The notes beneath the pieces were generated by a model. That model made no database searches and was not told the DNA's origin. It was given only the letters and a program-made list of their open reading frames with translations. The translations under genes were made by a program, and so were the position numbers. A DNA stretch of 64,000 nucleotides, from the NCBI GenBank assembly GCA_963793425.1, contig CAWCAG010000001.1, positions 192,001-256,000 on the forward strand, given 5' to 3'. The stretch comes from an uncultured cyanobacterium (GTDB lineage Bacteria > Cyanobacteriota > Cyanobacteriia > Cyanobacteriales > CAWCAG01). Below, one piece after another: positions 1 through 64,000 of this stretch (positions are counted from its first letter, which is position 1; each line of letters begins with the position of its first letter).

Positions 1-369
1 GTTTTACTTGGTTTCAATGCGGCGGTGGAAGATGATCTTGAGAATCGCCCTAGTCACCATGACACTGAAGAAGATCACGAACATGACGAAGAAATTAATT
101 CAGTACAGTTAATTTTAGAGCAAAGTTTTGAACCGAAAGCCCTAACCAGTAAATTACAAACCTTGGTACAAGCAGAGGAAATTTATCGAGTTAAGGGTTT
201 TGTTAATGTAGCCAATAAACCCATGCGTTTGGTATTACAAGGAGTAGGAAATCGCTTTGATTCATTCTATGATCGGGCTTGGGAAGCTCAAGAATCTCGT
301 CAAACTAGGTTAGTGCTGATTGGGCGTAATCTTGATCAGGGGAAGATAGAACAAGCTATCCTTAATTAA
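1..369 (+). CDS. cobW: CobW/COG0523-family GTPase, C-terminal part (5' end outside window)
   Basis: His/Asp-rich linker (SHHDTEEDHEHD) followed by CobW_C motifs IYRVKGF and LVLIGR. Confidence 0.85.
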   Translation, partial: VLLGFNAAVEDDLENRPSHHDTEEDHEHDEEINSVQLILEQSFEPKALTSKLQTLVQAEEIYRVKGFVNVANKPMRLVLQGVGNRFDSFYDRAWEAQESRQTRLVLIGRNLDQGKIEQAILN

Positions 370-375
370 GAAAAG

Positions 376-447
376 AGCCGATGGAGGGATTTGAACCCAC
401 GACCCATCGCTTACGAAGCGATCGCTCTACCACTGAGCTACATCGGC
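376..447 (-). tRNA. tRNA-Thr(CGT)
   Basis: Reverse complement GCCGATGTAGCTCAGTGGTAGAGCGATCGCTTCGTAAGCGATGGGTCGTGGGTTCAAATCCCTCCATCGGCT folds as a cloverleaf; anticodon loop TTCGTAA. Confidence 0.95.
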
Positions 448-583
448 ATTTCTAGCTAACTATTATAACTTATTAGCTGTCAGGCATTGAGATTATCTAT
501 TGGGGGACCGGAAGTAGGGAGTGGGCAGTGGGCAGCAGAAAGATAGTTACAGCTTATTTAGTTGTTACCATTAGCCATTAGCA

Positions 584-1384
584 ATGACTCAAAATAGCTA
601 TCGATTGCGAACAGAAAAATTAGTTCTTGGTTACGATAACACGGTAATTATTCAAGAACTTGATTTAGCTATTCCTACAGGGAAAATCACTGTTTTAGTG
701 GGGGCTAATGGTTGCGGCAAATCTACTTTATTGCGAGGGATGGCACGGTTGCTTAAACCTCGTAGTGGGATAGTTTATCTTGATGGACAAGATGTTAATC
801 AACTACCAACTAAAGAAGTAGCCCGAAACTTAGCTATGTTACCTCAAAATCCTCTTGCCCCGGAAGGATTAACGGTACAAGACTTGGTTTCTCAAGGGCG
901 TTATCCTTACCAAACTTGGTGGCAACAATGGTCAAAAGAAGATGAAGAAAAAGTTGAAGCAGCCCTAGAAATTACCAACATGATTGAGTTGCGATCGCGC
1001 AACTTAGATACCCTTTCTGGGGGGCAAAGGCAAAGGGCTTGGATCGCTATGACTTTAGCCCAGGATACAGATATTATCCTTTTAGATGAACCAACTACTT
1101 TCTTAGATTTAGCTTATCAAATAGAAATCTTAGATTTACTTTGGCAATTGCATAAAAGTCAAGGTAGAACTATTGTCATGGTACTCCATGATCTTAACCA
1201 AGCTTGTCGCTACGGAGATAATTTAGTAGCGATTAAAACAGGTGAGATTTATGCCCAAGGTAAGCCCGATCAAGTAATGACAGAAGAAATGGTTCAAGAA
1301 GTTTTTAATCTGAACTGTAAAATTATTACTGATCCTATTGCGGAAACTCCTTTGTGTATACCAATAAGTAAAGTGATATGCTAG
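584..1384 (+). CDS. FecE/FhuC-type iron-siderophore ABC transporter ATP-binding protein
   Basis: Walker [17 protein letters not shown] signature, [14 protein letters not shown]. Confidence 0.9.
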
Positions 1385-1450
1385 TTACTAATGGCTAATG
1401 GAAGCGTGGAAATAGACAAAATGTACCTCATGAGTCCGAGAAAAGCTATA
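1380..1450. mobile_element. Partial copy of the TA-flanked MITE family (right end TGTACCTCA-N-CGAGAAAAGCTATA)
   Basis: Matches the ends of the elements at 6819-6909 and 39364-39477; left end degenerate. Confidence 0.7.
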
Positions 1451-1464
1451 TACCTGAAGCTAAG

Positions 1465-1720
1465 ATGTTTATTAGAGATCAGCAAGGGGCAGTTATTCTT
1501 GGTAAGAGAGAAGCTAGCGAAGAAGGAAGAAAGCAGGGGCTACAAGAAGGTAGACAGGAGGGATTACAAGAAGGCCAAATTGCAGGTCGCATTGCTGGTA
1601 TGCAACAGTTGATTTTGGGATTGCTGGAACGCTCTTTAGGTGAACTATCTCTAGAGATAAAGATTAGAATTGAGCAGTTATCTCTAGAGAAATTAGACAA
1701 TCTTGGCGAGGCAATTTTCT
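1465..1720 (+). pseudogene. Orphan Rpn/DUF4351-like C-terminal tail, running into the antisense strand of the SPFH gene
   Basis: MFIRDQQGAV resembles LFIYDQQGAI of the Rpn gene at 8349-9189; EGRQEG repeats; IEQLSLEKLDNLGEAIF; after ~1720 the ORF is only antisense of the SPFH gene. Confidence 0.65.
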
Positions 1721-2478
1721 CGGCAATCCGTTCTAAAACTTCTAACTCCTTCAAACATAACGCCACAGGATTGTTTTCCATAACCTTCGCTGTATTCAAC
1801 ATACTGCGGGTTGCGGCGGTTTCTTCTCGACGACGAATTACGTTTGCTTGGGCAGATTTCTCTGCTTCTACAACCTTACCTAAAATATCCCTAATTTCCC
1901 CCGGCAGGATAATATCTTTCACACCAACAGAATCTACTTCCAGTCCATATTCTGCGGTTTTCTCTTTAATATAGCTGGCGATCGCACCATCGATTTGTCC
2001 TTTATCTTCCAATAAAGAATCTAAAGTTTTCTCCCCAACCGCAGCCCGTAGGGCAAATTGCAATTCTTTGTACAAATAACCCTTAACATCAACTAAATGA
2101 TTCCTGGCAGTGAGGGGATCAGCAATGCGAAAACCCGCCGTTAAATTTAGGCGCAAAGGTACTTTATCCTGAGAAAGGATATCCTGTCCAGAAACTTCTA
2201 GGGTTTGTTGACGCAGATCAAAAACTTCTGTTTGCCAACTACGGCCAAAAGTCCACCAAGCATGGATTCCTGCTGCTAATGTATCACAAAATTCTCGATT
2301 GATATACAACAAGCCAATGTGTTGAGAAGCAATATTACAAGTATACAAAGATGCTTGGCTCAATCTTAAAGTTTCTGGCAATCCAGATACCAACTCTGCC
2401 ACCAAGTGGGGTGGTAATTTAGCCTCGTTGCTAATCTCAATTTCTTCTACTTCAACCCCTTGCCAAAAGAGTTTGCTA
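1709..2478 (-). pseudogene. SPFH/slipin (band 7) family gene, apparently truncated at both ends
   Basis: DILSQDKVPLRLN, VGVKDIILPG, RRREETAATRSMLNTAKVMENNP; family-like sequence stops after LERIAEKI; in-frame remnant KLFWQGVEVE upstream without a clear start. Confidence 0.75.
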
Positions 2479-2583
2479 AAGCAGCAGCAGAAAAAAAGTA
2501 TAAGCTAACTTTTCTGTTGGGGTGCAATGTACCCAAAATAGGTTGATTATGAGCCGGGTTGTACTAAACCCGGTTCTTAAAGT

Positions 2584-2612
2584 GTGATACCTACGGTGGG
2601 CTTTGCCTACGC
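2584..2612. mobile_element. SDR5-like 21-nt element inserted in a (degenerate) HIP1 site
   Basis: GTGAT|ACCTACGGTGGGCTTTGCCTA|CGC. Confidence 0.75.
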
Positions 2613-2688
2613 AAGTTGTTGAGCTTGTCTGCGGTAACTAGCCAACAACAGTAAATTCAACTTTGCTGTTAAGGAAACTGACTATGTT

Positions 2689-2723
2689 GCGATCAGCTTT
2701 GCTGGTGCGCGGAGCGCAATCGC
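2689..2723. mobile_element. 27-nt double-mini-hairpin element inserted in a HIP1 site
   Basis: GCGAT|CAGCTTTGCTGGTGCGCGGAGCGCAAT|CGC; hairpins CAGC-TTT-GCTG and TGCGC-GGA-GCGCA. Confidence 0.7.
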
Positions 2724-2999
2724 CAAGGATATTAGTAACATCACCAGTTTGGTAATTATCAATAACTACTTTTGTTACTTTTTTATTGATTGTTTCCAAT
2801 GCCACTAGAAAATCATGAAAACTGCTAGTTTTTTTATTTTTTATTACTTGAAATAGTAACCATCATTAATCCACGGAACAATGACTTCATGCTTGAATAT
2901 GGCTAATAAGAAATTCCTTATTTGAAGTTAAGCAATTTAAGCAAATTTAAGTTAAAATCAATAACAAATTTAGCTCTTTTTACTCTACAGTTCTCAGCT

Positions 3000-3707
3000 A
3001 TGGTAACTACTACAAACACACCCATTATTTCCTGGGAAAAGCTACCGGTAGATTTTCCCATACCAGATGAACCTGTGGATAATATTGCTCAAGTTGAACT
3101 TGCATCTGCTTTAACTGATAGCCTAGAAGTTGCCCAATTGCTCCCAGAAAATGCCCTAGTAATTGGGGATTATCCTATCTGCGCTAAAGTCAATGACAAA
3201 ACGGTACTCAAAGCTCCCGACTGGCTTTATGTACCGAAAATAAAGGCAACTTTGCAAGAAATTAACCGCAGCTATACTCCTCATCTTGATGGCGAAATTC
3301 CGGCTGTGGTGATGGAATTTCTCTCAGACAAAGAAGGGGGAGAATATTCGGTAAAACCGACTTATCCTCCTGGTAAGTGGTATTTCTATGAGAAGGTGTT
3401 GCAAGTTCGGATTTATGTAATTTTTGAGCCAAAACAAGGGCTATTAGAAGTTTATCAGCTAGGTGATACAGGAAGTTATCAAAAGCAAGAATTAGATAGT
3501 AATAGTCGTTATTTTTTATCAGCTTTGAACTTGTTTCTGGGTGTCTGGCAAGGAAAGAAAAGAAATCGGACTGGTTACTGGCTGCGTTTTTGGGGCGAAG
3601 AGGGAAATTTGTTGCCTTGGAGTGTGGAGTTTCTGGAGAGAGAAAAGGCTAGGGCTGATAAGTTGCTTGAACAGTTGAGGAAAGCGGGAATTGAGCCAGA
3701 ATTTTAG
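3000..3707 (+). CDS. Uma2 (DUF820) family PD-(D/E)XK endonuclease-like protein
   Basis: LPVDFPIPDEPVDN, KAPDW, VMEFLS, KWYFYEKVLQV, tail LRKAGIEP; ATG 3000 preferred over TTG 2922. Confidence 0.85.
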   Translation: MVTTTNTPIISWEKLPVDFPIPDEPVDNIAQVELASALTDSLEVAQLLPENALVIGDYPICAKVNDKTVLKAPDWLYVPKIKATLQEINRSYTPHLDGEIPAVVMEFLSDKEGGEYSVKPTYPPGKWYFYEKVLQVRIYVIFEPKQGLLEVYQLGDTGSYQKQELDSNSRYFLSALNLFLGVWQGKKRNRTGYWLRFWGEEGNLLPWSVEFLEREKARADKLLEQLRKAGIEPEF

Positions 3708-3755
3708 GAGATTTTTAGTGGATAAGAATATTTAAGCGATCGCTTCGCTGCACCC

Positions 3756-3909
3756 GTAGGGTGGGCAAGTTGAGCAATAAAATTAGCATCAAAAACCCGT
3801 TTTTTCTTGCCCACCGTAACTAATTGAAATCCCTTGATAATGGTGGAATGGTGGGCAAATCTCATAAAATAAGTTTAATTAACAACTCTACAATTTTTGC
3901 CCACCCTAC
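3756..3909. repeat. Two REP-like inverted-repeat units GGTGGGCAA...TTGCCCACC
   Basis: 3760-3769/3806-3815 and 3850-3859/3896-3909; further copies at 34242-34298, 34329 and 23438. Confidence 0.8.
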
Positions 3910-3928
3910 TTTTTGCTTTCGACTGGCT

Positions 3929-4345
3929 CTAAAGGTTGTTGTATCTGAGTTCAAAATCACCAACTTGGCAGGTTATCGTTTGATATTGATTAGCCAAAAC
4001 ACCTATTATACAGAAACCTTTACCTGCAATCTCTGTTGCACTACCGTCTATATACAATTGTGAGGCAAGGTAAGCAGTAGTACTCCCCTCTGTCCTAAAA
4101 GGTTTAGACGAAGTAATAAACCCAATCGGTTCACCGTTAAATAAGTACGAGAAGATGTAAAGGTTTTCGTACTCTATGAGTTTGAATGAATCGCAAGTTG
4201 TTTTAACTTCTCCATCTTCGATAAGCTGGCAGTTTCTAGGGCTATTATTACTATGTAATGTTTGCTCCTGTGCAGAAACCTGGGGAGCAAAGCTTAGTAA
4301 AGAGACAAAAGCAATGGCCGAAAGTCTACCGAGAATACTTTTCAT
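3929..4345 (-). CDS. Hypothetical secreted protein
   Basis: Sec signal peptide ending VSA-Q; four Cys. Confidence 0.7.
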   Translation of the reverse strand: MKSILGRLSAIAFVSLLSFAPQVSAQEQTLHSNNSPRNCQLIEDGEVKTTCDSFKLIEYENLYIFSYLFNGEPIGFITSSKPFRTEGSTTAYLASQLYIDGSATEIAGKGFCIIGVLANQYQTITCQVGDFELRYNNL

Positions 4346-4410
4346 GAAAGAATAATTTCTAAAGTTTGATAAAAGCCAGAAGATGTTCTTCGTAAGGCAT
4401 AAAATGTTTT

Positions 4411-4503
4411 TAAGGACTTACGCAATTAGCTTTTGCAAACCTATACGAGAAGTTTTTTTGCACCCTTACAGCAACCCTTAAGCGCTTCGTTGCGTAAGCC
4501 CCG
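4411..4503. mobile_element. MITE-like element with terminal inverted repeats GGACTTACGCA...TGCGTAAGCCC
   Basis: Imperfect terminal inverted repeats about 90 bp apart, intergenic. Confidence 0.6.
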
Positions 4504-4525
4504 TGTCTAACTAGAATTATTACTT

Positions 4526-4987
4526 TTAAAGAAAAACCCCAGCAAGAAAGACGTTTTTATCATCTACTAATTCTAAAATCTGGTTGAACTTAGCAAGGAG
4601 TCCAATTGCGCGGGGTTGTTGAGATTTATCTAAACTTTGATACCATTCAGAAGCCATCATTTCTGGGGTGCTAGGTAATTGACCACCTGCATATTCAAGG
4701 AGAAAGTTCTGTACCATCTCTTGCTCGCCTGCGGGGAGAGTAGTAGACCATTCTTTGTAAATAACTACAGCTAAATCACTACCCGATTCAACTTCGCTAG
4801 TATCAACATTATCTACATTAATCCCTAAGCTTTCTCCTAGCCCTTTTAACTCTCTAAATTGATCTTTTGTAGTGTTAACTATGTCAACCACGTCACCTAG
4901 AATATCAAACGGCCCTGCAAACGCAGGTGCTGTAACTGTAGTAGCTAAGATTAGGCTGACTGGAATAGCAAAGTACTTAAAAGACAT
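4526..4987 (-). CDS. Hypothetical secreted protein
   Basis: Signal peptide ending AFA-G; 153 aa ORF. Confidence 0.7.
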   Translation of the reverse strand: MSFKYFAIPVSLILATTVTAPAFAGPFDILGDVVDIVNTTKDQFRELKGLGESLGINVDNVDTSEVESGSDLAVVIYKEWSTTLPAGEQEMVQNFLLEYAGGQLPSTPEMMASEWYQSLDKSQQPRAIGLLAKFNQILELVDDKNVFLAGVFL

Positions 4988-5201
4988 AACAATTTTCTCA
5001 CACTAATTTTTGGGGATAAGAGCAAACTGTGTAGGTATGAAACTCTAATCAGTAGCTCTTACTTTTGATTTATCCAGGAAGCCTTTTTATTTACGCAAAA
5101 TTCTCAAATTCTTTTGAAGACATTGATGAATAGAGACTAAAAGCCTTATAAATAGGTGTTTACAGTCCTCTTAACCTATGACTTATTACTTGTTACTTAA
5201 C

Positions 5202-8200
5202 TTAATCTGATTCCCCAATTAAAGTAAAAGCGGCCCAGTTTCTTGGTTCAGGGTGCTGCTTCATAGTTGCTAACATCGCTTGTCGCAATGCTTGTGCCTT
5301 ATCTGGGTTTTTCTCTAATTGGTTGTAAAACTCCACCATTAACTCTCCTGTAGGAGCATCAGGCACTGCCCAGAGGGATACCAATACACTAGGAACCCCG
5401 GCACTAATAAAGGAACGGGATAAACCAATTACCCCATCTCCGGTAATCTTACCTCTGCCTGTGTTACAAGCGCTCAAAACCACTAAATTAGCTTGCAGGT
5501 TCATATCGTAAATTTCCGTCGCTGTCAGGAGTCCATTGCCTGGGGAAGAGTCTGGGGCTAAGGCGATTCCACTTCCCATTCCTTGTACGTCGTCTAGTAA
5601 GCCATGGGTGGCGAGGTGAATTAAGTTAGCGCTTGCCATTTGCTTAACTATGGCTGATTTAGTTGCTTGGTTACCAGTGAGGGCTTGGGTATTTAATAGA
5701 GGTGCGATCGCATTTGCTTCTTTTTCTGCACCAGGAAGGGAGGCTAGTTGTATGGCGGGTTCGAGGGGGTCATCTTTTACCTTGGGCATGGTGGGGTTGC
5801 CTACTACTAAGGCATCTCCGGTTGTTGTTGCTGCTTTTGTTTTTGTTCTCTGGTTAGTTGCAAAGTCTGGATAGAAGGGGCGGTGAGGATGCTGTGTTTT
5901 TCGATGAGGTAGTTTCCCTGTTCATCTTGCAGGGCAGGAAAGGGAGTGAGGAAGAGGGCTTGTTGGGGGATGAAGATGACTTTTTCGTTGGGGTCATCGG
6001 GTAGTAAGTCGGCGATGGGGTCAATGAGGATTTGGTGGAGGCGGTTTAAACCATTTTTGTAGGGTTCAAATCCTGGTCTGGGTTCGATGGCAATTATGTC
6101 GCGGTTGAGGCTACGGAGGGGTAAGCCCTGTACTCCCAAGGCGATGCGGGTGTGGGTAACAAGTTTGGCTAAGGAGGTGTTTTCTTTTGAGGTTACTGCG
6201 ACGGAAAGTTATTTCTCCGGTGGGCTTGACTATCCAGATAAAAAGTTCTGCTTCTTTGCCTTTGTCGTAAATTAGGGAGTATTCAACTAAGGTTGCATTT
6301 TGTTGTTGAGCAATTTGTTTGATTTGTTCTATGTTTGGTGGTGTTATGATTGTTGGGAAGGAGTTATCTTGGTTAGCTAGGCGTTTGGCTAATAGTTCGA
6401 CAAATGCTCTTGCACGACCTCTTTCTGAAATTTCAAGGGCTTCATCGGTTTTATTTTGGGCAATGAGAACTCGTTGTAGACTTCGGTAGGTATAGTTTGT
6501 TCTTCAAAAATAGATATTTTAAAGTCATGTTGTCACCAAAAAACTCCAGAGACTCTCCAAAATATTTGAGGGCTTGTTGTAAAGATTTTTCTGCCTCTTC
6601 AAGTTGACCAAGTTCAAATAAAGATGTTCCTATATTGTTGAGCGAGTGTTCATCTCTTTCTTCTGTGTTTTCAGCCTTTTCTAAACTTTGCCGAGAAAAA
6701 GTTATAGCTTGGTGTAATCTCCAAGAGATAGGTAAGCACTACCTAAATTGCACCAAATAGAAAGTTCTCCAGAGAGACGGTTATTTCTTATTGCGATGGC
6801 TAACGCTTGTTTATAATATAGCCTTTCTCGGACTGATGAGGTACATTTCCACTAGCCACTAGCCAAAGCGCAAAAACCAGGCTGTACCTCACTAGCCTAA
6901 GAATCGCTATAATCAATTGCCTGAGCGTAATTTTTTTGTCTTCTGTAAGCAGTACCCAAATTATCTAAAGCTATCCTTTCTGTATTATAATCCTCAATCT
7001 CTTGGGCAATTTCCAAAGCTCCACTTAACATTTTTATAGCTGGCTCATAGTATCCTAACTCTCTGTAGTTATAACCAAGATTAAGCAAAGCTTTCATTCC
7101 CATTTCAGAATCATTTATTTCTTCAGCAATAGTTAAAGCCTTCTCAAGATATGCGATCGCTTGCTGATTCTTTCCTATGAATCCGTATGGAACTGCTAAG
7201 TTTAGTAAAAAAGAATCCTTCTTGTTTTCTATTATCTATCTCTTGAGCAATTGATAAAGCTTGTTGATAAACTTGAATTGCTTTAGCGTAATATCTAATT
7301 TCGTTATAGGCATTTCCCAAGTTCATTAAGGTTAAAGCTTGACCTTGGCGATCACCCATTTCTTGAAGTATAGTAATCGTTTCTTCCCAAGATTGTATTG
7401 CTGCTTGAAACTGACCACTACTATACTGCTCAAATCCTTGTTGAAAAAGTTGTTCAGCTTTTGCTTGTTGTGGAGAATTTGATGAGGCTTCTTGAGCCGT
7501 TAATAAGCCTTGTTGTGCCGACTTTTCCATTTCAGAATCATTAATTTGTTGAGCAATAATTAAACTTTCTTGGAAAAACTCAATCGCTTTATTATAATGA
7601 CCTTTAATTCTGTAAATAAGTCCCAAGTACTAGGTAATAGCCTTCCTTGAGATCAATAGCCTATCTCCCTATCAATTGTTAAAATTGCTGATAAAACTAA
7701 TGGCTTTTTCGTACTACTTAACGAAGAGTAAGTATTCCCAAAAGCTCATTAGGGAATCGACCTTCCTTGGCGATTATCGATTTCTCTATCAATAGTTAAA
7801 TTTTGTTGAAAAAACTAATGGCTTTTTCGTATTGCACTCATAAGAGTAAGCAAGTCCTAAATTACTTAGGGAATCTACTTCTCGGTCAATACCATTTCCC
7901 TTTTAGTAGTTAAAGATTGTTGATAAAACTTAAGGCTTTTTCGTATTGCCTTAATGAATAGTAAACCTTCCCAAATTATTTAGAGAATTAACCTCTCCTT
8001 GGAGATTACCAATTTCTCGATAAATCTTTAAAGATTGCTGAAAAGATAATATAGCTTCTTGAAACTGATTAGCCTTAGCTTGCTGAATTCCTCGCTGAAG
8101 AAGTCGCTTTGCTTCTACCTGCTTTTCTTCTATAGTTTGCCCTTGCACCGGAGACAAAAAGAAACGAACAGACAAACCCCCAAAACTAAAATTAGTCAGA

Positions 8201-8259
8201 CTTAAAAATAAACTTAGTAGTATGGTAGAGCTAAATTTAGATAGATTCATAACAGTCAT
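5202..8259 (-). pseudogene. TPR + CHAT domain protein, fragmented by many frameshifts and a MITE insertion
   Basis: Consecutive ORF pieces: signal peptide/TPR (7951-8259, 7144-7626, 6897-7103) and CHAT (HLATHG, LSACNTG, WAAFTLIG). Confidence 0.85.
6819..6909. mobile_element. 91-bp MITE with imperfect terminal inverted repeats and TA target duplication
   Basis: TA|TAGCCTTTCTCGG..TGAGGTACA ... TGTACCTCA..GAATCGCTA|TA; removal restores GCA ATT GAT TAT TAT AAA CAA GCG (AIDYYKQA) on the minus strand. Confidence 0.85.
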
Positions 8260-8348
8260 TTTATTAAAAATTAAGTTAAGAACATACTAAATCTTTAGTC
8301 TGCTTCACAAACAATTAAATGCTCAAATCAATTAATAGCCCTTACACT

Positions 8349-9189
8349 TCAACGCAACTCCCTCACTTCTGCAACAGTCAACCCCGTAGTTTCAGCAATT
8401 TGACTATCATCAAAAACATCTAATAATTGACGAGCTATTTCTATAGCTTTTTGGTTCCATACCTTCTTCTATTCCCTCCCGTTTAGCTAAACGAATCGCT
8501 CCTTGTTGGTCATAAATAAACAACTCTCGCTTCTCCAACTCTTCTAATTCATCTCGACTTAAATTAGTTCGGTTAGCAATTTGAAACGCCTTATTTATTG
8601 CTGGGACTGATCCTAAGTTATCTGGCACAGAGTTTAAAGCGTTAGCACTTTTAATAAAGTAAATCCATTTATCAGTAATTGTTGCTAAGTCCTCTTGCTT
8701 TTGAGAAAACTTCGGTAACTCCACAAAAATAAGCTCAATATGATTGCTAGGATAATCAATATTAGTCTTAACCTCTTGAAAACGGAAACGAGAAATAATT
8801 TCCTCAAACTCAGAAAACATCTTAAAATCTGTAATCGTTAAAGCAATCACTGGTTTTAAATCTCGATAACCTTGACCAGATTTAAGCTGAAGGCTGTAGG
8901 TTTTGGCAGCATTGTAAAGTACCCTTTTTGTAAAAGATTCTACATTTAAAACTTGCATCTCAATAATAATCAGGGAACCATCATTAAGTTTTGCTTGGAC
9001 ATCAAGGTAAGTATCTTTTAAACCTTCAACTTTACCAGCTAAGTGAGGATTAATAATTTCTAAATCCTCAATGGTAGGTTCACCGCCGTAAACCAAAGCA
9101 TTAAGAAAGCTAATGAGAATATCTTTACTCTGTTCCGAACCAAAGATTTTCTTAAAAGCATAGTCAGTTTTAGGATTGATGAAATTCAT
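8349..9189 (-). CDS. Rpn family (PD-(D/E)XK nuclease/putative transposase) protein, frameshift near 8454
   Basis: FINPKTDYAFKKIFGS, LDVQAK, IEMQV, FVELPKF; the natural tail QKAIEIARQLLDVFDDSQIAETTGLTVAEVRELR* continues in another frame to 8349. Confidence 0.85.
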
Positions 9190-9201
9190 CTTTTCTACCC
9201 A

Positions 9202-9327
9202 TTACCTTATTTGAGATATTCTCTCCACTTCCTCTAAAGATAAGCTTAAAGCCCCAGCTATCTGTTTCTTAGTTAAACCTAACTCTAATAAACGAGGTAC
9301 TGCTTCCCTTCTAGCCTGTGCTTCTTC
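9202..9327 (-). pseudogene. Orphan Rpn/DUF2887-type C-terminal tail
   Basis: Translates EEAQARREAVPRLLELGLTKKQIAGALSLSLEEVERISQIR*; preceded by an in-frame stop, no start. Confidence 0.6.
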
Positions 9328-9420
9328 TTAAAGCTATCCTACAATTTTGTTTTGACAGAACAGTAGAGTAGCTAATATTAACTTGAAGGCACTCTTGCAA
9401 TAGACGCTTTGGGTTGTTAG

Positions 9421-10039
9421 TTAAAAAAGTTCATCAACTGCGATAAGCCTCCGGCATGGCTACGCTTACGCAAATCCTGGTAAAACTTTTTGGGTTTTTG
9501 CTTCTGTGTCTTGACGATAAAACACCTGTTGTTCATTAGTAATAGATATGACCCATTGACTAGCAGGAAAAATCAACCAAACTTCTTCGCATCCTGAATC
9601 GAGATATTCTTTAACTTTAGTGAATACGTCTTCTGCATAGTCACTAGGTGAGACGATTTCAGCAATTAAAATAAAACTTTGGGGAAGGGTGGTAAACTCG
9701 CCAAATTGAGTGACAAGTTCTGGGGTCAGATAAGCTACATCAGGACGGCGGCCTTGGGCTTGGGTTTGACAGGGGGCTTCTGTATAGACTTCTCCACCCT
9801 GACCACTTGACTCTTGATATATTTCCCCAATAGCGGGCTAATCTGGCTTGAGCGCGGCTGTGTTTAGACCCCATGTAATTTTTGGTGATAATTTGACCAT
9901 CGACCCATTCTGTCCCATCAATAGGTTCCAAGAGCCATTCCTGTAAAGAGAAAGATTCTCTGGTTAACTCTTCTGGCGATTGTTCCACCAGTTTGGGGTC
10001 AATTTTTTGGTGGGAGGAAGAAACTGAAGTCGCAACCAT
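9421..10039 (-). pseudogene. Uma2 family protein, frameshifted (~9810) and truncated by a HIP1 insertion
   Basis: TEWVDGQI, KHSRAQARL, then in another frame RRPDVAY, LIAEIVSP, KVKEYLDSGCEEVWL, QKVLPGF. Confidence 0.8.
9440..9471. mobile_element. 24-nt element inserted into a HIP1 site inside the Uma2 gene
   Basis: GCGAT|AAGCCTCCGGCATGGCTACGCTTA|CGC; removal restores GCGATCGC and codons F-A-I-A-V-D-E-L-F*. Confidence 0.85.
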
Positions 10040-10125
10040 TGCTTTGAACTCGATTAAGAATTAATCTTTGCTGTTCATTTTATCATTAATATGGTCTGGT
10101 GGTTTTTCTTGACTTTGGTGGTGTG

Positions 10126-10315
10126 GGCGACCCAATGAATTTCTTTGCTTTCCCTCAGTTTAAGGGGATCGGGTCACCCCTACAGTCTGGGTAATGGTTG
10201 AGATGCACCGGATGCGATCGCAATTATGAACGCACAACAAAGAAAAAAACATCCATAGGGGCAACCTGATTGAGCAATTTCTGCTAAAAACTATTAAATC
10301 TAATTGGGTTGCCCC
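10126..10315. repeat. Two REP-like units GGGCGACCC...GGGTCGCCCCTAC family
   Basis: 10126-10183 and 10256-10315; related copies at 53065-53123 and half-sites near 14949, 17759 and 23279. Confidence 0.7.
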
Positions 10316-10343
10316 GGCAAGGTTTCAACGAACAACTGCCTGA

Positions 10344-12551
10344 TTATTCAGCCACATAGGTAATTGACAAAGTAGCCATTTCTTTAGGTCTTGCCTCGGA
10401 TCTACTTTGTACAGGGTTTCTACCTCTATCAAAATCCTGCAACAAACTACTGATAACATCCACAGCCTCATCTCCTCTGGTATCCAAAACTCCCTTTGAT
10501 GTTCCCCTCCCTCTGGCAATAGAGCGTAACCTCAACAAAGCATTTCTCATCGGAACTTCACTAAAAATGACTAATACTTCTGAAACTGTCGGCTCTTCAG
10601 CCACAAAAACAAAACTATCCTTGTCTGGATCAGGAATTAGCAGAGTTTCCTTTGCGCCTATTTTATTAGCAGTTTTGGCATACTCCTCATCATCGAACTC
10701 CTGAAGGGAAGAAAATTCGTTAGGATAAAGTACAAACAACTCGCCATTGGGGTTAATTAAAATTACACCAAGATAGAGTTCATTATCTTCATTGTTAACA
10801 ATCTGCAACTGAAAGAATTCATTGAGGGGAATAGAGTTTTTCTCCTGGCTATCACGTTGCCCAGAAGAAACCGAACAATATTCACCAGCTTCTTTGCAAT
10901 CCCCCCTGGCGGTAAACGCCTTTCCTAATATCTCCTTACCCCCTTCAATTTGCAACGTCACCCCTACATCTAAGCGAGAAGAGCGCCCGTTGATGGTTGT
11001 GGAAATTAACCTAGCAGCCAGAAGAGATTTAAACTTGCTGTTGAGACGTGCGATCGCTTCAGTTATCCCTTCTCCTGGTTCACCAAAAGAATCGGGAACA
11101 ACTTCCAAAGTAGGAGAAAATAAGCCAATGCTACCTTCCGGGGGCATCTTCTCAGCTTCAACTTGACTTTGGTAAGCTGCTGTCATGGAACTGAGAATAT
11201 ACTGCACATCCTCCGGGTAGGGTTCTACTCCTGTTTGATGGGGTATTGCTTTAATACGGTTGAGGTTAGCAATTGCTTCTTTTGCTACATCTCCATCTGC
11301 CCCTAAAGAAGGATCAAGCCCGATATTTAATGCCAAATCAGCAGGAATCACCCTAGAATACTCCTGCAACAATTCCCCTGGTTGTACAGTCCCTTCTATA
11401 ACTTCATAATCTGCCTGCAAACCATTACGAGAAATAACTTTTGCCTTAGCATTAGAAGAGCTAACAAAAACTGCCCCTTCTCCACTTGCTTCTATAGCTT
11501 TGTCGTCAACTCCACCTAACCAAAGTTGGGGCTTGTTACCGGAAGTGTTGATCACTACTGCTTCGGCTGGGGCTACCTGTGGTTGTAGCAAGTAGACGGG
11601 CTGGTTTTGCAGGGAGGCTGATGCAGCTTCACTTTTTGCCTTCTGACCAAGTGAAAGTAGAATTAAACGGCGATTAACTAAATCAATAGTCTCATCCACA
11701 TCTCTGGTTTGTTGCCACAGGGATTGAGTTAGTAGATAAGTAAAAGCTCCAGCTTCAAAGCCAGAAAATTTATAATCAGCAGCAAGCTGGTTTCTTCTTG
11801 CTGAGGCGATCGCAACTCCTGTAGCTACACCTTTGCGCCGCAGTTCAGAAAGTTTTGAAGCAGTGAGGTTAACTTCTGTTAACAAGCGTTCTTGATCTTC
11901 TCGCTCTTTTTCCCCAATTTGCTTACCTTCTCCATCTACAGCGCGGATTGTAATATTACCCCTTGTACCCCCTCCAGAATGGCAACTATCTAAAACCGCA
12001 GTGACATTCTTCGTTTTCTGCTTCAAGGCATACATAAGCAGAAAGAGAGTTTGTCCAGTAATATCATTAACTATTCCTGCTTCTGCATCAGATGAGTCAT
12101 CAGAAGGGACAAAAGTACTGTTACGGGGATAGTTTGCATCAAGGGGATTGGGGTCAATCACCTGGGAACCATGGCCAGAAAAATGGAAAACCACTACATC
12201 TCCTGGTTTAGCTTGGGCGATTAAATGCTCCTTAAAAGCAGTTAAAATGCCCTGGCGACTAGCCTGCTGATCTGTGATGGTGAGAATATCGCTATCTTGA
12301 AAACCGAAGCGGTGCATTAAAAGATATTTTTGCAGTTCTGTATCTTGGACACAACCAAAAAGGTTACCAAAACGTTCTGTGTTGGGATAATTGTTAATCC
12401 CCACTAATAAAGCTAATTTACGGGGGGTGTCCTGAGCTAGAACTTTGCCATAACGAACACTTTGACGCTGCAACTCAACCTGGCTTAACCCCACCGCAGC
12501 TAAGGCCGAACCAGCGAATTGTAAGAAGTGACGGCGCTTGATTCTGGTCAT
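10344..12551 (-). CDS. Metacaspase/orthocaspase (peptidase C14) with Tat signal and DUF4384-like C-terminus
   Basis: KRRHFLQ twin-arginine motif, KLALLVGINNY, HFSGHG and LDSCHSG catalytic dyad. Confidence 0.9.
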   Translation of the reverse strand: MTRIKRRHFLQFAGSALAAVGLSQVELQRQSVRYGKVLAQDTPRKLALLVGINNYPNTERFGNLFGCVQDTELQKYLLMHRFGFQDSDILTITDQQASRQGILTAFKEHLIAQAKPGDVVVFHFSGHGSQVIDPNPLDANYPRNSTFVPSDDSSDAEAGIVNDITGQTLFLLMYALKQKTKNVTAVLDSCHSGGGTRGNITIRAVDGEGKQIGEKEREDQERLLTEVNLTASKLSELRRKGVATGVAIASARRNQLAADYKFSGFEAGAFTYLLTQSLWQQTRDVDETIDLVNRRLILLSLGQKAKSEAASASLQNQPVYLLQPQVAPAEAVVINTSGNKPQLWLGGVDDKAIEASGEGAVFVSSSNAKAKVISRNGLQADYEVIEGTVQPGELLQEYSRVIPADLALNIGLDPSLGADGDVAKEAIANLNRIKAIPHQTGVEPYPEDVQYILSSMTAAYQSQVEAEKMPPEGSIGLFSPTLEVVPDSFGEPGEGITEAIARLNSKFKSLLAARLISTTINGRSSRLDVGVTLQIEGGKEILGKAFTARGDCKEAGEYCSVSSGQRDSQEKNSIPLNEFFQLQIVNNEDNELYLGVILINPNGELFVLYPNEFSSLQEFDDEEYAKTANKIGAKETLLIPDPDKDSFVFVAEEPTVSEVLVIFSEVPMRNALLRLRSIARGRGTSKGVLDTRGDEAVDVISSLLQDFDRGRNPVQSRSEARPKEMATLSITYVAE

Positions 12552-12700
12552 GTTATTTTTCCTCTCTAACTACTGATCTGTCAATTTTCAATTAGTGAAT
12601 AAAGATCCTCTTATCTTGCCCTCCTGGATTGGCGATCGCCTTTAGTACGACAGATAAAGACAGCTAATACTTGAGACAAGATAGTCTAATCTTAATCCTG

Positions 12701-12729
12701 TTTACATTGCTTAATTATTCTGTTAATGT
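12701..12729 (+). promoter_or_regulatory. Putative psbA sigma70-type promoter
   Basis: TTTACA-N17-TAATGT upstream of psbA. Confidence 0.6.
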
Positions 12730-12796
12730 ATATACATACCAGCAAGTCAAACCGACTTAGCTTTTATAAATATCATTCACGCAATTATACTGAACC

Positions 12797-13879
12797 ATGA
12801 CAACTACATTACAACGTAGCCAAAGCGCAAGCCTTTGGGAACGGTTTTGCAGTTGGATCACCAGCACCGAAAACCGCCTCTATGTAGGTTGGTTTGGAGT
12901 CTTAATGATCCCAACTCTGTTAGCCGCCACCACTTGCTTTTTAATCGCCTTCGTCGCAGCACCTCCTGTAGACATAGACGGAATCCGCGAACCAGTAGCA
13001 GGTTCATTACTTTATGGAAACAACATCATCTCTGGTGCAGTTGTTCCATCATCTAATGCCATCGGCTTACACTTCTACCCAATTTGGGAAGCAGCTTCTC
13101 TTGATGAGTGGTTGTATAACGGTGGTCCTTACCAGCTAGTGATTTTCCACTTCCTCATTGGCATATTTGCTTACATGGGAAGAGAGTGGGAACTATCCTA
13201 CCGCTTAGGAATGCGTCCTTGGATCTGTGTAGCTTACTCTGCTCCAGTAGCAGCAGCTAGTGCAGTATTCCTAATCTACCCATTAGGACAAGGAAGCTTC
13301 TCAGATGGAATGCCTTTAGGTATCTCCGGAACCTTCAACTTCATGTTTGTCTTCCAAGCAGAACACAACATCTTAATGCACCCCTTCCATATGTTGGGAG
13401 TAGCGGGTGTATTTGGTGGAGCATTATTCAGTGCCATGCACGGAAGCTTGGTCACCTCTAGCTTAGTTAGAGAAACCACCGAAACCGAATCACAGAACTA
13501 CGGTTACAAATTCGGACAAGAAGAAGAAACCTACAACATTGTTGCAGCACACGGTTATTTTGGTCGTCTCATCTTCCAATATGCCTCCTTCAACAACAGT
13601 CGTAGCCTTCACTTCCTCTTAGGAGCATGGCCAGTAGTAGGAATCTGGTTTACCGCGTTGGGTATTTCAACAATGGCGTTTAACCTCAACGGATTCAACT
13701 TCAACCAGTCGATACTAGATTCACAAGGTCATGTAGTCAACACCTGGGCTGATGTATTAAACCGCGCTAACTTAGGCTTTGAAGTAATGCACGAGCGCAA
13801 TGCTCACAACTTCCCCTTAGATTTAGCAGCAGGCGAGTCTACACCAGTAGCTCTCACTGCCCCAGCTATCAACGGTTAA
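12797..13879 (+). CDS. psbA: Photosystem II D1 protein (standard form, Glu130)
   Basis: 360 aa canonical D1; Y161, D170, E189, H190, H332, E333, D342 and A344 present. Confidence 0.99.
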
Positions 13880-13915
13880 GTTGCACTACTTACAATTAAA
13901 TAATACCTAAATAAC

Positions 13916-13945
13916 AAAAAGCGTCCCTTTCGAGGGGCGCTTTTT
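13916..13945. terminator. Bidirectional intrinsic terminator
   Basis: AAAAAGCGTCCCT-TTCG-AGGGGCGCTTTTT between convergent genes. Confidence 0.9.
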
Positions 13946-13999
13946 GATGCTTTCTAGGAAGGCTTCTTGAATTAGCATAGCCTGATTGCCCCTGCAAGC

Positions 14000-14902
14000 C
14001 TAACGCTGAGAATTGCAACAAGAAACAACTGGTTGTTCTGCTAAACTTTCTAAGTTCACATATTCTGACCCCAGCAACTCTTGTAGGTAGTCTTTAGCCT
14101 TTTTGGGATTAGAAGGATATAACTCTGTGAAGATGGTGGTTAAGCTTTCGTTCCAAAGACCATCTTGTGCATAAAGTTCAACTTTTTCTTCCGGCTTAAC
14201 TGTAGGGGAAGGAGTGAATTTTGGTGTTGCTGCTACTCTGGCAATTTTACCTTGTACATAAACATCTGAATCTCTATTTTCAGGATCACAAATGATAGTG
14301 AAACTCCAGTGATAATCTTCTCCTACTACTAAGGCTTCATCTTTTATAGTTAGACCAATAATTCCTGGTGTTCCATTTAGTTGATAAATATTATTGTAAA
14401 CAACTTCTCTAGTTTCATTAGTCATAACTTTCAATTTGGCCTCAAGTTCCCCACTAGTAGGATAAGGAACATAAAACCAAAGGGTAGGAAATTCTTGAGC
14501 AGTAATAGACCAATAAGTTTTCTCTGTTGCCGCAGGTTCAGTTTCTGATTCTTCTAAACCTTTTCCAGGAACTAAAGCGGTTAAACTGGGAACGGATTGA
14601 GGACAGCGATCTTCACCATAAGTTCCATCAGAAGATTGATTATATGGTTCTCCTTCTTCTTCTCGTCTAGTCCTGGGAATAAAAACTATTTTGCTACTTG
14701 CTTCAGTCTCATTTTCCTTGATAAGGTTATTAGTTCGGGCTGAAGAGTTGACTACTAATATTAAAGGTAAAATGTTAACAAAACCAAAGACGGTGCAAGC
14801 TAAAAGCAAAGCGAACTTACTAGCAAAAGGAACTGAATTTAATAATTTCATAATCAATGTTTTGGTATTACGATGTAAATGAAAAAAACTATTATTTGTC
14901 AA
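14000..14902 (-). CDS. DUF928 domain protein
   Basis: LTALVP, PTLWFYVPY, YHWSFTIICDP, YAQDGLW, PVVSCC; true start may be ATG 14851. Confidence 0.85.
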   Translation of the reverse strand: MTNNSFFHLHRNTKTLIMKLLNSVPFASKFALLLACTVFGFVNILPLILVVNSSARTNNLIKENETEASSKIVFIPRTRREEEGEPYNQSSDGTYGEDRCPQSVPSLTALVPGKGLEESETEPAATEKTYWSITAQEFPTLWFYVPYPTSGELEAKLKVMTNETREVVYNNIYQLNGTPGIIGLTIKDEALVVGEDYHWSFTIICDPENRDSDVYVQGKIARVAATPKFTPSPTVKPEEKVELYAQDGLWNESLTTIFTELYPSNPKKAKDYLQELLGSEYVNLESLAEQPVVSCCNSQR

Positions 14903-14973
14903 AGGCAGCCCGACTCAAAATCTAGCTTATTAACAATATTTGAGAAACAGGTCGCCTCTACTTATTATTTATC

Positions 14974-17730
14974 CTAGTTTCCTACTAACACGAAAGGCGA
15001 CCAATGATAAGGACTTTTATAATTACTCTTTCGTAATACATATTGCTGTGCTAAATGGAGTGCTTTAGCTTTGCCAACTTCTTTAGTTACTAGATTCTCA
15101 TAAAACTTTTCAACTAGCAAATTAGAGGAACCTTGGTCTACAGTCCATAACGGTGCAATAGTACCTTTCGCTCCAGATTTAACCGCAACTCCAGCAATAC
15201 CTAATACTGCCCGATTATCCCCTTCTGCTGAATCACAAGCACTAAGAACTAATAGTTCAATTGCTTGGTTTTGCTTACCAGTTTGGAGTAAGTTTTCAAA
15301 CTCATTTATATTTAATGAATAATCTTCAAGATTATTTGCTTCGTCATCAGTCATGATAAAAGTTTTCTGAGGGTCAGAAGCGAATTTTCCGTGAGTTACT
15401 AAATGCAAGATTGGATAATAATTGGCAGCTAGTTCTTGTTGAATGTTTGCTTTGGTAAAGTTTCCGTTACTAATAATTTTAGAGTTTGGCAAGAGTTTTT
15501 TAAGGGCAGCAATTTGTACTTTAACCTTATCTTCTAAAGGATTAAATCCATCACGATGTTTGATTGCTCCACCAATTAAAGCAGTTAGTTGTTGGGGTTG
15601 AAAACTTAGAGGTTGTAGTAGTTGAACTGTTGGTACAACCACAGTAGCATAGTCTTGAGCAGCTAAATAATTTTGCCCATTATGTAAAGCACTCATCGGT
15701 ATAGGACGGAACACATTGTCAAGGATAAAGATTAAGGTTTTAACCTGTGCCTGTTCTAAATCAGGAATAGAGTTTGCTAATAGTATTTGGTATAAGTCTT
15801 TGAAAGGTTGTTCTTGATTTGGGTCAAGATCAGCCTTGATTTTTAAGGTTGCAATAGCTTCTGCAACTACTTTTTCTACTTCATCTTTATCTTTAGTAGT
15901 AATACGATAAACCAACTCTTCTTGGTTAGGTAACTTGAGAATAACAGCTACTTGTTCTGGGAGAAGAATTGGATAAAGAAAGGCAGGTTTTTGTTTGGGA
16001 TCGTCTTGGATCACCCTGTTAATACGCTTAATTAATAGCTCGATTTGTGCTTGTTGATTATTACTTTCCCCTGTTAGTAAACCTTCGGCATCTTGATTTT
16101 GTACAGTGCAACGGAGGAAGTTTTCTAACTCTGCTAATTGTAATGCTTCTACATAATAAAGGGATTTTTTGAGATTTTCTTGGGGAGGATTTGTTTCTCC
16201 TTTGGGCAATAGCAAAGCTACTAATTCTCGATACAAGGGTTCGACGTTATCCCGGAAAGAAAACTGCACATCAGAGTTGATGGTAATGAGGTTACGGCGC
16301 ACCTGATCTAGGGTTTGGGCTGCTGATTCATAAGTTGAAATCGCACCCTGCCTTTCCCCTTGACTAGCAAGAAGTCTACCTAATTGCCACTGCCATTGAT
16401 AAGCCGCTTCAGGATTAGCCTGTGGTTGAAGAATGAGTAAGGCTTCTTCTGTTAACTTTTGTGCTTGTTTGCGCCACTGTTGAGACTCTGTAGGTTTCTG
16501 GGCAATAGTAGCAAAGTATTCCTCCAGGCTAGCCAAGTTACCTAAAGCATAGGCTTTGGCGTAGCTATCCTCTAATTCTTGGGCTTCGGTTAAGGCGGTG
16601 TTGAGGAGGTTGGTTACAGTTTCCCAGGTAGTAGGTAATGAAATACTTTTAGGTAATGGGTGTTGGTTTTTGGTTGATTGGTTAGACTCTAGACTTTGGG
16701 GAGTTGGGGAAGATTGCTGTTGTAAGAAAGCTAGGCTTTTAGCATAGTTGATGCGGGCGTAGACTTTGCTGCGGCTTAGGGGTAATACTTCTACATCTAT
16801 GGCTAAGTCTTGGGGTTGGGGTTGTTTACCTCCTTCTAGTAACAGGCTGAGATGGTTTAGTTGCGCCCTGATTTTCAAATTGGTGGGTAGGGAAGTATCT
16901 TGGCTTAGGGCGAGATATTTACTGTCTGCTTGTTGGTAAAATGTTTCTGCTTCGGTCGGGGGATTTTTAGGAGTGTAGCGCCAAGGTAAATGTTGATACT
17001 CTGCTTTGGAGAGGCGATCGCGCTCTAAATTCCCCCTTGCCCTTAAGGTATTGGCTAAGCTTAGCTGGGTTGCACCTTTAGTTTGCGGTGAAAGGGAAGT
17101 CGCCTCTGTAACAGCTTGTACCAAAACTAACTGCGACTCTTCTAGTTTACCCATGCCCCTGAATAAATTGCCCAAAGAACGTAAACCAGCTACTTGCACT
17201 GCTGGGGGTAAGGGATTGCGCTTTAGTTGTTGTAAATTCTCTTGAGTTAAGTCATTGCAGTTTAGGGGGGCAAGCTGAAAAGCTTGGATCAAGGTACGAC
17301 AAGCGCGAGGATATAAACCCAAAGCTTGCAGCGCCCGACTTTGGTTGATTTGGCTCAGGGAGACACGAGAAGCATCAGCTAAATCTTGGTAAACTTCTTG
17401 GGCTTGCTGCCAAGTTTCTAAGGCTTTATTTGCTTGTCCCAAGGTTAATTGAATGTTACCCAAATTAGTCAAAGTAACAGCTAAATTCTGCTGCTGCTTT
17501 TCTGCCCGAAACAAATCCACAGCCTCTTGTAAAGATGTGATCGCTTCGTTTAACTCCCCCGCTTCATAAAAAGCTTTCCCCTCTTGCACCAACTGCTGAG
17601 GCGTGGTTTGAGCCGAAATAACCGCAGGAGAAAGAGTAAGGCAAAGGGAGAGAAAGAAGATAATTGCTACTTTCTTATACTCCAAAAATTTCCTCAAGAA
17701 TATCTGAACAAATTGCTTTAAAAAAATCAT
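14974..17730 (-). CDS. TPR + CHAT domain protein, secreted
   Basis: Signal peptide, YQWQWQLGRL, FSFRDNVEPLYR, HLVTHG, LSACDS, YHWSPFVLVGN. Confidence 0.9.
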   Translation of the reverse strand: MIFLKQFVQIFLRKFLEYKKVAIIFFLSLCLTLSPAVISAQTTPQQLVQEGKAFYEAGELNEAITSLQEAVDLFRAEKQQQNLAVTLTNLGNIQLTLGQANKALETWQQAQEVYQDLADASRVSLSQINQSRALQALGLYPRACRTLIQAFQLAPLNCNDLTQENLQQLKRNPLPPAVQVAGLRSLGNLFRGMGKLEESQLVLVQAVTEATSLSPQTKGATQLSLANTLRARGNLERDRLSKAEYQHLPWRYTPKNPPTEAETFYQQADSKYLALSQDTSLPTNLKIRAQLNHLSLLLEGGKQPQPQDLAIDVEVLPLSRSKVYARINYAKSLAFLQQQSSPTPQSLESNQSTKNQHPLPKSISLPTTWETVTNLLNTALTEAQELEDSYAKAYALGNLASLEEYFATIAQKPTESQQWRKQAQKLTEEALLILQPQANPEAAYQWQWQLGRLLASQGERQGAISTYESAAQTLDQVRRNLITINSDVQFSFRDNVEPLYRELVALLLPKGETNPPQENLKKSLYYVEALQLAELENFLRCTVQNQDAEGLLTGESNNQQAQIELLIKRINRVIQDDPKQKPAFLYPILLPEQVAVILKLPNQEELVYRITTKDKDEVEKVVAEAIATLKIKADLDPNQEQPFKDLYQILLANSIPDLEQAQVKTLIFILDNVFRPIPMSALHNGQNYLAAQDYATVVVPTVQLLQPLSFQPQQLTALIGGAIKHRDGFNPLEDKVKVQIAALKKLLPNSKIISNGNFTKANIQQELAANYYPILHLVTHGKFASDPQKTFIMTDDEANNLEDYSLNINEFENLLQTGKQNQAIELLVLSACDSAEGDNRAVLGIAGVAVKSGAKGTIAPLWTVDQGSSNLLVEKFYENLVTKEVGKAKALHLAQQYVLRKSNYKSPYHWSPFVLVGN

Positions 17731-17824
17731 AATCCTATACCAAAAATTAATTGTTTAAGGGCGACCTAATTTAAACCTCAACTTGTCACCAATGGTAATG
17801 GGTAATGGGTAAGAACTACAGCTT

Positions 17825-19186
17825 TTATTTTGTAATCAATTTGAGGGCAATTTTATTAACTCTTTCTGTTAACGTTGCTAACTCAATAGTAGTTAATTTA
17901 CCTTGTTCTACAATTTTTTTACCATTAATAAAATTGTAGTCTACATGATCAGTTTGACAATAAATCAATGCTGCCACAGGATCTTGTTGTGTTCCTACAA
18001 AAGCGGGTTTATCTAAATTAACAGCAATAAAATCTGCTGCCATACCTGGGGCCAGATAACCGATATCATCTCTACCTAAAACCTTTGCCCCTCCCCTAGT
18101 AGCAATTTCCAGAGCATCACGGGCAGTCATCGCTGAGGCATCCTCATCCTTAACGCGGGCTAACAAAAAGGCGCTACGGGCTTCGTGAAGCAAATTGGTA
18201 GCATCATTAGAAGCTGTCCCATCCACTCCTAAACCAACAGGGACATTGGCATTAAGCATTTTACGAATTGGTGCAATACCGCTGGCTAAACGCATATTGC
18301 TACAGGGGCAATGTGCCACACCAGTACCAGTTTGTCCGAATTTAGAGATGGAGCGATCGCTTAACTTAACACAATGAGCGTGCCAAACATCATCTCCTAA
18401 CCAACCGACCGATTCTGCATAGTCCCCAGGAATTAAATTAAATTTAGACAAACTATATTCTACATCCCCTTTATTTTCCGCTAGGTGAGTATGCAGCCTT
18501 ACCCCTGGATAGCTTCTCGCCATGGCTGCTGATTCCCGCATCAAGTCTTGAGAAACAGAAAAAGGTGAACAAGGGGCGAGAACGATCCGTACCATAGAAT
18601 AGCGTTTATTGTTATGGTATTGCTCAATTAATCTTTGAGAATCTTTTAAAATATCGGCTTCTTTTTCTATCAGAAAATCTGGAGGTAAACCACCATCACT
18701 TTCCCCCACACTCATACTACCCCGGCTGGCATGAAACCGTAAACCAATTTCCTCAACTGCACGGATTTGTTGATCAAGGGTGCAATCATTAGGAAATAGA
18801 TAATGATGATCGCTAGCAGTGGTACAACCAGATAAAAGCAACTCTGCGGCTGCCATTTGAGAACTATAATACATTCCTTCCCCAGTAAGATTAGACCAGA
18901 GGGGATAATGTGCTGTTAGCCATTGAAATAAGTCACCATTTTGCCCAGCGGGTGTGACGCGAGTTAGGGTTTGGAAAAAGTGATGATGGGTATTTACTAA
19001 ACCAGGCAAGACTAGATGTTTATCTTCTAAATCGAGAATTTCATCTGCTGTGTTCGGTAATTCTGAAGTTGTCCCTACTTGTTCGATAACATTATCCCTA
19101 ACTAACAATGCACCATAGCGAATTTCTCGCCGTTCATTGTCCATGGTGATGAGGGTATGAATATTTTTTATTAATAGGGTAGGCAT
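17825..19186 (-). CDS. 8-oxoguanine deaminase-like amidohydrolase
   Basis: PGLVNTHHH, APCSPFSV, HTHLAE, GLGVDG. Confidence 0.85.
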   Translation of the reverse strand: MPTLLIKNIHTLITMDNERREIRYGALLVRDNVIEQVGTTSELPNTADEILDLEDKHLVLPGLVNTHHHFFQTLTRVTPAGQNGDLFQWLTAHYPLWSNLTGEGMYYSSQMAAAELLLSGCTTASDHHYLFPNDCTLDQQIRAVEEIGLRFHASRGSMSVGESDGGLPPDFLIEKEADILKDSQRLIEQYHNNKRYSMVRIVLAPCSPFSVSQDLMRESAAMARSYPGVRLHTHLAENKGDVEYSLSKFNLIPGDYAESVGWLGDDVWHAHCVKLSDRSISKFGQTGTGVAHCPCSNMRLASGIAPIRKMLNANVPVGLGVDGTASNDATNLLHEARSAFLLARVKDEDASAMTARDALEIATRGGAKVLGRDDIGYLAPGMAADFIAVNLDKPAFVGTQQDPVAALIYCQTDHVDYNFINGKKIVEQGKLTTIELATLTERVNKIALKLITK

Positions 19187-19280
19187 TTTAGGAGTAATAA
19201 GTAATTATATCGGGGTTTTGCCCGACTTTATTATTATAAAAGCTTACAAATAATATAAATTTAGCTGTAAATAGGTTAAG

Positions 19281-22070
19281 CTACAGTCCATTACCAATCA
19301 GAATAAACGAGGCCCAGTAATAGGGATGGCTTAAACGATTTACCACTGCTGGATCTACACCATCGCGAAGTAGAATCTTCACAACTGGGCCGCGCTCTTC
19401 TCCTAAAGCTGTATAATCTCCAGTAATCAAGGCAAGTTGTGCCTGTCGCAAAGCTTCAGCTTTAGTAAAGTTGTTTTCCTGCAAAGCCCCATAAAAAGTA
19501 TTCATCAGTACTTGAGTTCCACCATCATTTACTTGCCAAAGAGAAGCGATCACAGCCCTAGCTTTGGTCTTTTGCATCTGATAACCTAAGCCAAGGATTT
19601 CCTTCCCATCCCCCAAGATATCTCCTAACCCCGTCTCACAAGCAGAAAGGACTACTAAGTCTACATTGGGTAAACTCCAGGTTTCAATGTCTTTTAGGGT
19701 AGCGTGAGTGCCGTCTCCGAAGACGATAAAAGATTCTTCAGGTTCACCAACAACAAACGCTGCATGGGTTGCCAGGTGAACGACGGAGTAGCTATTCATG
19801 TCGAGAATTGTTTCTTGGTTGAATTGGTCATCAAGTAGTTTGGTGGTTTCGGGAATCAGTTGGGTAAGCTTTTCTACCTCAACTCCAGCATGTTGCAAAC
19901 CCCTGAAGATATGTTCTTTGCCTCCTGCTTTAACAGTATGTTTCCCTTTGGTGAAGGCAGCAGCCAATATTTCTAAGTACGGCTGAGGCTTTGTATTAAT
20001 TTCAGTCAGACTCAAAGCCGTAATGTTGTTAACCCGGAAGTTTTCTGTCAACCACTGCTTGCCATCATAAAGGGCCGCTAAGGGGATGTAGCGCAATTGC
20101 CCATCAGGGGCATAGATTATAGTTTTAGCTTCTGCTGCGGTCAGGTCAGCTTCTAAAGGTTTAATCAGCCAGTTGTAGAGTTTCTGGGCTGGAACTTTAG
20201 GATTATTAAAAGGAGTTTGCAAAGCTTGGCGAAACTGGAGGATTGTTTTGTTAAGTTCTTCTCGTTTAACTTCAACAGTGTGATGGAGGGGAGGAGCATC
20301 GGGAGTAACTAGAATTAACTCTAAGCGCTCATCGAGAACAAGAGGGTAGAGTATGACTGCATTCTCTTGTAGGTCGTTGAGATTATCTTGTAAGGTTTTG
20401 GCTGTTTCTATATCAAAGTCTTCTCCGTCAGTATTTTGCTGCAACAGAGCTATTTTTTCCTGTACTTCTGGGCTTTTTAAAAACCCTTGAAACTCCTCAA
20501 GAATCTTTCCTTGCAGTTGCCTTATTTCCCTGATACGCCGTTTTTCAGCCTCACTTCTGCTGGAAACAGGTTTGATACTGTCTAGCTTGCTGAGTTCTTT
20601 ACCCAAAGCAATCGCTCGATTAAGTATTTCTTCCGTACCTTGCCGTATTCCCCTCTCAATGGGACGTTCAACTACTCCTTTCGCAGTGTCTTCACTACCA
20701 CGCACATTGCCGAGATAATCATCAAGTTCTTGCACTTTGAGCAGATCCAGGACTTGTTGGGCTTCCAGGATGCGATTTCCTTGCAGGAGGAGGTCTGCAA
20801 GGCGGCGATAATCGTCGGCTACGGTGTCTGTGTAGGATTGTTGTTGTTCTTTGCTTAGTCCTTTGTTATCTGTCCTAATTGCTTCCCGGATATTGACAGA
20901 CTGTTTGTAGAAAATAATCGCTAGTTCGGGTTGGTTTTGTGCTTCTAAAAGTAGGGCAATATTACTAAGGTTTGTTCCTTCTTTAGAACGCTCTTCTATT
21001 TCCTGAGAGATTGCTAAGGATTGTTGATAAAACTCCATCGCCTTCTGGTATTCTCCTAGAGAACTATAAACTTCCCCCAGATTGTTAAAGGAACTAGCAA
21101 TTCCAGAGCGATCGCCTATATCCTGTTTAATAGCCAAAGATTGTTGATGAAACTCTACTGCTTGCTGATATTCCCCTCGTAAATAGTAAACTTCTCCTAA
21201 ATTGTTGAAAACTTTAGCAACTTCTGCTTGCTCATCTATTTCCTGGAATATTACTAAGGATTTTTGATAAAATTCTATGGCTTTTTGGTATTCCCCCATA
21301 AATTTGTAAGCAATACCTAAATTATTCAAAGAACTAGCAACCCCAGATTGATCACTTTTTTCTCGGAATATTACTAAGGACTGTTGATAAAATTCTATCG
21401 CTTTTTGATATTGACCTAAAAGAGAGTGAAGTTCTCCTAAATTGTTGAGTGCTTTAGCTAATTGTGCATAGTCATCTGTATCTTGGAATATTTTTAAAGA
21501 CTGTTGATAAAACTCAATCGCTTTTTGATATTGACCTAGAGATTTGTAAGCAATGCCTAGATTATTAAAAGAAGCAGCCTCTCCAGAAAGATTGTCTGTT
21601 TCCTGGAATATTTTTAAAGACTGCTGATAAACTTCTATCGCTTGTTGGTATTCATTTTGTAGTGAGTAGAGTCCCCCCAAATTGTGTAGAATATAAGTCT
21701 GTTCCGAAGTATCTTCTATTGCTTGGGCGATTGCCAAAGACTCTTCAAAAAAGGCGATCGCTTCTGGATACTGCCCCAAAGATGCGTTGCCAATACCCAA
21801 ATTATTTAAGGACTTAAGCATCCCCAAAGAATCGCCTATTTCTTGATAAATAGCCAAAGACTTTTGCCAAGACTCTACAGCTGCTTGAAACTGACTAATT
21901 TTATACTGCTCTATCCCTTTTTTTCGTAGTCTATCAGCCTCTTCTTGCTGTTCACTGGAACCTTGAGCGATCGCTGGCAAACTAAATAAAGGTGCAGAAA
22001 AATTGGCAGTTACTACATCAGTAACCGCAAATATCATCAAGATGCCGAGGAGTTTTCTTGGTAGGTGCAT
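19281..22070 (-). CDS. TPR + CHAT domain protein
   Basis: About eight 40-aa TPRs, HLATHA, LSACETG, HPYYWASFILIGNGL. Confidence 0.92.
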   Translation of the reverse strand: MHLPRKLLGILMIFAVTDVVTANFSAPLFSLPAIAQGSSEQQEEADRLRKKGIEQYKISQFQAAVESWQKSLAIYQEIGDSLGMLKSLNNLGIGNASLGQYPEAIAFFEESLAIAQAIEDTSEQTYILHNLGGLYSLQNEYQQAIEVYQQSLKIFQETDNLSGEAASFNNLGIAYKSLGQYQKAIEFYQQSLKIFQDTDDYAQLAKALNNLGELHSLLGQYQKAIEFYQQSLVIFREKSDQSGVASSLNNLGIAYKFMGEYQKAIEFYQKSLVIFQEIDEQAEVAKVFNNLGEVYYLRGEYQQAVEFHQQSLAIKQDIGDRSGIASSFNNLGEVYSSLGEYQKAMEFYQQSLAISQEIEERSKEGTNLSNIALLLEAQNQPELAIIFYKQSVNIREAIRTDNKGLSKEQQQSYTDTVADDYRRLADLLLQGNRILEAQQVLDLLKVQELDDYLGNVRGSEDTAKGVVERPIERGIRQGTEEILNRAIALGKELSKLDSIKPVSSRSEAEKRRIREIRQLQGKILEEFQGFLKSPEVQEKIALLQQNTDGEDFDIETAKTLQDNLNDLQENAVILYPLVLDERLELILVTPDAPPLHHTVEVKREELNKTILQFRQALQTPFNNPKVPAQKLYNWLIKPLEADLTAAEAKTIIYAPDGQLRYIPLAALYDGKQWLTENFRVNNITALSLTEINTKPQPYLEILAAAFTKGKHTVKAGGKEHIFRGLQHAGVEVEKLTQLIPETTKLLDDQFNQETILDMNSYSVVHLATHAAFVVGEPEESFIVFGDGTHATLKDIETWSLPNVDLVVLSACETGLGDILGDGKEILGLGYQMQKTKARAVIASLWQVNDGGTQVLMNTFYGALQENNFTKAEALRQAQLALITGDYTALGEERGPVVKILLRDGVDPAVVNRLSHPYYWASFILIGNGL

Positions 22071-22127
22071 GATTTACTTTTTAGATTGACCTAATTAAGC
22101 GTCTTCTTCTCTCATTCCCCAACAAGT

Positions 22128-23144
22128 CTATATTAAATTAAGTTCATCAGGATTAATTCCCAACTCCCTTAACTTAGCAGCTAGTTTCTCTGCTTTTAAC
22201 CTCGCTTCAATCGCCTCCTGTTGAACTTCAATCGCCTCTTGTCTAGCCTCAAAAGTTTCCTGTTGAGCTTCAATCGCCTCCTGTTGAGCCTCAAAAGCCT
22301 CTTGTTGAGCTTCAATTGCCTCCTGTTGAGCTTCAATCGCCTCTTGTTGAGCCTCAAAAGTCTCCTGTTGAGCTTCAATCGCCTCTTGTCTAGCCTCAAA
22401 AGTTTCCTGTTGAGCTTCAAAAGCCTCTTGTCTAGCTTCAATCGCCTCTTGTTGAGCAACAATGACTTCTTCTTCTGGTATGGGGATTAATTCACCTTCT
22501 AGAGTTAACCACCGTAGCCACAATCTTTCTTTTCCCTTAAATTCCCCTTGCCAAGAACCTAAACTTAAACCCAATTCTGGCATTTCCAAACGCCCTTTAG
22601 TTAAATTAACTTCTTGGTACTTACCTTCCCTCAGTTGAAAGGCTTTGATTTGGTCTGTATACCGACTAAAAACGATGTAATAGGGAATTTTTAATATCTG
22701 TTCATATACTTCCCATTTTGTGGGGGGTTCCCCTTTCTTACTAGTAGTTTCTCCTAAATCTTCTGCTTCTGTACCAGGAGATAATAATTCCACTACCACA
22801 AAAGGATTAGCTTCCTCTTGCCAAGTTACATAACTCAGGCGCATATCTTTCCCTTCATACAATCTTTGCACTCCCACTGCCCCAAACCAGTCAGGGCGTT
22901 TGTACCACCGGGTATGTTTAAGGTCGTAGTAGAGATTCATATCCGTAGCGGAGTAGATTGCATCTTGATTCCAAGTGGTAGGAAGAAAGGTCAGATAAAG
23001 TAGTAAGGGTTGAAAAAAATGAAATTCGTCTGGCAAACCGGGTTCCTCTGGATTTTCACTCGGAAGATCATACATTGTCGGTAGCTCATTTCGAGGAGGA
23101 AGAATCTGTTGAGTGGATTTTGGGAAAAAAGCTGAAGAAGTCAT
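22128..23144 (-). CDS. Uma2 family protein with coiled-coil repeat tail
   Basis: LPTMYDLPSENPEEPGLPDEFH, KRPDWF, VVELLSP, LRELGINPD. Confidence 0.9.
   Translation of the reverse strand: MTSSAFFPKSTQQILPPRNELPTMYDLPSENPEEPGLPDEFHFFQPLLLYLTFLPTTWNQDAIYSATDMNLYYDLKHTRWYKRPDWFGAVGVQRLYEGKDMRLSYVTWQEEANPFVVVELLSPGTEAEDLGETTSKKGEPPTKWEVYEQILKIPYYIVFSRYTDQIKAFQLREGKYQEVNLTKGRLEMPELGLSLGSWQGEFKGKERLWLRWLTLEGELIPIPEEEVIVAQQEAIEARQEAFEAQQETFEARQEAIEAQQETFEAQQEAIEAQQEAIEAQQEAFEAQQEAIEAQQETFEARQEAIEVQQEAIEARLKAEKLAAKLRELGINPDELNLI
22206..22457 (-). repeat. 12 x 21-bp coding tandem repeat (AQQEAIE heptads)
   Basis: Units such as GCTCAACAAGAGGCGATTGAA repeated 12 times. Confidence 0.95.
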
Positions 23145-23309
23145 GAGAAGATTTTTATGATGTTGTTTAATTTTATGAGTTTAAGCAGGATTTGGCTTTA
23201 ACACGTTCAATTTAACCATCACTCGACTATTTAGGCTACCTCATGTAGTTTATTTATCAGTAACCAAGTTAATCTCAACGGGTCGCCCCTACGGTGAAAA
23301 AATGCTGGG

Positions 23310-23343
23310 GCGATCGCGAAGCGTCTCCACTCTTGAGAATCAC
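23310..23343. mobile_element. Degenerate HIP1-associated small repeat
   Basis: GCGATCGCGAAGCGTCTCCACTCTTGAGAATCAC. Confidence 0.45.
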
Positions 23344-23656
23344 AGCTAAGACATATTTGTAAATAATTATCTCAACGAGAGGATAATTGAGATAAATACA
23401 TCTATAAATAGTAATTCCAGTCGCACAATATCTTAAAGTAGGATGGGCAAAATCTAACCATCCGTCATCTAGAGCTTCCCTAATTAATCATCCGTCGTCA
23501 AAAACGGTATTAATTGAGGCTTAATGGTCTAGTTATCAAGAAATATTAAAATTAGCAGAAATTTCCTTAAGATAACGAGAAATTTTACTGTGGTTCCATC
23601 ATAACCCTAATATTCTACCGAACAAGATATTTGTCAATTCACCTTTCCCAATAGCC

Positions 23657-26600
23657 ATGAAATTTGCATCTTCCCCCTTCTGGTTAGCTTTAAGCTTAAC
23701 CAGTGCTATCTTCACTTTCCCTACCACGCCCAAATCACCCCTGACAAAACCCTTGGAAGAGAAACTTCTGTTGTTACTCCCCTAAACTCCCAGCTTCAAC
23801 GCCTTGACGGAGGTGCTTTGCGAGGAGTTAATCTCTTTCATAGTTTCTTAGAATTTAACATCAAAGAAGGTCATGGCGCTTATTTTGCTAACCCCGCAGC
23901 AGTAGAGAACATCTTTAGCAGAGTAACAGGAAACAACCCTTCCCATTTATTCGGAACATTAGGAGTATTAGGAGAAGCGAACTTATTCTTCCTCAACCCT
24001 AACGGCATCATCTTTGGTAGCAACGCAACCTTAGACTTGCAGGGTGCTTTTGTCGCTAGTACTGCTGATAGTTTTGTTTTTCCTGGAGGGAATGTATTTA
24101 GTGCCACCAATCCAGAATCTGCCCCTTTATTAACAGTGAGTGCTATTGCTCCTGTTGGTTTACAATTTGAAGGAAGTGGAGGAACAATAATTAACCAAGG
24201 AAACTTAGCAGTTAATGCTGGGGAGGGTTTGAGTTTAGTGGGAGGAACGGTGGTTAACCAAGGAATTTGTTAGCGCCGGGGGGAAACATTAGTGTAGTGG
24301 CAGTGCCAGAAGGGAGGTTAGTTGAATTAGGAAGTCAAGGAGAGGTTGTCGGTTGGCAGGAGTTAACGGCGAGTGTTACAGATGCAGTTGATATTAAATC
24401 GGGAACGGCGGTTATTTCTGGTGAAATTGATGTAGTTAATCAAGAAGGAATTGGGGGAGAGGTTCAAGTATTAGGGGAGATTGTAGAAGTTATTGGGGTA
24501 AAGATTGATGCTTCTGGGGTTGATGGTGGCGGTACTGTATTAATTGGTGGAGATTATCAGGGTAAAGGGGATGTCCCCAATGCTTTGCAGACTTATATTA
24601 GTGAAGATGTCTGTGATTATAGCTGATGGGTTAGGAAATAGTGAAGGTGGTAAAGTAATTGTCTGGGCAGACGAAACCACAAACTTTTATGGCAATGTTT
24701 CTGCCCGTGGTGCAGGTACTGGGGATGGGGGCTTTGTGGAGATATCAGGGAAGGAAACCCTGTTGTTTCGGGGAGAAGTTGATACTAGTTCTGAACTTGG
24801 TAATACTGGGGACTTTACTTCTTGATCCTGATAATATTACCATCGAAAATGGTAATGGTACTGGCGCTCCTCAAACCATCTCAGAAAGACAATTAGAGGC
24901 TCAGGCAAGAAGTAACAATGTTATTGTGCAAGCTAACGATACTATTACTGTCAAAAACCTCTTTGATAACGAATTAGATTTATCCGGGGGTTCAGGAATA
25001 GTAGTTTTTACTGCCGATGCAGATGGTGATGGTGTGGGTGACTTTGTGATGGAAGATACCGCAGATGCAATCCTGGCTGAGGAAAAGGATATAACCATTT
25101 CTGGGGTTAATATAACTACTGGTGAAATCAATACTGATTCCACTTCTTTCTTTTTATTCAGTGCAGGAGATGCAGGAGATATTAAGCTGGAAGCAACAGG
25201 AGATATCTCCACTAGCGATCTTAATGCTCGCTCTGTAGCCAATGGCTTGTTGGGAGATGCTGGATATGGAGGAGAAATTACCCTCAAGGCTGGGGGCGAT
25301 ATTTCTAGTAGTCAGGTTAACTCTGGCTCTGTTTCCCTTCGTGGAAATTCTAAGGATGCAGGAGTAGTTACCCTTGAAGCCGGGGGGAATATTTCAACAA
25401 CTCAAGTGTTTTCAGCCTCTGGCTCTTTCGGAAATGGAAACGTGGGAAGTGGGAACTTGATTACCATGAGGGCTGGAGGAGATATTATTGCCAGTGCTGG
25501 GGTTGCTTCAGGCTCCCTTAGCAGTGGAAATGGAAATGCGGGAGATGGCAGGGCTATCACATTGAAGGCTGGGGGTAATATTTCCACTGCTTATTTCCTT
25601 TCTGCTTCTTTTTCCAATGGAAATGGAAACGTGGGAAATGGAGGGGCGATTGATGTTGAGGCTGGCGGTGATATCTTTGCTAGTGGTGAGGTTAATTCTT
25701 CCTCTTATTCTACTAGAGATGGAAATACTCAACATGGAGGGACAATTGCCCTGAAAGCTGGCAGCCATATTTTCACTGGCATTGTTGACTCCAGATCTAC
25801 TTCTGTTGGAGATGGAGATACTCAATACGGAGGAGACATTTCTCTTAATGCTGGAAGTGATATCTCCACTAGTGGTACTATCACTTCTTCCTCTATTTCT
25901 ACCGGAGATGGGAATACTCAACGTGGGGGAGACATCCGCATTAAAGCTGGCCGTGATATATCCACTGGCACTATCACTGCTTCCTCTATTGCTTTTGGAC
26001 GTGGGGATTCAAGAGATGGAGGAAATGTTAACCTTAAAGCTGGTAGCAATATCTCCTCTGACTTTGCTATCAGTTCTGGTTCTATTGCCTTTGGAGGTGG
26101 AGACTTGGGAGGGGGAGGAGACATTAACATAGAAACTGCTGGAGGAGACATCAAACTTCCAACTAGGATAGGAAATGTCTTATTTCCTGGGATAGGAGAA
26201 GTAAGTAGTGCTGGTAAAACTGGAGGGGACATCAACATTACTAGCTCAGCTACTACTCTAAAATTGGATGACCTTTACATCTTGAGTGGAGGAAGTACAT
26301 CGGCAGGAAGCATTTCCATCACGGCTCCTGCCATGACTCTCAATAACACTCAAATACAGACTGGTCTTATACCAGAGGGAACATTTGGGAAAATTTCAGA
26401 TGGAGTAGTAGGAGATATTTCTCTCAATGCCCAAGAAAATATTACTCTCAATAGAAGTGGCATTACCGCCACCCTAGAACCGAGTACGAGAGGTCAAGTA
26501 GGTAAGATCAGCTTGGTTGCACCAACCCTCAATGTCAACGAATTCTCCCTCATTGAAACCACAACCTTTGGTGAAGGAAATGCTGGTGATGTAGAGATTA

Positions 26601-28567
26601 TGGTAAACAATCTCTTTTTAGATCGTAGCAATATTCAAAGTCTCACGGCTGGGGTAGGGAATGCAGGAAAAGTAAATGTTACTGCTAATCAAGCTGTTCA
26701 ATTAACCAACCAAAGTAATATTGCTACCGTTGCCAACTCTCGCTCTCAAGGGCAAGGAAACAATATTACCATTAACTCTCCCCAACTTTCTTTAACTGGA
26801 GGTTCCCAGTTGCAAGCGTTAACAAAGAGTAAAGGGGATGCAGGTAATGTTTTGCTGAATATCCAAGACAGACTAACCATCTCTGGTGTTAATGCAGAAG
26901 GTTTTCTTAGTGGTGTGTTTACTTCCTCCGGAGATGAACAAAATAGGAATACGGGCAAGGGAGGAGATATCACCATTAACAACTCTGGTACTGTTACCCT
27001 CAGTGACGGAGGAGTCTTAAGCGCCCAAACTTTTAGCAATTCCCCAGGAGGAGACATTAAAGTCAACGCCAACAGACTCAACCTACAAAGTGGAGGACAA
27101 ATTTTAACTAGTACCCTTAGTGGAGGTAAAGCAGGGGAAGTTATTGTCAATGCCAGAGAAAGTCTCAACATCAACGGCAGTGATCCTAACTTTGCTAATC
27201 GTCCTCAACAACCTAAATCTTTAAGACAAGGGGTACAAGCTACTCCTTTCAATCTATCTAAATTAATTACGGAAACAGAACCCAATAATAGTCCAGGAGA
27301 AGCTTTGTTTCTCAGTGATAATCTCTTTTCCGTTGACACTGTTAACAATCCTAACCCCAACGTAGAACTCGCTAACAAGATTCCTTATGTTTCAATCCAG
27401 GATCAAGGGGACAATACTAACACCTCAGACTATTATGCTCTTGAAGTGACAGCAGGAACAAGGGGGATCTTTGATATTGATAATGTCTTAAATGGCCAAG
27501 GTAAACCCATAACAGATAGTTCTAATGTGGAGAGTGTAGAGCTTTTACAAGTTCAAAATGGACAGTTGAAAGTGATATGGGAAAACCCATTTAGCCAAAC
27601 ATCTCTAGGTGCTGGGGGAAGTAACAGTACTTCTGATCCTTATCTCCGCTATACCTTTACTGAAGGTGGAACTATCTACCTCAAAGTTAACAAATCTACT
27701 AACGCTGTTCCCAATCAAAGCAACTATACCCTCAACATCTCTTTAGAAAGTCCCAATGTAACAGGTAGCAGCATTACTACTGGCGGTGCTGCTAGCGGCA
27801 TCTTTGCCCAAACTAATCCCGGTACAACGGGAGACTCCGGTAGTGTTTTTGTCAATACCCCAACCCTGAACATTAGAAATGGGGGACAACTTGCTGTTAA
27901 CTCTCAAGGAGATGGCATCGGAGGCAACGTTAACATCGCCGCAGGTGACATCAACCTGTTTAACCAAGGGACAATCACGGCTGCAACAGCAAGGACTAGT
28001 GGAGGTAACATCAACCTCAATGTTCCCGGTACAATCCTCATGCGAAACAACAGCCTCATTAGCGCGGCAGCAGGGGGTGATGGCAGTGGTGGCAACATCA
28101 CCCTCAATATTGGTTTTATTGTTGCAGTCCCCAATGAAAATAGCGATGTAATTGCCCGTGCTGCCCAAGGCAAAGGTGGTCAAATCATCATTAACGCCAC
28201 TGGGGTTTATGGCTTTGTTGGAGACAGTCGTTTCTTAACTCCCTTTTCTGATTTAAACGCTTCTTCTGATGTTGCGGGTAACGAAGGGACTGTGGAAATC
28301 GATGTAGATTTTGATGTTACTCAAGGGTTGAATAGTTTGCCCGATGATCGGGTGAATACGGAGGTTAATGACAGTTGTGAGGCGATAGAAAAAGATTCAA
28401 CAGTTGCCTTTTTTGATATTGGTAAAGGAGGAACTTTAGCTAACCCAGATGAGCCTTTAGATGCTGATAGTTGGGAATGGATTAGTTTAGAGGAAGAGGA
28501 AGTAGTTGCAGAAGAAGAAAAAGAAATTATTGCTAGAGTAGAGGTTGAAAAGCCGTGTGTATTTTAG
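23657..28567 (+). CDS. Filamentous haemagglutinin-like TpsA exoprotein (several frameshifts in first ~1.2 kb)
   Basis: Signal peptide MKFASSPFWLAL, AQITPDKTLG, NLFHSF, FFLNPNGIIFG TPS domain, Gly-rich beta-helix repeats; frameshifts near 23727, 24267, 24612 and 24810. Confidence 0.85.
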
Positions 28568-28604
28568 GTAATAAGTAATAGGTAATAAGTAATAAGTAAT
28601 AAGT
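28565..28604 (+). repeat. 7-mer tandem array TA(A/G)GTAA, left arm of a long inverted repeat
   Basis: TAGGTAA TAAGTAA TAGGTAA TAAGTAA TAAGTAA TAAGT. Confidence 0.95.
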
Positions 28605-28698
28605 TAAGAATGTTCTTTTAATTTTTGGTTTAGGAGTAATTTTGAAGTTATAGCTTGGTGATAGTTGTTTTGTAGTTGAAGAAGTGATGATTTTGATT

Positions 28699-29070
28699 AT
28701 GGGTGTTTCTCATTTAACTATTCAGGAGCGGACTGAAAATTTTGCTGTTCGTGTAATTAAAGCTTATTGTGAACTTAATAGGAGGAATTTTGATGATGCT
28801 GGAAAGATATTGGCGAAGCAGTTTCTTAGGAGTGGTACAAGTATTGGAGCTAATTGTGCAGAGGCAATTTATGCTCAATCTAACAAAGACTTTGTATCTA
28901 AATATTCTATTGCTTTAAAAGAAGCCTCGGAAACCCAGTACTGGATTAAAATCATGATTAAATCTCAACTTCTTCCCAAACAAAAGTTTTCAAATATGCA
29001 ACAAGAAATAATTGAAATAATCAAAATACTAACCACCACTATCAACAAACTGAAATCTAAGCAAGCCTAA
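28699..29070 (+). CDS. Four-helix bundle protein (23S rRNA IVS / Avd-like family)
   Basis: IQERTENFAVRVI, QFLRSGTSIGAN, SKYSIALKEASETQYW; ATG 28699 preferred over GTG 28684. Confidence 0.9.
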   Translation: MGVSHLTIQERTENFAVRVIKAYCELNRRNFDDAGKILAKQFLRSGTSIGANCAEAIYAQSNKDFVSKYSIALKEASETQYWIKIMIKSQLLPKQKFSNMQQEIIEIIKILTTTINKLKSKQA

Positions 29071-29126
29071 AAACCACCAAATACTTACTTGTTAATCCCT
29101 ATTAAAAATATAATGTAAAGTTCAAA

Positions 29127-29166
29127 ACTTATTACTTATTACTTATTACTTATTACTTATTACTTA
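29127..29166 (+). repeat. 7-mer tandem array ACTTATT, right arm of the inverted repeat
   Basis: (ACTTATT)5 ACTTA, reverse complement of 28565-28604 at 38/40 positions. Confidence 0.95.
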
Positions 29167-29169
29167 AAA

Positions 29170-30867
29170 ATGTTCTTAGCTCAAATTCCTCCGCATATTC
29201 CTCCCCAGGATGTTATTCCACCTCTACAACAACCTTCTCCTGTTCCTGAACAACCAGAAACACCCCCTGCACCAGAGGAAGTGCTTCCCGATCCCACTAT
29301 GCCAATTCCTCCAGAAATATTGCTGGATAGCAAGGAAACGATTACGGTTACTGAGTTTGAGTTTGTTGATAATACAATCTTCTCTTCGGAACAGTTAGCT
29401 AAGGAAATCACCGATAAGTATCTCAATCAAACTCTGTCTCTGCAACAACTCCTTAACATTGCTGCTGAAGTTGCCCAGTTTTACGCTGCGGCTGGTTATA
29501 GTACTTCTGGGGCAGTGATTTCTTTACCAGAAGTTACTCGTCAAGAGGGTAAGGGAGTGGTGAGAATTATTGTCATTGAAAGCAAGTTAGAAGCAATTAA
29601 TCTGGTTCCGGTGGGGAAGCAACGCCTTAACCCTAATTACGTGCGATCGCGCCTAGAAGTGGAACCAGGAGACATTCTCAATGTCAGCAAATTACAAGAG
29701 CAACTGCAACTGCTACAACTCAATCCTTTAATTACCAGGGTTGCAGCCCAATTGAGTGAAGGTTCACAACCTGGTTTGAATCAGTTGGAACTTCAGGTGG
29801 TAGAAGCACCTTCTTTTAATTTGCCTTTAAGTATTAATAACGGACGTTCCCCCAGTGTAGGCAGTTTCCAGCGCCAGGTTACGGCGAGGGAAGGAAACTT
29901 ACTGGGGTTGGGAGATGCCCTTAGTGTTGGTTATGGCAATAGCGATGGTAGCAATGTCTGGAGTTTTGGTTATACTCTGCCGGTGAATTCTGGCAACGGT
30001 ACACTGGGCTTTAACTACAGCTACACAACCAGCGATGTAATTGAACCACCTTTTGAAGCGGTTAACATTGAGTCTGAGTCTCAAAACCATGAACTGACAT
30101 TCCGGCAACCTGTGGTGCAAAGCATTCGTCAACAGACCTTTCAGGAATTAGCTTTAGGGGTGACAGCTTCCTGGCGCGATAGTCAAACCTTTTTATTTGG
30201 TTTTCCTTTTCCTCTTTCTCCGGGGGCAGATGACGATGGTAAAACTAATGTTTTTGCTTTGCGGTTGTTCCAGGAGTGGACGCAACAGGATGCCCGTCAA
30301 GTGCTAGCTTTTCGCTCGGAGTTTAGTTTTGGTTTAGATGCTTTTAATTCTACTGTGAACGAGACTCCAGCAGGCTCAGAAGTAGTTCCTGATAGTCGTT
30401 TCTTTTCCTGGCGAGGACAGGGACAGTGGATTAGGTTGTTGGGGGAGGATACTTTGTTTCTGGTACGGGGTAACCTACAAATGGCAAACAAAACTTTACT
30501 CTCCGCAGAAGAGTTTGCTTTAGGGGGTTTTGGTAGTGTGCGGGGTTATCGGCAGAATGTACTTTCTACAGACAACGGCTTTTTTGCCTCTGCTGAACTC
30601 CAGTTACCGATTCTCAAAGTTCCAGAAGAAGGGGTTTTGCAAATTATTCCCTTCTTAGATTATGGCGTAGGCTGGAACAGTTCGGATGTTGCCAACCCAG
30701 ATCCACAAACTTTGATTGGTACTGGTTTGGGTTTACAATGGCAGGATAGAGCCGGGATTTTTAGCGCTCGTTTTGATTGGGGCATTCCTTTAGTTGATGT
30801 GGATAATAGGGAGAGAACGTGGCAGGAGAATGGGCTTTATTTTTCGGTGCAATGGAGGGGTTTTTAA
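29170..30867 (+). CDS. ShlB/FhaC/HecB family two-partner secretion (TpsB) outer-membrane transporter
   Basis: Pro-rich N-terminus, POTRA-like NTIFSSEQL, SVRGYRQ motif, C-terminal aromatic residue. Confidence 0.92.
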   Translation: MFLAQIPPHIPPQDVIPPLQQPSPVPEQPETPPAPEEVLPDPTMPIPPEILLDSKETITVTEFEFVDNTIFSSEQLAKEITDKYLNQTLSLQQLLNIAAEVAQFYAAAGYSTSGAVISLPEVTRQEGKGVVRIIVIESKLEAINLVPVGKQRLNPNYVRSRLEVEPGDILNVSKLQEQLQLLQLNPLITRVAAQLSEGSQPGLNQLELQVVEAPSFNLPLSINNGRSPSVGSFQRQVTAREGNLLGLGDALSVGYGNSDGSNVWSFGYTLPVNSGNGTLGFNYSYTTSDVIEPPFEAVNIESESQNHELTFRQPVVQSIRQQTFQELALGVTASWRDSQTFLFGFPFPLSPGADDDGKTNVFALRLFQEWTQQDARQVLAFRSEFSFGLDAFNSTVNETPAGSEVVPDSRFFSWRGQGQWIRLLGEDTLFLVRGNLQMANKTLLSAEEFALGGFGSVRGYRQNVLSTDNGFFASAELQLPILKVPEEGVLQIIPFLDYGVGWNSSDVANPDPQTLIGTGLGLQWQDRAGIFSARFDWGIPLVDVDNRERTWQENGLYFSVQWRGF

Positions 30868-30930
30868 GTAAGAAGTAATGTAACGATACCAACTCGAACC
30901 ATGTTTGATTTCCACTAAACGCATTACCCA

Positions 30931-31902
30931 TTACCCATCACTTTCCCAGCTAGAAAAATTACGTTTTACCCAATCCATTCCCACCTCATTATTCAACTTA
31001 ATTTTTTGTGGTGCATCGGCATAAATCTTGCTTAAAATGTCTGCATCTTGTTCCACAACAATCTTACTCAAACCAAGAAATTGATTATTCAATAGCTTAG
31101 CTAAGGGATTAGTTGCTTCCCCAAACAATAATATATACGTTCTGGTTTTATTTCTTGATTCTGGAACAAAAAGATGACATTGGACAAGTTTCCCAAGGGG
31201 GCTAGCACCATGAAAAATAACTAGGGAAGGAAAATAGTTTTCTAAATGAGCTTTAATAACATCGGGAAGTAAAAATTGGTTCGGTTGTTTAAGCTTTTGC
31301 CAGAAAGTTTTGGGTACAGTAGGAGTATTAAAAAAAGCCTCGGAATGATAGCCGTTGTTAATGAATTTCTCAAACTGAACTTCGGTAATTTCAAATAACT
31401 CTCGATGCGTACCATTTTGATGGTTATAATCGTGCATCACTAATAGCATTGATAACAAGTCTGTTTCCACACTTGTATCTGCTGTGTAGCCAATAAATTC
31501 GTATTTTTGGGCAACTTCTTCTAAAATATTAGGAATGGGAATTTTAGGTTCGTAACTACCATAAGACCAAATAAAATCGTCTTTAATGATTAGTTCTAAA
31601 GGCTTGATTTGAGGTAAAGTTTGCTGATCTGTTCCTGGTAAAATAGTGCAGCCCCTCCCATCAAATTCTAGGGCATGAAACGGACAAACAACCTTACTCG
31701 CACCATCTTTTTGAGCTTCGCACCATCCCGTCGATAGCATTGCCCCCATGTGAGGGCAGATATTCGGTAAGGCATTAACCTTGTCTCTTTTATCTTTCCA
31801 AATAACATAATCTTCGCCATAAAGAGAAATCTTCTCTGGTTTATTTGTTTGTAGCATTGACTTGTGCGCCAATAGCCAAGGCGCACCTTCTAACATAGAC
31901 AT
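30931..31902 (-). CDS. Rieske [2Fe-2S] oxygenase family protein
   Basis: CPHMGA...CPFH Rieske motif; DYNHQNGTH mononuclear Fe site; VVEQD. Confidence 0.88.
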   Translation of the reverse strand: MSMLEGAPWLLAHKSMLQTNKPEKISLYGEDYVIWKDKRDKVNALPNICPHMGAMLSTGWCEAQKDGASKVVCPFHALEFDGRGCTILPGTDQQTLPQIKPLELIIKDDFIWSYGSYEPKIPIPNILEEVAQKYEFIGYTADTSVETDLLSMLLVMHDYNHQNGTHRELFEITEVQFEKFINNGYHSEAFFNTPTVPKTFWQKLKQPNQFLLPDVIKAHLENYFPSLVIFHGASPLGKLVQCHLFVPESRNKTRTYILLFGEATNPLAKLLNNQFLGLSKIVVEQDADILSKIYADAPQKIKLNNEVGMDWVKRNFSSWESDG

Positions 31903-32067
31903 CTAAAGTTTCCTCAATTGAAAGTTTTGGACAAGTGAATCTCTGGCGACAAGTACAATGGGTTAGATGTCGCAAGTAGAATACTGCTGTAATTAATCCC
32001 TAGATATAAATAGATAAAAAGCTTTTGTCCTTTTTAAATATATGACTTATTGTTCGCATTTGTCAAG

Positions 32068-32967
32068 ATGAAACCCAATCCCTATTCACTCCGTCGTCAA
32101 CCCCAGCAAAAACGTAGTCAAGAGCGTGTTGAAAGGATCTTAGATGCAGCAGCAATCGTATTTGATGAAGTTGGTTTTGAAGCGGCTACTACCCATGGAA
32201 TCGCAGCCCGTGCCGATACAGCAGTAGGCTCCCTGTATCAATTCTTCCCTGATAAATTAGCCATTTTCAATGCTTTAGAGTTACGCCATGTTGATCGCGT
32301 CTACATTATTTGGGAGAAACTGTTTCGTCCGGAAATCGGGCAATTACCGTTTCCTGATTTTATTCACACGGTAATAACCCAATTTCAAAAGCTATTTGAG
32401 CAACCTACTTCACGCATTATTTTTATTCAGTTTTATACTTCCCCAACACTTTTTAAAAATATTGATAATAGCTTTACTCAAGAGGCTATTCAGTTGATGG
32501 CGAAGCTACTACAAACCCGTAACCCAAATTTAACAGATGAGCGTAGTCAGCTATTAGGAGAAATATGCGTTCATGGTGTAAACACTCTGATTTTACTGGC
32601 ACTGCGTAGTAATACAAACCATTCTCAAGAGATTTTCAATGAGATTGAAGCTTTACTTAAAGCATATTTGCAAGCAGATATTGGTGATGAGGTTATTAAT
32701 GATGATTCAATTAAGCCGCTGGAGAAACTAGTAAGATTATATAAACTTAACTCTCGTCAAAGCTTAATCTTAAAATATGCTACTCAATGCCAAGAAATAA
32801 CCATCAAAAACTGTGAAGCGATGTTTCCCGATGTTTCTCGGCGTACTCTGCAAAGAGATTTGAAAGGGATGCTTGAGCAAAAATTACTTCTTCCTCAAGG
32901 TAGTACTGATCAACGTTGTTATTGTCTCAACTCCAAACTTGCGACAACTTACGACGAAAGAAATTAA
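32068..32967 (+). CDS. TetR family regulator with extra C-terminal DeoR-like HTH
   Basis: RRQPQQKRSQER, GSLYQFFPDK; C-terminal LNSRQ...SRRTLQRDLKGM. Confidence 0.85.
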   Translation: MKPNPYSLRRQPQQKRSQERVERILDAAAIVFDEVGFEAATTHGIAARADTAVGSLYQFFPDKLAIFNALELRHVDRVYIIWEKLFRPEIGQLPFPDFIHTVITQFQKLFEQPTSRIIFIQFYTSPTLFKNIDNSFTQEAIQLMAKLLQTRNPNLTDERSQLLGEICVHGVNTLILLALRSNTNHSQEIFNEIEALLKAYLQADIGDEVINDDSIKPLEKLVRLYKLNSRQSLILKYATQCQEITIKNCEAMFPDVSRRTLQRDLKGMLEQKLLLPQGSTDQRCYCLNSKLATTYDERN

Positions 32968-32993
32968 GCTTCAAAGCTGGGGGCATAGAAAAT

Positions 32994-33017
32994 ATATAAG
33001 CAAGCGCTTGCTTATAT
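32994..33017. promoter_or_regulatory. Perfect 24-bp palindrome, probable TetR operator
   Basis: ATATAAGCAAGC|GCTTGCTTATAT upstream of 33063. Confidence 0.7.
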
Positions 33018-33062
33018 TGCTATGATGTTGAACATAGTTTCATCAAACAAACCGTATTAGCC

Positions 33063-33515
33063 ATGCCTCAGCATTTAGACATAAATTCCAACATTACTCT
33101 AGGGCAAGCAATCCAAGAATTGCGCCTTGTAGAAGAGAAGAAAAGCGATATTTCCCTGAAAATGTCCCATGAAATATCACAGATATTTGAACAACACGAT
33201 GCAGTACATCTATTATTTGCTTGCCGCACCACAACAGTCGAAGATGAAATTGCAGCGCATATATGGATGCTTTTTGGTACAACTGCAAAGCTGAGTGAAA
33301 TGCAACAAGTTGTTGCTAATCAAGAACATGGTAATGTTCTTTCAGGAATCGGCCACTTAAAATTGCTGAGTATTTGGTTAAGCTGTTTTCCGCGTATTCT
33401 CAGCATTTTGCTCAAATGTTCACAGATGAAAAAAAGGTTAGCCTTAAAGGAGATTGAAAAACTTAAAAAGCAACCAATTAAGGAAATTCGTCATCAACAT
33501 GGCATTGTGATTTAA
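33063..33515 (+). CDS. Hypothetical protein (Coq4-like HDxxH motif)
   Basis: FEQHDAVHLLF...EDE; IRHQHGI. Confidence 0.6.
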   Translation: MPQHLDINSNITLGQAIQELRLVEEKKSDISLKMSHEISQIFEQHDAVHLLFACRTTTVEDEIAAHIWMLFGTTAKLSEMQQVVANQEHGNVLSGIGHLKLLSIWLSCFPRILSILLKCSQMKKRLALKEIEKLKKQPIKEIRHQHGIVI

Positions 33516-33627
33516 TTATTAAGCAATAGTTTATCGGTAATAAGCACAGCAAAAGTCCATCAAAGCTATATGTATGAAACAATTGAGTTAGCAACTAGCA
33601 ATTAGAGCTTCCTTAACTATAATTCCG

Positions 33628-34203
33628 ATGCCCCGTAACAAAACCATAACTGATGAGGAAATTCTAACCGTAGCCCGTCAACTCTTTCTCGAAAAAGGTA
33701 TTAACACTTCTACACGAGATATTGCGAAAGGGGCTGGTATTTCTGAAGCTGTTATTTATCAACGTTTTGGTACAAAGGAAGATTTCTTTTTCACAGCTAT
33801 GAAATTACCCCAGGCTCAACTTGATGCGATATTCTCGATTAGAGTCGGAGAAGCAACAGTAATTGAAAACCTTGAGTATATGAGTTTGAGGATTATTGAT
33901 TACTTCCGTGAGGTAATGCCAGTTTTTTTGACACTTATCAGCCATCCATCATTCAACATGGAAACTTTCTTGGAAAAACATAGTGTACCAGCTATGGAAC
34001 TTAAGGAGAGACTATCAGATTATCTCCTTGAGGAATCAAAATTAGGGCGAGTTGGGCAGAATAATCTTGTTGTTGCTGGTGATGTTTTGCTGGCTAACTT
34101 ACATAATATTGCCTTGTATGAGACGATTGGTACACCGAAAACCAAAGTTGACAGCTATGTCAAGGAGACAATCTTTTTGTTATGGCAGGGATTGTCCCCA
34201 TAA
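33628..34203 (+). CDS. TetR/AcrR family regulator
   Basis: STRDIAKGAGISEAVIYQRFGTKED. Confidence 0.9.
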   Translation: MPRNKTITDEEILTVARQLFLEKGINTSTRDIAKGAGISEAVIYQRFGTKEDFFFTAMKLPQAQLDAIFSIRVGEATVIENLEYMSLRIIDYFREVMPVFLTLISHPSFNMETFLEKHSVPAMELKERLSDYLLEESKLGRVGQNNLVVAGDVLLANLHNIALYETIGTPKTKVDSYVKETIFLLWQGLSP

Positions 34204-34241
34204 AACACTAAAGAGGAAACTTGCTTTAAATAAGAATTATT

Positions 34242-34298
34242 GTAGGGTGGGCAAAGTGAGCGAAATTAGCCTCAAATATATATCTGCCTTTGCCCACC
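34242..34298. repeat. REP-like inverted repeat
   Basis: GTAGGGTGGGCAAAG...CTTTGCCCACC. Confidence 0.75.
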
Positions 34299-34385
34299 GC
34301 AATTAATTAGGCAACTCCTGGGAAAATAGTGGGCAAGGGCCACAAAACAAGCTTAATCAGCAAAATGGTAAAGAGGAGACTTGCT

Positions 34386-35246
34386 TTGAATAAGTTTTTA
34401 CTGAGTATCAGCGCTTTTTTAGCCATCGCCTATGTAGGAATTTGTGTTAGTTTGCTGTTTTGGCAGAATCATCTTATTTTTTTTCCTGCCCAAACCATCT
34501 CTTTCACTCCTAAAAGTTTGGGGATGGTTTATGAGGATATTTGGTTAGAAGTTGGTGAAGGGGAAAGTCTTCATGGCTGGTGGCTTCCTGCTAATTCTGA
34601 AACTAAAGGAGTTTTGCTTTATCTTCATGGTAATGGTGGTAACGTCAGCGATAATTTAGAACACGCTAGGCGTTTTCAACAAATGGGTTTTTCTGTATTC
34701 ATCTTTGATTATCGCGGTTATGGTTACAGCGAAGGAGATTTCCCCACGGAAGCACAGGTTTATAAAGATGCAGGAATCGCCTGGGATTATTTAGTCAAAA
34801 CCAGACAAATTGAACCCCAAAATATCTTTCTCTATGGTCATTCTTTAGGAGGGGCGATCGCCATTGATTTAGCAGTTAAACAGCCGGAAATAGCAGGTTT
34901 GATTGTTCAAGGCTCTTTCACCTCTATGAAAGATATGTCAGTGGTTAGGAAAGAATACCGCCTCTTCCCAAATTTCTTAGTACATCAAGAATTCGACTCT
35001 ATGAGTAAAATTGAGAATTTAAAAATGCCTGTATTAGTTATTCATGGCACTAGCGATGGAACTGTTCCCCATACCATGAGCGAAGAGTTGTATGAAGCAC
35101 TTTTAGTTCCCAAACAACTTTACCTTGTTCCTAACGCTGGGCATAATGACCTTGCTACGGTAGCTGGGCCACAATATCAGCAGAAGATTAAAGAGTTTGT
35201 TGAATTAATTGTTAGCCCCAGAAGTGAGCAAGATTATATTTTTTAG
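34386..35246 (+). CDS. Alpha/beta hydrolase (ABHD/BEM46-like)
   Basis: LYLHGNGGN, GHSLGG nucleophile, HGTSD, GHND; TTG 34386 follows AGGAGA. Confidence 0.88.
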   Translation: MNKFLLSISAFLAIAYVGICVSLLFWQNHLIFFPAQTISFTPKSLGMVYEDIWLEVGEGESLHGWWLPANSETKGVLLYLHGNGGNVSDNLEHARRFQQMGFSVFIFDYRGYGYSEGDFPTEAQVYKDAGIAWDYLVKTRQIEPQNIFLYGHSLGGAIAIDLAVKQPEIAGLIVQGSFTSMKDMSVVRKEYRLFPNFLVHQEFDSMSKIENLKMPVLVIHGTSDGTVPHTMSEELYEALLVPKQLYLVPNAGHNDLATVAGPQYQQKIKEFVELIVSPRSEQDYIF

Positions 35247-35269
35247 CTATTTACGCAATGTGCAACTAA

Positions 35270-36831
35270 TTAAGTTTGCTCTTTTATTGACGAACTAAAT
35301 ACTGCAATTATATTCTTATAAAGTTCAGCAAAGCTATTCTGGTAACTATTTTCTATTAGTTTTTCTTGCTTTTCACCAGTAGCTAAATCTAATAAATAAT
35401 AAGTTATTGACATCTTTTCAGGACATTTTAGTCCTTTTTCTTTGCACCACTTCTCTACAGCTTTAGGGCGATCTTGATCAGGAATATCTTCTAAAGATGT
35501 TAAAGAGTTTTCTGAATATTCCTCATTCCAATTCTTTATTTGTTCCTTAACGGCTTCTAAATATAAGTCTTTGCGAATATAATCTTCTAATACTGTTGCT
35601 TCGCCCCCATTTGGTAATTTAAAGATTCTTTTTTCTTCAATTCCAGATTCTTGTAACTGTTTTTTATACTTATCTCCCTCTTTGTCATTGTCTACCAAAA
35701 AAGCCACTTTAGAACCATGATTTTCTAGTAAACCAAAATCAGCTTTTGCTGTCATCGCTATCCCTGGTACAACTTGGAATCCTAAATGGTCTTTTTGAGT
35801 AGCTTGACGCAATAAAGTGGGTAACAATAGCATATCCGTTGCACCTTCAACAAAAACAGATTGCCGAATTGCCATAAATGCTAATTGATTTGCTCCCATA
35901 CCAAAAAGTAAAGGCAAAACCCCTGAACGTTTATCTGTTGACCAGAAAGGCTTTTTAATTGTGCTTCTTTCTTCTGTATCTTCTGACGGAGAAACCAACT
36001 TAACTCCTGTCCCTAAATCTTCAGGTAAGCAACCTACAGAATGAGTTGTATAGATGATTTTTGCAGCGAATTGTTGTTTTGTGAACATCTCAACAATATC
36101 TGCTTGAGCATCATAATGTAAATGCAACTCTGCTTCATCAATTAATAAAACGGGTTGTTTAGCACGCTTCACTTCCAAAAAGTTGATTAAAGCAACAAAT
36201 TGCCTTAATCCATCACTTCTTTTAGCAATATCAAAAAAATCCTTTTCTTTATTTTCAATCATAATTATTAAGACTTGTCCATTTACATCAAGAATTGGAT
36301 TAATTTTTGATTGTGACCATTTTCCTTTGTAAATTTCCTGAACTTTATTATTGCCTTTATCTATTATTGATTTAATTATATCAGGACTTTTAAATGCCTT
36401 ACTAATTTTGTCAATATCCAGTTCAGCTATTTCTAATAAGTTTCTGAGGGCTTTTTTTGGTTTCAGACTACTCAATTGCGCCAAATTAAAAGAAGATTCT
36501 AAATAGCGCTCTTCATCACTAAACAATAAGAATATAGGAATATTCTCTTTCAATATTTCTATAGCTTTTTGATTAGAATCTATATCTTGTTCATACTGTA
36601 GCAATTGATCAATGCTGCTTGCTACATTTTCTAGATGATCTTGCTTCGCTGAAATGTCGTCTTCACCTGTTGTCTGTGTTTTTGATATCGCTTCACTACA
36701 TTTCTTCAAATCCTTCTGAAGTGTGGAGTCTAAATTATCGTTTTGTTCTCCAGGTTTGTTTAACTGAGTAATCAATTCTTGACATTCTCAAAACGCTTAA
36801 ATCCGTTTAACTTGACCCAGTTTAAATCCAT
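35270..36831 (-). pseudogene. OLD-family ABC-ATPase/TOPRIM nuclease, internally deleted (no Walker A)
   Basis: RSDGLRQF signature, LLIDEAELHLH, YTTHS, VFVEGATD, DND; separate 19-aa N-terminal stub MDLNWVKLNGFKRFENVKN* at 36772-36831. Confidence 0.75.
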
Positions 36832-37111
36832 TATGATGTAATTGTTCCTTTTTGCTAATCAAGATAACGTTTAGTGGAGCAAAAAAAAGCTTGATGGGAA
36901 AAAGTCTTGTTTTATTTTTCCTTGACATGATACTATATACATAATGGGAAAGGTGTGCGCTTAGAAACTGTTTTTCAAACCACTTTTGCTCTTCAATGAT
37001 TCCGGGTTTGAGAAAAAAGCCTTAAACAATTTTCAGAGGCGATCGCTCTTTTGGTTTGCCAATGCTAAGTTTGCAACCATGCTTAAAGATGGAATCGCCA
37101 AAATTAAAATA

Positions 37112-37183
37112 AGCGGGTAATGGGACTCGAACCCACGACATTCACCTTGGGAAGGTGACGTTCTACCACTGAACTATACCCGC
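37112..37183 (-). tRNA. tRNA-Gly(CCC)
   Basis: Reverse complement GCGGGTATAGTTCAGTGGTAGAACGTCACCTTCCCAAGGTGAATGTCGTGGGTTCGAGTCCCATTACCCGCT; anticodon loop TTCCCAA. Confidence 0.95.
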
Positions 37184-37279
37184 ATTAAGCTTGCTACATT
37201 ATAGAACTGAATCTTACCAATGAGCATAAACTTGTAGCAAATTGTGACTAAGCAGATGTATACGCAAATTACACATCAT

Positions 37280-37786
37280 CTATCTCAAATGCAACAAATT
37301 CCTTCCTGTAGCCCTTAAGTATAAAAAGATGGGAAACTGATAATATTCAATAGTAATCCAGAGTATAAAACTTAAATGGGCGACAAAAGTTAACCCAGTC
37401 CAAAAAACAGGAAACCACCCTAAAGTACTTCCCGGCAGAGGAGGAAATAAATAAGCGCCTAAACCAATAATTGTCGTGGGAAGAATCAGAAAAATAAATC
37501 CAGCTATAACGTAGATCCAAGCTGCTTCTGTTTTCTGCTGCTGTAAGCTATTCCAGCTTTTACCATTCCAATGCCAACTTAAGGGTAGCTGTCGATCAGC
37601 AATTTTCATTAACTGCTTTTCAAAATCTACTGTAAAAATGTGGCTGCAAAAGTTACAAGCGAAAGCTTCCATTAAGGGCATACTAGAAACTTTACCGCGA
37701 TGACAAATGGGACAAGGATAAGTATCGTAGCTATTAAAAGAAGAATTAAAGTTGCTTTTAGACATGGTATGAGGATGGGTTAGCAA
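37280..37786 (-). CDS. Conserved cyanobacterial membrane protein with N-terminal zinc ribbon
   Basis: CPIC...CNFC plus two TM segments. Confidence 0.75.
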   Translation of the reverse strand: MLTHPHTMSKSNFNSSFNSYDTYPCPICHRGKVSSMPLMEAFACNFCSHIFTVDFEKQLMKIADRQLPLSWHWNGKSWNSLQQQKTEAAWIYVIAGFIFLILPTTIIGLGAYLFPPLPGSTLGWFPVFWTGLTFVAHLSFILWITIEYYQFPIFLYLRATGRNLLHLR

Positions 37787-37804
37787 GAAGTTGCTTGAGT
37801 ATTC

Positions 37805-37996
37805 TCAACTATTTGCTTCTGAAAAGGGGGCTGGAGTAACCTGTATAGTGTAATGTTTGTTTTCAAATATAAATTCACTGTAGTCAGCAATACTATCCAA
37901 TCCTAGGAAGTTAAGAAGCGCCTCAGCAAACAACCAAACAACTGATTTTACTAGTAGCTGTTTCCATAGTACATTCATTAATGTTAACCTTTCCAC
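37805..37996 (-). CDS. Small hypothetical protein
   Basis: WLFAEALLNFLGLDSIADYSEFIF, a motif typical of small cyanobacterial proteins. Confidence 0.65.
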   Translation of the reverse strand: MERLTLMNVLWKQLLVKSVVWLFAEALLNFLGLDSIADYSEFIFENKHYTIQVTPAPFSEANS

Positions 37997-38532
37997 GAAA
38001 GAGTAGGATATCGCAACTCAGAAAGCTACTCTCCTCAGTATCTAAGGTTGGTATTTGCGCTGGGGTTGCCTTCAAGTTTGATTTCTGTATAACTTTTCTC
38101 TTAATTAATTTTGAAACTGCCTAGTCATTTTTGTTGAAACAAAACAGTATTAAAATATACACACATCTAAAAACCTACCATTGTTAGCTTTTAGATGTTT
38201 TTTGCCTTGCTCTGGCTTATTTTAGTAACGGCTTGTAAACCAGAATAACGACTGCCTTCTGTAGTGACTAGGAATGTTGGGTTTCGGCTTACCTGTTTTT
38301 TGCTCGGTTGGCTTAAAGTGCTTTGGTTAAAAGCTTGTTTCGCAATTTCTTGGATTAAAATCATCGCTTTTATTAATTATTTTCTACAACTTAAGTATCA
38401 CTTTTTTTTACAGAAATCTAAGTGATTTCTCCCCTAAAAAGATTGTGAAAATAATCATCCTCAGAGGTGACAAAGCAAGCTAAGACTAAGTGATTTCAGT
38501 TACAACTTTATGATGATAAGTAAAAAATCGGG

Positions 38533-38751
38533 CTAAAGCTCATTCGTAACCCTGACTTTACCTTTCACAACTGCCCTTAATAACCTATTGATGGCTCTCC
38601 TCTCTTCTTCGTTAAGAAGTTCATCAAAAGCTGCAGCCATTAATCCATAACGGTCTGCTTTGGTTAGCCTTCCAGTTTCGCTACTAGAAGCCAAAATCTC
38701 TGAAATAGCACCAGGTAGCAGTTGAACAGGAGGTGTTTTGACTGAGTTCAT
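38533..38751 (-). CDS. Small hypothetical protein (ADRYGLMAA family)
   Basis: Paralog of 54230-54448. Confidence 0.8.
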   Translation of the reverse strand: MNSVKTPPVQLLPGAISEILASSSETGRLTKADRYGLMAAAFDELLNEEERRAINRLLRAVVKGKVRVTNEL

Positions 38752-38892
38752 TAAATTCTATTACTCTTTCTCTTCAGTAAAATTGTTTACGAAAGACATA
38801 CATGACTTTAGCATACTTTCATCACAAGGAAAGAGGTAAAAAGCAAGCTTTTAGATGTATTAGTAGAAATACACAATGAGCGATCGCTAAAC

Positions 38893-39366
38893 ATGATTAA
38901 ACCTTGGATGATAATTGGTGCAGTTACCTTCTTGGTAGGTTCAGCAGGAAGTCTTTTGAGATCCCAGGATAGAAAGTGGTTTATGCACCTGCGTCGTCCC
39001 CGGTGGTTAACCTTTGAAAAAGCAATTCCTCTTATTTGGATCTTTGTCTTTATCTGTGGGGCTGTCTCTGCCACCTTAGTCTGGCGAGAAAATCCTGGTA
39101 GCAACTATACCTGGTTCTTGATGTCCTTCTATCTTTTGGTAGAGATAACTATAGTTGCTTATACGCCGTTAATGTGCCTTAGCCGTAGCTTGATAGTTGG
39201 TACTGTTATTGGGGGAGTTGGCTTTTTGCTGGGTGTCATTTTGACTCTGCTAGTTTTCCCAGTCTCTAATACCGCAGCCTTCCTACTTTTCCCTTATATT
39301 ATTTGGAGTCCTATTGGTACATATACTACCTGGGAAATGAGTCGCCTCAACCCAGAGAGTAAATAA
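38893..39366 (+). CDS. TspO/MBR family protein
   Basis: WFMHLRRPRWL, LLFPYIIW, multiple TM helices. Confidence 0.85.
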   Translation: MIKPWMIIGAVTFLVGSAGSLLRSQDRKWFMHLRRPRWLTFEKAIPLIWIFVFICGAVSATLVWRENPGSNYTWFLMSFYLLVEITIVAYTPLMCLSRSLIVGTVIGGVGFLLGVILTLLVFPVSNTAAFLLFPYIIWSPIGTYTTWEMSRLNPESK

Positions 39367-39477
39367 AGCAAAATAAGAGTTAAGCGTGAGGTACAGCCTA
39401 GATTTTGCTAATAGCTAGTGGCTAGTAGAAATATGGAAATAGACCAAATGTATCTCATGACTACGAGAAAGGCTATA
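39364..39477. mobile_element. Copy of the TA-flanked MITE family
   Basis: GTGAGGTACAGCCT...GCTAGTGGCTAGT...TGTATCTCATGACTACGAGAAAGGCTATA matches the reverse complement of 6819-6909. Confidence 0.75.
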
Positions 39478-39554
39478 AAGTATCTTCCTACCTAAGAGAA
39501 AATAAACTACTGTAAGCACAAAAATATTACTTTTAGTAATTCCCTAACTACTAC

Positions 39555-39776
39555 TTACCTCTGGCGGGGAAGTACGTAGTTAATTCTTTTGCCTAGAAAA
39601 GGAACTGTCACGATTAGTAACTTAATAGCAAGGGGTGCAAAGAAAAGACTCAAGAATAAGCAGAGTAAGGCACAAAAAGCCGCAGCTACTTGAATTATTT
39701 CTTCTTCAGCATTAATGCTGAAATATACAGCTACTGAAGTAAGCAAAATGGAGATTAATAGCGGCACTAGCATCAA
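39555..39776 (-). CDS. Small membrane protein
   Basis: Two hydrophobic segments; GAGG upstream. Confidence 0.6.
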   Translation of the reverse strand: MMLVPLLISILLTSVAVYFSINAEEEIIQVAAAFCALLCLFLSLFFAPLAIKLLIVTVPFLGKRINYVLPRQR

Positions 39777-40218
39777 AACTACCTCTTTATTGTTAGATGC
39801 GGTGCGTTCCTTCGAGATAAAACTCTACTTCCGTCTCCCTATGTATCACCTTTTAGGACTAAGAAGAGAGATGAACGATTTGTCCGGTTACGCATTAATA
39901 CTTACAGATATTAAGTTTAATGTCAATACTTTGAACTAATTGGGCAATTAATTTTCCTGAACTAAAGTATAAAAAAAGCAAATCATATTTGCTCAGACTA
40001 TTAAGGAGAAAGAGCTTCAGGGAACAAACAACTTCCTCTCTAAACTACTATTTTGTCAAGGAATAAAGTTCACGGGGTTCTGCTCCTTGCTCCCTGTAGC
40101 CTACGGCAAGGCTAACGCCAACCCTGCTCCCCACCCTAACAGACAAGTCATGCAACAAGGGCAGGATTTGGTATGATTTTGCCATAGAGTATAAATTGAA
40201 TAACTTCTACTGAGAATT

Positions 40219-40431
40219 ATGGGTGAAGCAAAACGGCGTAAAGAAGCTTTAGGAGATAAATATGGTGAGGAAAAAGGACTCCTTCCTTGGGTTCCTCTCA
40301 CCAAAAGCCAAGCGGAGCAGTTTGTGAAAATAACCACAAAAGGGGCTTGGATTGGTATAGGGCTTTTAGTACTATCCTGGATTAGTATTCGCTTTGTTGG
40401 GCCAGCTTTTGGTTGGTGGGATGTCATGTAG
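40219..40431 (+). CDS. DUF2839 family protein
   Basis: MGEAKRRK...RFVGPAFGWW. Confidence 0.85.
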   Translation: MGEAKRRKEALGDKYGEEKGLLPWVPLTKSQAEQFVKITTKGAWIGIGLLVLSWISIRFVGPAFGWWDVM

Positions 40432-40455
40432 GTAAGCAAATTCCCTGGGTTTTGC

Positions 40456-41517
40456 TCAAAGGAATTTATCAAACTTAGCTTGTTGTTGTAATAACTTAAG
40501 TACTTTTTTAATGTCTTGAGTTCTTCGTTTATCTACCACCAAAGTCGCTTTGCCAGCGCGGACAACAACTACATTTTCTAAACCAATAGTTACAATCACC
40601 TCATCTTCATCACTGGCATAGATAATAGAATCTTGAGTATCCATGCCGACATGATTGGCTAATTCCACATTGGCTTGATCCTCTTTTAAAAGCCTCTCTA
40701 GAGCATTCCAGTCTCCTAAATCGTCCCAACCAAAGTTAGCTGGGAGAACATAAGCTAGTTGGGTTTTTTCCATTAAGGCATAATCAATGCTCTTTTTTTC
40801 CAATTGAGAGTATGCTTTGCTCCCCTTTTCTTGTAAAAGCTTGATCATAGTGGGAGCATATTTTTGTAACTCAGCTAAGGCAACCCCTGCCCGAAAAATA
40901 AACATACCACTGTTCCAGCTAAATTTTCCGGTGCTAAGAAAAGATTGGGCCGTAGCTTGATCAGGCTTCTCTGTGAAACGGCTTACTTGATAAACAGGAA
41001 AATCTCCATAGGTTCCTTCGAGTTTTCCTTGTTCAATATAACCATAACCTGTAGAAGGATAATCAGGAGCGATTCCCAAAGTAACAATAGTATCCTTGGC
41101 TACAGCCAACTCCGCAGCAGCAGAAAGAGTGTTATGGTAAGCGGCGCGATCGCCAATCCAATGATCCGCCGGAAAGAAACCAACCACAGCATCATTGCCA
41201 TAGCGTTTAGCTGCTTCAATAGTAGCCCAGGCTACAGCAGGAGCCGTATCTTTTCCTTCCGGTTCCACTAACAAATTAGCTTGGGGCAACTCTGGTAACT
41301 GTTCCTCAATCCCCTTAGCTATTTGAGCATTCGTCACCACCCAAAGTTTATCCCAGCCTCCTGCTAAATCCAGTAGGCGCTCTGCTGTTGCCTGCAACAA
41401 ACTCTTGCCACTACCGTCAAGGGAAAGAAACTGTTTGGGGTGCATTCTGCGGCTGAGAGGCCAAAATCTTTCTCCTTTTCCACCAGCTAAGATTATGGGT
41501 ATCAAGGTTTTGGTCAT
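40456..41517 (-). CDS. manC: Mannose-1-phosphate guanylyltransferase
   Basis: ILAGGKGERFWPLSR..PKQFL, FTEKPD, WNSGMF, GWDDLG. Confidence 0.92.
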   Translation of the reverse strand: MTKTLIPIILAGGKGERFWPLSRRMHPKQFLSLDGSGKSLLQATAERLLDLAGGWDKLWVVTNAQIAKGIEEQLPELPQANLLVEPEGKDTAPAVAWATIEAAKRYGNDAVVGFFPADHWIGDRAAYHNTLSAAAELAVAKDTIVTLGIAPDYPSTGYGYIEQGKLEGTYGDFPVYQVSRFTEKPDQATAQSFLSTGKFSWNSGMFIFRAGVALAELQKYAPTMIKLLQEKGSKAYSQLEKKSIDYALMEKTQLAYVLPANFGWDDLGDWNALERLLKEDQANVELANHVGMDTQDSIIYASDEDEVIVTIGLENVVVVRAGKATLVVDKRRTQDIKKVLKLLQQQAKFDKFL

Positions 41518-41684
41518 GCTTATGAGGCCCCTAATTATGTATATAAAGAGATTATTTCTAATTTTTAACTCAAAAGTGTCCTCATTGAGTACTTTACCTT
41601 TGAATACCTAAAGGTATAATCCAGCAATAGAAGCGCAATTTATTTCGCTTCGGGTGCCAGCGCTAACCGTGTTATTTGTGGTGA

Positions 41685-43151
41685 ATGAGGTTAAAAGTGA
41701 AAAAAGGCATCAAACAAACGACAGCGGCTCTTACTATGGAGCCAAAGCAAGAATCATTAGCTTCGGGCAAGACCACGAAAAAGTCTGTCCCCAAAGCTAC
41801 TACAAAAAGCAAACAAACCAATAAACCTACTTTTAAGCTTAGCCGTTGGCTGGTTTGGGGGACAACTTTTGCTTTAACGGCAACTGTTTCCGCTACAGTA
41901 GGGGCAACTTTTGCTTTAGTTAGTCCCTTATCAACATTTGTGGCCCCCATTGCCGAAAAAACAGGACTTTTACCTGAAAAGGCAAAAGGAGATGAAGGTT
42001 GGCAAGCTAACTTACAATATCGCTTGTCTCGCCCCGTTCATATTTTGGTGATGGGAATCGATCAAGTCCCAGGAGCAGCTAAAACCTCAAAGGAGATTTT
42101 TGAGGGCCATAGCGATACCATGTTATTACTGCGCTTCGATCCTGGTGATAACTCTGTCAAAATGCTCTCTATTCCTAGGGATACGAGGGTTAATATTCCT
42201 GGCTTAGGAGAAGGTAAAATTAATGATGCCAACATTCAAGGCGGGGCAGAATTAGCAGCTAAAGTGGTGAGTGAAACTTTAAACGGTGTTTCCATTGACC
42301 GCTACCTCAGAGTGAATACTGATGCCTTCCAAGAAATAGTTGATTTGGTAGGGGGTATTGAAGTAGATGTTCCCTACTCCATGGCTTACGAAGATAAAAG
42401 CCAAAAACTGAAAATTGACCTCCAAGCTGGATGGCAAACCCTCAATGGTGAAGAAGCAGAACAATTTGCTCGTTTTCGTGGTGATGGTTATGGAGATATT
42501 GGTCGAGTACAGCGCCAGCAAATACTACTCAAAGCTTTGCGTCAGCGTCTCAAGCAACCAGCTATTGTACCCAAGTTACCGAAGGCAATTCGTGTGGTGC
42601 AGCAATATGTAGATACCAACATCTCTACCGAAGAAATGTTAGCTTTGGTTAGTTTTGGTTTGAACTTAAACAAAGAAGATATTAATATGGTCATGCTCCC
42701 TGGACGCTTTAGTAGTGAAGGGGAATATGATGTTAGTTATTGGATCTTTTATCCTAATGAACGTGATCGCTTAGTGAGCCAATATTTCAATCAAGAAGCA
42801 GATTATGTCAATGAGAAGACTAAATCTTTTCGGCAACTACGCATTGGTATTCAAAATACCACTAGAGATCCTGAATTAGCAGAACGCTTTGCTGAGTACT
42901 TACGGGAAAACGATTTTGGCAATGTGTTTGTCATTGAAGATGTAGCCCCTAGGAGACTTAAAGATACTACTATTATTCCTCAAAGAGGTGATCTCAGAGC
43001 AGCCAATCGCCTGAAAAAAGTTCTTAATTTAGGTACAGTAAAATCAGAATCTACAGGGCATATAGATTCTGATCTTACAATTCAGCTAGGGCGAGATGCT
43101 CAACAAATTCTGGTTGAAGAAGACTTACCTTCAGAAGTAAAAGAGGATTAA
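41685..43151 (+). CDS. LCP (LytR/CpsA/Psr) family protein with LytR_C domain
   Basis: SDTMLL, SIPRDT, ARFR, GDIGRVQRQQ. Confidence 0.92.
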   Translation: MRLKVKKGIKQTTAALTMEPKQESLASGKTTKKSVPKATTKSKQTNKPTFKLSRWLVWGTTFALTATVSATVGATFALVSPLSTFVAPIAEKTGLLPEKAKGDEGWQANLQYRLSRPVHILVMGIDQVPGAAKTSKEIFEGHSDTMLLLRFDPGDNSVKMLSIPRDTRVNIPGLGEGKINDANIQGGAELAAKVVSETLNGVSIDRYLRVNTDAFQEIVDLVGGIEVDVPYSMAYEDKSQKLKIDLQAGWQTLNGEEAEQFARFRGDGYGDIGRVQRQQILLKALRQRLKQPAIVPKLPKAIRVVQQYVDTNISTEEMLALVSFGLNLNKEDINMVMLPGRFSSEGEYDVSYWIFYPNERDRLVSQYFNQEADYVNEKTKSFRQLRIGIQNTTRDPELAERFAEYLRENDFGNVFVIEDVAPRRLKDTTIIPQRGDLRAANRLKKVLNLGTVKSESTGHIDSDLTIQLGRDAQQILVEEDLPSEVKED

Positions 43152-43155
43152 TTAA

Positions 43156-43668
43156 GTGTTAAAAACCTTCATTGTGCGTTTACTAGGAATCATCACTGCC
43201 CTACTATTTGCTGGGTTGTGGGTTCTGTTGGATGCCCACCCCGCCTTAGCCCAAGCTAGTGCCGTTAACTATGCCCAAACTGACTTACAAAACCGCGATT
43301 TTGCCAACCAAGATTTAGTCGGGTCTGTTTTCGCAGCAGCACAAATGCGAGGAGCAGATTTTCATGGTTCCAACCTGAAAGGAACTATTATGACTAAAGG
43401 GGTATTATTAAATGCTAATTTGTCTGGTGCAAACCTTTCTGGGGCTTTGTTAGACAGAGTTGCTTTTGACGGTGCTGATTTAACTAATGCCATTTTCACA
43501 GGCTCTGTCGCCTCTCGTAGCCGCTTCTTCGATACAAAAATTACTGGGGCTGACTTCTCAGAAGCAATTATAGACCGCTACCAAGCTTCCTCAATGTGCG
43601 AAAGGGCCGATGGTATTAATCCTGTTACCGGAGTTTCGACAAGAGAGAGTTTAGGCTGTAGAGATTAG
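43156..43668 (+). CDS. Pentapeptide repeat protein (lumenal type)
   Basis: Signal peptide ALA, A(D/N)LxG repeats, [16 protein letters not shown]. Confidence 0.9.
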
Positions 43669-43680
43669 GGAATCAACTGA

Positions 43681-43740
43681 TTAATTAAGTTTAAAGTTTT
43701 AGGAAATGTTAAAATCTCCTAAGACTTTAAACTTAATTAA
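43681..43740. repeat. 24-bp AT-rich inverted repeat
   Basis: TTAATTAAGTTTAAAGTTTTAGGA-N12-TCCTAAGACTTTAAACTTAATTAA, one mismatch. Confidence 0.85.
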
Positions 43741-43967
43741 CATTAAGTAAAATCACGTCAATTAAGCAATAAACTTCGGGATTGACCCTCCTTGGGACTT
43801 AAAATTCTTTTATTCAAGAAAATTTCTGTCAGATTATTTCACTTGCGTCTTGCGATCGCAGAAAAATTTTTGGTGTGAATAACAAAATCAGCTAGCCCAG
43901 GGAGGTTTAATTTATGAAAACAATATCAATCAACTCTATAAACTAAGCAAACAGCAAAGGAGGAATT

Positions 43968-46496
43968 ATGCGTGCAGTGTTGATGGCTGGTGGGTCTGGG
44001 ACTAGACTAAGGCCGCTAACCTGCGATCTGCCGAAACCTATGGTCCCGGTTCTTAACCGACCCATTGCAGAACATATCATTAATCTACTCAAAAGACATA
44101 ACATTACCGAAATAATTGCTACCTTACACTATCTCCCTGATGTTATGCGAGATTACTTCCAAGATGGCAAAGATTTTGGAGTGCAAATGACCTATGCAGT
44201 GGAAGAAGATCAACCCCTTGGTACGGCAGGATGCGTCAAAAATATTGCGGAGTGGTTAGATGATACTTTCTTAGTGATTAGCGGTGACGGTATCACAGAT
44301 TTTGATCTCCAGAAAGCTATTGAGTTTCATAAGCAAAAAAAATCTAAAGCTACCCTGATTTTAACCCGTGTCCCTAACCCTGTTGAATTTGGTGTAGTTA
44401 TTACAGATCCTGAAGGCAATATTAAGCGCTTTTTAGAAAAACCTTCTAGTAGCGAAATCTTCTCCGATACCGTCAATACAGGAACCTATATTCTTGAACC
44501 AGAAGTTTTAAACTATTTGCCAGAAAACGAAGAATCAGACTTCTCTAAAGACCTATTCCCTCTCTTACTTGATAAAGGGGAACCAATGTACGGTTACGTA
44601 GCAGAAGGATATTGGTGCGATGTTGGTCACTTAGATGCTTGTCGAGAAGCTCAGTATGATGGTTTGCACGGTAAAGTTAAACTAGACCTGGCTTACGAAG
44701 AAAAGTCTTCTGGACAGTGGATCGGGGAAGATACTTATATAGATCCTTCGGCAAAAATTACCCCTCCAGTCATGATTGGTAGTCATTGCCGCATTGGGCC
44801 ACGGGTTCGTATTGAAGCAGGTACAGTGATTGGCGATAATGTCACCATTGGCGCTGATGCTGATCTTAAGCGTCCGATTATTTGGAATGGGGCAATCATC
44901 GGTGATGAAGCTCATCTAAGTGCTTGCATTATTTCTAGGGGAACTCGTGTTGACCGCCGCGCTCAAGTTATGGAGGGTGCTGTAGTAGGCGCTCTTTCTG
45001 CTGTTGGAGAAGAAGCCCAAATTAGCCCAGGTGTGAGGGTTTGGCCGCGCAAGAAGATTGAATCTGGAGCGATTTTGAATATCAACTTGATTTGGGGTAA
45101 TACAGCTCAACGCAGTCTTTTTGGACAACAAGGAGTTTCTGGTTTAGCCAATATTGATATTACCCCAGAGTTTGCGGTGAAATTAGGTGCAGCCTATGGT
45201 TCTGTGTTAAAACCAGGCTCTAGTGTTGCTGTATCTAGGGATCAGCGTAGTATTTCCCGTATGGTCAGTCGTTCTTTTATCTCTGGCTTAATGTCAGCAG
45301 GTATTTACGTCCAAAACCTGGAATCTACAGCTATTCCTGTCGCTCGAACCATGGTTCCTAACTTAGATGTAGCTGGAGGTATTCATGTCCGCTTACATCC
45401 CAACAGACCTGATTATATCCTCATTGAATTCTTTGATGATAAAGGCATTAATCTGTCTAAAGCTAAAGAGAAAAAAATCGAAGGAGCCTACTTTAAAGAA
45501 GACTTGCGCCGGGTTCCTATTCAAGAAATTGGTGATGTCTTCTATCCGAGTCAAGTTCTTGATGTTTACAGCAAATGCTTTGAGGAACACTTGAATGTGG
45601 GGGCAGTACGTAATAGCCCTTCTAAGGTTGTCATAGACTACGTTTATGCAGTTTCAGGAGCTATATTACCTCGCTTGTTAGCCAAATTTGGTTGCGATGC
45701 TGTTGTTCTCAACGCTAGCCTCAGCCAAACAGCCCTTTCTGGTGAAGATAGGGAAGGCTTGCTCAATCAACTAGGGCAAGTAGTAGAAGCACTGAGAGCC
45801 AGTTTAGGGGTACAAGTTTCCGCTAACGGTGAACAGCTTATTTTAGTAGATGAGTCTGGCTTGGCTATACGGGGTGAGATGTTAACAGCCTTGATGGTTA
45901 ATACCATTCTCACAGCCCATCCTCGCGGTACTGTAGTTGTTCCCATCCATGCTTCCAGCGCAGTAGAACAAATTGCTCGTCGTCACGATGGTAAAGTGAT
46001 TCGGACAAAAGCTAATCCTACTGCTTTAATGGAAGCTTCTCAAACCGATCCGAATGTAGTTTTAGGAGGAAGCGGAGATATTGGTTTCATCTTCCCTCAA
46101 CTCCATCCTGGATTTGATGCGATGTTCTGTATTGCTAAACTCATTGAAATGCTGACGATTCAAGAGCGTTCCTTAGCTCAAATTCGTACTGAATTACCCC
46201 GCGTTACCCATAAGAGTTACACCATGCGTTGTCCTTGGACAGTTAAAGGTGCATTGATGCGCCATTTGGTTGAAACTCACCCAGCAGAAAAGTTAGAACT
46301 GACTGATGGTGTTAAAGTTATTAATCCACAAAATGATAATTGGGTTTTAGTCTTGCCTGATGCGGGAGAGCCTTTGGTACATATCTATGCTAATGGGGAT
46401 GACAAAGCTGTAGTAGACAAAGATTTAGCTGATTATCGTAAGCGGGTTCAAGAGTTTATTGACCAAGAAGAAGGTGTAGAAGCAACCATGACATAA
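43968..46496 (+). CDS. Mannose-1-phosphate guanyltransferase / phosphohexomutase-like fusion
   Basis: MAGGSGTRLRPLT..PKPM, hexapeptide repeats, PGM/PMM-like C-terminal half; GGAGG RBS. Confidence 0.9.
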   Translation: MRAVLMAGGSGTRLRPLTCDLPKPMVPVLNRPIAEHIINLLKRHNITEIIATLHYLPDVMRDYFQDGKDFGVQMTYAVEEDQPLGTAGCVKNIAEWLDDTFLVISGDGITDFDLQKAIEFHKQKKSKATLILTRVPNPVEFGVVITDPEGNIKRFLEKPSSSEIFSDTVNTGTYILEPEVLNYLPENEESDFSKDLFPLLLDKGEPMYGYVAEGYWCDVGHLDACREAQYDGLHGKVKLDLAYEEKSSGQWIGEDTYIDPSAKITPPVMIGSHCRIGPRVRIEAGTVIGDNVTIGADADLKRPIIWNGAIIGDEAHLSACIISRGTRVDRRAQVMEGAVVGALSAVGEEAQISPGVRVWPRKKIESGAILNINLIWGNTAQRSLFGQQGVSGLANIDITPEFAVKLGAAYGSVLKPGSSVAVSRDQRSISRMVSRSFISGLMSAGIYVQNLESTAIPVARTMVPNLDVAGGIHVRLHPNRPDYILIEFFDDKGINLSKAKEKKIEGAYFKEDLRRVPIQEIGDVFYPSQVLDVYSKCFEEHLNVGAVRNSPSKVVIDYVYAVSGAILPRLLAKFGCDAVVLNASLSQTALSGEDREGLLNQLGQVVEALRASLGVQVSANGEQLILVDESGLAIRGEMLTALMVNTILTAHPRGTVVVPIHASSAVEQIARRHDGKVIRTKANPTALMEASQTDPNVVLGGSGDIGFIFPQLHPGFDAMFCIAKLIEMLTIQERSLAQIRTELPRVTHKSYTMRCPWTVKGALMRHLVETHPAEKLELTDGVKVINPQNDNWVLVLPDAGEPLVHIYANGDDKAVVDKDLADYRKRVQEFIDQEEGVEATMT

Positions 46497-46669
46497 TCAC
46501 AACACAATTGCTCTGGAAGAGTGAAGGGTGAAAAGGCTAAGATGATTGGTTAAGTAAGCAAATTATCTGATTTTTCATCCTTCCCTTAATTGAAAAAATA
46601 TTCAGTTCATTTGTACTATTATAAATAAAACCAGGTTACAGCAACAAAGAAATAGAGGAGAAAAACTAA

Positions 46670-47194
46670 ATGAATAGTTGCATAATAATGGCGAAAATAA
46701 TCCGTAACCCGGAATTGCGCTATACCCCAGATAATCAAATTGCTATTTCTGAGATGTTAGTAGAGTTTCCTGGTCAACGAGAAGAAGATCCCCCAGCCAC
46801 CATGAAAGTAGTAGGGTGGGGCAACCTCGCTTCAGAAATTCAAGAGAATTATTCTTCTGGGGATCAAGTCTTGATTCAAGGTAATTTGAAAATGAACCTT
46901 GTTGATATGCCAGAGGGCTATAAAGAAAAGCGGGCTGAACTCAATGCTTCGCGCATTCATAAATTAGGTGGCGATAATTTCAATACCATGGCAGCGTCTC
47001 AAACAGCTACTACAACTTCTACTAATTCTGATAACGTAGTACCTTTTGATTCTTTTAAATCAACTTCATCTGGTTACGAAGATCCAGCTTTAGGAGCTTC
47101 TATAAATTCTCCAAAACCAGAAACACCTTCTGTACCTACTTCCACTCCTTTGTCTCCAGATCCTGATCAAGATTTGGATGATATTCCGTTTTAG
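46670..47194 (+). CDS. ssb: Single-stranded DNA-binding protein
   Basis: PELRYT OB-fold start, acidic DDIPF tail. Confidence 0.88.
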   Translation: MNSCIIMAKIIRNPELRYTPDNQIAISEMLVEFPGQREEDPPATMKVVGWGNLASEIQENYSSGDQVLIQGNLKMNLVDMPEGYKEKRAELNASRIHKLGGDNFNTMAASQTATTTSTNSDNVVPFDSFKSTSSGYEDPALGASINSPKPETPSVPTSTPLSPDPDQDLDDIPF

Positions 47195-47195
47195 G

Positions 47196-47229
47196 TTGCT
47201 AATTGCTAATTGCTAATCGCTAATTGCTG
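47196..47229 (+). repeat. STRR-type heptamer array (TTGCTAA)n
   Basis: About five copies right after the ssb stop. Confidence 0.8.
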
Positions 47230-47603
47230 AGAGATTAAGAATATTCTTTTTTATTACCTATTCTTTTTCTAACTCTTCTTGTTTGACCAAAGCATAGAAT
47301 AAGTACTGAAGAAGTAAGAAAAGGATGATATTTTACTTTATTAAGACTTTAAACAAGCTCCTGTAATAATAACTTTTGTAAACTAGAATAAATTCTACTT
47401 TCAGCTAAATTTGCTACTAGATAAGGTTCTCATTCTGTTTAAGTAATAACCCTATAAGCTACACATACACGTAAGTATTGTAGATTACTTCAATTATTAT
47501 GTGGTAGAAGTAAAAACAGTGGAAAGCCGGAATAGCTTTTATAGCGGTTAGAAGCTGTGGTATAGGTTTGCAAAATCGAGTTTGAAAAGGTAATTGATAA
47601 ATT

Positions 47604-48608
47604 ATGGCAAAGGAGAGAAGGCTAGTCAGACTCTTAGTTTGGTCTTTGCAAAAGCAGCCTGCTGTAGGTAAATTATTGCTGAAAACCTTGGTACAGTTTG
47701 ATGATATTTTTCATTTAGAACCCCACCCTAAAATAATTTCCCTTACCAATGATTTAGGCTATCGCTTACCTATTATCTGCAAATTATACAATGGTATGAA
47801 AATCGAAGTTCTCTGGAATGAAACTACTGTTGGCCAAAGAATTTATAAAAATGGATGTTTTGAAAAAGATACCGTAGAACTAGTTAGTAAGCTTTTACAA
47901 CCAGGGATGGTTTTTGTAGATGGAGGTGCCCATTGTGGGCAATATACTCTGGTTGCGAGCAAATGTGTAGGGGAAAGTGGAGAAGTTCACAGTTTTGAAC
48001 CAGATCCAGATACTTTTGCCATGCTTTCAGATAGTATAAAACTTAATGGTTTAAAGAATGTTTATCTCAATCAATTAGCCCTATCTGATCGCATAGAAGT
48101 TAAAGAACTTTATCTAGCTATGGCTAATAATATTGGTGGCAATTCCCTTTATGAACCCGAAAATTATTCAGGAGATATCTGTACAGTTAAATGTACTACC
48201 CTCGATTCCTATCTAAAGCAACACAAAATTAGCAAAATTGATTTATTAAAGCTAGATATAGAAGGTTATGAAATGAATGTCTTGGAGAGTAGTCAAGTCT
48301 TTAAAGATGGAGATTCTCAACCTTTCATAGTTGTTGAATTTAATGAATCCAATCAGCAAAAAATTGGTAAATCTTGTCAAGAAATGGCTAATTTCTTAAG
48401 AAAATGTGGCTATAAACTATGTTTAATTGGCAAGAGACATTCAGGAGGAATAGATTATTCTCGTGTGGGGCTTGATGCCTTGTTTAATGTCTTAGCTGTA
48501 CCGGATAATAAAATTACTTTTGTGGAAAAAAATCTTGCCGTTCAGTTTAGTGATTTACCTTTAGATAATACGGATGGCTTAGCATTGAAAGTACTAAAGC
48601 TTGCCTGA
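47604..48608 (+). CDS. FkbM family methyltransferase
   Basis: VDGGAHCG, SFEPDP, LKLDIEGYE. Confidence 0.88.
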   Translation: MAKERRLVRLLVWSLQKQPAVGKLLLKTLVQFDDIFHLEPHPKIISLTNDLGYRLPIICKLYNGMKIEVLWNETTVGQRIYKNGCFEKDTVELVSKLLQPGMVFVDGGAHCGQYTLVASKCVGESGEVHSFEPDPDTFAMLSDSIKLNGLKNVYLNQLALSDRIEVKELYLAMANNIGGNSLYEPENYSGDICTVKCTTLDSYLKQHKISKIDLLKLDIEGYEMNVLESSQVFKDGDSQPFIVVEFNESNQQKIGKSCQEMANFLRKCGYKLCLIGKRHSGGIDYSRVGLDALFNVLAVPDNKITFVEKNLAVQFSDLPLDNTDGLALKVLKLA

Positions 48609-48657
48609 TTTTACAGACCACCCTCAATTCTGCTAACTTTATTTATTTTGAATTCTA

Positions 48658-49623
48658 ATGTCAAAACTAACACCTTCTAGTCTCATTAAATGGTTAGCTG
48701 TGACTGGCGTTGCCTGGAGCGCTGGCTACCTTTATAACGTTCACTTTGGTGGAGAATTAAGTTGGCTTAAGGCAGTCTATAATGAGAAAATGGCCTTAGC
48801 TGAAGAAGTAGATGCTCCTCGCAGACTATTAACTACAGGAGGATCTGGGGCCCACTATAGTATCAATTCTGAGGTTCTAGAACAGGAAGTAGGTATCCCA
48901 GTTATCAACCTAGGAATAGATGGCCGACTGGGCTTGAATGTCATTCTTGATTCTATTATTGAAAAAATTCGTCCTGGGGATGTGGTTTTATTAATCCCTG
49001 AATACTCGATGGTACTCTTAGATGAAGATGGTTTGGCAGAACGTTCAGCGGATTTTGGCTTAGCTATTGGTAAACCAGGTTTAGGGGGAGTTCCAGCTAA
49101 GGATTTAGCCCATAATACCTTACTTTTGGGAGTACCTAGCCTCCGCTCCTTAACCAAAGCTGCCGTGGATTTAGCAACCAAGGGAGAAATAACTGGCTAC
49201 TATTCTGACCCCATAACAAAAAAAGGAGACCCTACCACTGTCAAGCAACGTGCGGGAAAATGGTGGAAAATGTCGGTTAACCAGTCTATATCCCCATCTT
49301 CCCATTCTTTTAAGAGAATTAAACAGTTTCGCCAGGATTTAGAAGCCAAAGGGGCGCATTTAGTAATTTCCTTACCTTGGGTTTATGCCAAAACTGATGG
49401 GGAAACTGTGGACAACGTAGGAAAAATTGCTCAGGAATTGGAAAAAATCGCCCCAGTTATCTACGATGAGGAAACCTTGAACCTTCAGAGTAATGCAGCA
49501 CTATTTGCCGATACCCATTACCATTTGCAACTGGATGTGATGGAAAAACGCTCCCTACAAATTGCGGAACAAATAGAGCCAATTCTTCAATCTTTACCGG
49601 AAGCAAAGGGGAAAGGAAAATAG
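48658..49623 (+). CDS. Hypothetical membrane-anchored protein (SGNH/DltD-like)
   Basis: N-terminal TM, GGSG, NLG, DTHYHL. Confidence 0.65.
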   Translation: MSKLTPSSLIKWLAVTGVAWSAGYLYNVHFGGELSWLKAVYNEKMALAEEVDAPRRLLTTGGSGAHYSINSEVLEQEVGIPVINLGIDGRLGLNVILDSIIEKIRPGDVVLLIPEYSMVLLDEDGLAERSADFGLAIGKPGLGGVPAKDLAHNTLLLGVPSLRSLTKAAVDLATKGEITGYYSDPITKKGDPTTVKQRAGKWWKMSVNQSISPSSHSFKRIKQFRQDLEAKGAHLVISLPWVYAKTDGETVDNVGKIAQELEKIAPVIYDEETLNLQSNAALFADTHYHLQLDVMEKRSLQIAEQIEPILQSLPEAKGKGK

Positions 49624-49793
49624 AAAGCAGGACAGAAAAATATGCCAAGTAAGGAAAACCACAGTAATAGTGCCACAAATCACCCCTTTCACTGAGATTA
49701 TTATTCTAGGTAGTGGTTTTAGTAGTCAGTTTCCCTCCCCAGGCATGGAAGGTAGTTGGGACTGTACCTCCTTCCAACATATACTCAAACTTT

Positions 49794-50948
49794 TTAACTC
49801 CTCTGATACATATCTAGAAATACTTGAATAATTCCAACCATAGCAGCGATCGCAATTACACTGATGGGTAACAAATTCTGACCGGCAATTGCAACAACCA
49901 GCATAGTAGCCATTGCTGCTAACCGGTGTTTGGTACGAGCCTTGCAGTAGAAGATTACTCCAGTACGATGGAGAATTGCTAAGGAGAAAAAGCACAAGGC
50001 GACTGAACCGCAAAGTAACCAACGTTCGGGAGAAGGTAGGGGCAGTTTGGCGGGGCTGGATAAAGCGTGTTCTACGCCAACTCCTGTGGCTGCGAGGCCG
50101 ATTACTAAAGGAAGATGAATATAGAGCCAAATTTGTAAAACAGCAATGCGTTTGGAGTTTTTGACGGCTTGGAGTGCGCTACCACCAACATTTTCAAAGT
50201 AAATCCACCAAAGACTAAAAGCAACGGTGAAGCCTCCCATAGCAGTAAGGGCGCTCATTCCTTGCCATTCCATTTCTGCTACTCCATTAACTACAGCAAT
50301 AATTGCTTCCCCCAAAACAATGATGGTGAATAGCCCAAATCGTTCTGGTAAATGTTCTGTGTGGGGAAGAAGTTGAACTTGAAATTTACCTGCACTCAAG
50401 GGTGTAGCGAAATCGACGATTAAGCCTAGAACCCAAAATAGGAACCGCCAGGGTAGGGGAATGAAAACGGAAATTAGCCAGAGGCAAGCGGCGATCGCAA
50501 AACCTTTAGCATAGTAGATTGCTAAACCTCGTGCTTGGGGAATATGCCACCCAGCCCAAAGATATTCAAAGACTAAAACCAGTCTGGCAATCGCGTAGGC
50601 TAAAGCAAAGCCCCCAGAAGTAGAACCTAAGCCATCATGAACATTAACGGCCAGGGCCGCCATAGCTAGCATTTGTATGCCGATTAGTAAGCGCCGGACA
50701 ATGTTATCGCTATCAAAACGGTTAGCATAAAAAGTAGTACCAATCCACGCCCACCAAACCGGAATGAAGAGTACTACGAACTCAAAAAAACCTTGGGGAG
50801 AAACTTGCTTGCTGAGATGATGGGCAAGTTGAGAGATGGCTACAACAAAGACTAAATCATAAAATAATTCTAGCCAAGTTGCATGACGAGGTTCATTTTC
50901 TTGATCTTCATTGATACGTAGGCGAGGAGGTTGCAACCAGCTTTTCAT
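49794..50948 (-). CDS. Low temperature requirement protein A (LtrA) family
   Basis: TWLELFYDLVFV, HLPERFGLFTIIVLGE. Confidence 0.92.
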   Translation of the reverse strand: MKSWLQPPRLRINEDQENEPRHATWLELFYDLVFVVAISQLAHHLSKQVSPQGFFEFVVLFIPVWWAWIGTTFYANRFDSDNIVRRLLIGIQMLAMAALAVNVHDGLGSTSGGFALAYAIARLVLVFEYLWAGWHIPQARGLAIYYAKGFAIAACLWLISVFIPLPWRFLFWVLGLIVDFATPLSAGKFQVQLLPHTEHLPERFGLFTIIVLGEAIIAVVNGVAEMEWQGMSALTAMGGFTVAFSLWWIYFENVGGSALQAVKNSKRIAVLQIWLYIHLPLVIGLAATGVGVEHALSSPAKLPLPSPERWLLCGSVALCFFSLAILHRTGVIFYCKARTKHRLAAMATMLVVAIAGQNLLPISVIAIAAMVGIIQVFLDMYQRS

Positions 50949-50983
50949 ACAAAATAAGGAAGTAATCAGTGATCAATACGTTA

Positions 50984-51700
50984 TTACCTACTCAAGGTTA
51001 CAACCTCACCAATAACCATCACCGTAGGAGAAAGAGTAACACCTTGAGTTTGTTCTACTATGGTTGCTAAGCTTCCTTGCCAAATTTCTTGGTTGGGGCG
51101 ATCGCAATTACGTATAATCGCAATGGGGAAATTAGCAGAGCGGCCATTTTCTTGTAATTTTTGGACAATAATTCCTAAATTACGTCCCCCCATCAAAATT
51201 ACTAAAGTATCCAGGCGAGACAAAGCTTCCCAGTTTAATAATTCTGGATCATGAGCGCTCATCACCGCAAAACAACTACTTAAATCCTTATCTGTTAAAG
51301 GTATACCTGCGAGTAAAGGTGCAGCAAGGGCAGAAGAAAGGCCGGGAATCGCCTCAAACTGACAACCTCCTTCTTTTAGGGCTGTCATTTCTGGTTGGGC
51401 GCGACCGAAAATAAAGGGATCTCCGCTTTTCAGGCGGACAACTTGCTTACCTTGTTGGCAATAATCTACTAGTAACTGATTAATTTTAGCTTGGGGAGTA
51501 CTAGGACGGCTGCCTCGCTTGCCCACATCTAACTTCACACAAAAAGGTGGTACTAACTCCAAAAGCTGGGGATCTATTAAAGCATCATAAACTAAAACCT
51601 CTGCTTGCTCTAATAGCTCTTTCCCCCGCCACGTAAGGTAAGCAAGGCTGCCAGGGCCAGCCCCCAATAAATAAACTTTGCCGTATTTATCCTTTGTCAT
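50984..51700 (-). CDS. cobA: Uroporphyrinogen-III C-methyltransferase
   Basis: VYLLGAGPG, VVRLKSGDPFIFGR. Confidence 0.9.
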   Translation of the reverse strand: MTKDKYGKVYLLGAGPGSLAYLTWRGKELLEQAEVLVYDALIDPQLLELVPPFCVKLDVGKRGSRPSTPQAKINQLLVDYCQQGKQVVRLKSGDPFIFGRAQPEMTALKEGGCQFEAIPGLSSALAAPLLAGIPLTDKDLSSCFAVMSAHDPELLNWEALSRLDTLVILMGGRNLGIIVQKLQENGRSANFPIAIIRNCDRPNQEIWQGSLATIVEQTQGVTLSPTVMVIGEVVTLSR

Positions 51701-51750
51701 AAGTAATCAAGATTAAGATAGATTCATAGCAAAACAAAAGCGAAGACCTA

Positions 51751-53028
51751 ATGACTTCAACCCTGCTCAAATCTCCACCTCTAAATGCTCCTACAGTCCG
51801 TAAATTGCCTAATGGTTTAACTATTGTGGCAGAGCAAATGTCTGTAGATGCTGTTAACTTAAACGTCTGGTTTAATGTTGGTTCCGCTTTAGAGTCTGAT
51901 GCTATCAATGGTATGGCCCATTTTTTGGAACATATGATCTTTAAAGGTACATCTCGCTTAAAGTGCGGTGAATTTGAACGCTTGATTGAAGAACGAGGGG
52001 CCGTTACCAACGCTGCTACTAGCCAAGATTATACACATTACTATATAACCACTGCACCTAAAGATTTTGCGACCTTAGCACCTCTGCAACTTGAGGTGGT
52101 GATGAATCCTAGTATTCCGGATGAAGACTTTGCTAAAGAGCGTTTGGTAGTCTTGGAAGAGATTCGCCGTTCCCAAGATAATCCTGGTCGTCGCACCTAT
52201 CATCGTGCTATGGAAACTTGTTTTGCTGAGTTGCCTTATAGTCGTCACGTTTTGGGGTCTGCGGAGGTAATTGAAAAGCTTCAACCACAACAAATGCGAG
52301 ATTTTCATAGCTCTTGGTATCAACCCCAGTCTATGACGGCTGCGGTGGTAGGTAATTTACCTGTGGAGGAATTAATTGCTATTGTTACTGAGGGCTTACC
52401 CACCTTAGATCGTCCTTTTCCATCGATTCCTACCCGTCCTCAGTTAGAGCCAGAAAGTCCCTTTGTAGGCATTGTACGCAAAGAAGCCGTAGAAGAAAGA
52501 TTGCAGCAGGCGCGATTAGTTATGGGCTGGCGAGTGCCAGGTATGGCTCAATTAGAGGAAACTTATCCTTTGGATGTATTAGCAGTAATTTTAGGACAAG
52601 GAAAACTTTCACGACTATTTAGGGATTTGCGTGAAGAGCGAGGTTTAGTCTCTCATATCGGAGCAAGTAACTTAACCTACGCCCTGCAAGGAGTGTTTTA
52701 TATTTCTGCCCTCTTACCTTCAGAAAACCTCCCGGAAGTTGAACAGGCGATCGCCCAACATATCGACAAGTTACAAACTGAATTAGTAGCATCAGCAGAT
52801 ATTGAACGCATCCGCACCTTAGTAGCAAATCGTTTTATTTTCGGGAATGAGAAACCTAGCGCCCGTGCTAACCTTTATGGTTACTACCAATCTCAGTTAG
52901 GAGATTTAGCCCCGGCTATGGATTATACCGAGAAGATTCGTGCTTTGGAACCAGAAGATTTACAAAGGGCCGCACAACGCTATTTAAGTAAAGATGCTTA
53001 TGGAGTTGTAGCGGTAAAACCAGCTTAG
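51751..53028 (+). CDS. M16 family zinc peptidase
   Basis: HFLEH inverted zincin motif, NAATS. Confidence 0.92.
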   Translation: MTSTLLKSPPLNAPTVRKLPNGLTIVAEQMSVDAVNLNVWFNVGSALESDAINGMAHFLEHMIFKGTSRLKCGEFERLIEERGAVTNAATSQDYTHYYITTAPKDFATLAPLQLEVVMNPSIPDEDFAKERLVVLEEIRRSQDNPGRRTYHRAMETCFAELPYSRHVLGSAEVIEKLQPQQMRDFHSSWYQPQSMTAAVVGNLPVEELIAIVTEGLPTLDRPFPSIPTRPQLEPESPFVGIVRKEAVEERLQQARLVMGWRVPGMAQLEETYPLDVLAVILGQGKLSRLFRDLREERGLVSHIGASNLTYALQGVFYISALLPSENLPEVEQAIAQHIDKLQTELVASADIERIRTLVANRFIFGNEKPSARANLYGYYQSQLGDLAPAMDYTEKIRALEPEDLQRAAQRYLSKDAYGVVAVKPA

Positions 53029-53064
53029 AAATTAGGTGTAGTATTATGCCATCATTTCAAGACA

Positions 53065-53123
53065 GGCGACCCAATCAAAACTCTGATTTGTCGATAATTT
53101 TTGGAAAATTGGTCGCCCCTACA
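53065..53123. repeat. REP-like inverted repeat
   Basis: GGCGACCCAAT...AATTGGTCGCCCCTAC. Confidence 0.7.
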
Positions 53124-53168
53124 ACTGATCATTGTAAGGCTTTGCCGTTGTCGTAGACATCATTGAGT

Positions 53169-54035
53169 ATGTGGAACAAAATTGCTGAACATATTTCCCA
53201 AGTTACGGGAGAGGCATTTACGATTAGTAATCAGCGCTCTGTGAGCGGAGGCTGTATCAATCAGGGTTATGCCATTAAAGATGATAATCGTACTTATTTC
53301 GTTAAGCTGAATCAAGCTTCCCAAGTAGAAATGTTTGCGGCGGAAGCTTTGGGCTTAAAGCAAATGTATGCGACTAAGACGATCCGCATTCCTCAACCGA
53401 TTTGTTGGGGTAGTGCGGGTTCTTCTGCCTATATAGTTATGGAGTGGCTGGATCTTGGTCGTGGCGGCGGCAATGAAGCTTGGCAAGCAATGGGGAAGCA
53501 GTTAGCCCAGATGCACCGAATTGGCAAAGCAGACAAGTTTGGTTGGGAACGTCACAATACTATCGGCTCTACCCCCCAAATCAATACCTGGGGTGAGGAT
53601 TGGGCAGAATTTTTTGCTGAACAGCGCATTGGTTATCAATTACAGTTGGCAAATAAACGGGGAGGTAACTTCCCTAATCCAGAACGAGTAGTTGCAGCAG
53701 TAAGAGAATCATTAGCTAGTTTAGAACCCCAACCTTCTTTGGTACATGGGGATTTGTGGTCAGGAAATGCTGCTGTCACGAATTCAGGGGAACCTGTTAT
53801 TTTAGATCCGGCTACTTACTACGGCGATCGCGAAGTTGATATTGCTATGACGGAATTATTCGGTGGTTTTCCTAGGGCTTTTTACCAGGGTTATAACCAA
53901 GAGTGGGGCCTCGATTCTGGTTATCAAGAACGCAAAACCCTTTATAACCTTTACCACGTCCTTAACCATTTCAATCTTTTTGGTGGCAGTTATGGTTCCC
54001 AAGCCAGTCGCATCATCAAGGAGATTTTGGTATAA
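53169..54035 (+). CDS. Fructosamine kinase family protein
   Basis: GGCIN, FVKLN, HGDLWSGN, DPATYYGDREVD. Confidence 0.92.
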   Translation: MWNKIAEHISQVTGEAFTISNQRSVSGGCINQGYAIKDDNRTYFVKLNQASQVEMFAAEALGLKQMYATKTIRIPQPICWGSAGSSAYIVMEWLDLGRGGGNEAWQAMGKQLAQMHRIGKADKFGWERHNTIGSTPQINTWGEDWAEFFAEQRIGYQLQLANKRGGNFPNPERVVAAVRESLASLEPQPSLVHGDLWSGNAAVTNSGEPVILDPATYYGDREVDIAMTELFGGFPRAFYQGYNQEWGLDSGYQERKTLYNLYHVLNHFNLFGGSYGSQASRIIKEILV

Positions 54036-54229
54036 ACACTTAAGCAATAACTTGCAGGTAGCTGATAATTAGTCTACAATTGTTTAAAGATAAAATAAAG
54101 ATGCGATCGCAATCACCAGGTTGTGTGTATTAGTAACACTTAGGTTAAGTACTTACTATCACTACTTTTTTTACTCAAGTGAGAGATATTAAATATAGTT
54201 TCCTAAGAAACCTCAACCGAATTAAGATT

Positions 54230-54448
54230 ATGCTTCCTTACGTTCAGCTCATTCCCGGCTCTATTTCAGAAATTCTTGTTTCTGCCAACGAAACAGGTAC
54301 TATAACTTTAGCCGACCGCTACGGGCTTATGGCCGCTGCTTTAGATGATTCTTTAGAAGAAGATGAAAGGCGTTCAGTCAATCGTCTGCTGCGGGCTATT
54401 ATGAGAGGCAAGATCAAGGTTTCTCAAGAATTATCTGTGACAGAATAA
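54230..54448 (+). CDS. Small hypothetical protein (ADRYGLMAA family)
   Basis: Paralog of 38533-38751; ATG 54230. Confidence 0.8.
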   Translation: MLPYVQLIPGSISEILVSANETGTITLADRYGLMAAALDDSLEEDERRSVNRLLRAIMRGKIKVSQELSVTE

Positions 54449-54471
54449 GCTAACATTGCTGCGGATTAGTC

Positions 54472-54684
54472 ATGGAATTGATTATTTTTATTGCTGCGGT
54501 AATCGTCGCGTGGCTTGTATTTAACTTATTAGTCAAAATTGTTAAAACTAGCATCAAAACAGCAGTAACAGTAGCCATAATCGTCTTAATTTTACAACTA
54601 ATATTGGGTATTGGGCCACAAGACTTATGGCAAGCAATAGTTAGTCTCCCTGAAACCGTAGAAAACTTTCTGAACCCCAATTAG
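54472..54684 (+). CDS. Small membrane protein
   Basis: Two TM helices, GIGPQDLW. Confidence 0.75.
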   Translation: MELIIFIAAVIVAWLVFNLLVKIVKTSIKTAVTVAIIVLILQLILGIGPQDLWQAIVSLPETVENFLNPN

Positions 54685-54810
54685 CTACGTAATTGGATAG
54701 AGGTTTTACCGGAAGGGAGAAGAGGCGACTTTTATCTTTCTCATCTCGGCAACGAACAATAAATCGAGTAACCTAGATAAGATCCCTCACTTTTTTCAAA
54801 CGCAAACTAA

Positions 54811-56088
<1,278 letters not shown>

Positions 56089-56108
56089 AATTAGCTATTA
56101 ATTAAAAG

Positions 56109-56137
56109 AAGAGACGTTTACTTTGAACGTCTCTTTT
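56109..56137 (+). terminator. Intrinsic terminator after ahcY
   Basis: AAGAGACGTT-N-AACGTCTCTTTT. Confidence 0.8.
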
Positions 56138-56158
56138 CAGTTTATTCAGAGTTCTTAA

Positions 56159-56296
56159 TTAAGAAACTTTCTTTTTCTTTGAGGTAGAAATAGCACCAAC
56201 AGTACCTAAAGCTAACAAAGCAAGAACAGAAGCTGGTTCGGGGACAGTTTCTACCTGGTTAGCAACAGTAGAAGCAGAACTAAACAAACCAGGTTC
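56159..56296 (-). pseudogene. Orphan PEP-CTERM sorting tail
   Basis: ...QVETVPEPASVLALLALGTVGAISTSKKKKVS*; in-frame stop immediately upstream. Confidence 0.75.
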
Positions 56297-56530
56297 TCAT
56301 AATATTTTTGCTTATTTATACTTAGCTTTCTAGTTAAACTATGCCTCTGAGTTTAACTCCCCAACTTTACGAGTGGCTTCGGCCAAATGTCGTAGACGAA
56401 GATAGGGTTATTACTGAAGTGATTTAAAGGAAATAGTCTCGTAAAAAGTCAAAACCTTACAAACAAAATTATTTCTTTTTTCTTTTACCTGAAGATTGAC
56501 GAGATTTCTTCTTTTTAGTATTCTCCTGAG

Positions 56531-56905
56531 TTAAACCAAAGCCTTTTCAATAATCTTGATTGTTTTTACTGCTTTTAAATCTACACCAAATAGAGTACAA
56601 AGGGTAGGAAAATCATCTCTGAACCAGTCATCATCTTCATTATTCAATAAGCCTAATATTGGTTCAAAAGCCTCTAAAGCTTTAAGCTGCCCTAATGCAC
56701 GCCAAGCATGAAGTGTACACCAAACTTCTGGACTATCTGATTTGGCTTGGTTAAGTTCTTCATCTGTGACCATTTTGATCAGTTCACTTATATGTTCCTG
56801 TCCTAAATTGAGTTCCTGAACATAATCTGGCCATTCTTGATTGGCTTGGCATTCCCCGTAATTAATTAACTCTGCCACAGGAGGTTGATATTTAGAGATG
56901 CTCAT
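56531..56905 (-). pseudogene. DUF1186/HEAT-like protein, probably 3'-truncated
   Basis: YQPPVAEL, EHISELI, LHAWRALGQLKA, DDW; loses family character after LFG. Confidence 0.55.
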
Positions 56906-56994
56906 TTATTAACTTCCTCTGATTCGGTGTTTAAGCACTTTTCTACCTAACTCTTTCTCAGCAACTTTAGAGCAAATCTGGTTACTAAAAAACT

Positions 56995-57699
56995 TTAACT
57001 TTCTTGGCTTTCACTGATAGATTCAATTGGATTCTTCTCAGAAAAACCCCAGAAGAAAATTCCTGCTATGGCAACAATCATTAACCACTCTGGAGGAACT
57101 AATTCAGGATCGATCGCCCGAACCAATAAACGCAAACCGACTAATCCTACTGTGATATAACCGGCTGTTTCTAAATGAGTAAATATATCTAACCACTGGA
57201 TAAATAACCCAGCTAAAAATCTGAGGATAATTACACCTATAGTTCCCCCAATAATAACTAACCAAATTTGGTCAGAAATAGCGATCGCGGTAGTGACACT
57301 ATCTAGAGAGAAAGCCAAATCTGTTACGGCAATCATAGGGATCGCTTGCCATAATGAGACAAACTTCGGCCCATGTAATATTTCACTATCATCTTCATTA
57401 GAAGTAAAATAGTTAAAGACTAACCAAAGCAAATATAATGCTCCGATCACCTCAAACTGCCAGTATTGAATTACCCAAGTAGCTGTGAGGATGAGGATGA
57501 TACGAAGAACATAGGACGCTACTAGACCGAAATTGAGGGCCTTACGCTGGAGTTGCTTATCTTCAAAACCTTGGGCAATGGAGGCTAGGGCAATGGCGTT
57601 GTCTGCTGATAATACCGCTTCTAAGGCAATGAGAATAAATAAAATTAAAGGAGCTTCAATGCCTATATCGAGAGGAGAATTAAGAAGTGAGTCTAGCAT
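56995..57699 (-). CDS. TerC family membrane protein
   Basis: LEAVLSADNA, DLAFSLDSV. Confidence 0.92.
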   Translation of the reverse strand: MLDSLLNSPLDIGIEAPLILFILIALEAVLSADNAIALASIAQGFEDKQLQRKALNFGLVASYVLRIILILTATWVIQYWQFEVIGALYLLWLVFNYFTSNEDDSEILHGPKFVSLWQAIPMIAVTDLAFSLDSVTTAIAISDQIWLVIIGGTIGVIILRFLAGLFIQWLDIFTHLETAGYITVGLVGLRLLVRAIDPELVPPEWLMIVAIAGIFFWGFSEKNPIESISESQES

Positions 57700-57745
57700 T
57701 AAAAGTTTTTGATGGCGAGTTAAAAATATTCATGTAAATAATGTT

Positions 57746-57799
57746 ACCTTACTCCTTACTCCTTACTCCTTGCTCCCTGCTCTCTGCTCTCTACTGCCC
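57746..57799. repeat. Degenerate STRR heptamer array (CTTACTC / CTGCTCT)
   Basis: CCTTACT x3 then (C/T)CTGCTC-like units. Confidence 0.7.
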
Positions 57800-57891
57800 A
57801 TTTTATGTATTCTTGTTACAGAATGTTTCGCAAATGGCAGTTGATAGCGCAAATTAGGAAAATAAACTCGAAGAATTAGGAGTTATTTATT

Positions 57892-57990
57892 ATGGGTTTA
57901 TCAGACACTCAAGTTTTCATCGCTTTGGCTATTGCCTTAGTACCAGGCATCCTTGCCTTGCGTTTGTCTACGGAACTGTACAAATCCTGA
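57892..57990 (+). CDS. psaM: Photosystem I reaction centre subunit XII
   Basis: [40 protein letters not shown]; below the ORF-track cutoff. Confidence 0.95.
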
Positions 57991-58358
57991 GTTTGTTGAA
58001 ATAAACAACCGTTAGTTTCTACTTTGGAGAGGTTAAAGGAGTTGGTTGTCACTTGTTGAGACACTATTGCCAACAAGTCACTCACAACCACCTTAGCCTC
58101 TTAATTTTTTTTTGTCGAGTTTCGGTTAGAACCGAGCAAATTGCTGTAAATTGTCTGAATAAGCATCAATGTGCAAGCTACGGAATTGTCATTGTTACTG
58201 GTTAGTTCTATCCCGATTCTATATGAGCCTAGAGGAATTTTGCTTTTCAGGTTAGAAAGCTAGCCACTGCGTACTGATTTTTTATCGCGATTTTTATTTT
58301 TACTAACCGTTTTGTAGTGGCCAGCAACGCACTCGCGAAAACTCGACTTTAAATTATA

Positions 58359-58724
58359 ATGAACGCACTTAGATCCCCAGAACCAACTCCAGTAAAAAAA
58401 CGTCCTTTGAAGACTAGACGCAAAAAGCTTCCTCAGCGTCAGCCTCAAGGTGCTATTGCTGCCGAGATAGCAGTAAAAGTACTAGCCAATGCTATTTTAT
58501 CTGTGGCGGCGATTACAGCATTAATTAAGCTTTTACCCCATCACTTTTCTCAACAATCTAAATTCAGTGATGTTAAGCAAGAAGCAAATCGTACGGAAAA
58601 ACGAGTCCAAGCTTTGCGGGAAAAATTGGAGTATACCCTGGGTACGGGTAATGAAGATGAAGTTATGAACTTACAAACTGGACTTAAAGATCCTGATAAG
58701 CTACCAGTAGTTTTTAATGACTAA
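58359..58724 (+). CDS. Slr1601-like TM/coiled-coil protein (septum-initiator-like)
   Basis: Basic N-terminus, one TM, coiled coil; downstream of psaM. Confidence 0.65.
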   Translation: MNALRSPEPTPVKKRPLKTRRKKLPQRQPQGAIAAEIAVKVLANAILSVAAITALIKLLPHHFSQQSKFSDVKQEANRTEKRVQALREKLEYTLGTGNEDEVMNLQTGLKDPDKLPVVFND

Positions 58725-58737
58725 ATATCTTCAGAAT

Positions 58738-59397
58738 TTAGGCAGTGAGGGGAGGGAGAAGTTCTTGTAGCCAAGGTTCAACGTTTTTGTTATACTGCCC
58801 GGAAGTTGATTCCTGAGCTAAAGAGCGTTGGTAATCAGCTACAGCACAATTCCAATCTCCCCTGAGATGGTAGCTGCGTCCTCTTTCGGCATAAATTCTT
58901 CCTTGCAAACGCTTTCCTAAGGCTAAAGCTAAATCAAAGTTCTCTATAGCTAAATCGTATAATCCTAACTGGCGAAAAGCGATCCCCTGGTTAATCCAAG
59001 CCCGAATATTACCAGGATTAAAATCTAAAGCAACTTCATAATCTTTTAAAGCCGCAGCTAAGTTACCTTGAGAGGCGTAGCAATTAGCACGGTTATTGTA
59101 GGCATTATCTAAGCGAGGGTTGATTTCTATAGCTTGAGAAAGATCCGCGATCGCCTCAGAGAGTTGACCATTTTTGCTATACATTAGCCCCCGATTATTA
59201 TAATTGCTGGCATTATGAGGATTGCGTTCAATTAGCTGGGTAAGAATGGTGATCGCAGTTTGATAGTCTCCCCGTGCCGCTTTTTCTTCTACTGTTGTTA
59301 GTAAAGTTCTCTCCGAGTTTGGTTGTTCTTGCTCTGGACAAAACTCCACCGGATATAATCTTTGGGAAACAGAATTTTTTAAGCTGTCAGCGTTCAT
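58738..59397 (-). CDS. TPR repeat protein
   Basis: YNNRG/AYNNRA/AWINQG TPR motifs. Confidence 0.9.
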   Translation of the reverse strand: MNADSLKNSVSQRLYPVEFCPEQEQPNSERTLLTTVEEKAARGDYQTAITILTQLIERNPHNASNYNNRGLMYSKNGQLSEAIADLSQAIEINPRLDNAYNNRANCYASQGNLAAALKDYEVALDFNPGNIRAWINQGIAFRQLGLYDLAIENFDLALALGKRLQGRIYAERGRSYHLRGDWNCAVADYQRSLAQESTSGQYNKNVEPWLQELLPPLTA

Positions 59398-59699
59398 AAT
59401 TTTTTTGATTAACTTTTTTATCCTAGATTCACCCTAGCTTTTATTTCCTGGTCGTGACTTGCTACCCTGTGTCACTCAATTAATCGTCTCAACCTTAGAG
59501 GTAATCGAGACTTTTATAGATGCTCAAAAAAACTACAACGATAGTTAAAAAGATTCCGCAAATTGCCTTAACAGGTCTTAACGCCAATAAGTTACCGTCG
59601 CCGTCATAGAATAGACTGGTAGAGAAATAGATAAAGACTTCCTACATAACAATATTGAGACTTTTAATCGCGATCGCCCTTACCTTGATAATTTGAAAT

Positions 59700-60161
59700 A
59701 TGACTGCAACTTTATTTCCTAATGCACCAGATGTTAGCCAAGAAGATTACTGCGTATTTGGTTTGGCTACCTGTTTTGTTCGAGATGATAGCGAAGTTCA
59801 TCAAGTAGAAGTGATTGAACCAATTCCTTCTTCTGCCCTAGAAGCTATCCTCAAAGGTATCCCTACTTCCTACAAATTCGCTTGTGCCAAAGTTATAGGA
59901 GATATATTTGGTGAAGAACAACTACAACTTCCCCCTGATTTTCCTAGTGGAACACGATTTTGTGATGATTTTGTGGAAAGGGCTGTAGCTAGTTCGCGTA
60001 CCTATAAAACTCGCCCAGAAGCTATGGTACACATTCCGATCGGAACCCTAAAAGATGATTTTAATTATTCCCTAGAAAGAAAAAGAGTCCTGAATATGAG
60101 TCGTGTTGTCTCCACTGACGATAACGTTAAGCAACATTCCCATACTCACCAAGTACTTTAA
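59700..60161 (+). CDS. Conserved cyanobacterial hypothetical protein
   Basis: GLATCF, IEPIPS, DNVKQHSHTH. Confidence 0.8.
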   Translation: MTATLFPNAPDVSQEDYCVFGLATCFVRDDSEVHQVEVIEPIPSSALEAILKGIPTSYKFACAKVIGDIFGEEQLQLPPDFPSGTRFCDDFVERAVASSRTYKTRPEAMVHIPIGTLKDDFNYSLERKRVLNMSRVVSTDDNVKQHSHTHQVL

Positions 60162-60176
60162 AATAACCTAATTACT

Positions 60177-60737
60177 ATGCTGAAATTATACGGTGCTGCC
60201 CGTAGTCGTGCTGCTATTGTTGAGTGGTATCTTGAAGAGTTAAATATTCCCTATGAATTCGTTTCTTTGGATCTCACCGCAGGGGAACAAAAAAAACCAG
60301 CATTTTTAGCCATTAATCCCATTGGTAAAGTTCCCGCCATTGTTGATGGGGATTTTCAACTTTGGGAATCTGGAGCCATTCTGCTTTATTTAGCTGAAAA
60401 ATACGGTAAGCTGCCTGAATCATTAGAAGAAAGGTCAAAGGTCAACCAATGGCTCTTATTTTCTAATGCCACTTTAGCCACTGGCATATTCGTAGAAGCT
60501 AACCGAGAAAAAGAAACTCCTCGCTTATTGACCCCTCTCAATGAGATTTTCCAAAAACAACCTTTCCTATTAGGAGACGAATTTAGCGTTGCTGATGTGG
60601 CAGTAGGTTCCACCCTAGGCTACATTCCCATTATGCTTAAGCTGGATATTAGTGATTATCCTGCTGTCGAGAATTACATCAAAAAAATGGCTCAACGCCC
60701 TGCCTTTCAAAAAGCGATCGGTAGTCGTTTTGGTTGA
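60177..60737 (+). CDS. Glutathione S-transferase
   Basis: INPIGKVP, ESGAILLYL, FSVADV. Confidence 0.93.
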   Translation: MLKLYGAARSRAAIVEWYLEELNIPYEFVSLDLTAGEQKKPAFLAINPIGKVPAIVDGDFQLWESGAILLYLAEKYGKLPESLEERSKVNQWLLFSNATLATGIFVEANREKETPRLLTPLNEIFQKQPFLLGDEFSVADVAVGSTLGYIPIMLKLDISDYPAVENYIKKMAQRPAFQKAIGSRFG

Positions 60738-60820
60738 CTAGACGGATTGATGGTAACTCGCTAACCTGGATGTGAGCAGATATTGCTTTTTATCTTTACT
60801 ACCTAACACCAATCATATTT

Positions 60821-60961
60821 ATGTCAGACCTAAATCGCGGCATCATGAAGTTCGACAATGCCGACAAACCTGTCGTTGTTGCTGTCTCCGCCGCCGTTAT
60901 CCTAAGCAGTATCCTTTTGCTAATTCTTTGGGCGCTTAGAGTTGCTTATATGGTTAATTAA
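60821..60961 (+). CDS. ndhQ: NDH-1 small subunit NdhQ
   Basis: MSDLNRGIMKFDNADKPVVVAVSAAVILSSILLLILWALRVAYMVN*; NRGIMKFD.AD.P + TM + WAL..AY matches NdhQ as I recall it; below the ORF-track cutoff. Confidence 0.85.
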   Translation: MSDLNRGIMKFDNADKPVVVAVSAAVILSSILLLILWALRVAYMVN

Positions 60962-60989
60962 AGTTTGGGGCGCTTTTGCCCCTTAACCT

Positions 60990-62057
60990 TTACCCAGTTT
61001 CCTTGTCACCCAGTCTCCTCGTCTTAACTCTTTTATGCCGAATACGATCGCGCCCCATATCTTTGGCCTCATATAAAGCAATATCGGCGAGTTTAATTAA
61101 TTGAGAAACTTGCAAATTCTCTGTTGCTGTTGCTGATATTTGACCAATACTCAGACTCAAAGAAAGGTTTAGCTGGTCTTCAATAATAGGTTCACTTCTT
61201 ACCCGCGATAAGATGCGATTAGCCAATAAGATGCCGCGATCGCTAGAACAATCTGTGGCAAAAACCAAAAATTCATCTCCGCCGTATCGGGCTACAAAGT
61301 CGTAATGTCTTAGGGAAGAACGAATTCTTTGGGCAACTTCTTTTAAAGCAATATCTCCTGCTACATGGCCATATTTATCATTAATATCTTTGTAGTAGTC
61401 AACATCCAATAACATTAAAACAACTTGCTGCTGTTTGCGTTTAGCACTTGAAAACTCACGACTCAAAAGCACTTCCATACCTTTACGATTCCACACCTTA
61501 GTTAGGGGATCAATTAGTGCTTCTCGCTTTGCTTCATTTAGTTCTGAAAGTAACTGGGCTTGGGCTTCGGTTAAAGCAGATAATCGCAGTTCATTCTCTA
61601 CCCATGCCGCAAGACTACTTAAGGTTTCTACATCTTTTGGTGAGAACTGTCGCGGAACTCTGTCAATGATACATAACGTTCCTAAATTTCTGCCATCATA
61701 CCTTAAAGGATGCCCAGCATAAAAGCGAATATGAGGTTCTCCTGTTACTAAGGGATTATCAGCAAAGTCTGGGTTAAGCCAAGTATCTTCGACAACTAAA
61801 GCTTCGTGGCTGAGAATGGCGTGGCCACAGAAGGAAATTTCTCTAGGGGTTTGAGATGCTGTCAAGCCCTGTACTGATTTAAACCACTGGCATCTTTCTG
61901 AAACAAGTGACACAAGAGCAATGGGAACATTAAAGATCGTTTGAGCTAATCTGGTGATACGATCAAAGCGCTCTTCAGCAGGGGAACAAACCATTCTCAC
62001 TGAATCAAGGGCTGCCAGTCTCTCTTTTTCATCACTAGGTATTTGTGGCCTTTTCAT
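60990..62057 (-). CDS. GAF-GGDEF diguanylate cyclase
   Basis: SFCGHAI, NPLV, RFYAG GAF; RHYD I-site and GGDEF. Confidence 0.93.
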   Translation of the reverse strand: MKRPQIPSDEKERLAALDSVRMVCSPAEERFDRITRLAQTIFNVPIALVSLVSERCQWFKSVQGLTASQTPREISFCGHAILSHEALVVEDTWLNPDFADNPLVTGEPHIRFYAGHPLRYDGRNLGTLCIIDRVPRQFSPKDVETLSSLAAWVENELRLSALTEAQAQLLSELNEAKREALIDPLTKVWNRKGMEVLLSREFSSAKRKQQQVVLMLLDVDYYKDINDKYGHVAGDIALKEVAQRIRSSLRHYDFVARYGGDEFLVFATDCSSDRGILLANRILSRVRSEPIIEDQLNLSLSLSIGQISATATENLQVSQLIKLADIALYEAKDMGRDRIRHKRVKTRRLGDKETG

Positions 62058-62422
62058 GTTTGGTCAATTCAGGGCTTAATTATAAATTATACGGACTATC
62101 ACTAACAAAATTTTTAATCAGGCAATCGTTTCTAGATAAAATTACCCCATAAAGGCTTTATGGTTTCTCTATAAGAATTATTCCCAATGAGCCGTTGGGC
62201 ATTTAATTTACTTGTTACATAACTAACCTGTAACCTCTTTCATGCCAGTTTTTGAGGATCAGAAATTCCCTGCTAGGGTTTCGTACTTAAGGAGGATTTT
62301 AATGACTGAAATATCTGGTTTTGGGCAGATATTAAGTTATTTGAAGTTAAAACTAAGGACAGACGTTGATAAGGAGAGTTGATCGGCATCTTAATAAGTA
62401 GGGATATTAACGGATCTAGATT

Positions 62423-63973
62423 ATGACTCAATCCTACGATGTGATTATTGTTGGTGCTGGTGCTGGGGGAGGAACCCTTGCTTATGCTTTAGCTTCTACG
62501 GGTAAACGCATTCTGATTTTAGAGCAGGGAGATTATTTACCAAAAGAGAAAGCTAACTGGGATGCTGGTGAAATTTTTACGGCCGAACGCTATCAAACTA
62601 AGGAAGAATGGTTAGATAAGGAGCAAAAGGCTTTTAGTCCAGAAGCTTACTATTGTGTGGGAGGAAATACTAAACTTTATGGTGCTGTACTACAAAGGAT
62701 GCGCCAAGAGGATTTTAGTGAAGTTGAGCATTACGATGGTATTTCTCCAGCTTGGCCCCTTGATTATCAAACTTTTGAGCCTTATTACACCCAAGCAGAG
62801 AAGCTTTATAAAATTCATGGTATAAGGGGAGAAGATCCTACTGAACCCCTAGCATCAGAAGATTATCCCTATCCTCCTTTACCCCACGAACCTCGCATTC
62901 AAGAGGTTGCCGATGGTTTGCAAGCAGCAGGTTTACAACCCTTTCATCTTACCTTGGCTGTTGATCGAGATGTGGAAAATACGCAACAGAGTAAATGTAT
63001 CCGTTGCGATACTTGCGATCCTTACCCTTGTTTGATAGATGCTAAGTGCGATGCTCAAGTTGCTTGTGTTGACCGCGCTTTAGAATATGATAATGTCACT
63101 TTATTGGTTAATGCCCGTGTTACTCGTTTAATAACCAATGAAACAGGAACAACCGTTAATCAAGTAGAAGCTGAGGTTGAGGGAAAAACTGCACTATTTT
63201 ATGGGGAAATTGTGGTGGTTTCCTGCGGGGCAATTAATTCTGCCCGGTTGTTATTGAATTCTGCTAATGAACAACATCCTGAAGGCTTAGCTAACTCTTC
63301 TGGTTTAGTGGGGCGTAATCTCATGTTCCATAACCACTCAGGAGTGACAGCAGTTTCAACTAAGCGTAATGAAACTGTTTTTCAAAAGACTTTAGGTTTT
63401 AATGATTTTTATTTCCAAGGGCCAAAAAGTGACTATCCTTTAGGTTCAATTCAGTTAACAGGTAAAGCTAAGTGGCAGCGTTTACAAAAGTTTGCCCCTC
63501 CATTTGTACCTAAGTTTATAATTCAATATATGGCTGGGCATTCTGTGGATTTTTGGGTGACAACCGAGGATTTGCCCCATGAGAATAATCGAGTTTATGT
63601 CAATTCTCAAGGAAAGTTAGTAGTGGAACATGAGGTGAATAATCTTAAACCTCACCAAGAGTTAATTGAGGTTTTAAAAGAATATTTACGTAAACAGGAT
63701 TTCTACTTTTTCTGGACAAATCGGATGCCTTTAAAGGTGGTTTGGCATCAAATTGGTACTTGTAAGTTTGGTGAAAATCCTCAAACTAGCGTTCTTGATT
63801 TAGATTGTCGCAGCCACGATTTAGAAAACTTGTATGTGGTTGATGCTAGCTTTATGCCTTCAATGGGAGCAATGAATCCTACTTTAACAATGATTGCTAA
63901 TGCTTTACGAGTAGCGGATCATCTTAAAGAAAGATTAGGGGTTACTCAAAAGCCACAACTAGTTAATCAATGA
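62423..63973 (+). CDS. GMC family FAD oxidoreductase
   Basis: GAGAGG, VGGNTK, HQIGT, NPTLT. Confidence 0.92.
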   Translation: MTQSYDVIIVGAGAGGGTLAYALASTGKRILILEQGDYLPKEKANWDAGEIFTAERYQTKEEWLDKEQKAFSPEAYYCVGGNTKLYGAVLQRMRQEDFSEVEHYDGISPAWPLDYQTFEPYYTQAEKLYKIHGIRGEDPTEPLASEDYPYPPLPHEPRIQEVADGLQAAGLQPFHLTLAVDRDVENTQQSKCIRCDTCDPYPCLIDAKCDAQVACVDRALEYDNVTLLVNARVTRLITNETGTTVNQVEAEVEGKTALFYGEIVVVSCGAINSARLLLNSANEQHPEGLANSSGLVGRNLMFHNHSGVTAVSTKRNETVFQKTLGFNDFYFQGPKSDYPLGSIQLTGKAKWQRLQKFAPPFVPKFIIQYMAGHSVDFWVTTEDLPHENNRVYVNSQGKLVVEHEVNNLKPHQELIEVLKEYLRKQDFYFFWTNRMPLKVVWHQIGTCKFGENPQTSVLDLDCRSHDLENLYVVDASFMPSMGAMNPTLTMIANALRVADHLKERLGVTQKPQLVNQ

Positions 63974-64000
63974 ACATTGATCACTGATTAGCCCTAGTAT

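What the first reader, a model, noticed from the sequence alone, without database searches (positions are those of the whole stretch)
28562..29169. Four-helix-bundle gene enclosed in a 44-bp stem of inverted 7-mer arrays that joins the tpsA stop to the tpsB start
Seen: 28562-28605 (T3 + TA(A/G)GTAA array) is complementary to 29126-29169 ((ACTTATT)5 array + A3). The only two DNA mismatches are G-U pairs in the sense RNA. The left arm contains the tpsA stop (28565-28567) and the right arm ends 1 nt before the tpsB ATG (29170). The loop encodes a four-helix-bundle protein. Established: this family was first described inside excised intervening sequences of 23S rRNA and is related to the RNA-binding Avd of diversity-generating retroelements. 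Inference: an IVS-like protein-coding element living in an mRNA, which loops itself out or is cut by RNase III. It may be a selfish cassette built from STRR repeats or a post-transcriptional switch for a secretion operon.
Basis: partly seen in the sequence, partly recalled or inferred. Interest (0 to 1): 0.85.

Follow-up and report, generated by a model that had tools for sequence, protein, structure and literature searches.

The report
Heptamer-armed four-helix-bundle gene cassette
A small conserved gene sits in the loop of a 44-base hairpin built from 7-base repeats between two secretion genes, and this same design recurs across cyanobacteria, linking their long-unexplained heptamer repeats to the protein first found inside ribosomal-RNA intervening sequences.

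Summary
In detail: 28562-28605 and 29126-29169 are 44-nt inverted heptamer arrays with two G:T mismatches. They enclose a PF05635/TIGR02436 four-helix-bundle (4HB) gene between the tpsA stop and the tpsB ATG.

In a sample from the same cyanobacterial order, 66 of 91 PF05635 loci are bracketed by inverted period-7 arrays, against 2 of 520 control positions. Among close relatives of this protein in named cyanobacteria the figures are 42 of 55 against 0 of 286.

New here:
- The repeat unit tracks the protein subfamily; this subfamily keeps T-R-R-GTAA arms.
- The protein is under purifying selection (dN/dS 0.13).
- There is no target-site duplication.
- Arms usually start a few bases after the stop of a co-directional upstream gene.
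- One orthologous Nostoc gene junction shows empty, array-only, loaded and loop-inverted alleles.

Not supported:
- A general G-U wobble bias (69 vs 76, and 61 vs 79).
- A role as a switch specific to the TPS operon. The sister species has xisHI at this junction, tpsA is broken, and TpsB lacks a signal peptide.

RNase III cutting remains an inference from the Coxiella 23S IVS. This scan has reported the same design before on other genomes (8 earlier notes). My paper searches found no description of the rule.

The parts
24659..28567 (+). 3' part of the tpsA-like exoprotein gene (last open frame, stop TAG 28565-28567). The gene is split: the TPS secretion domain lies in a separate frame at 23818-24273.
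   Evidence: ORF list; PF05860 on 23818-24273 and no Pfam family on 24659-28567; the sister-species orthologue ends with the same KPCVF-TAG.
28562..28605 (+). Left arm: TTTT plus about 5.5 heptamers (TAGGTAA/TAAGTAA). It overlaps the tpsA stop codon.
   Evidence: It is 86% identical to the left arm of the homologous cassette in another genus, while the DNA outside it is 38% identical.
28606..28698 (+). Left spacer between arm and start codon. It is poorly conserved, and its first bases form the left copy (28603-28617) of a 14-nt direct repeat, TTAA(G/A)AATGTTCTT.
   Evidence: 27% identity with many gaps against the G002 cassette; direct repeat D1; no promoter-like site on the + strand.
28699..29070 (+). 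Four-helix-bundle protein gene of 123 aa from ATG 28699 (alternative starts GTG 28684 and ATG 28687).
   Evidence: PF05635 9.2e-22; TIGR02436 3.6e-27; PDB 2rld 3.8e-22; the family profile also hits 2gsc at 2.8e-30; dN/dS 0.13 against the G002 copy.
29071..29125 (+). Right spacer between the stop codon and the right arm.
   Evidence: 57% identity to the G002 cassette.
29126..29169 (+). Right arm: AACTTATT, an (ACTTATT) array, then AAAA. It ends 1 nt before the tpsB ATG and overlaps the right copy (29164-29177) of the 14-nt direct repeat.
   Evidence: It is 93% identical to the G002 right arm, and homology ends at its outer end, with 24% identity outside.
29170..30867 (+). tpsB (ShlB/FhaC-type transporter with a POTRA_2 domain). 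It begins MFLAQIPP and has no signal peptide.
   Evidence: PF03865, PF08479 and PF01103. Homologues in other genera carry a signal peptide before the LAQ.P..IPPQD motif.

Best explanation
The feature is one copy of a widespread cassette type: a promoter-less PF05635/TIGR02436 four-helix-bundle gene lying in the roughly 0.5-kb loop of a hairpin whose arms are inverted arrays of about five tandem heptamers. ORF-bearing intervening sequences of 23S rRNA have the same design. Here the cassette sits at a protein-gene junction, from the tpsA stop to the tpsB start, and is not a device specific to that operon.

Shown: the architecture is systematic across cyanobacteria. The protein is under purifying selection. 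The arms are far better conserved than the spacers, and their unit tracks the protein subfamily. The cassette is a DNA-level unit: it occupies unrelated sites in sister genera, leaves no target-site duplication, and at one orthologous Nostoc junction occurs as empty, array-only, loaded and loop-inverted alleles.

Inferred: (a) the cassette moves or is exchanged by recombination through its repeat arms, which read the same on both strands, so either orientation can result. (b) It is mostly transcribed by read-through from the co-directional upstream gene. (c) In that transcript the arms pair into a 44-bp duplex that RNase III cuts, releasing the 4HB message and separating the neighbours' messages, as in the Coxiella IVS. 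(d) The 4HB protein recognises its own heptamer unit.
For: Architecture. The sample was the first 110 PF05635 places listed for 121 genomes of the order. I dropped 9 places lying under 500 nt from a contig start and 1 from the own genome, leaving 100, of which 91 were evaluable. The inverted-repeat score was >=16 in 66 of 91, against 2 of 520 control positions in the same loci, 11 of 91 for direct orientation and 7 of 91 for cross-locus pairing; medians were 22 against 9. The best period was 7 in 60 of 66 arms.

Independent set. Of 64 loci of close relatives in named cyanobacteria, 55 were evaluable; 42 scored >=16 against 0 of 286 controls. Of those 42, 41 had a unit within 2 substitutions of TAAGTAA (12, 23 and 6 at distance 0, 1 and 2). 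Nine of the 42 had perfectly complementary arms, including arms where both sides carry TGAGTAA/TTACTCA.

In the own genome, 2 further PF05635 copies out of 5 have heptamer arms of other units.

Protein is functional: 99 of 121 residues are identical to the G002 copy, with dS 0.82 and dN/dS 0.13. 135 of the 150 listed matches have no internal stop.

Arms are constrained: against G002 the arms are 86% and 93% identical, the CDS 81%, the spacers 27% and 57%, and the outside DNA 38% and 24%.

Protein and unit go together: mean protein identity is 0.77, 0.64, 0.47 and 0.33 at unit distance 0, 1, 2 and 3, and 0 of 1000 label shuffles reach this.

DNA-level unit. The G002 cassette lies between polA-like and GT2 genes, and homology ends at the outer arm ends. 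No direct repeat of >=10 nt was found in any of 4 flank configurations in 52 cassettes. At the Nostoc site, the loop in L147 and L158 is inverted relative to the same flanks as in L146 and six other loci. The loop is 93.6% identical while the flanks are 84-85%. Of 37 matching genomes out of 61 searched: 11 have abutting flanks, 9 have gaps of 30-138 nt, 7 have 200-643 nt, 6 are loaded forward, 1 is loaded inverted, and 3 are unresolved or match the interior only (20 alleles read).

Read-through. The upstream neighbour is co-directional in 40 of 51 cassettes. The left arm starts a median of 3 nt after the end of the upstream frame, within +/-10 nt in 27 of 51. No + strand promoter-like site lies in 28300-29400.

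RNase III analogy. In the Coxiella IVS a 28-bp stem containing tandem heptamers (GACAGAT) upstream of the S23p ORF is cut by RNase III in vitro (passages of PMC4990558). The own genome has 4 RNase III-domain genes.
Against: There is no RNA evidence: no RNA run was listed, so transcription, pairing and cleavage are all untested.

Mismatches between arms show no excess of G:U over A:C on the gene's sense strand: 69 against 76 (p 0.62) and 61 against 79 (p 0.15). Selection on a sense RNA stem that tolerates wobble should produce such an excess.

Eleven of 51 cassettes, including the G002 homologue and the common Nostoc allele, are antisense to the upstream neighbour. These cannot rely on read-through.

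Protein and unit tracking each other may be simple co-inheritance, because relatives share labels.

Arrays do not need the gene. The sister species G001 has 103 pattern words and G020 has 231, yet neither has a close homologue. Conversely G025 and G032 have the gene but almost no arrays.

In one genome (G083) the multiplying unit is bounded by outer 16-nt terminal inverted repeats, not by the heptamer arms.
Confidence: 0.6

Rival explanations
1. DNA-only element. The arms matter as DNA: as recombination or inversion substrates, or as cruciform or hairpin structures on single-stranded DNA. The RNA stem and RNase III cutting play no part. The 4HB protein is a DNA-binding factor for the repeats.
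For: The complementarity is strand-symmetric, with no G:U bias. The loop is inverted between species at one orthologous site, with breakpoints in the arms. The cassette interior is more similar than the flanks (93.6% against 84-85%), which suggests exchange of DNA. Cargo-less hairpins exist in the own genome: 8 inverted against 0 direct same-unit pairs at gaps under 150 nt.
Against: The cassette is placed flush after the stop of a co-directional gene in most cases, which points to dependence on host transcription. The one experimentally studied relative (the Coxiella IVS) is processed as RNA. Inversion is an expected by-product of any inverted repeat and does not exclude an RNA role.
Confidence: 0.25
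2. A post-transcriptional switch serving the two-partner-secretion operon. The stem brings the tpsA stop and the tpsB start together and controls tpsB translation or mRNA stability.
For: The arms touch the tpsA stop codon and end 1 nt before the tpsB ATG. A 44-bp stem next to the start codon could affect initiation (inference).
Against: The same-genus genome has an oppositely oriented xisI/xisH pair in a 757-nt spacer at this junction instead. tpsA is broken in both species. TpsB here and in G001 lacks the signal peptide present in five homologues examined. Of 164 related cassette loci searched, only L150 has TPS-like neighbours. Placement flush on stop/start junctions is a general habit of the cassette.
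Confidence: 0.06
3. Chance: two of the many STRR arrays of this genome happen to flank a small gene in inverted orientation.
For: There are 112 arrays of this unit in 5.28 Mb. Housekeeping genes are also bracketed by same-unit arrays, with inverted (29) and direct (24) pairs similarly common within 3 kb.
Against: 66 of 91 and 42 of 55 homologous genes in other genomes have the same flanks, against 2 of 520 and 0 of 286 control positions. The homologous cassette in G002 shares arms and gene as one block.
Confidence: 0.02
4. An Avd-type accessory gene of a diversity-generating retroelement.
For: PF05635 is reported as the Pfam family that resembles Avd (passage of PMC10053308).
Against: No reverse transcriptase lies on the window's contig. 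There are 7 RVT_1 matches in the genome, and the nearest to any 4HB copy is about 36 kb away. The neighbours are tpsA and tpsB. A profile of the family finds 2gsc and 2rld but no Avd chain at E<=1.
Confidence: 0.02

Closest known systems
ORF-bearing intervening sequences (IVS) of 23S rRNA (Coxiella burnetii S23p IVS; Leptospira)
   Same: A PF05635-type ORF in the loop of a long terminal-inverted-repeat stem. In Coxiella, tandem heptamers (GACAGAT, copy number varying between strains) lie in the 5' part, and RNase III cuts at the start of the first repeat. The element depends on host transcription and is thought to be selfish or mobile (passages of PMC4990558).
   Different: This one lies between protein-coding genes, not in helix 9, 25 or 45 of 23S rRNA. 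Rfam finds no family here. The arms are longer and made entirely of heptamers. The protein is clearly under selection, whereas the Coxiella authors argue their ORF is decaying. Processing is untested here.
STRR / heptamer simple repeats of cyanobacteria and Xanthomonas (Rehm et al. 2015, PMC4692102; STRR as named by Mazel et al. 1990, recalled)
   Same: Intergenic tandem heptamers present in tens to hundreds of copies. In Xanthomonas, 70-75 convergent pairs able to form stem-loops are reported (passages).
   Different: That paper contains no occurrence of 'S23', 'intervening sequence' or 'four helix', and it says Nostoc has only a few paired repeats. Here the pairs are tied to one gene family and the unit to its subfamilies.
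TAACTGA intergenic direct repeats of Beggiatoaceae, cyanobacteria and Bacteroidetes (MacGregor 2015, PMC4679880)
   Same: Heptamer arrays ending flush on start codons, with a post-transcriptional role proposed (abstract and passages). The outer terminal repeat of the G083 composite element begins with TAACTGA.
   Different: These are direct repeats with a single inverted example, and no link to a four-helix-bundle gene is made (0 occurrences).
Integron gene cassettes, and MITE/REPIN-type hairpin repeats (recalled analogies)
   Same: Promoter-less single-gene modules bounded by hairpin-forming repeats and expressed from upstream. Non-autonomous hairpins lacking the gene far outnumber the gene-bearing forms.
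   Different: No integrase, RAYT or transposase, no conserved recombination site, and no target duplication. The arm sequence differs between cassette lineages.
Avd of diversity-generating retroelements
   Same: A small four-helix-bundle protein assigned to the same Pfam or CDD neighbourhood (passage of PMC10053308).
   Different: No adjacent RT and no sequence-level match to an Avd chain.

Membership tests
PF05635 / TIGR02436 four helix bundle protein (23S rRNA IVS protein) | HMM score above the curated cut-offs | tested here: met
   PF05635 77.7 bits against 33.8; TIGR02436 94.7 bits against 24.
PF05635 / TIGR02436 four helix bundle protein (23S rRNA IVS protein) | Sequence similarity to solved members (2rld, 2gsc) | tested here: met
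   2rld 3.8e-22. A profile of 12 members hits 2gsc at 2.8e-30 and 2rld at 3e-28, each entry holding 5 chains. The fold and oligomer of this protein itself were not modelled.
ORF-bearing 23S rRNA intervening sequence | Inserted in a 23S rRNA helix | tested here: not met
   It lies between the tpsA stop and the tpsB start. Rfam gives no rRNA or other family in 27500-30000.
ORF-bearing 23S rRNA intervening sequence | PF05635 ORF enclosed by terminal inverted repeats that form a long stem | tested here: met
   44-nt arms, and the minimum-energy fold pairs them.
ORF-bearing 23S rRNA intervening sequence | Excision from the precursor by RNase III | not testable with these tools
   No RNA run was listed. 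Four RNase III-domain genes are present in the genome.
STRR (short tandemly repeated repetitive) heptamer arrays | Tandem 7-nt units dispersed in many copies in a cyanobacterial genome | tested here: met
   628 period-7 arrays, 112 with this unit. The T-R-R-GTAA x3 pattern occurs 315 times, against 7 for the reversed control.
DGR accessory protein Avd | Adjacent reverse transcriptase and template/variable repeats | tested here: not met
   None of the 7 RVT_1 matches lies on contig C1. The neighbours are TPS genes. Template/variable repeats were not specifically searched for.
Transposon / MITE | Terminal repeats conserved among copies, target-site duplication, transposase in cis or trans | tested here: not met
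   Arm units differ between lineages. No direct repeat of >=10 nt in 52 cassettes in four configurations. Exception: the G083 composite has outer 16-nt terminal repeats and at least 10 copies.
Invertible DNA switch (site-specific invertase type) | Orientation polymorphism between inverted repeats, plus a dedicated invertase | tested here: inconclusive
   Both orientations exist between Nostoc species at one site. Within-strain flipping and an invertase were not tested, and no orientation variant of the window's own copy was seen.

The most novel reading that the evidence does not exclude
The four-helix-bundle proteins are the sequence-specific partners of the heptamer (STRR) repeat families. 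Each protein subfamily reads its own 7-nt unit; one possibility is a pentameric ring on about five tandem units, which matches the median arm length of 35.5 nt. The gene-bearing hairpins would then be the autonomous form of a protein-plus-repeat system, and the hundreds of cargo-less arrays and hairpins at gene junctions would be its non-autonomous copies or targets. That would give a function both to STRRs and to the IVS protein. It would also define a new kind of mobile element that spreads by its repeat arms rather than by a transposase.
Probability: 0.25. Interest if true: 0.9.

Novelty: new variant of a known kind. Interest (0 to 1): 0.75.

Why it matters
Two old puzzles meet here. One is what cyanobacterial heptamer repeats (STRR) are for. 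The other is what the protein encoded in 23S rRNA intervening sequences does.

The evidence shows that the IVS design is not an rRNA curiosity. It is the standard packaging of this gene family at ordinary gene junctions across cyanobacteria: 66 of 91 and 42 of 55 loci. The repeat unit follows the protein subfamily over deep divergence, so a specific protein-repeat interaction becomes a concrete hypothesis that a bench experiment can test. The Nostoc allelic series (empty ATGA-overlap junction, array-only, loaded, inverted) provides natural before-and-after states for studying insertion and its effect on neighbouring, translationally coupled genes.

Practically, these cassettes split operons, abut or replace gene ends (here the region where the TpsB signal peptide should be encoded), and probably break assemblies. 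Annotation pipelines should therefore recognise them.

Tried and rejected
- RNA evidence: the look-up of sequencing runs listed no RNA holder.
- Target-site duplication: the window has a 14-nt direct repeat (28603-28617 and 29164-29177). No comparable repeat (>=10 nt) occurs in any of four flank configurations in 52 other cassettes. It is not conserved in the G002 cassette. I left it unexplained.
- G-U wobble bias was tested twice and not found.
- 'G-rich arm upstream of the gene' (49 of 60): I first read this as polarity relative to transcription. I then realised that a 5'-U...rcU-3' hairpin reads the same on both strands. It is therefore a property of the hairpin class and says nothing about gene direction.
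- Synteny test for the G002 insertion site in the own genome: the two neighbours lie on different contigs and no informative empty site was found.
A single protein was used instead, so phyla outside cyanobacteria were not sampled here.
- Promoter scan: no + strand site. This is weak evidence only.
- Rfam: one chance-level hit, E 0.44.
- 'Each array family needs its cognate gene': only partly borne out. 5 of 8 genomes with a close homologue, against 8 of 113 without one, have >=50 net pattern words (Fisher p 0.0003, not corrected for relatedness). There are clear exceptions both ways.
- Literature: searches found no paper linking PF05635/S23p genes to inverted heptamer arrays outside rRNA. Subscription journals are not covered.
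- The 2 positive control positions are other inverted-repeat elements. The one in L119 has 156-nt arms. The other was not examined.
Full report
**1. The observation.**

I read the region directly.
- The left arm, 28562-28605, is TTTT followed by about 5.5 units of TAGGTAA/TAAGTAA.
- The right arm, 29126-29169, is AACTTATT, an (ACTTATT) array, then AAAA.
- They are reverse complements over 44 nt. At the only two exceptions a G in the left arm faces a T in the right arm.
- The stop TAG of the long upstream frame lies inside the left arm (28565-28567).
- The right arm ends one base before ATG 29170.

The neighbouring genes are as described.
- The downstream ORF is a ShlB/FhaC-type transporter with a POTRA_2 domain.
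- A TPS secretion domain lies upstream at 23818-24273.
- The loop ORF is PF05635 and TIGR02436, and resembles the solved structure 2rld.

The fold supports the stem.
- The minimum-energy fold of 28540-29200 pairs the arms, z = -4.8 against 20 shuffles.
- The arm duplex alone is -53.5 kcal/mol as RNA.

The description is therefore accurate.

**2. Is it more than chance?**

Within this genome alone the case is weak.
- There are 628 period-7 arrays of at least 18 nt, and 112 carry this very unit.
- Same-unit pairs within 3 kb are about as often inverted (29) as direct (24), and they bracket ordinary housekeeping genes.

The answer comes from other copies and other genomes. Of the 5 PF05635 matches in the own genome:
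- a pseudogene at C5:1885200 is flanked by (TTTATCA)3 and (TGATAAA)n;
- a truncated copy at C5:1194338 is preceded by a (CAGGGAG) array;
- the remaining two have weak flanks or none.

I then sampled the GTDB order.
- 90 of 121 genomes have a PF05635 match.
- From the first 110 listed places I dropped 9 that lay under 500 nt from a contig start and 1 from the own genome. I fetched the remaining 100 with 4-kb flanks.
- I scored the best ungapped inverted match (+1/-2) between the 350 nt on either side of the Pfam match.
- 91 loci were evaluable, and 66 scored >=16 (51 scored >=20). The median was 22.
- In the same loci, 2 of 520 control positions at offsets of 1.7-3.3 kb scored >=16. The control median was 9.
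- For the direct orientation, 11 of 91 scored >=16.
- When left flanks were paired with right flanks of other loci, 7 of 91 scored >=16.
- In 60 of the 66, the arm's best period is 7.
- The units differ widely (AAGAAGG, AGTGCTG, AGGGGAT, ACCAGTT, AACAATT, AAGAGGC, ATGGGGC and others).

**3. A second, independent sample of this protein's own subfamily.**

- The search for related loci with the window's protein returned 64 loci in named cyanobacteria, at 36-83% identity (mostly 62-83%). They include Moorena, Calothrix, Nostoc, Rivularia, Symploca, Okeania, Dapis, Planktothrix, Pseudanabaena, Chamaesiphon and Xenococcaceae.
- 55 were evaluable. 42 scored >=16, against 0 of 286 control positions.
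- 41 of the 42 have a unit within two substitutions of TAAGTAA: 12 identical, 23 one step away (mostly TGAGTAA, GAAGTAA or TAGGTAA) and 6 two steps away.
- Nine of the 42 have perfectly complementary arms. These include lineages in which both arms have changed together, TGAGTAA facing TTACTCA.

**4. The arms are constrained and go with the protein.**

Against the homologous cassette of a second genus of the same family (G002; alignment A1):

| Segment | Identity |
|---|---|
| Left arm | 86% |
| Right arm | 93% |
| CDS | 81% |
| Left spacer | 27% |
| Right spacer | 57% |
| DNA outside the left arm | 38% |
| DNA outside the right arm | 24% |

- The coding sequence has dS 0.82 and dN/dS 0.13, so the protein is under purifying selection and neutral sites are heavily diverged.
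- In the order-wide sample I compared 56 cassettes in pairs from different genomes. Mean protein identity falls with the distance between arm units:

| Unit distance | Mean protein identity |
|---|---|
| 0 | 0.77 |
| 1 | 0.64 |
| 2 | 0.47 |
| 3 or more | 0.28-0.34 |

- None of 1000 shuffles of unit labels reaches the observed contrast.

This shows that gene and arms are inherited as one unit and that the arm sequence, not only its pairing, is conserved. It does not by itself prove molecular recognition.

**5. RNA or DNA?**

This does not generalise.
- On the gene's sense strand, G:U-type against A:C-type mismatches are 69 against 76 in 60 cassettes.
- They are 61 against 79 in the 42 close relatives.

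The complementarity is therefore strand-symmetric.

I also found that the 5' arm is the G-rich one in 49 of 60 cassettes. Because a hairpin 5'-U...rcU-3' reads identically on both strands, this describes the hairpin class and carries no information on transcription direction.

Evidence for dependence on host transcription is positional.
- In 52 non-redundant cassettes the upstream neighbour is co-directional in 40 of 51.
- The left arm begins a median of 3 nt after the upstream open frame ends, within +/-10 nt in 27 of 51.
- In the window no + strand promoter-like site precedes the gene.
- However, 11 of 51 are antisense to the upstream gene, as is the G002 copy, which lies between polA-like and GT2 genes on the other strand.

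No RNA run was listed for the window. Transcription and processing therefore remain inference from the Coxiella IVS. There, RNase III cuts a 28-bp stem at the first of several tandem heptamers upstream of the S23p ORF (passages of PMC4990558). The own genome encodes four RNase III-domain proteins.

**6. The cassette is a DNA-level module.**

(a) The window and G002 copies share arms and gene, but their neighbours are unrelated, and homology stops at the outer arm ends.

(b) The same-genus genome G001 has orthologous tpsA and tpsB. Between them it carries a minus-strand XisI gene and a truncated XisH gene, and only about 1.7 heptamer units follow the identical KPCVF-TAG end of tpsA.

(c) No target-site duplication is seen in any configuration in 52 cassettes.

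(d) One Nostoc junction gives an allelic series.
- Seven loci (L146, L160, L161, L162, L164, L174, L192) share both flanks. L147 and L158 have the same flanks but with the loop inverted.
- Between L146 and L147 the flanks are 83.7-84.6% identical in reverse orientation. The 512-nt interior is 93.6% identical in forward orientation, and the breakpoints lie in the arms.
- I searched the flanks in 61 genomes of that genus, and 37 matched:

| Allele type | Genomes |
|---|---|
| Flanks abutting (gap 1-7 nt) | 11 |
| Gap of 30-138 nt | 9 |
| Gap of 200-643 nt with no match to the cassette interior | 7 |
| Loaded, forward | 6 |
| Loaded, inverted | 1 |
| Flanks on different contigs | 1 |
| Interior match only, elsewhere in the genome | 2 |

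- I read 20 of these alleles. In 5 of the 6 abutting alleles read, the two flanking genes overlap as ATGA on the opposite strand. In the sixth a TAA is followed directly by ATG.
- The short-gap alleles mostly carry arrays of other heptamers: CTGCCYC in four and AATTACG in four, some interrupted by small GC-rich insertions.

Gene junctions are thus hot spots that different heptamer arrays, and sometimes a loaded cassette in either orientation, come to occupy.

(e) The own genome has cargo-less hairpins: 8 inverted against 0 direct same-unit pairs at gaps under 150 nt.

The simplest mechanism consistent with (a)-(e) is exchange or insertion by recombination through the repeat arms, which are symmetric and so permit both orientations. 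This is inference. A dedicated enzyme is not excluded.

**7. Does the array family need the gene?**

I counted a T-R-R-GTAA x3 pattern in the 121 genomes and searched them for close homologues of the window protein.
- 5 of 8 genomes with a homologue at >=57% identity have at least 50 net pattern words.
- 8 of 113 genomes without such a homologue do (Fisher p = 0.0003, uncorrected for relatedness).
- The exceptions are plain. G001 has 103 words and G020 has 231 with no close homologue. G025 and G032 have the gene and essentially no arrays.

The association is real but loose. Arrays persist without the gene.

**8. What it is not.**

- It is not a DGR Avd. None of the 7 RVT_1 matches is on the window's contig, and a family profile finds 2gsc and 2rld but no Avd chain at E<=1.
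- It is not a true rRNA IVS.
- It is not a classical transposon.
- It is unlikely to be a regulator evolved for the TPS operon:
  - tpsA is split over at least three frames here, and is broken at another place in G001.
  - TpsB starts MFLAQIPP. Five homologues from other genera carry a signal peptide before the corresponding LAQ.P..IPPQD motif, and G001's copy starts MVLHLLLPTLAQIPP.
  - Only 1 of 164 related cassette loci has TPS-like neighbours.
  - The junction looks like an insertion hot spot that has eaten into the 5' end of tpsB.

**9. Comparison with what is known, and novelty.**

- The closest described thing is the ORF-bearing 23S rRNA IVS. The Coxiella paper even records the heptamers.
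- Heptamer repeats of Nostoc and Xanthomonas, including convergent pairs, and TAACTGA repeats have been described, but without any mention of this gene family: 0 occurrences of 'S23', 'intervening sequence' or 'four helix' in either paper.
- Eight searches of the held library found no paper stating the general rule.
- This scan itself has reported the same design on other genomes in 8 earlier notes. I reached the architecture before reading them, and I tested several of their claims here.
- I classify it as a new variant of a known kind: an IVS-type cassette living at protein-gene junctions.

**10. Verdict.**

- Observation: confirmed.
- Interpretation: partly supported. The IVS-like STRR-built cassette is supported, RNase III processing is untested, and the operon switch is unlikely.
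- Best explanation confidence: 0.6.
- Interest: 0.75.

Noticed in passing
window 23818-28567: The tpsA-like gene is split over at least three frames: the TPS domain ORF 23818-24273, then 24267-24626, then 24659-28567. The same-genus orthologue is also broken, at a different place (L135 ORF 1848-6557, then 6830-7447). The locus may be decaying, or the assemblies may carry frameshift errors.
   Followed up: partly
window 29170-29260: TpsB begins MFLAQIPP with no signal peptide. Five homologues in other genera have one before the LAQ.P..IPPQD motif. The heptamer array upstream is open in frame and would encode a hydrophobic (TYYLLLI)n stretch, but it contains no ATG, GTG or TTG start.
   Followed up: partly
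L128:790-1417 (G001, same junction): In the sister species the tpsA-tpsB spacer holds a minus-strand XisI gene (4.6e-41) and a truncated XisH gene (64 of 134 profile positions) instead of the cassette.
   Followed up: yes
window 28603-28617 and 29164-29177: A 14-nt direct repeat, TTAA(G/A)AATGTTCTT, lies just inside the left arm and across the right arm end and tpsB start. It is not found in the G002 cassette or in 52 other cassettes, and it remains unexplained.
   Followed up: partly
G000:C1:298794-298859, C5:1691970-1692040, C9:22306-22378, C9:578002-578048: These are cargo-less hairpins of the TAAGTAA family with loops of 9-13 nt. In all 4, one arm is the TAAGTAA type and the other is the complement of TAGGTAA. 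Every unit therefore carries one transition mismatch: G:U on one strand and A:C on the other.
   Followed up: partly
L110, L046, L055, L056 and others (G083): There are at least 10 copies, at 96-99% identity, of a composite element. Outer 16-nt terminal inverted repeats beginning TAACTGA enclose a 4HB cassette with AGGTTTC-type arms. Most copies have a nested MITE-like insertion of about 243 nt inside the 4HB ORF, and L110 is uninterrupted.
   Followed up: partly
L212, L213 (Nostoc junction alleles); G000:C5:1885200 downstream arm: Heptamer arrays are themselves interrupted by small GC-rich insertions, for example GCGTAGC-containing pieces. This suggests very small elements that target the arrays.
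   Followed up: no
L119:6240-6981: One of the two positive control positions is a different inverted repeat with 156-nt arms (86% complementary) and a 430-nt loop holding only short ORFs.
   Followed up: partly
L137 (Moorena producens 3L record), L157, L081: Some cassettes have greatly expanded arms of about 180-210 nt (inverted-repeat scores 114, 72 and 108).
   Followed up: no
listing: At least 9 of the first 110 PF05635 matches lie within 500 nt of a contig start. This would be expected if the repeat arms break short-read assemblies.
   Followed up: no
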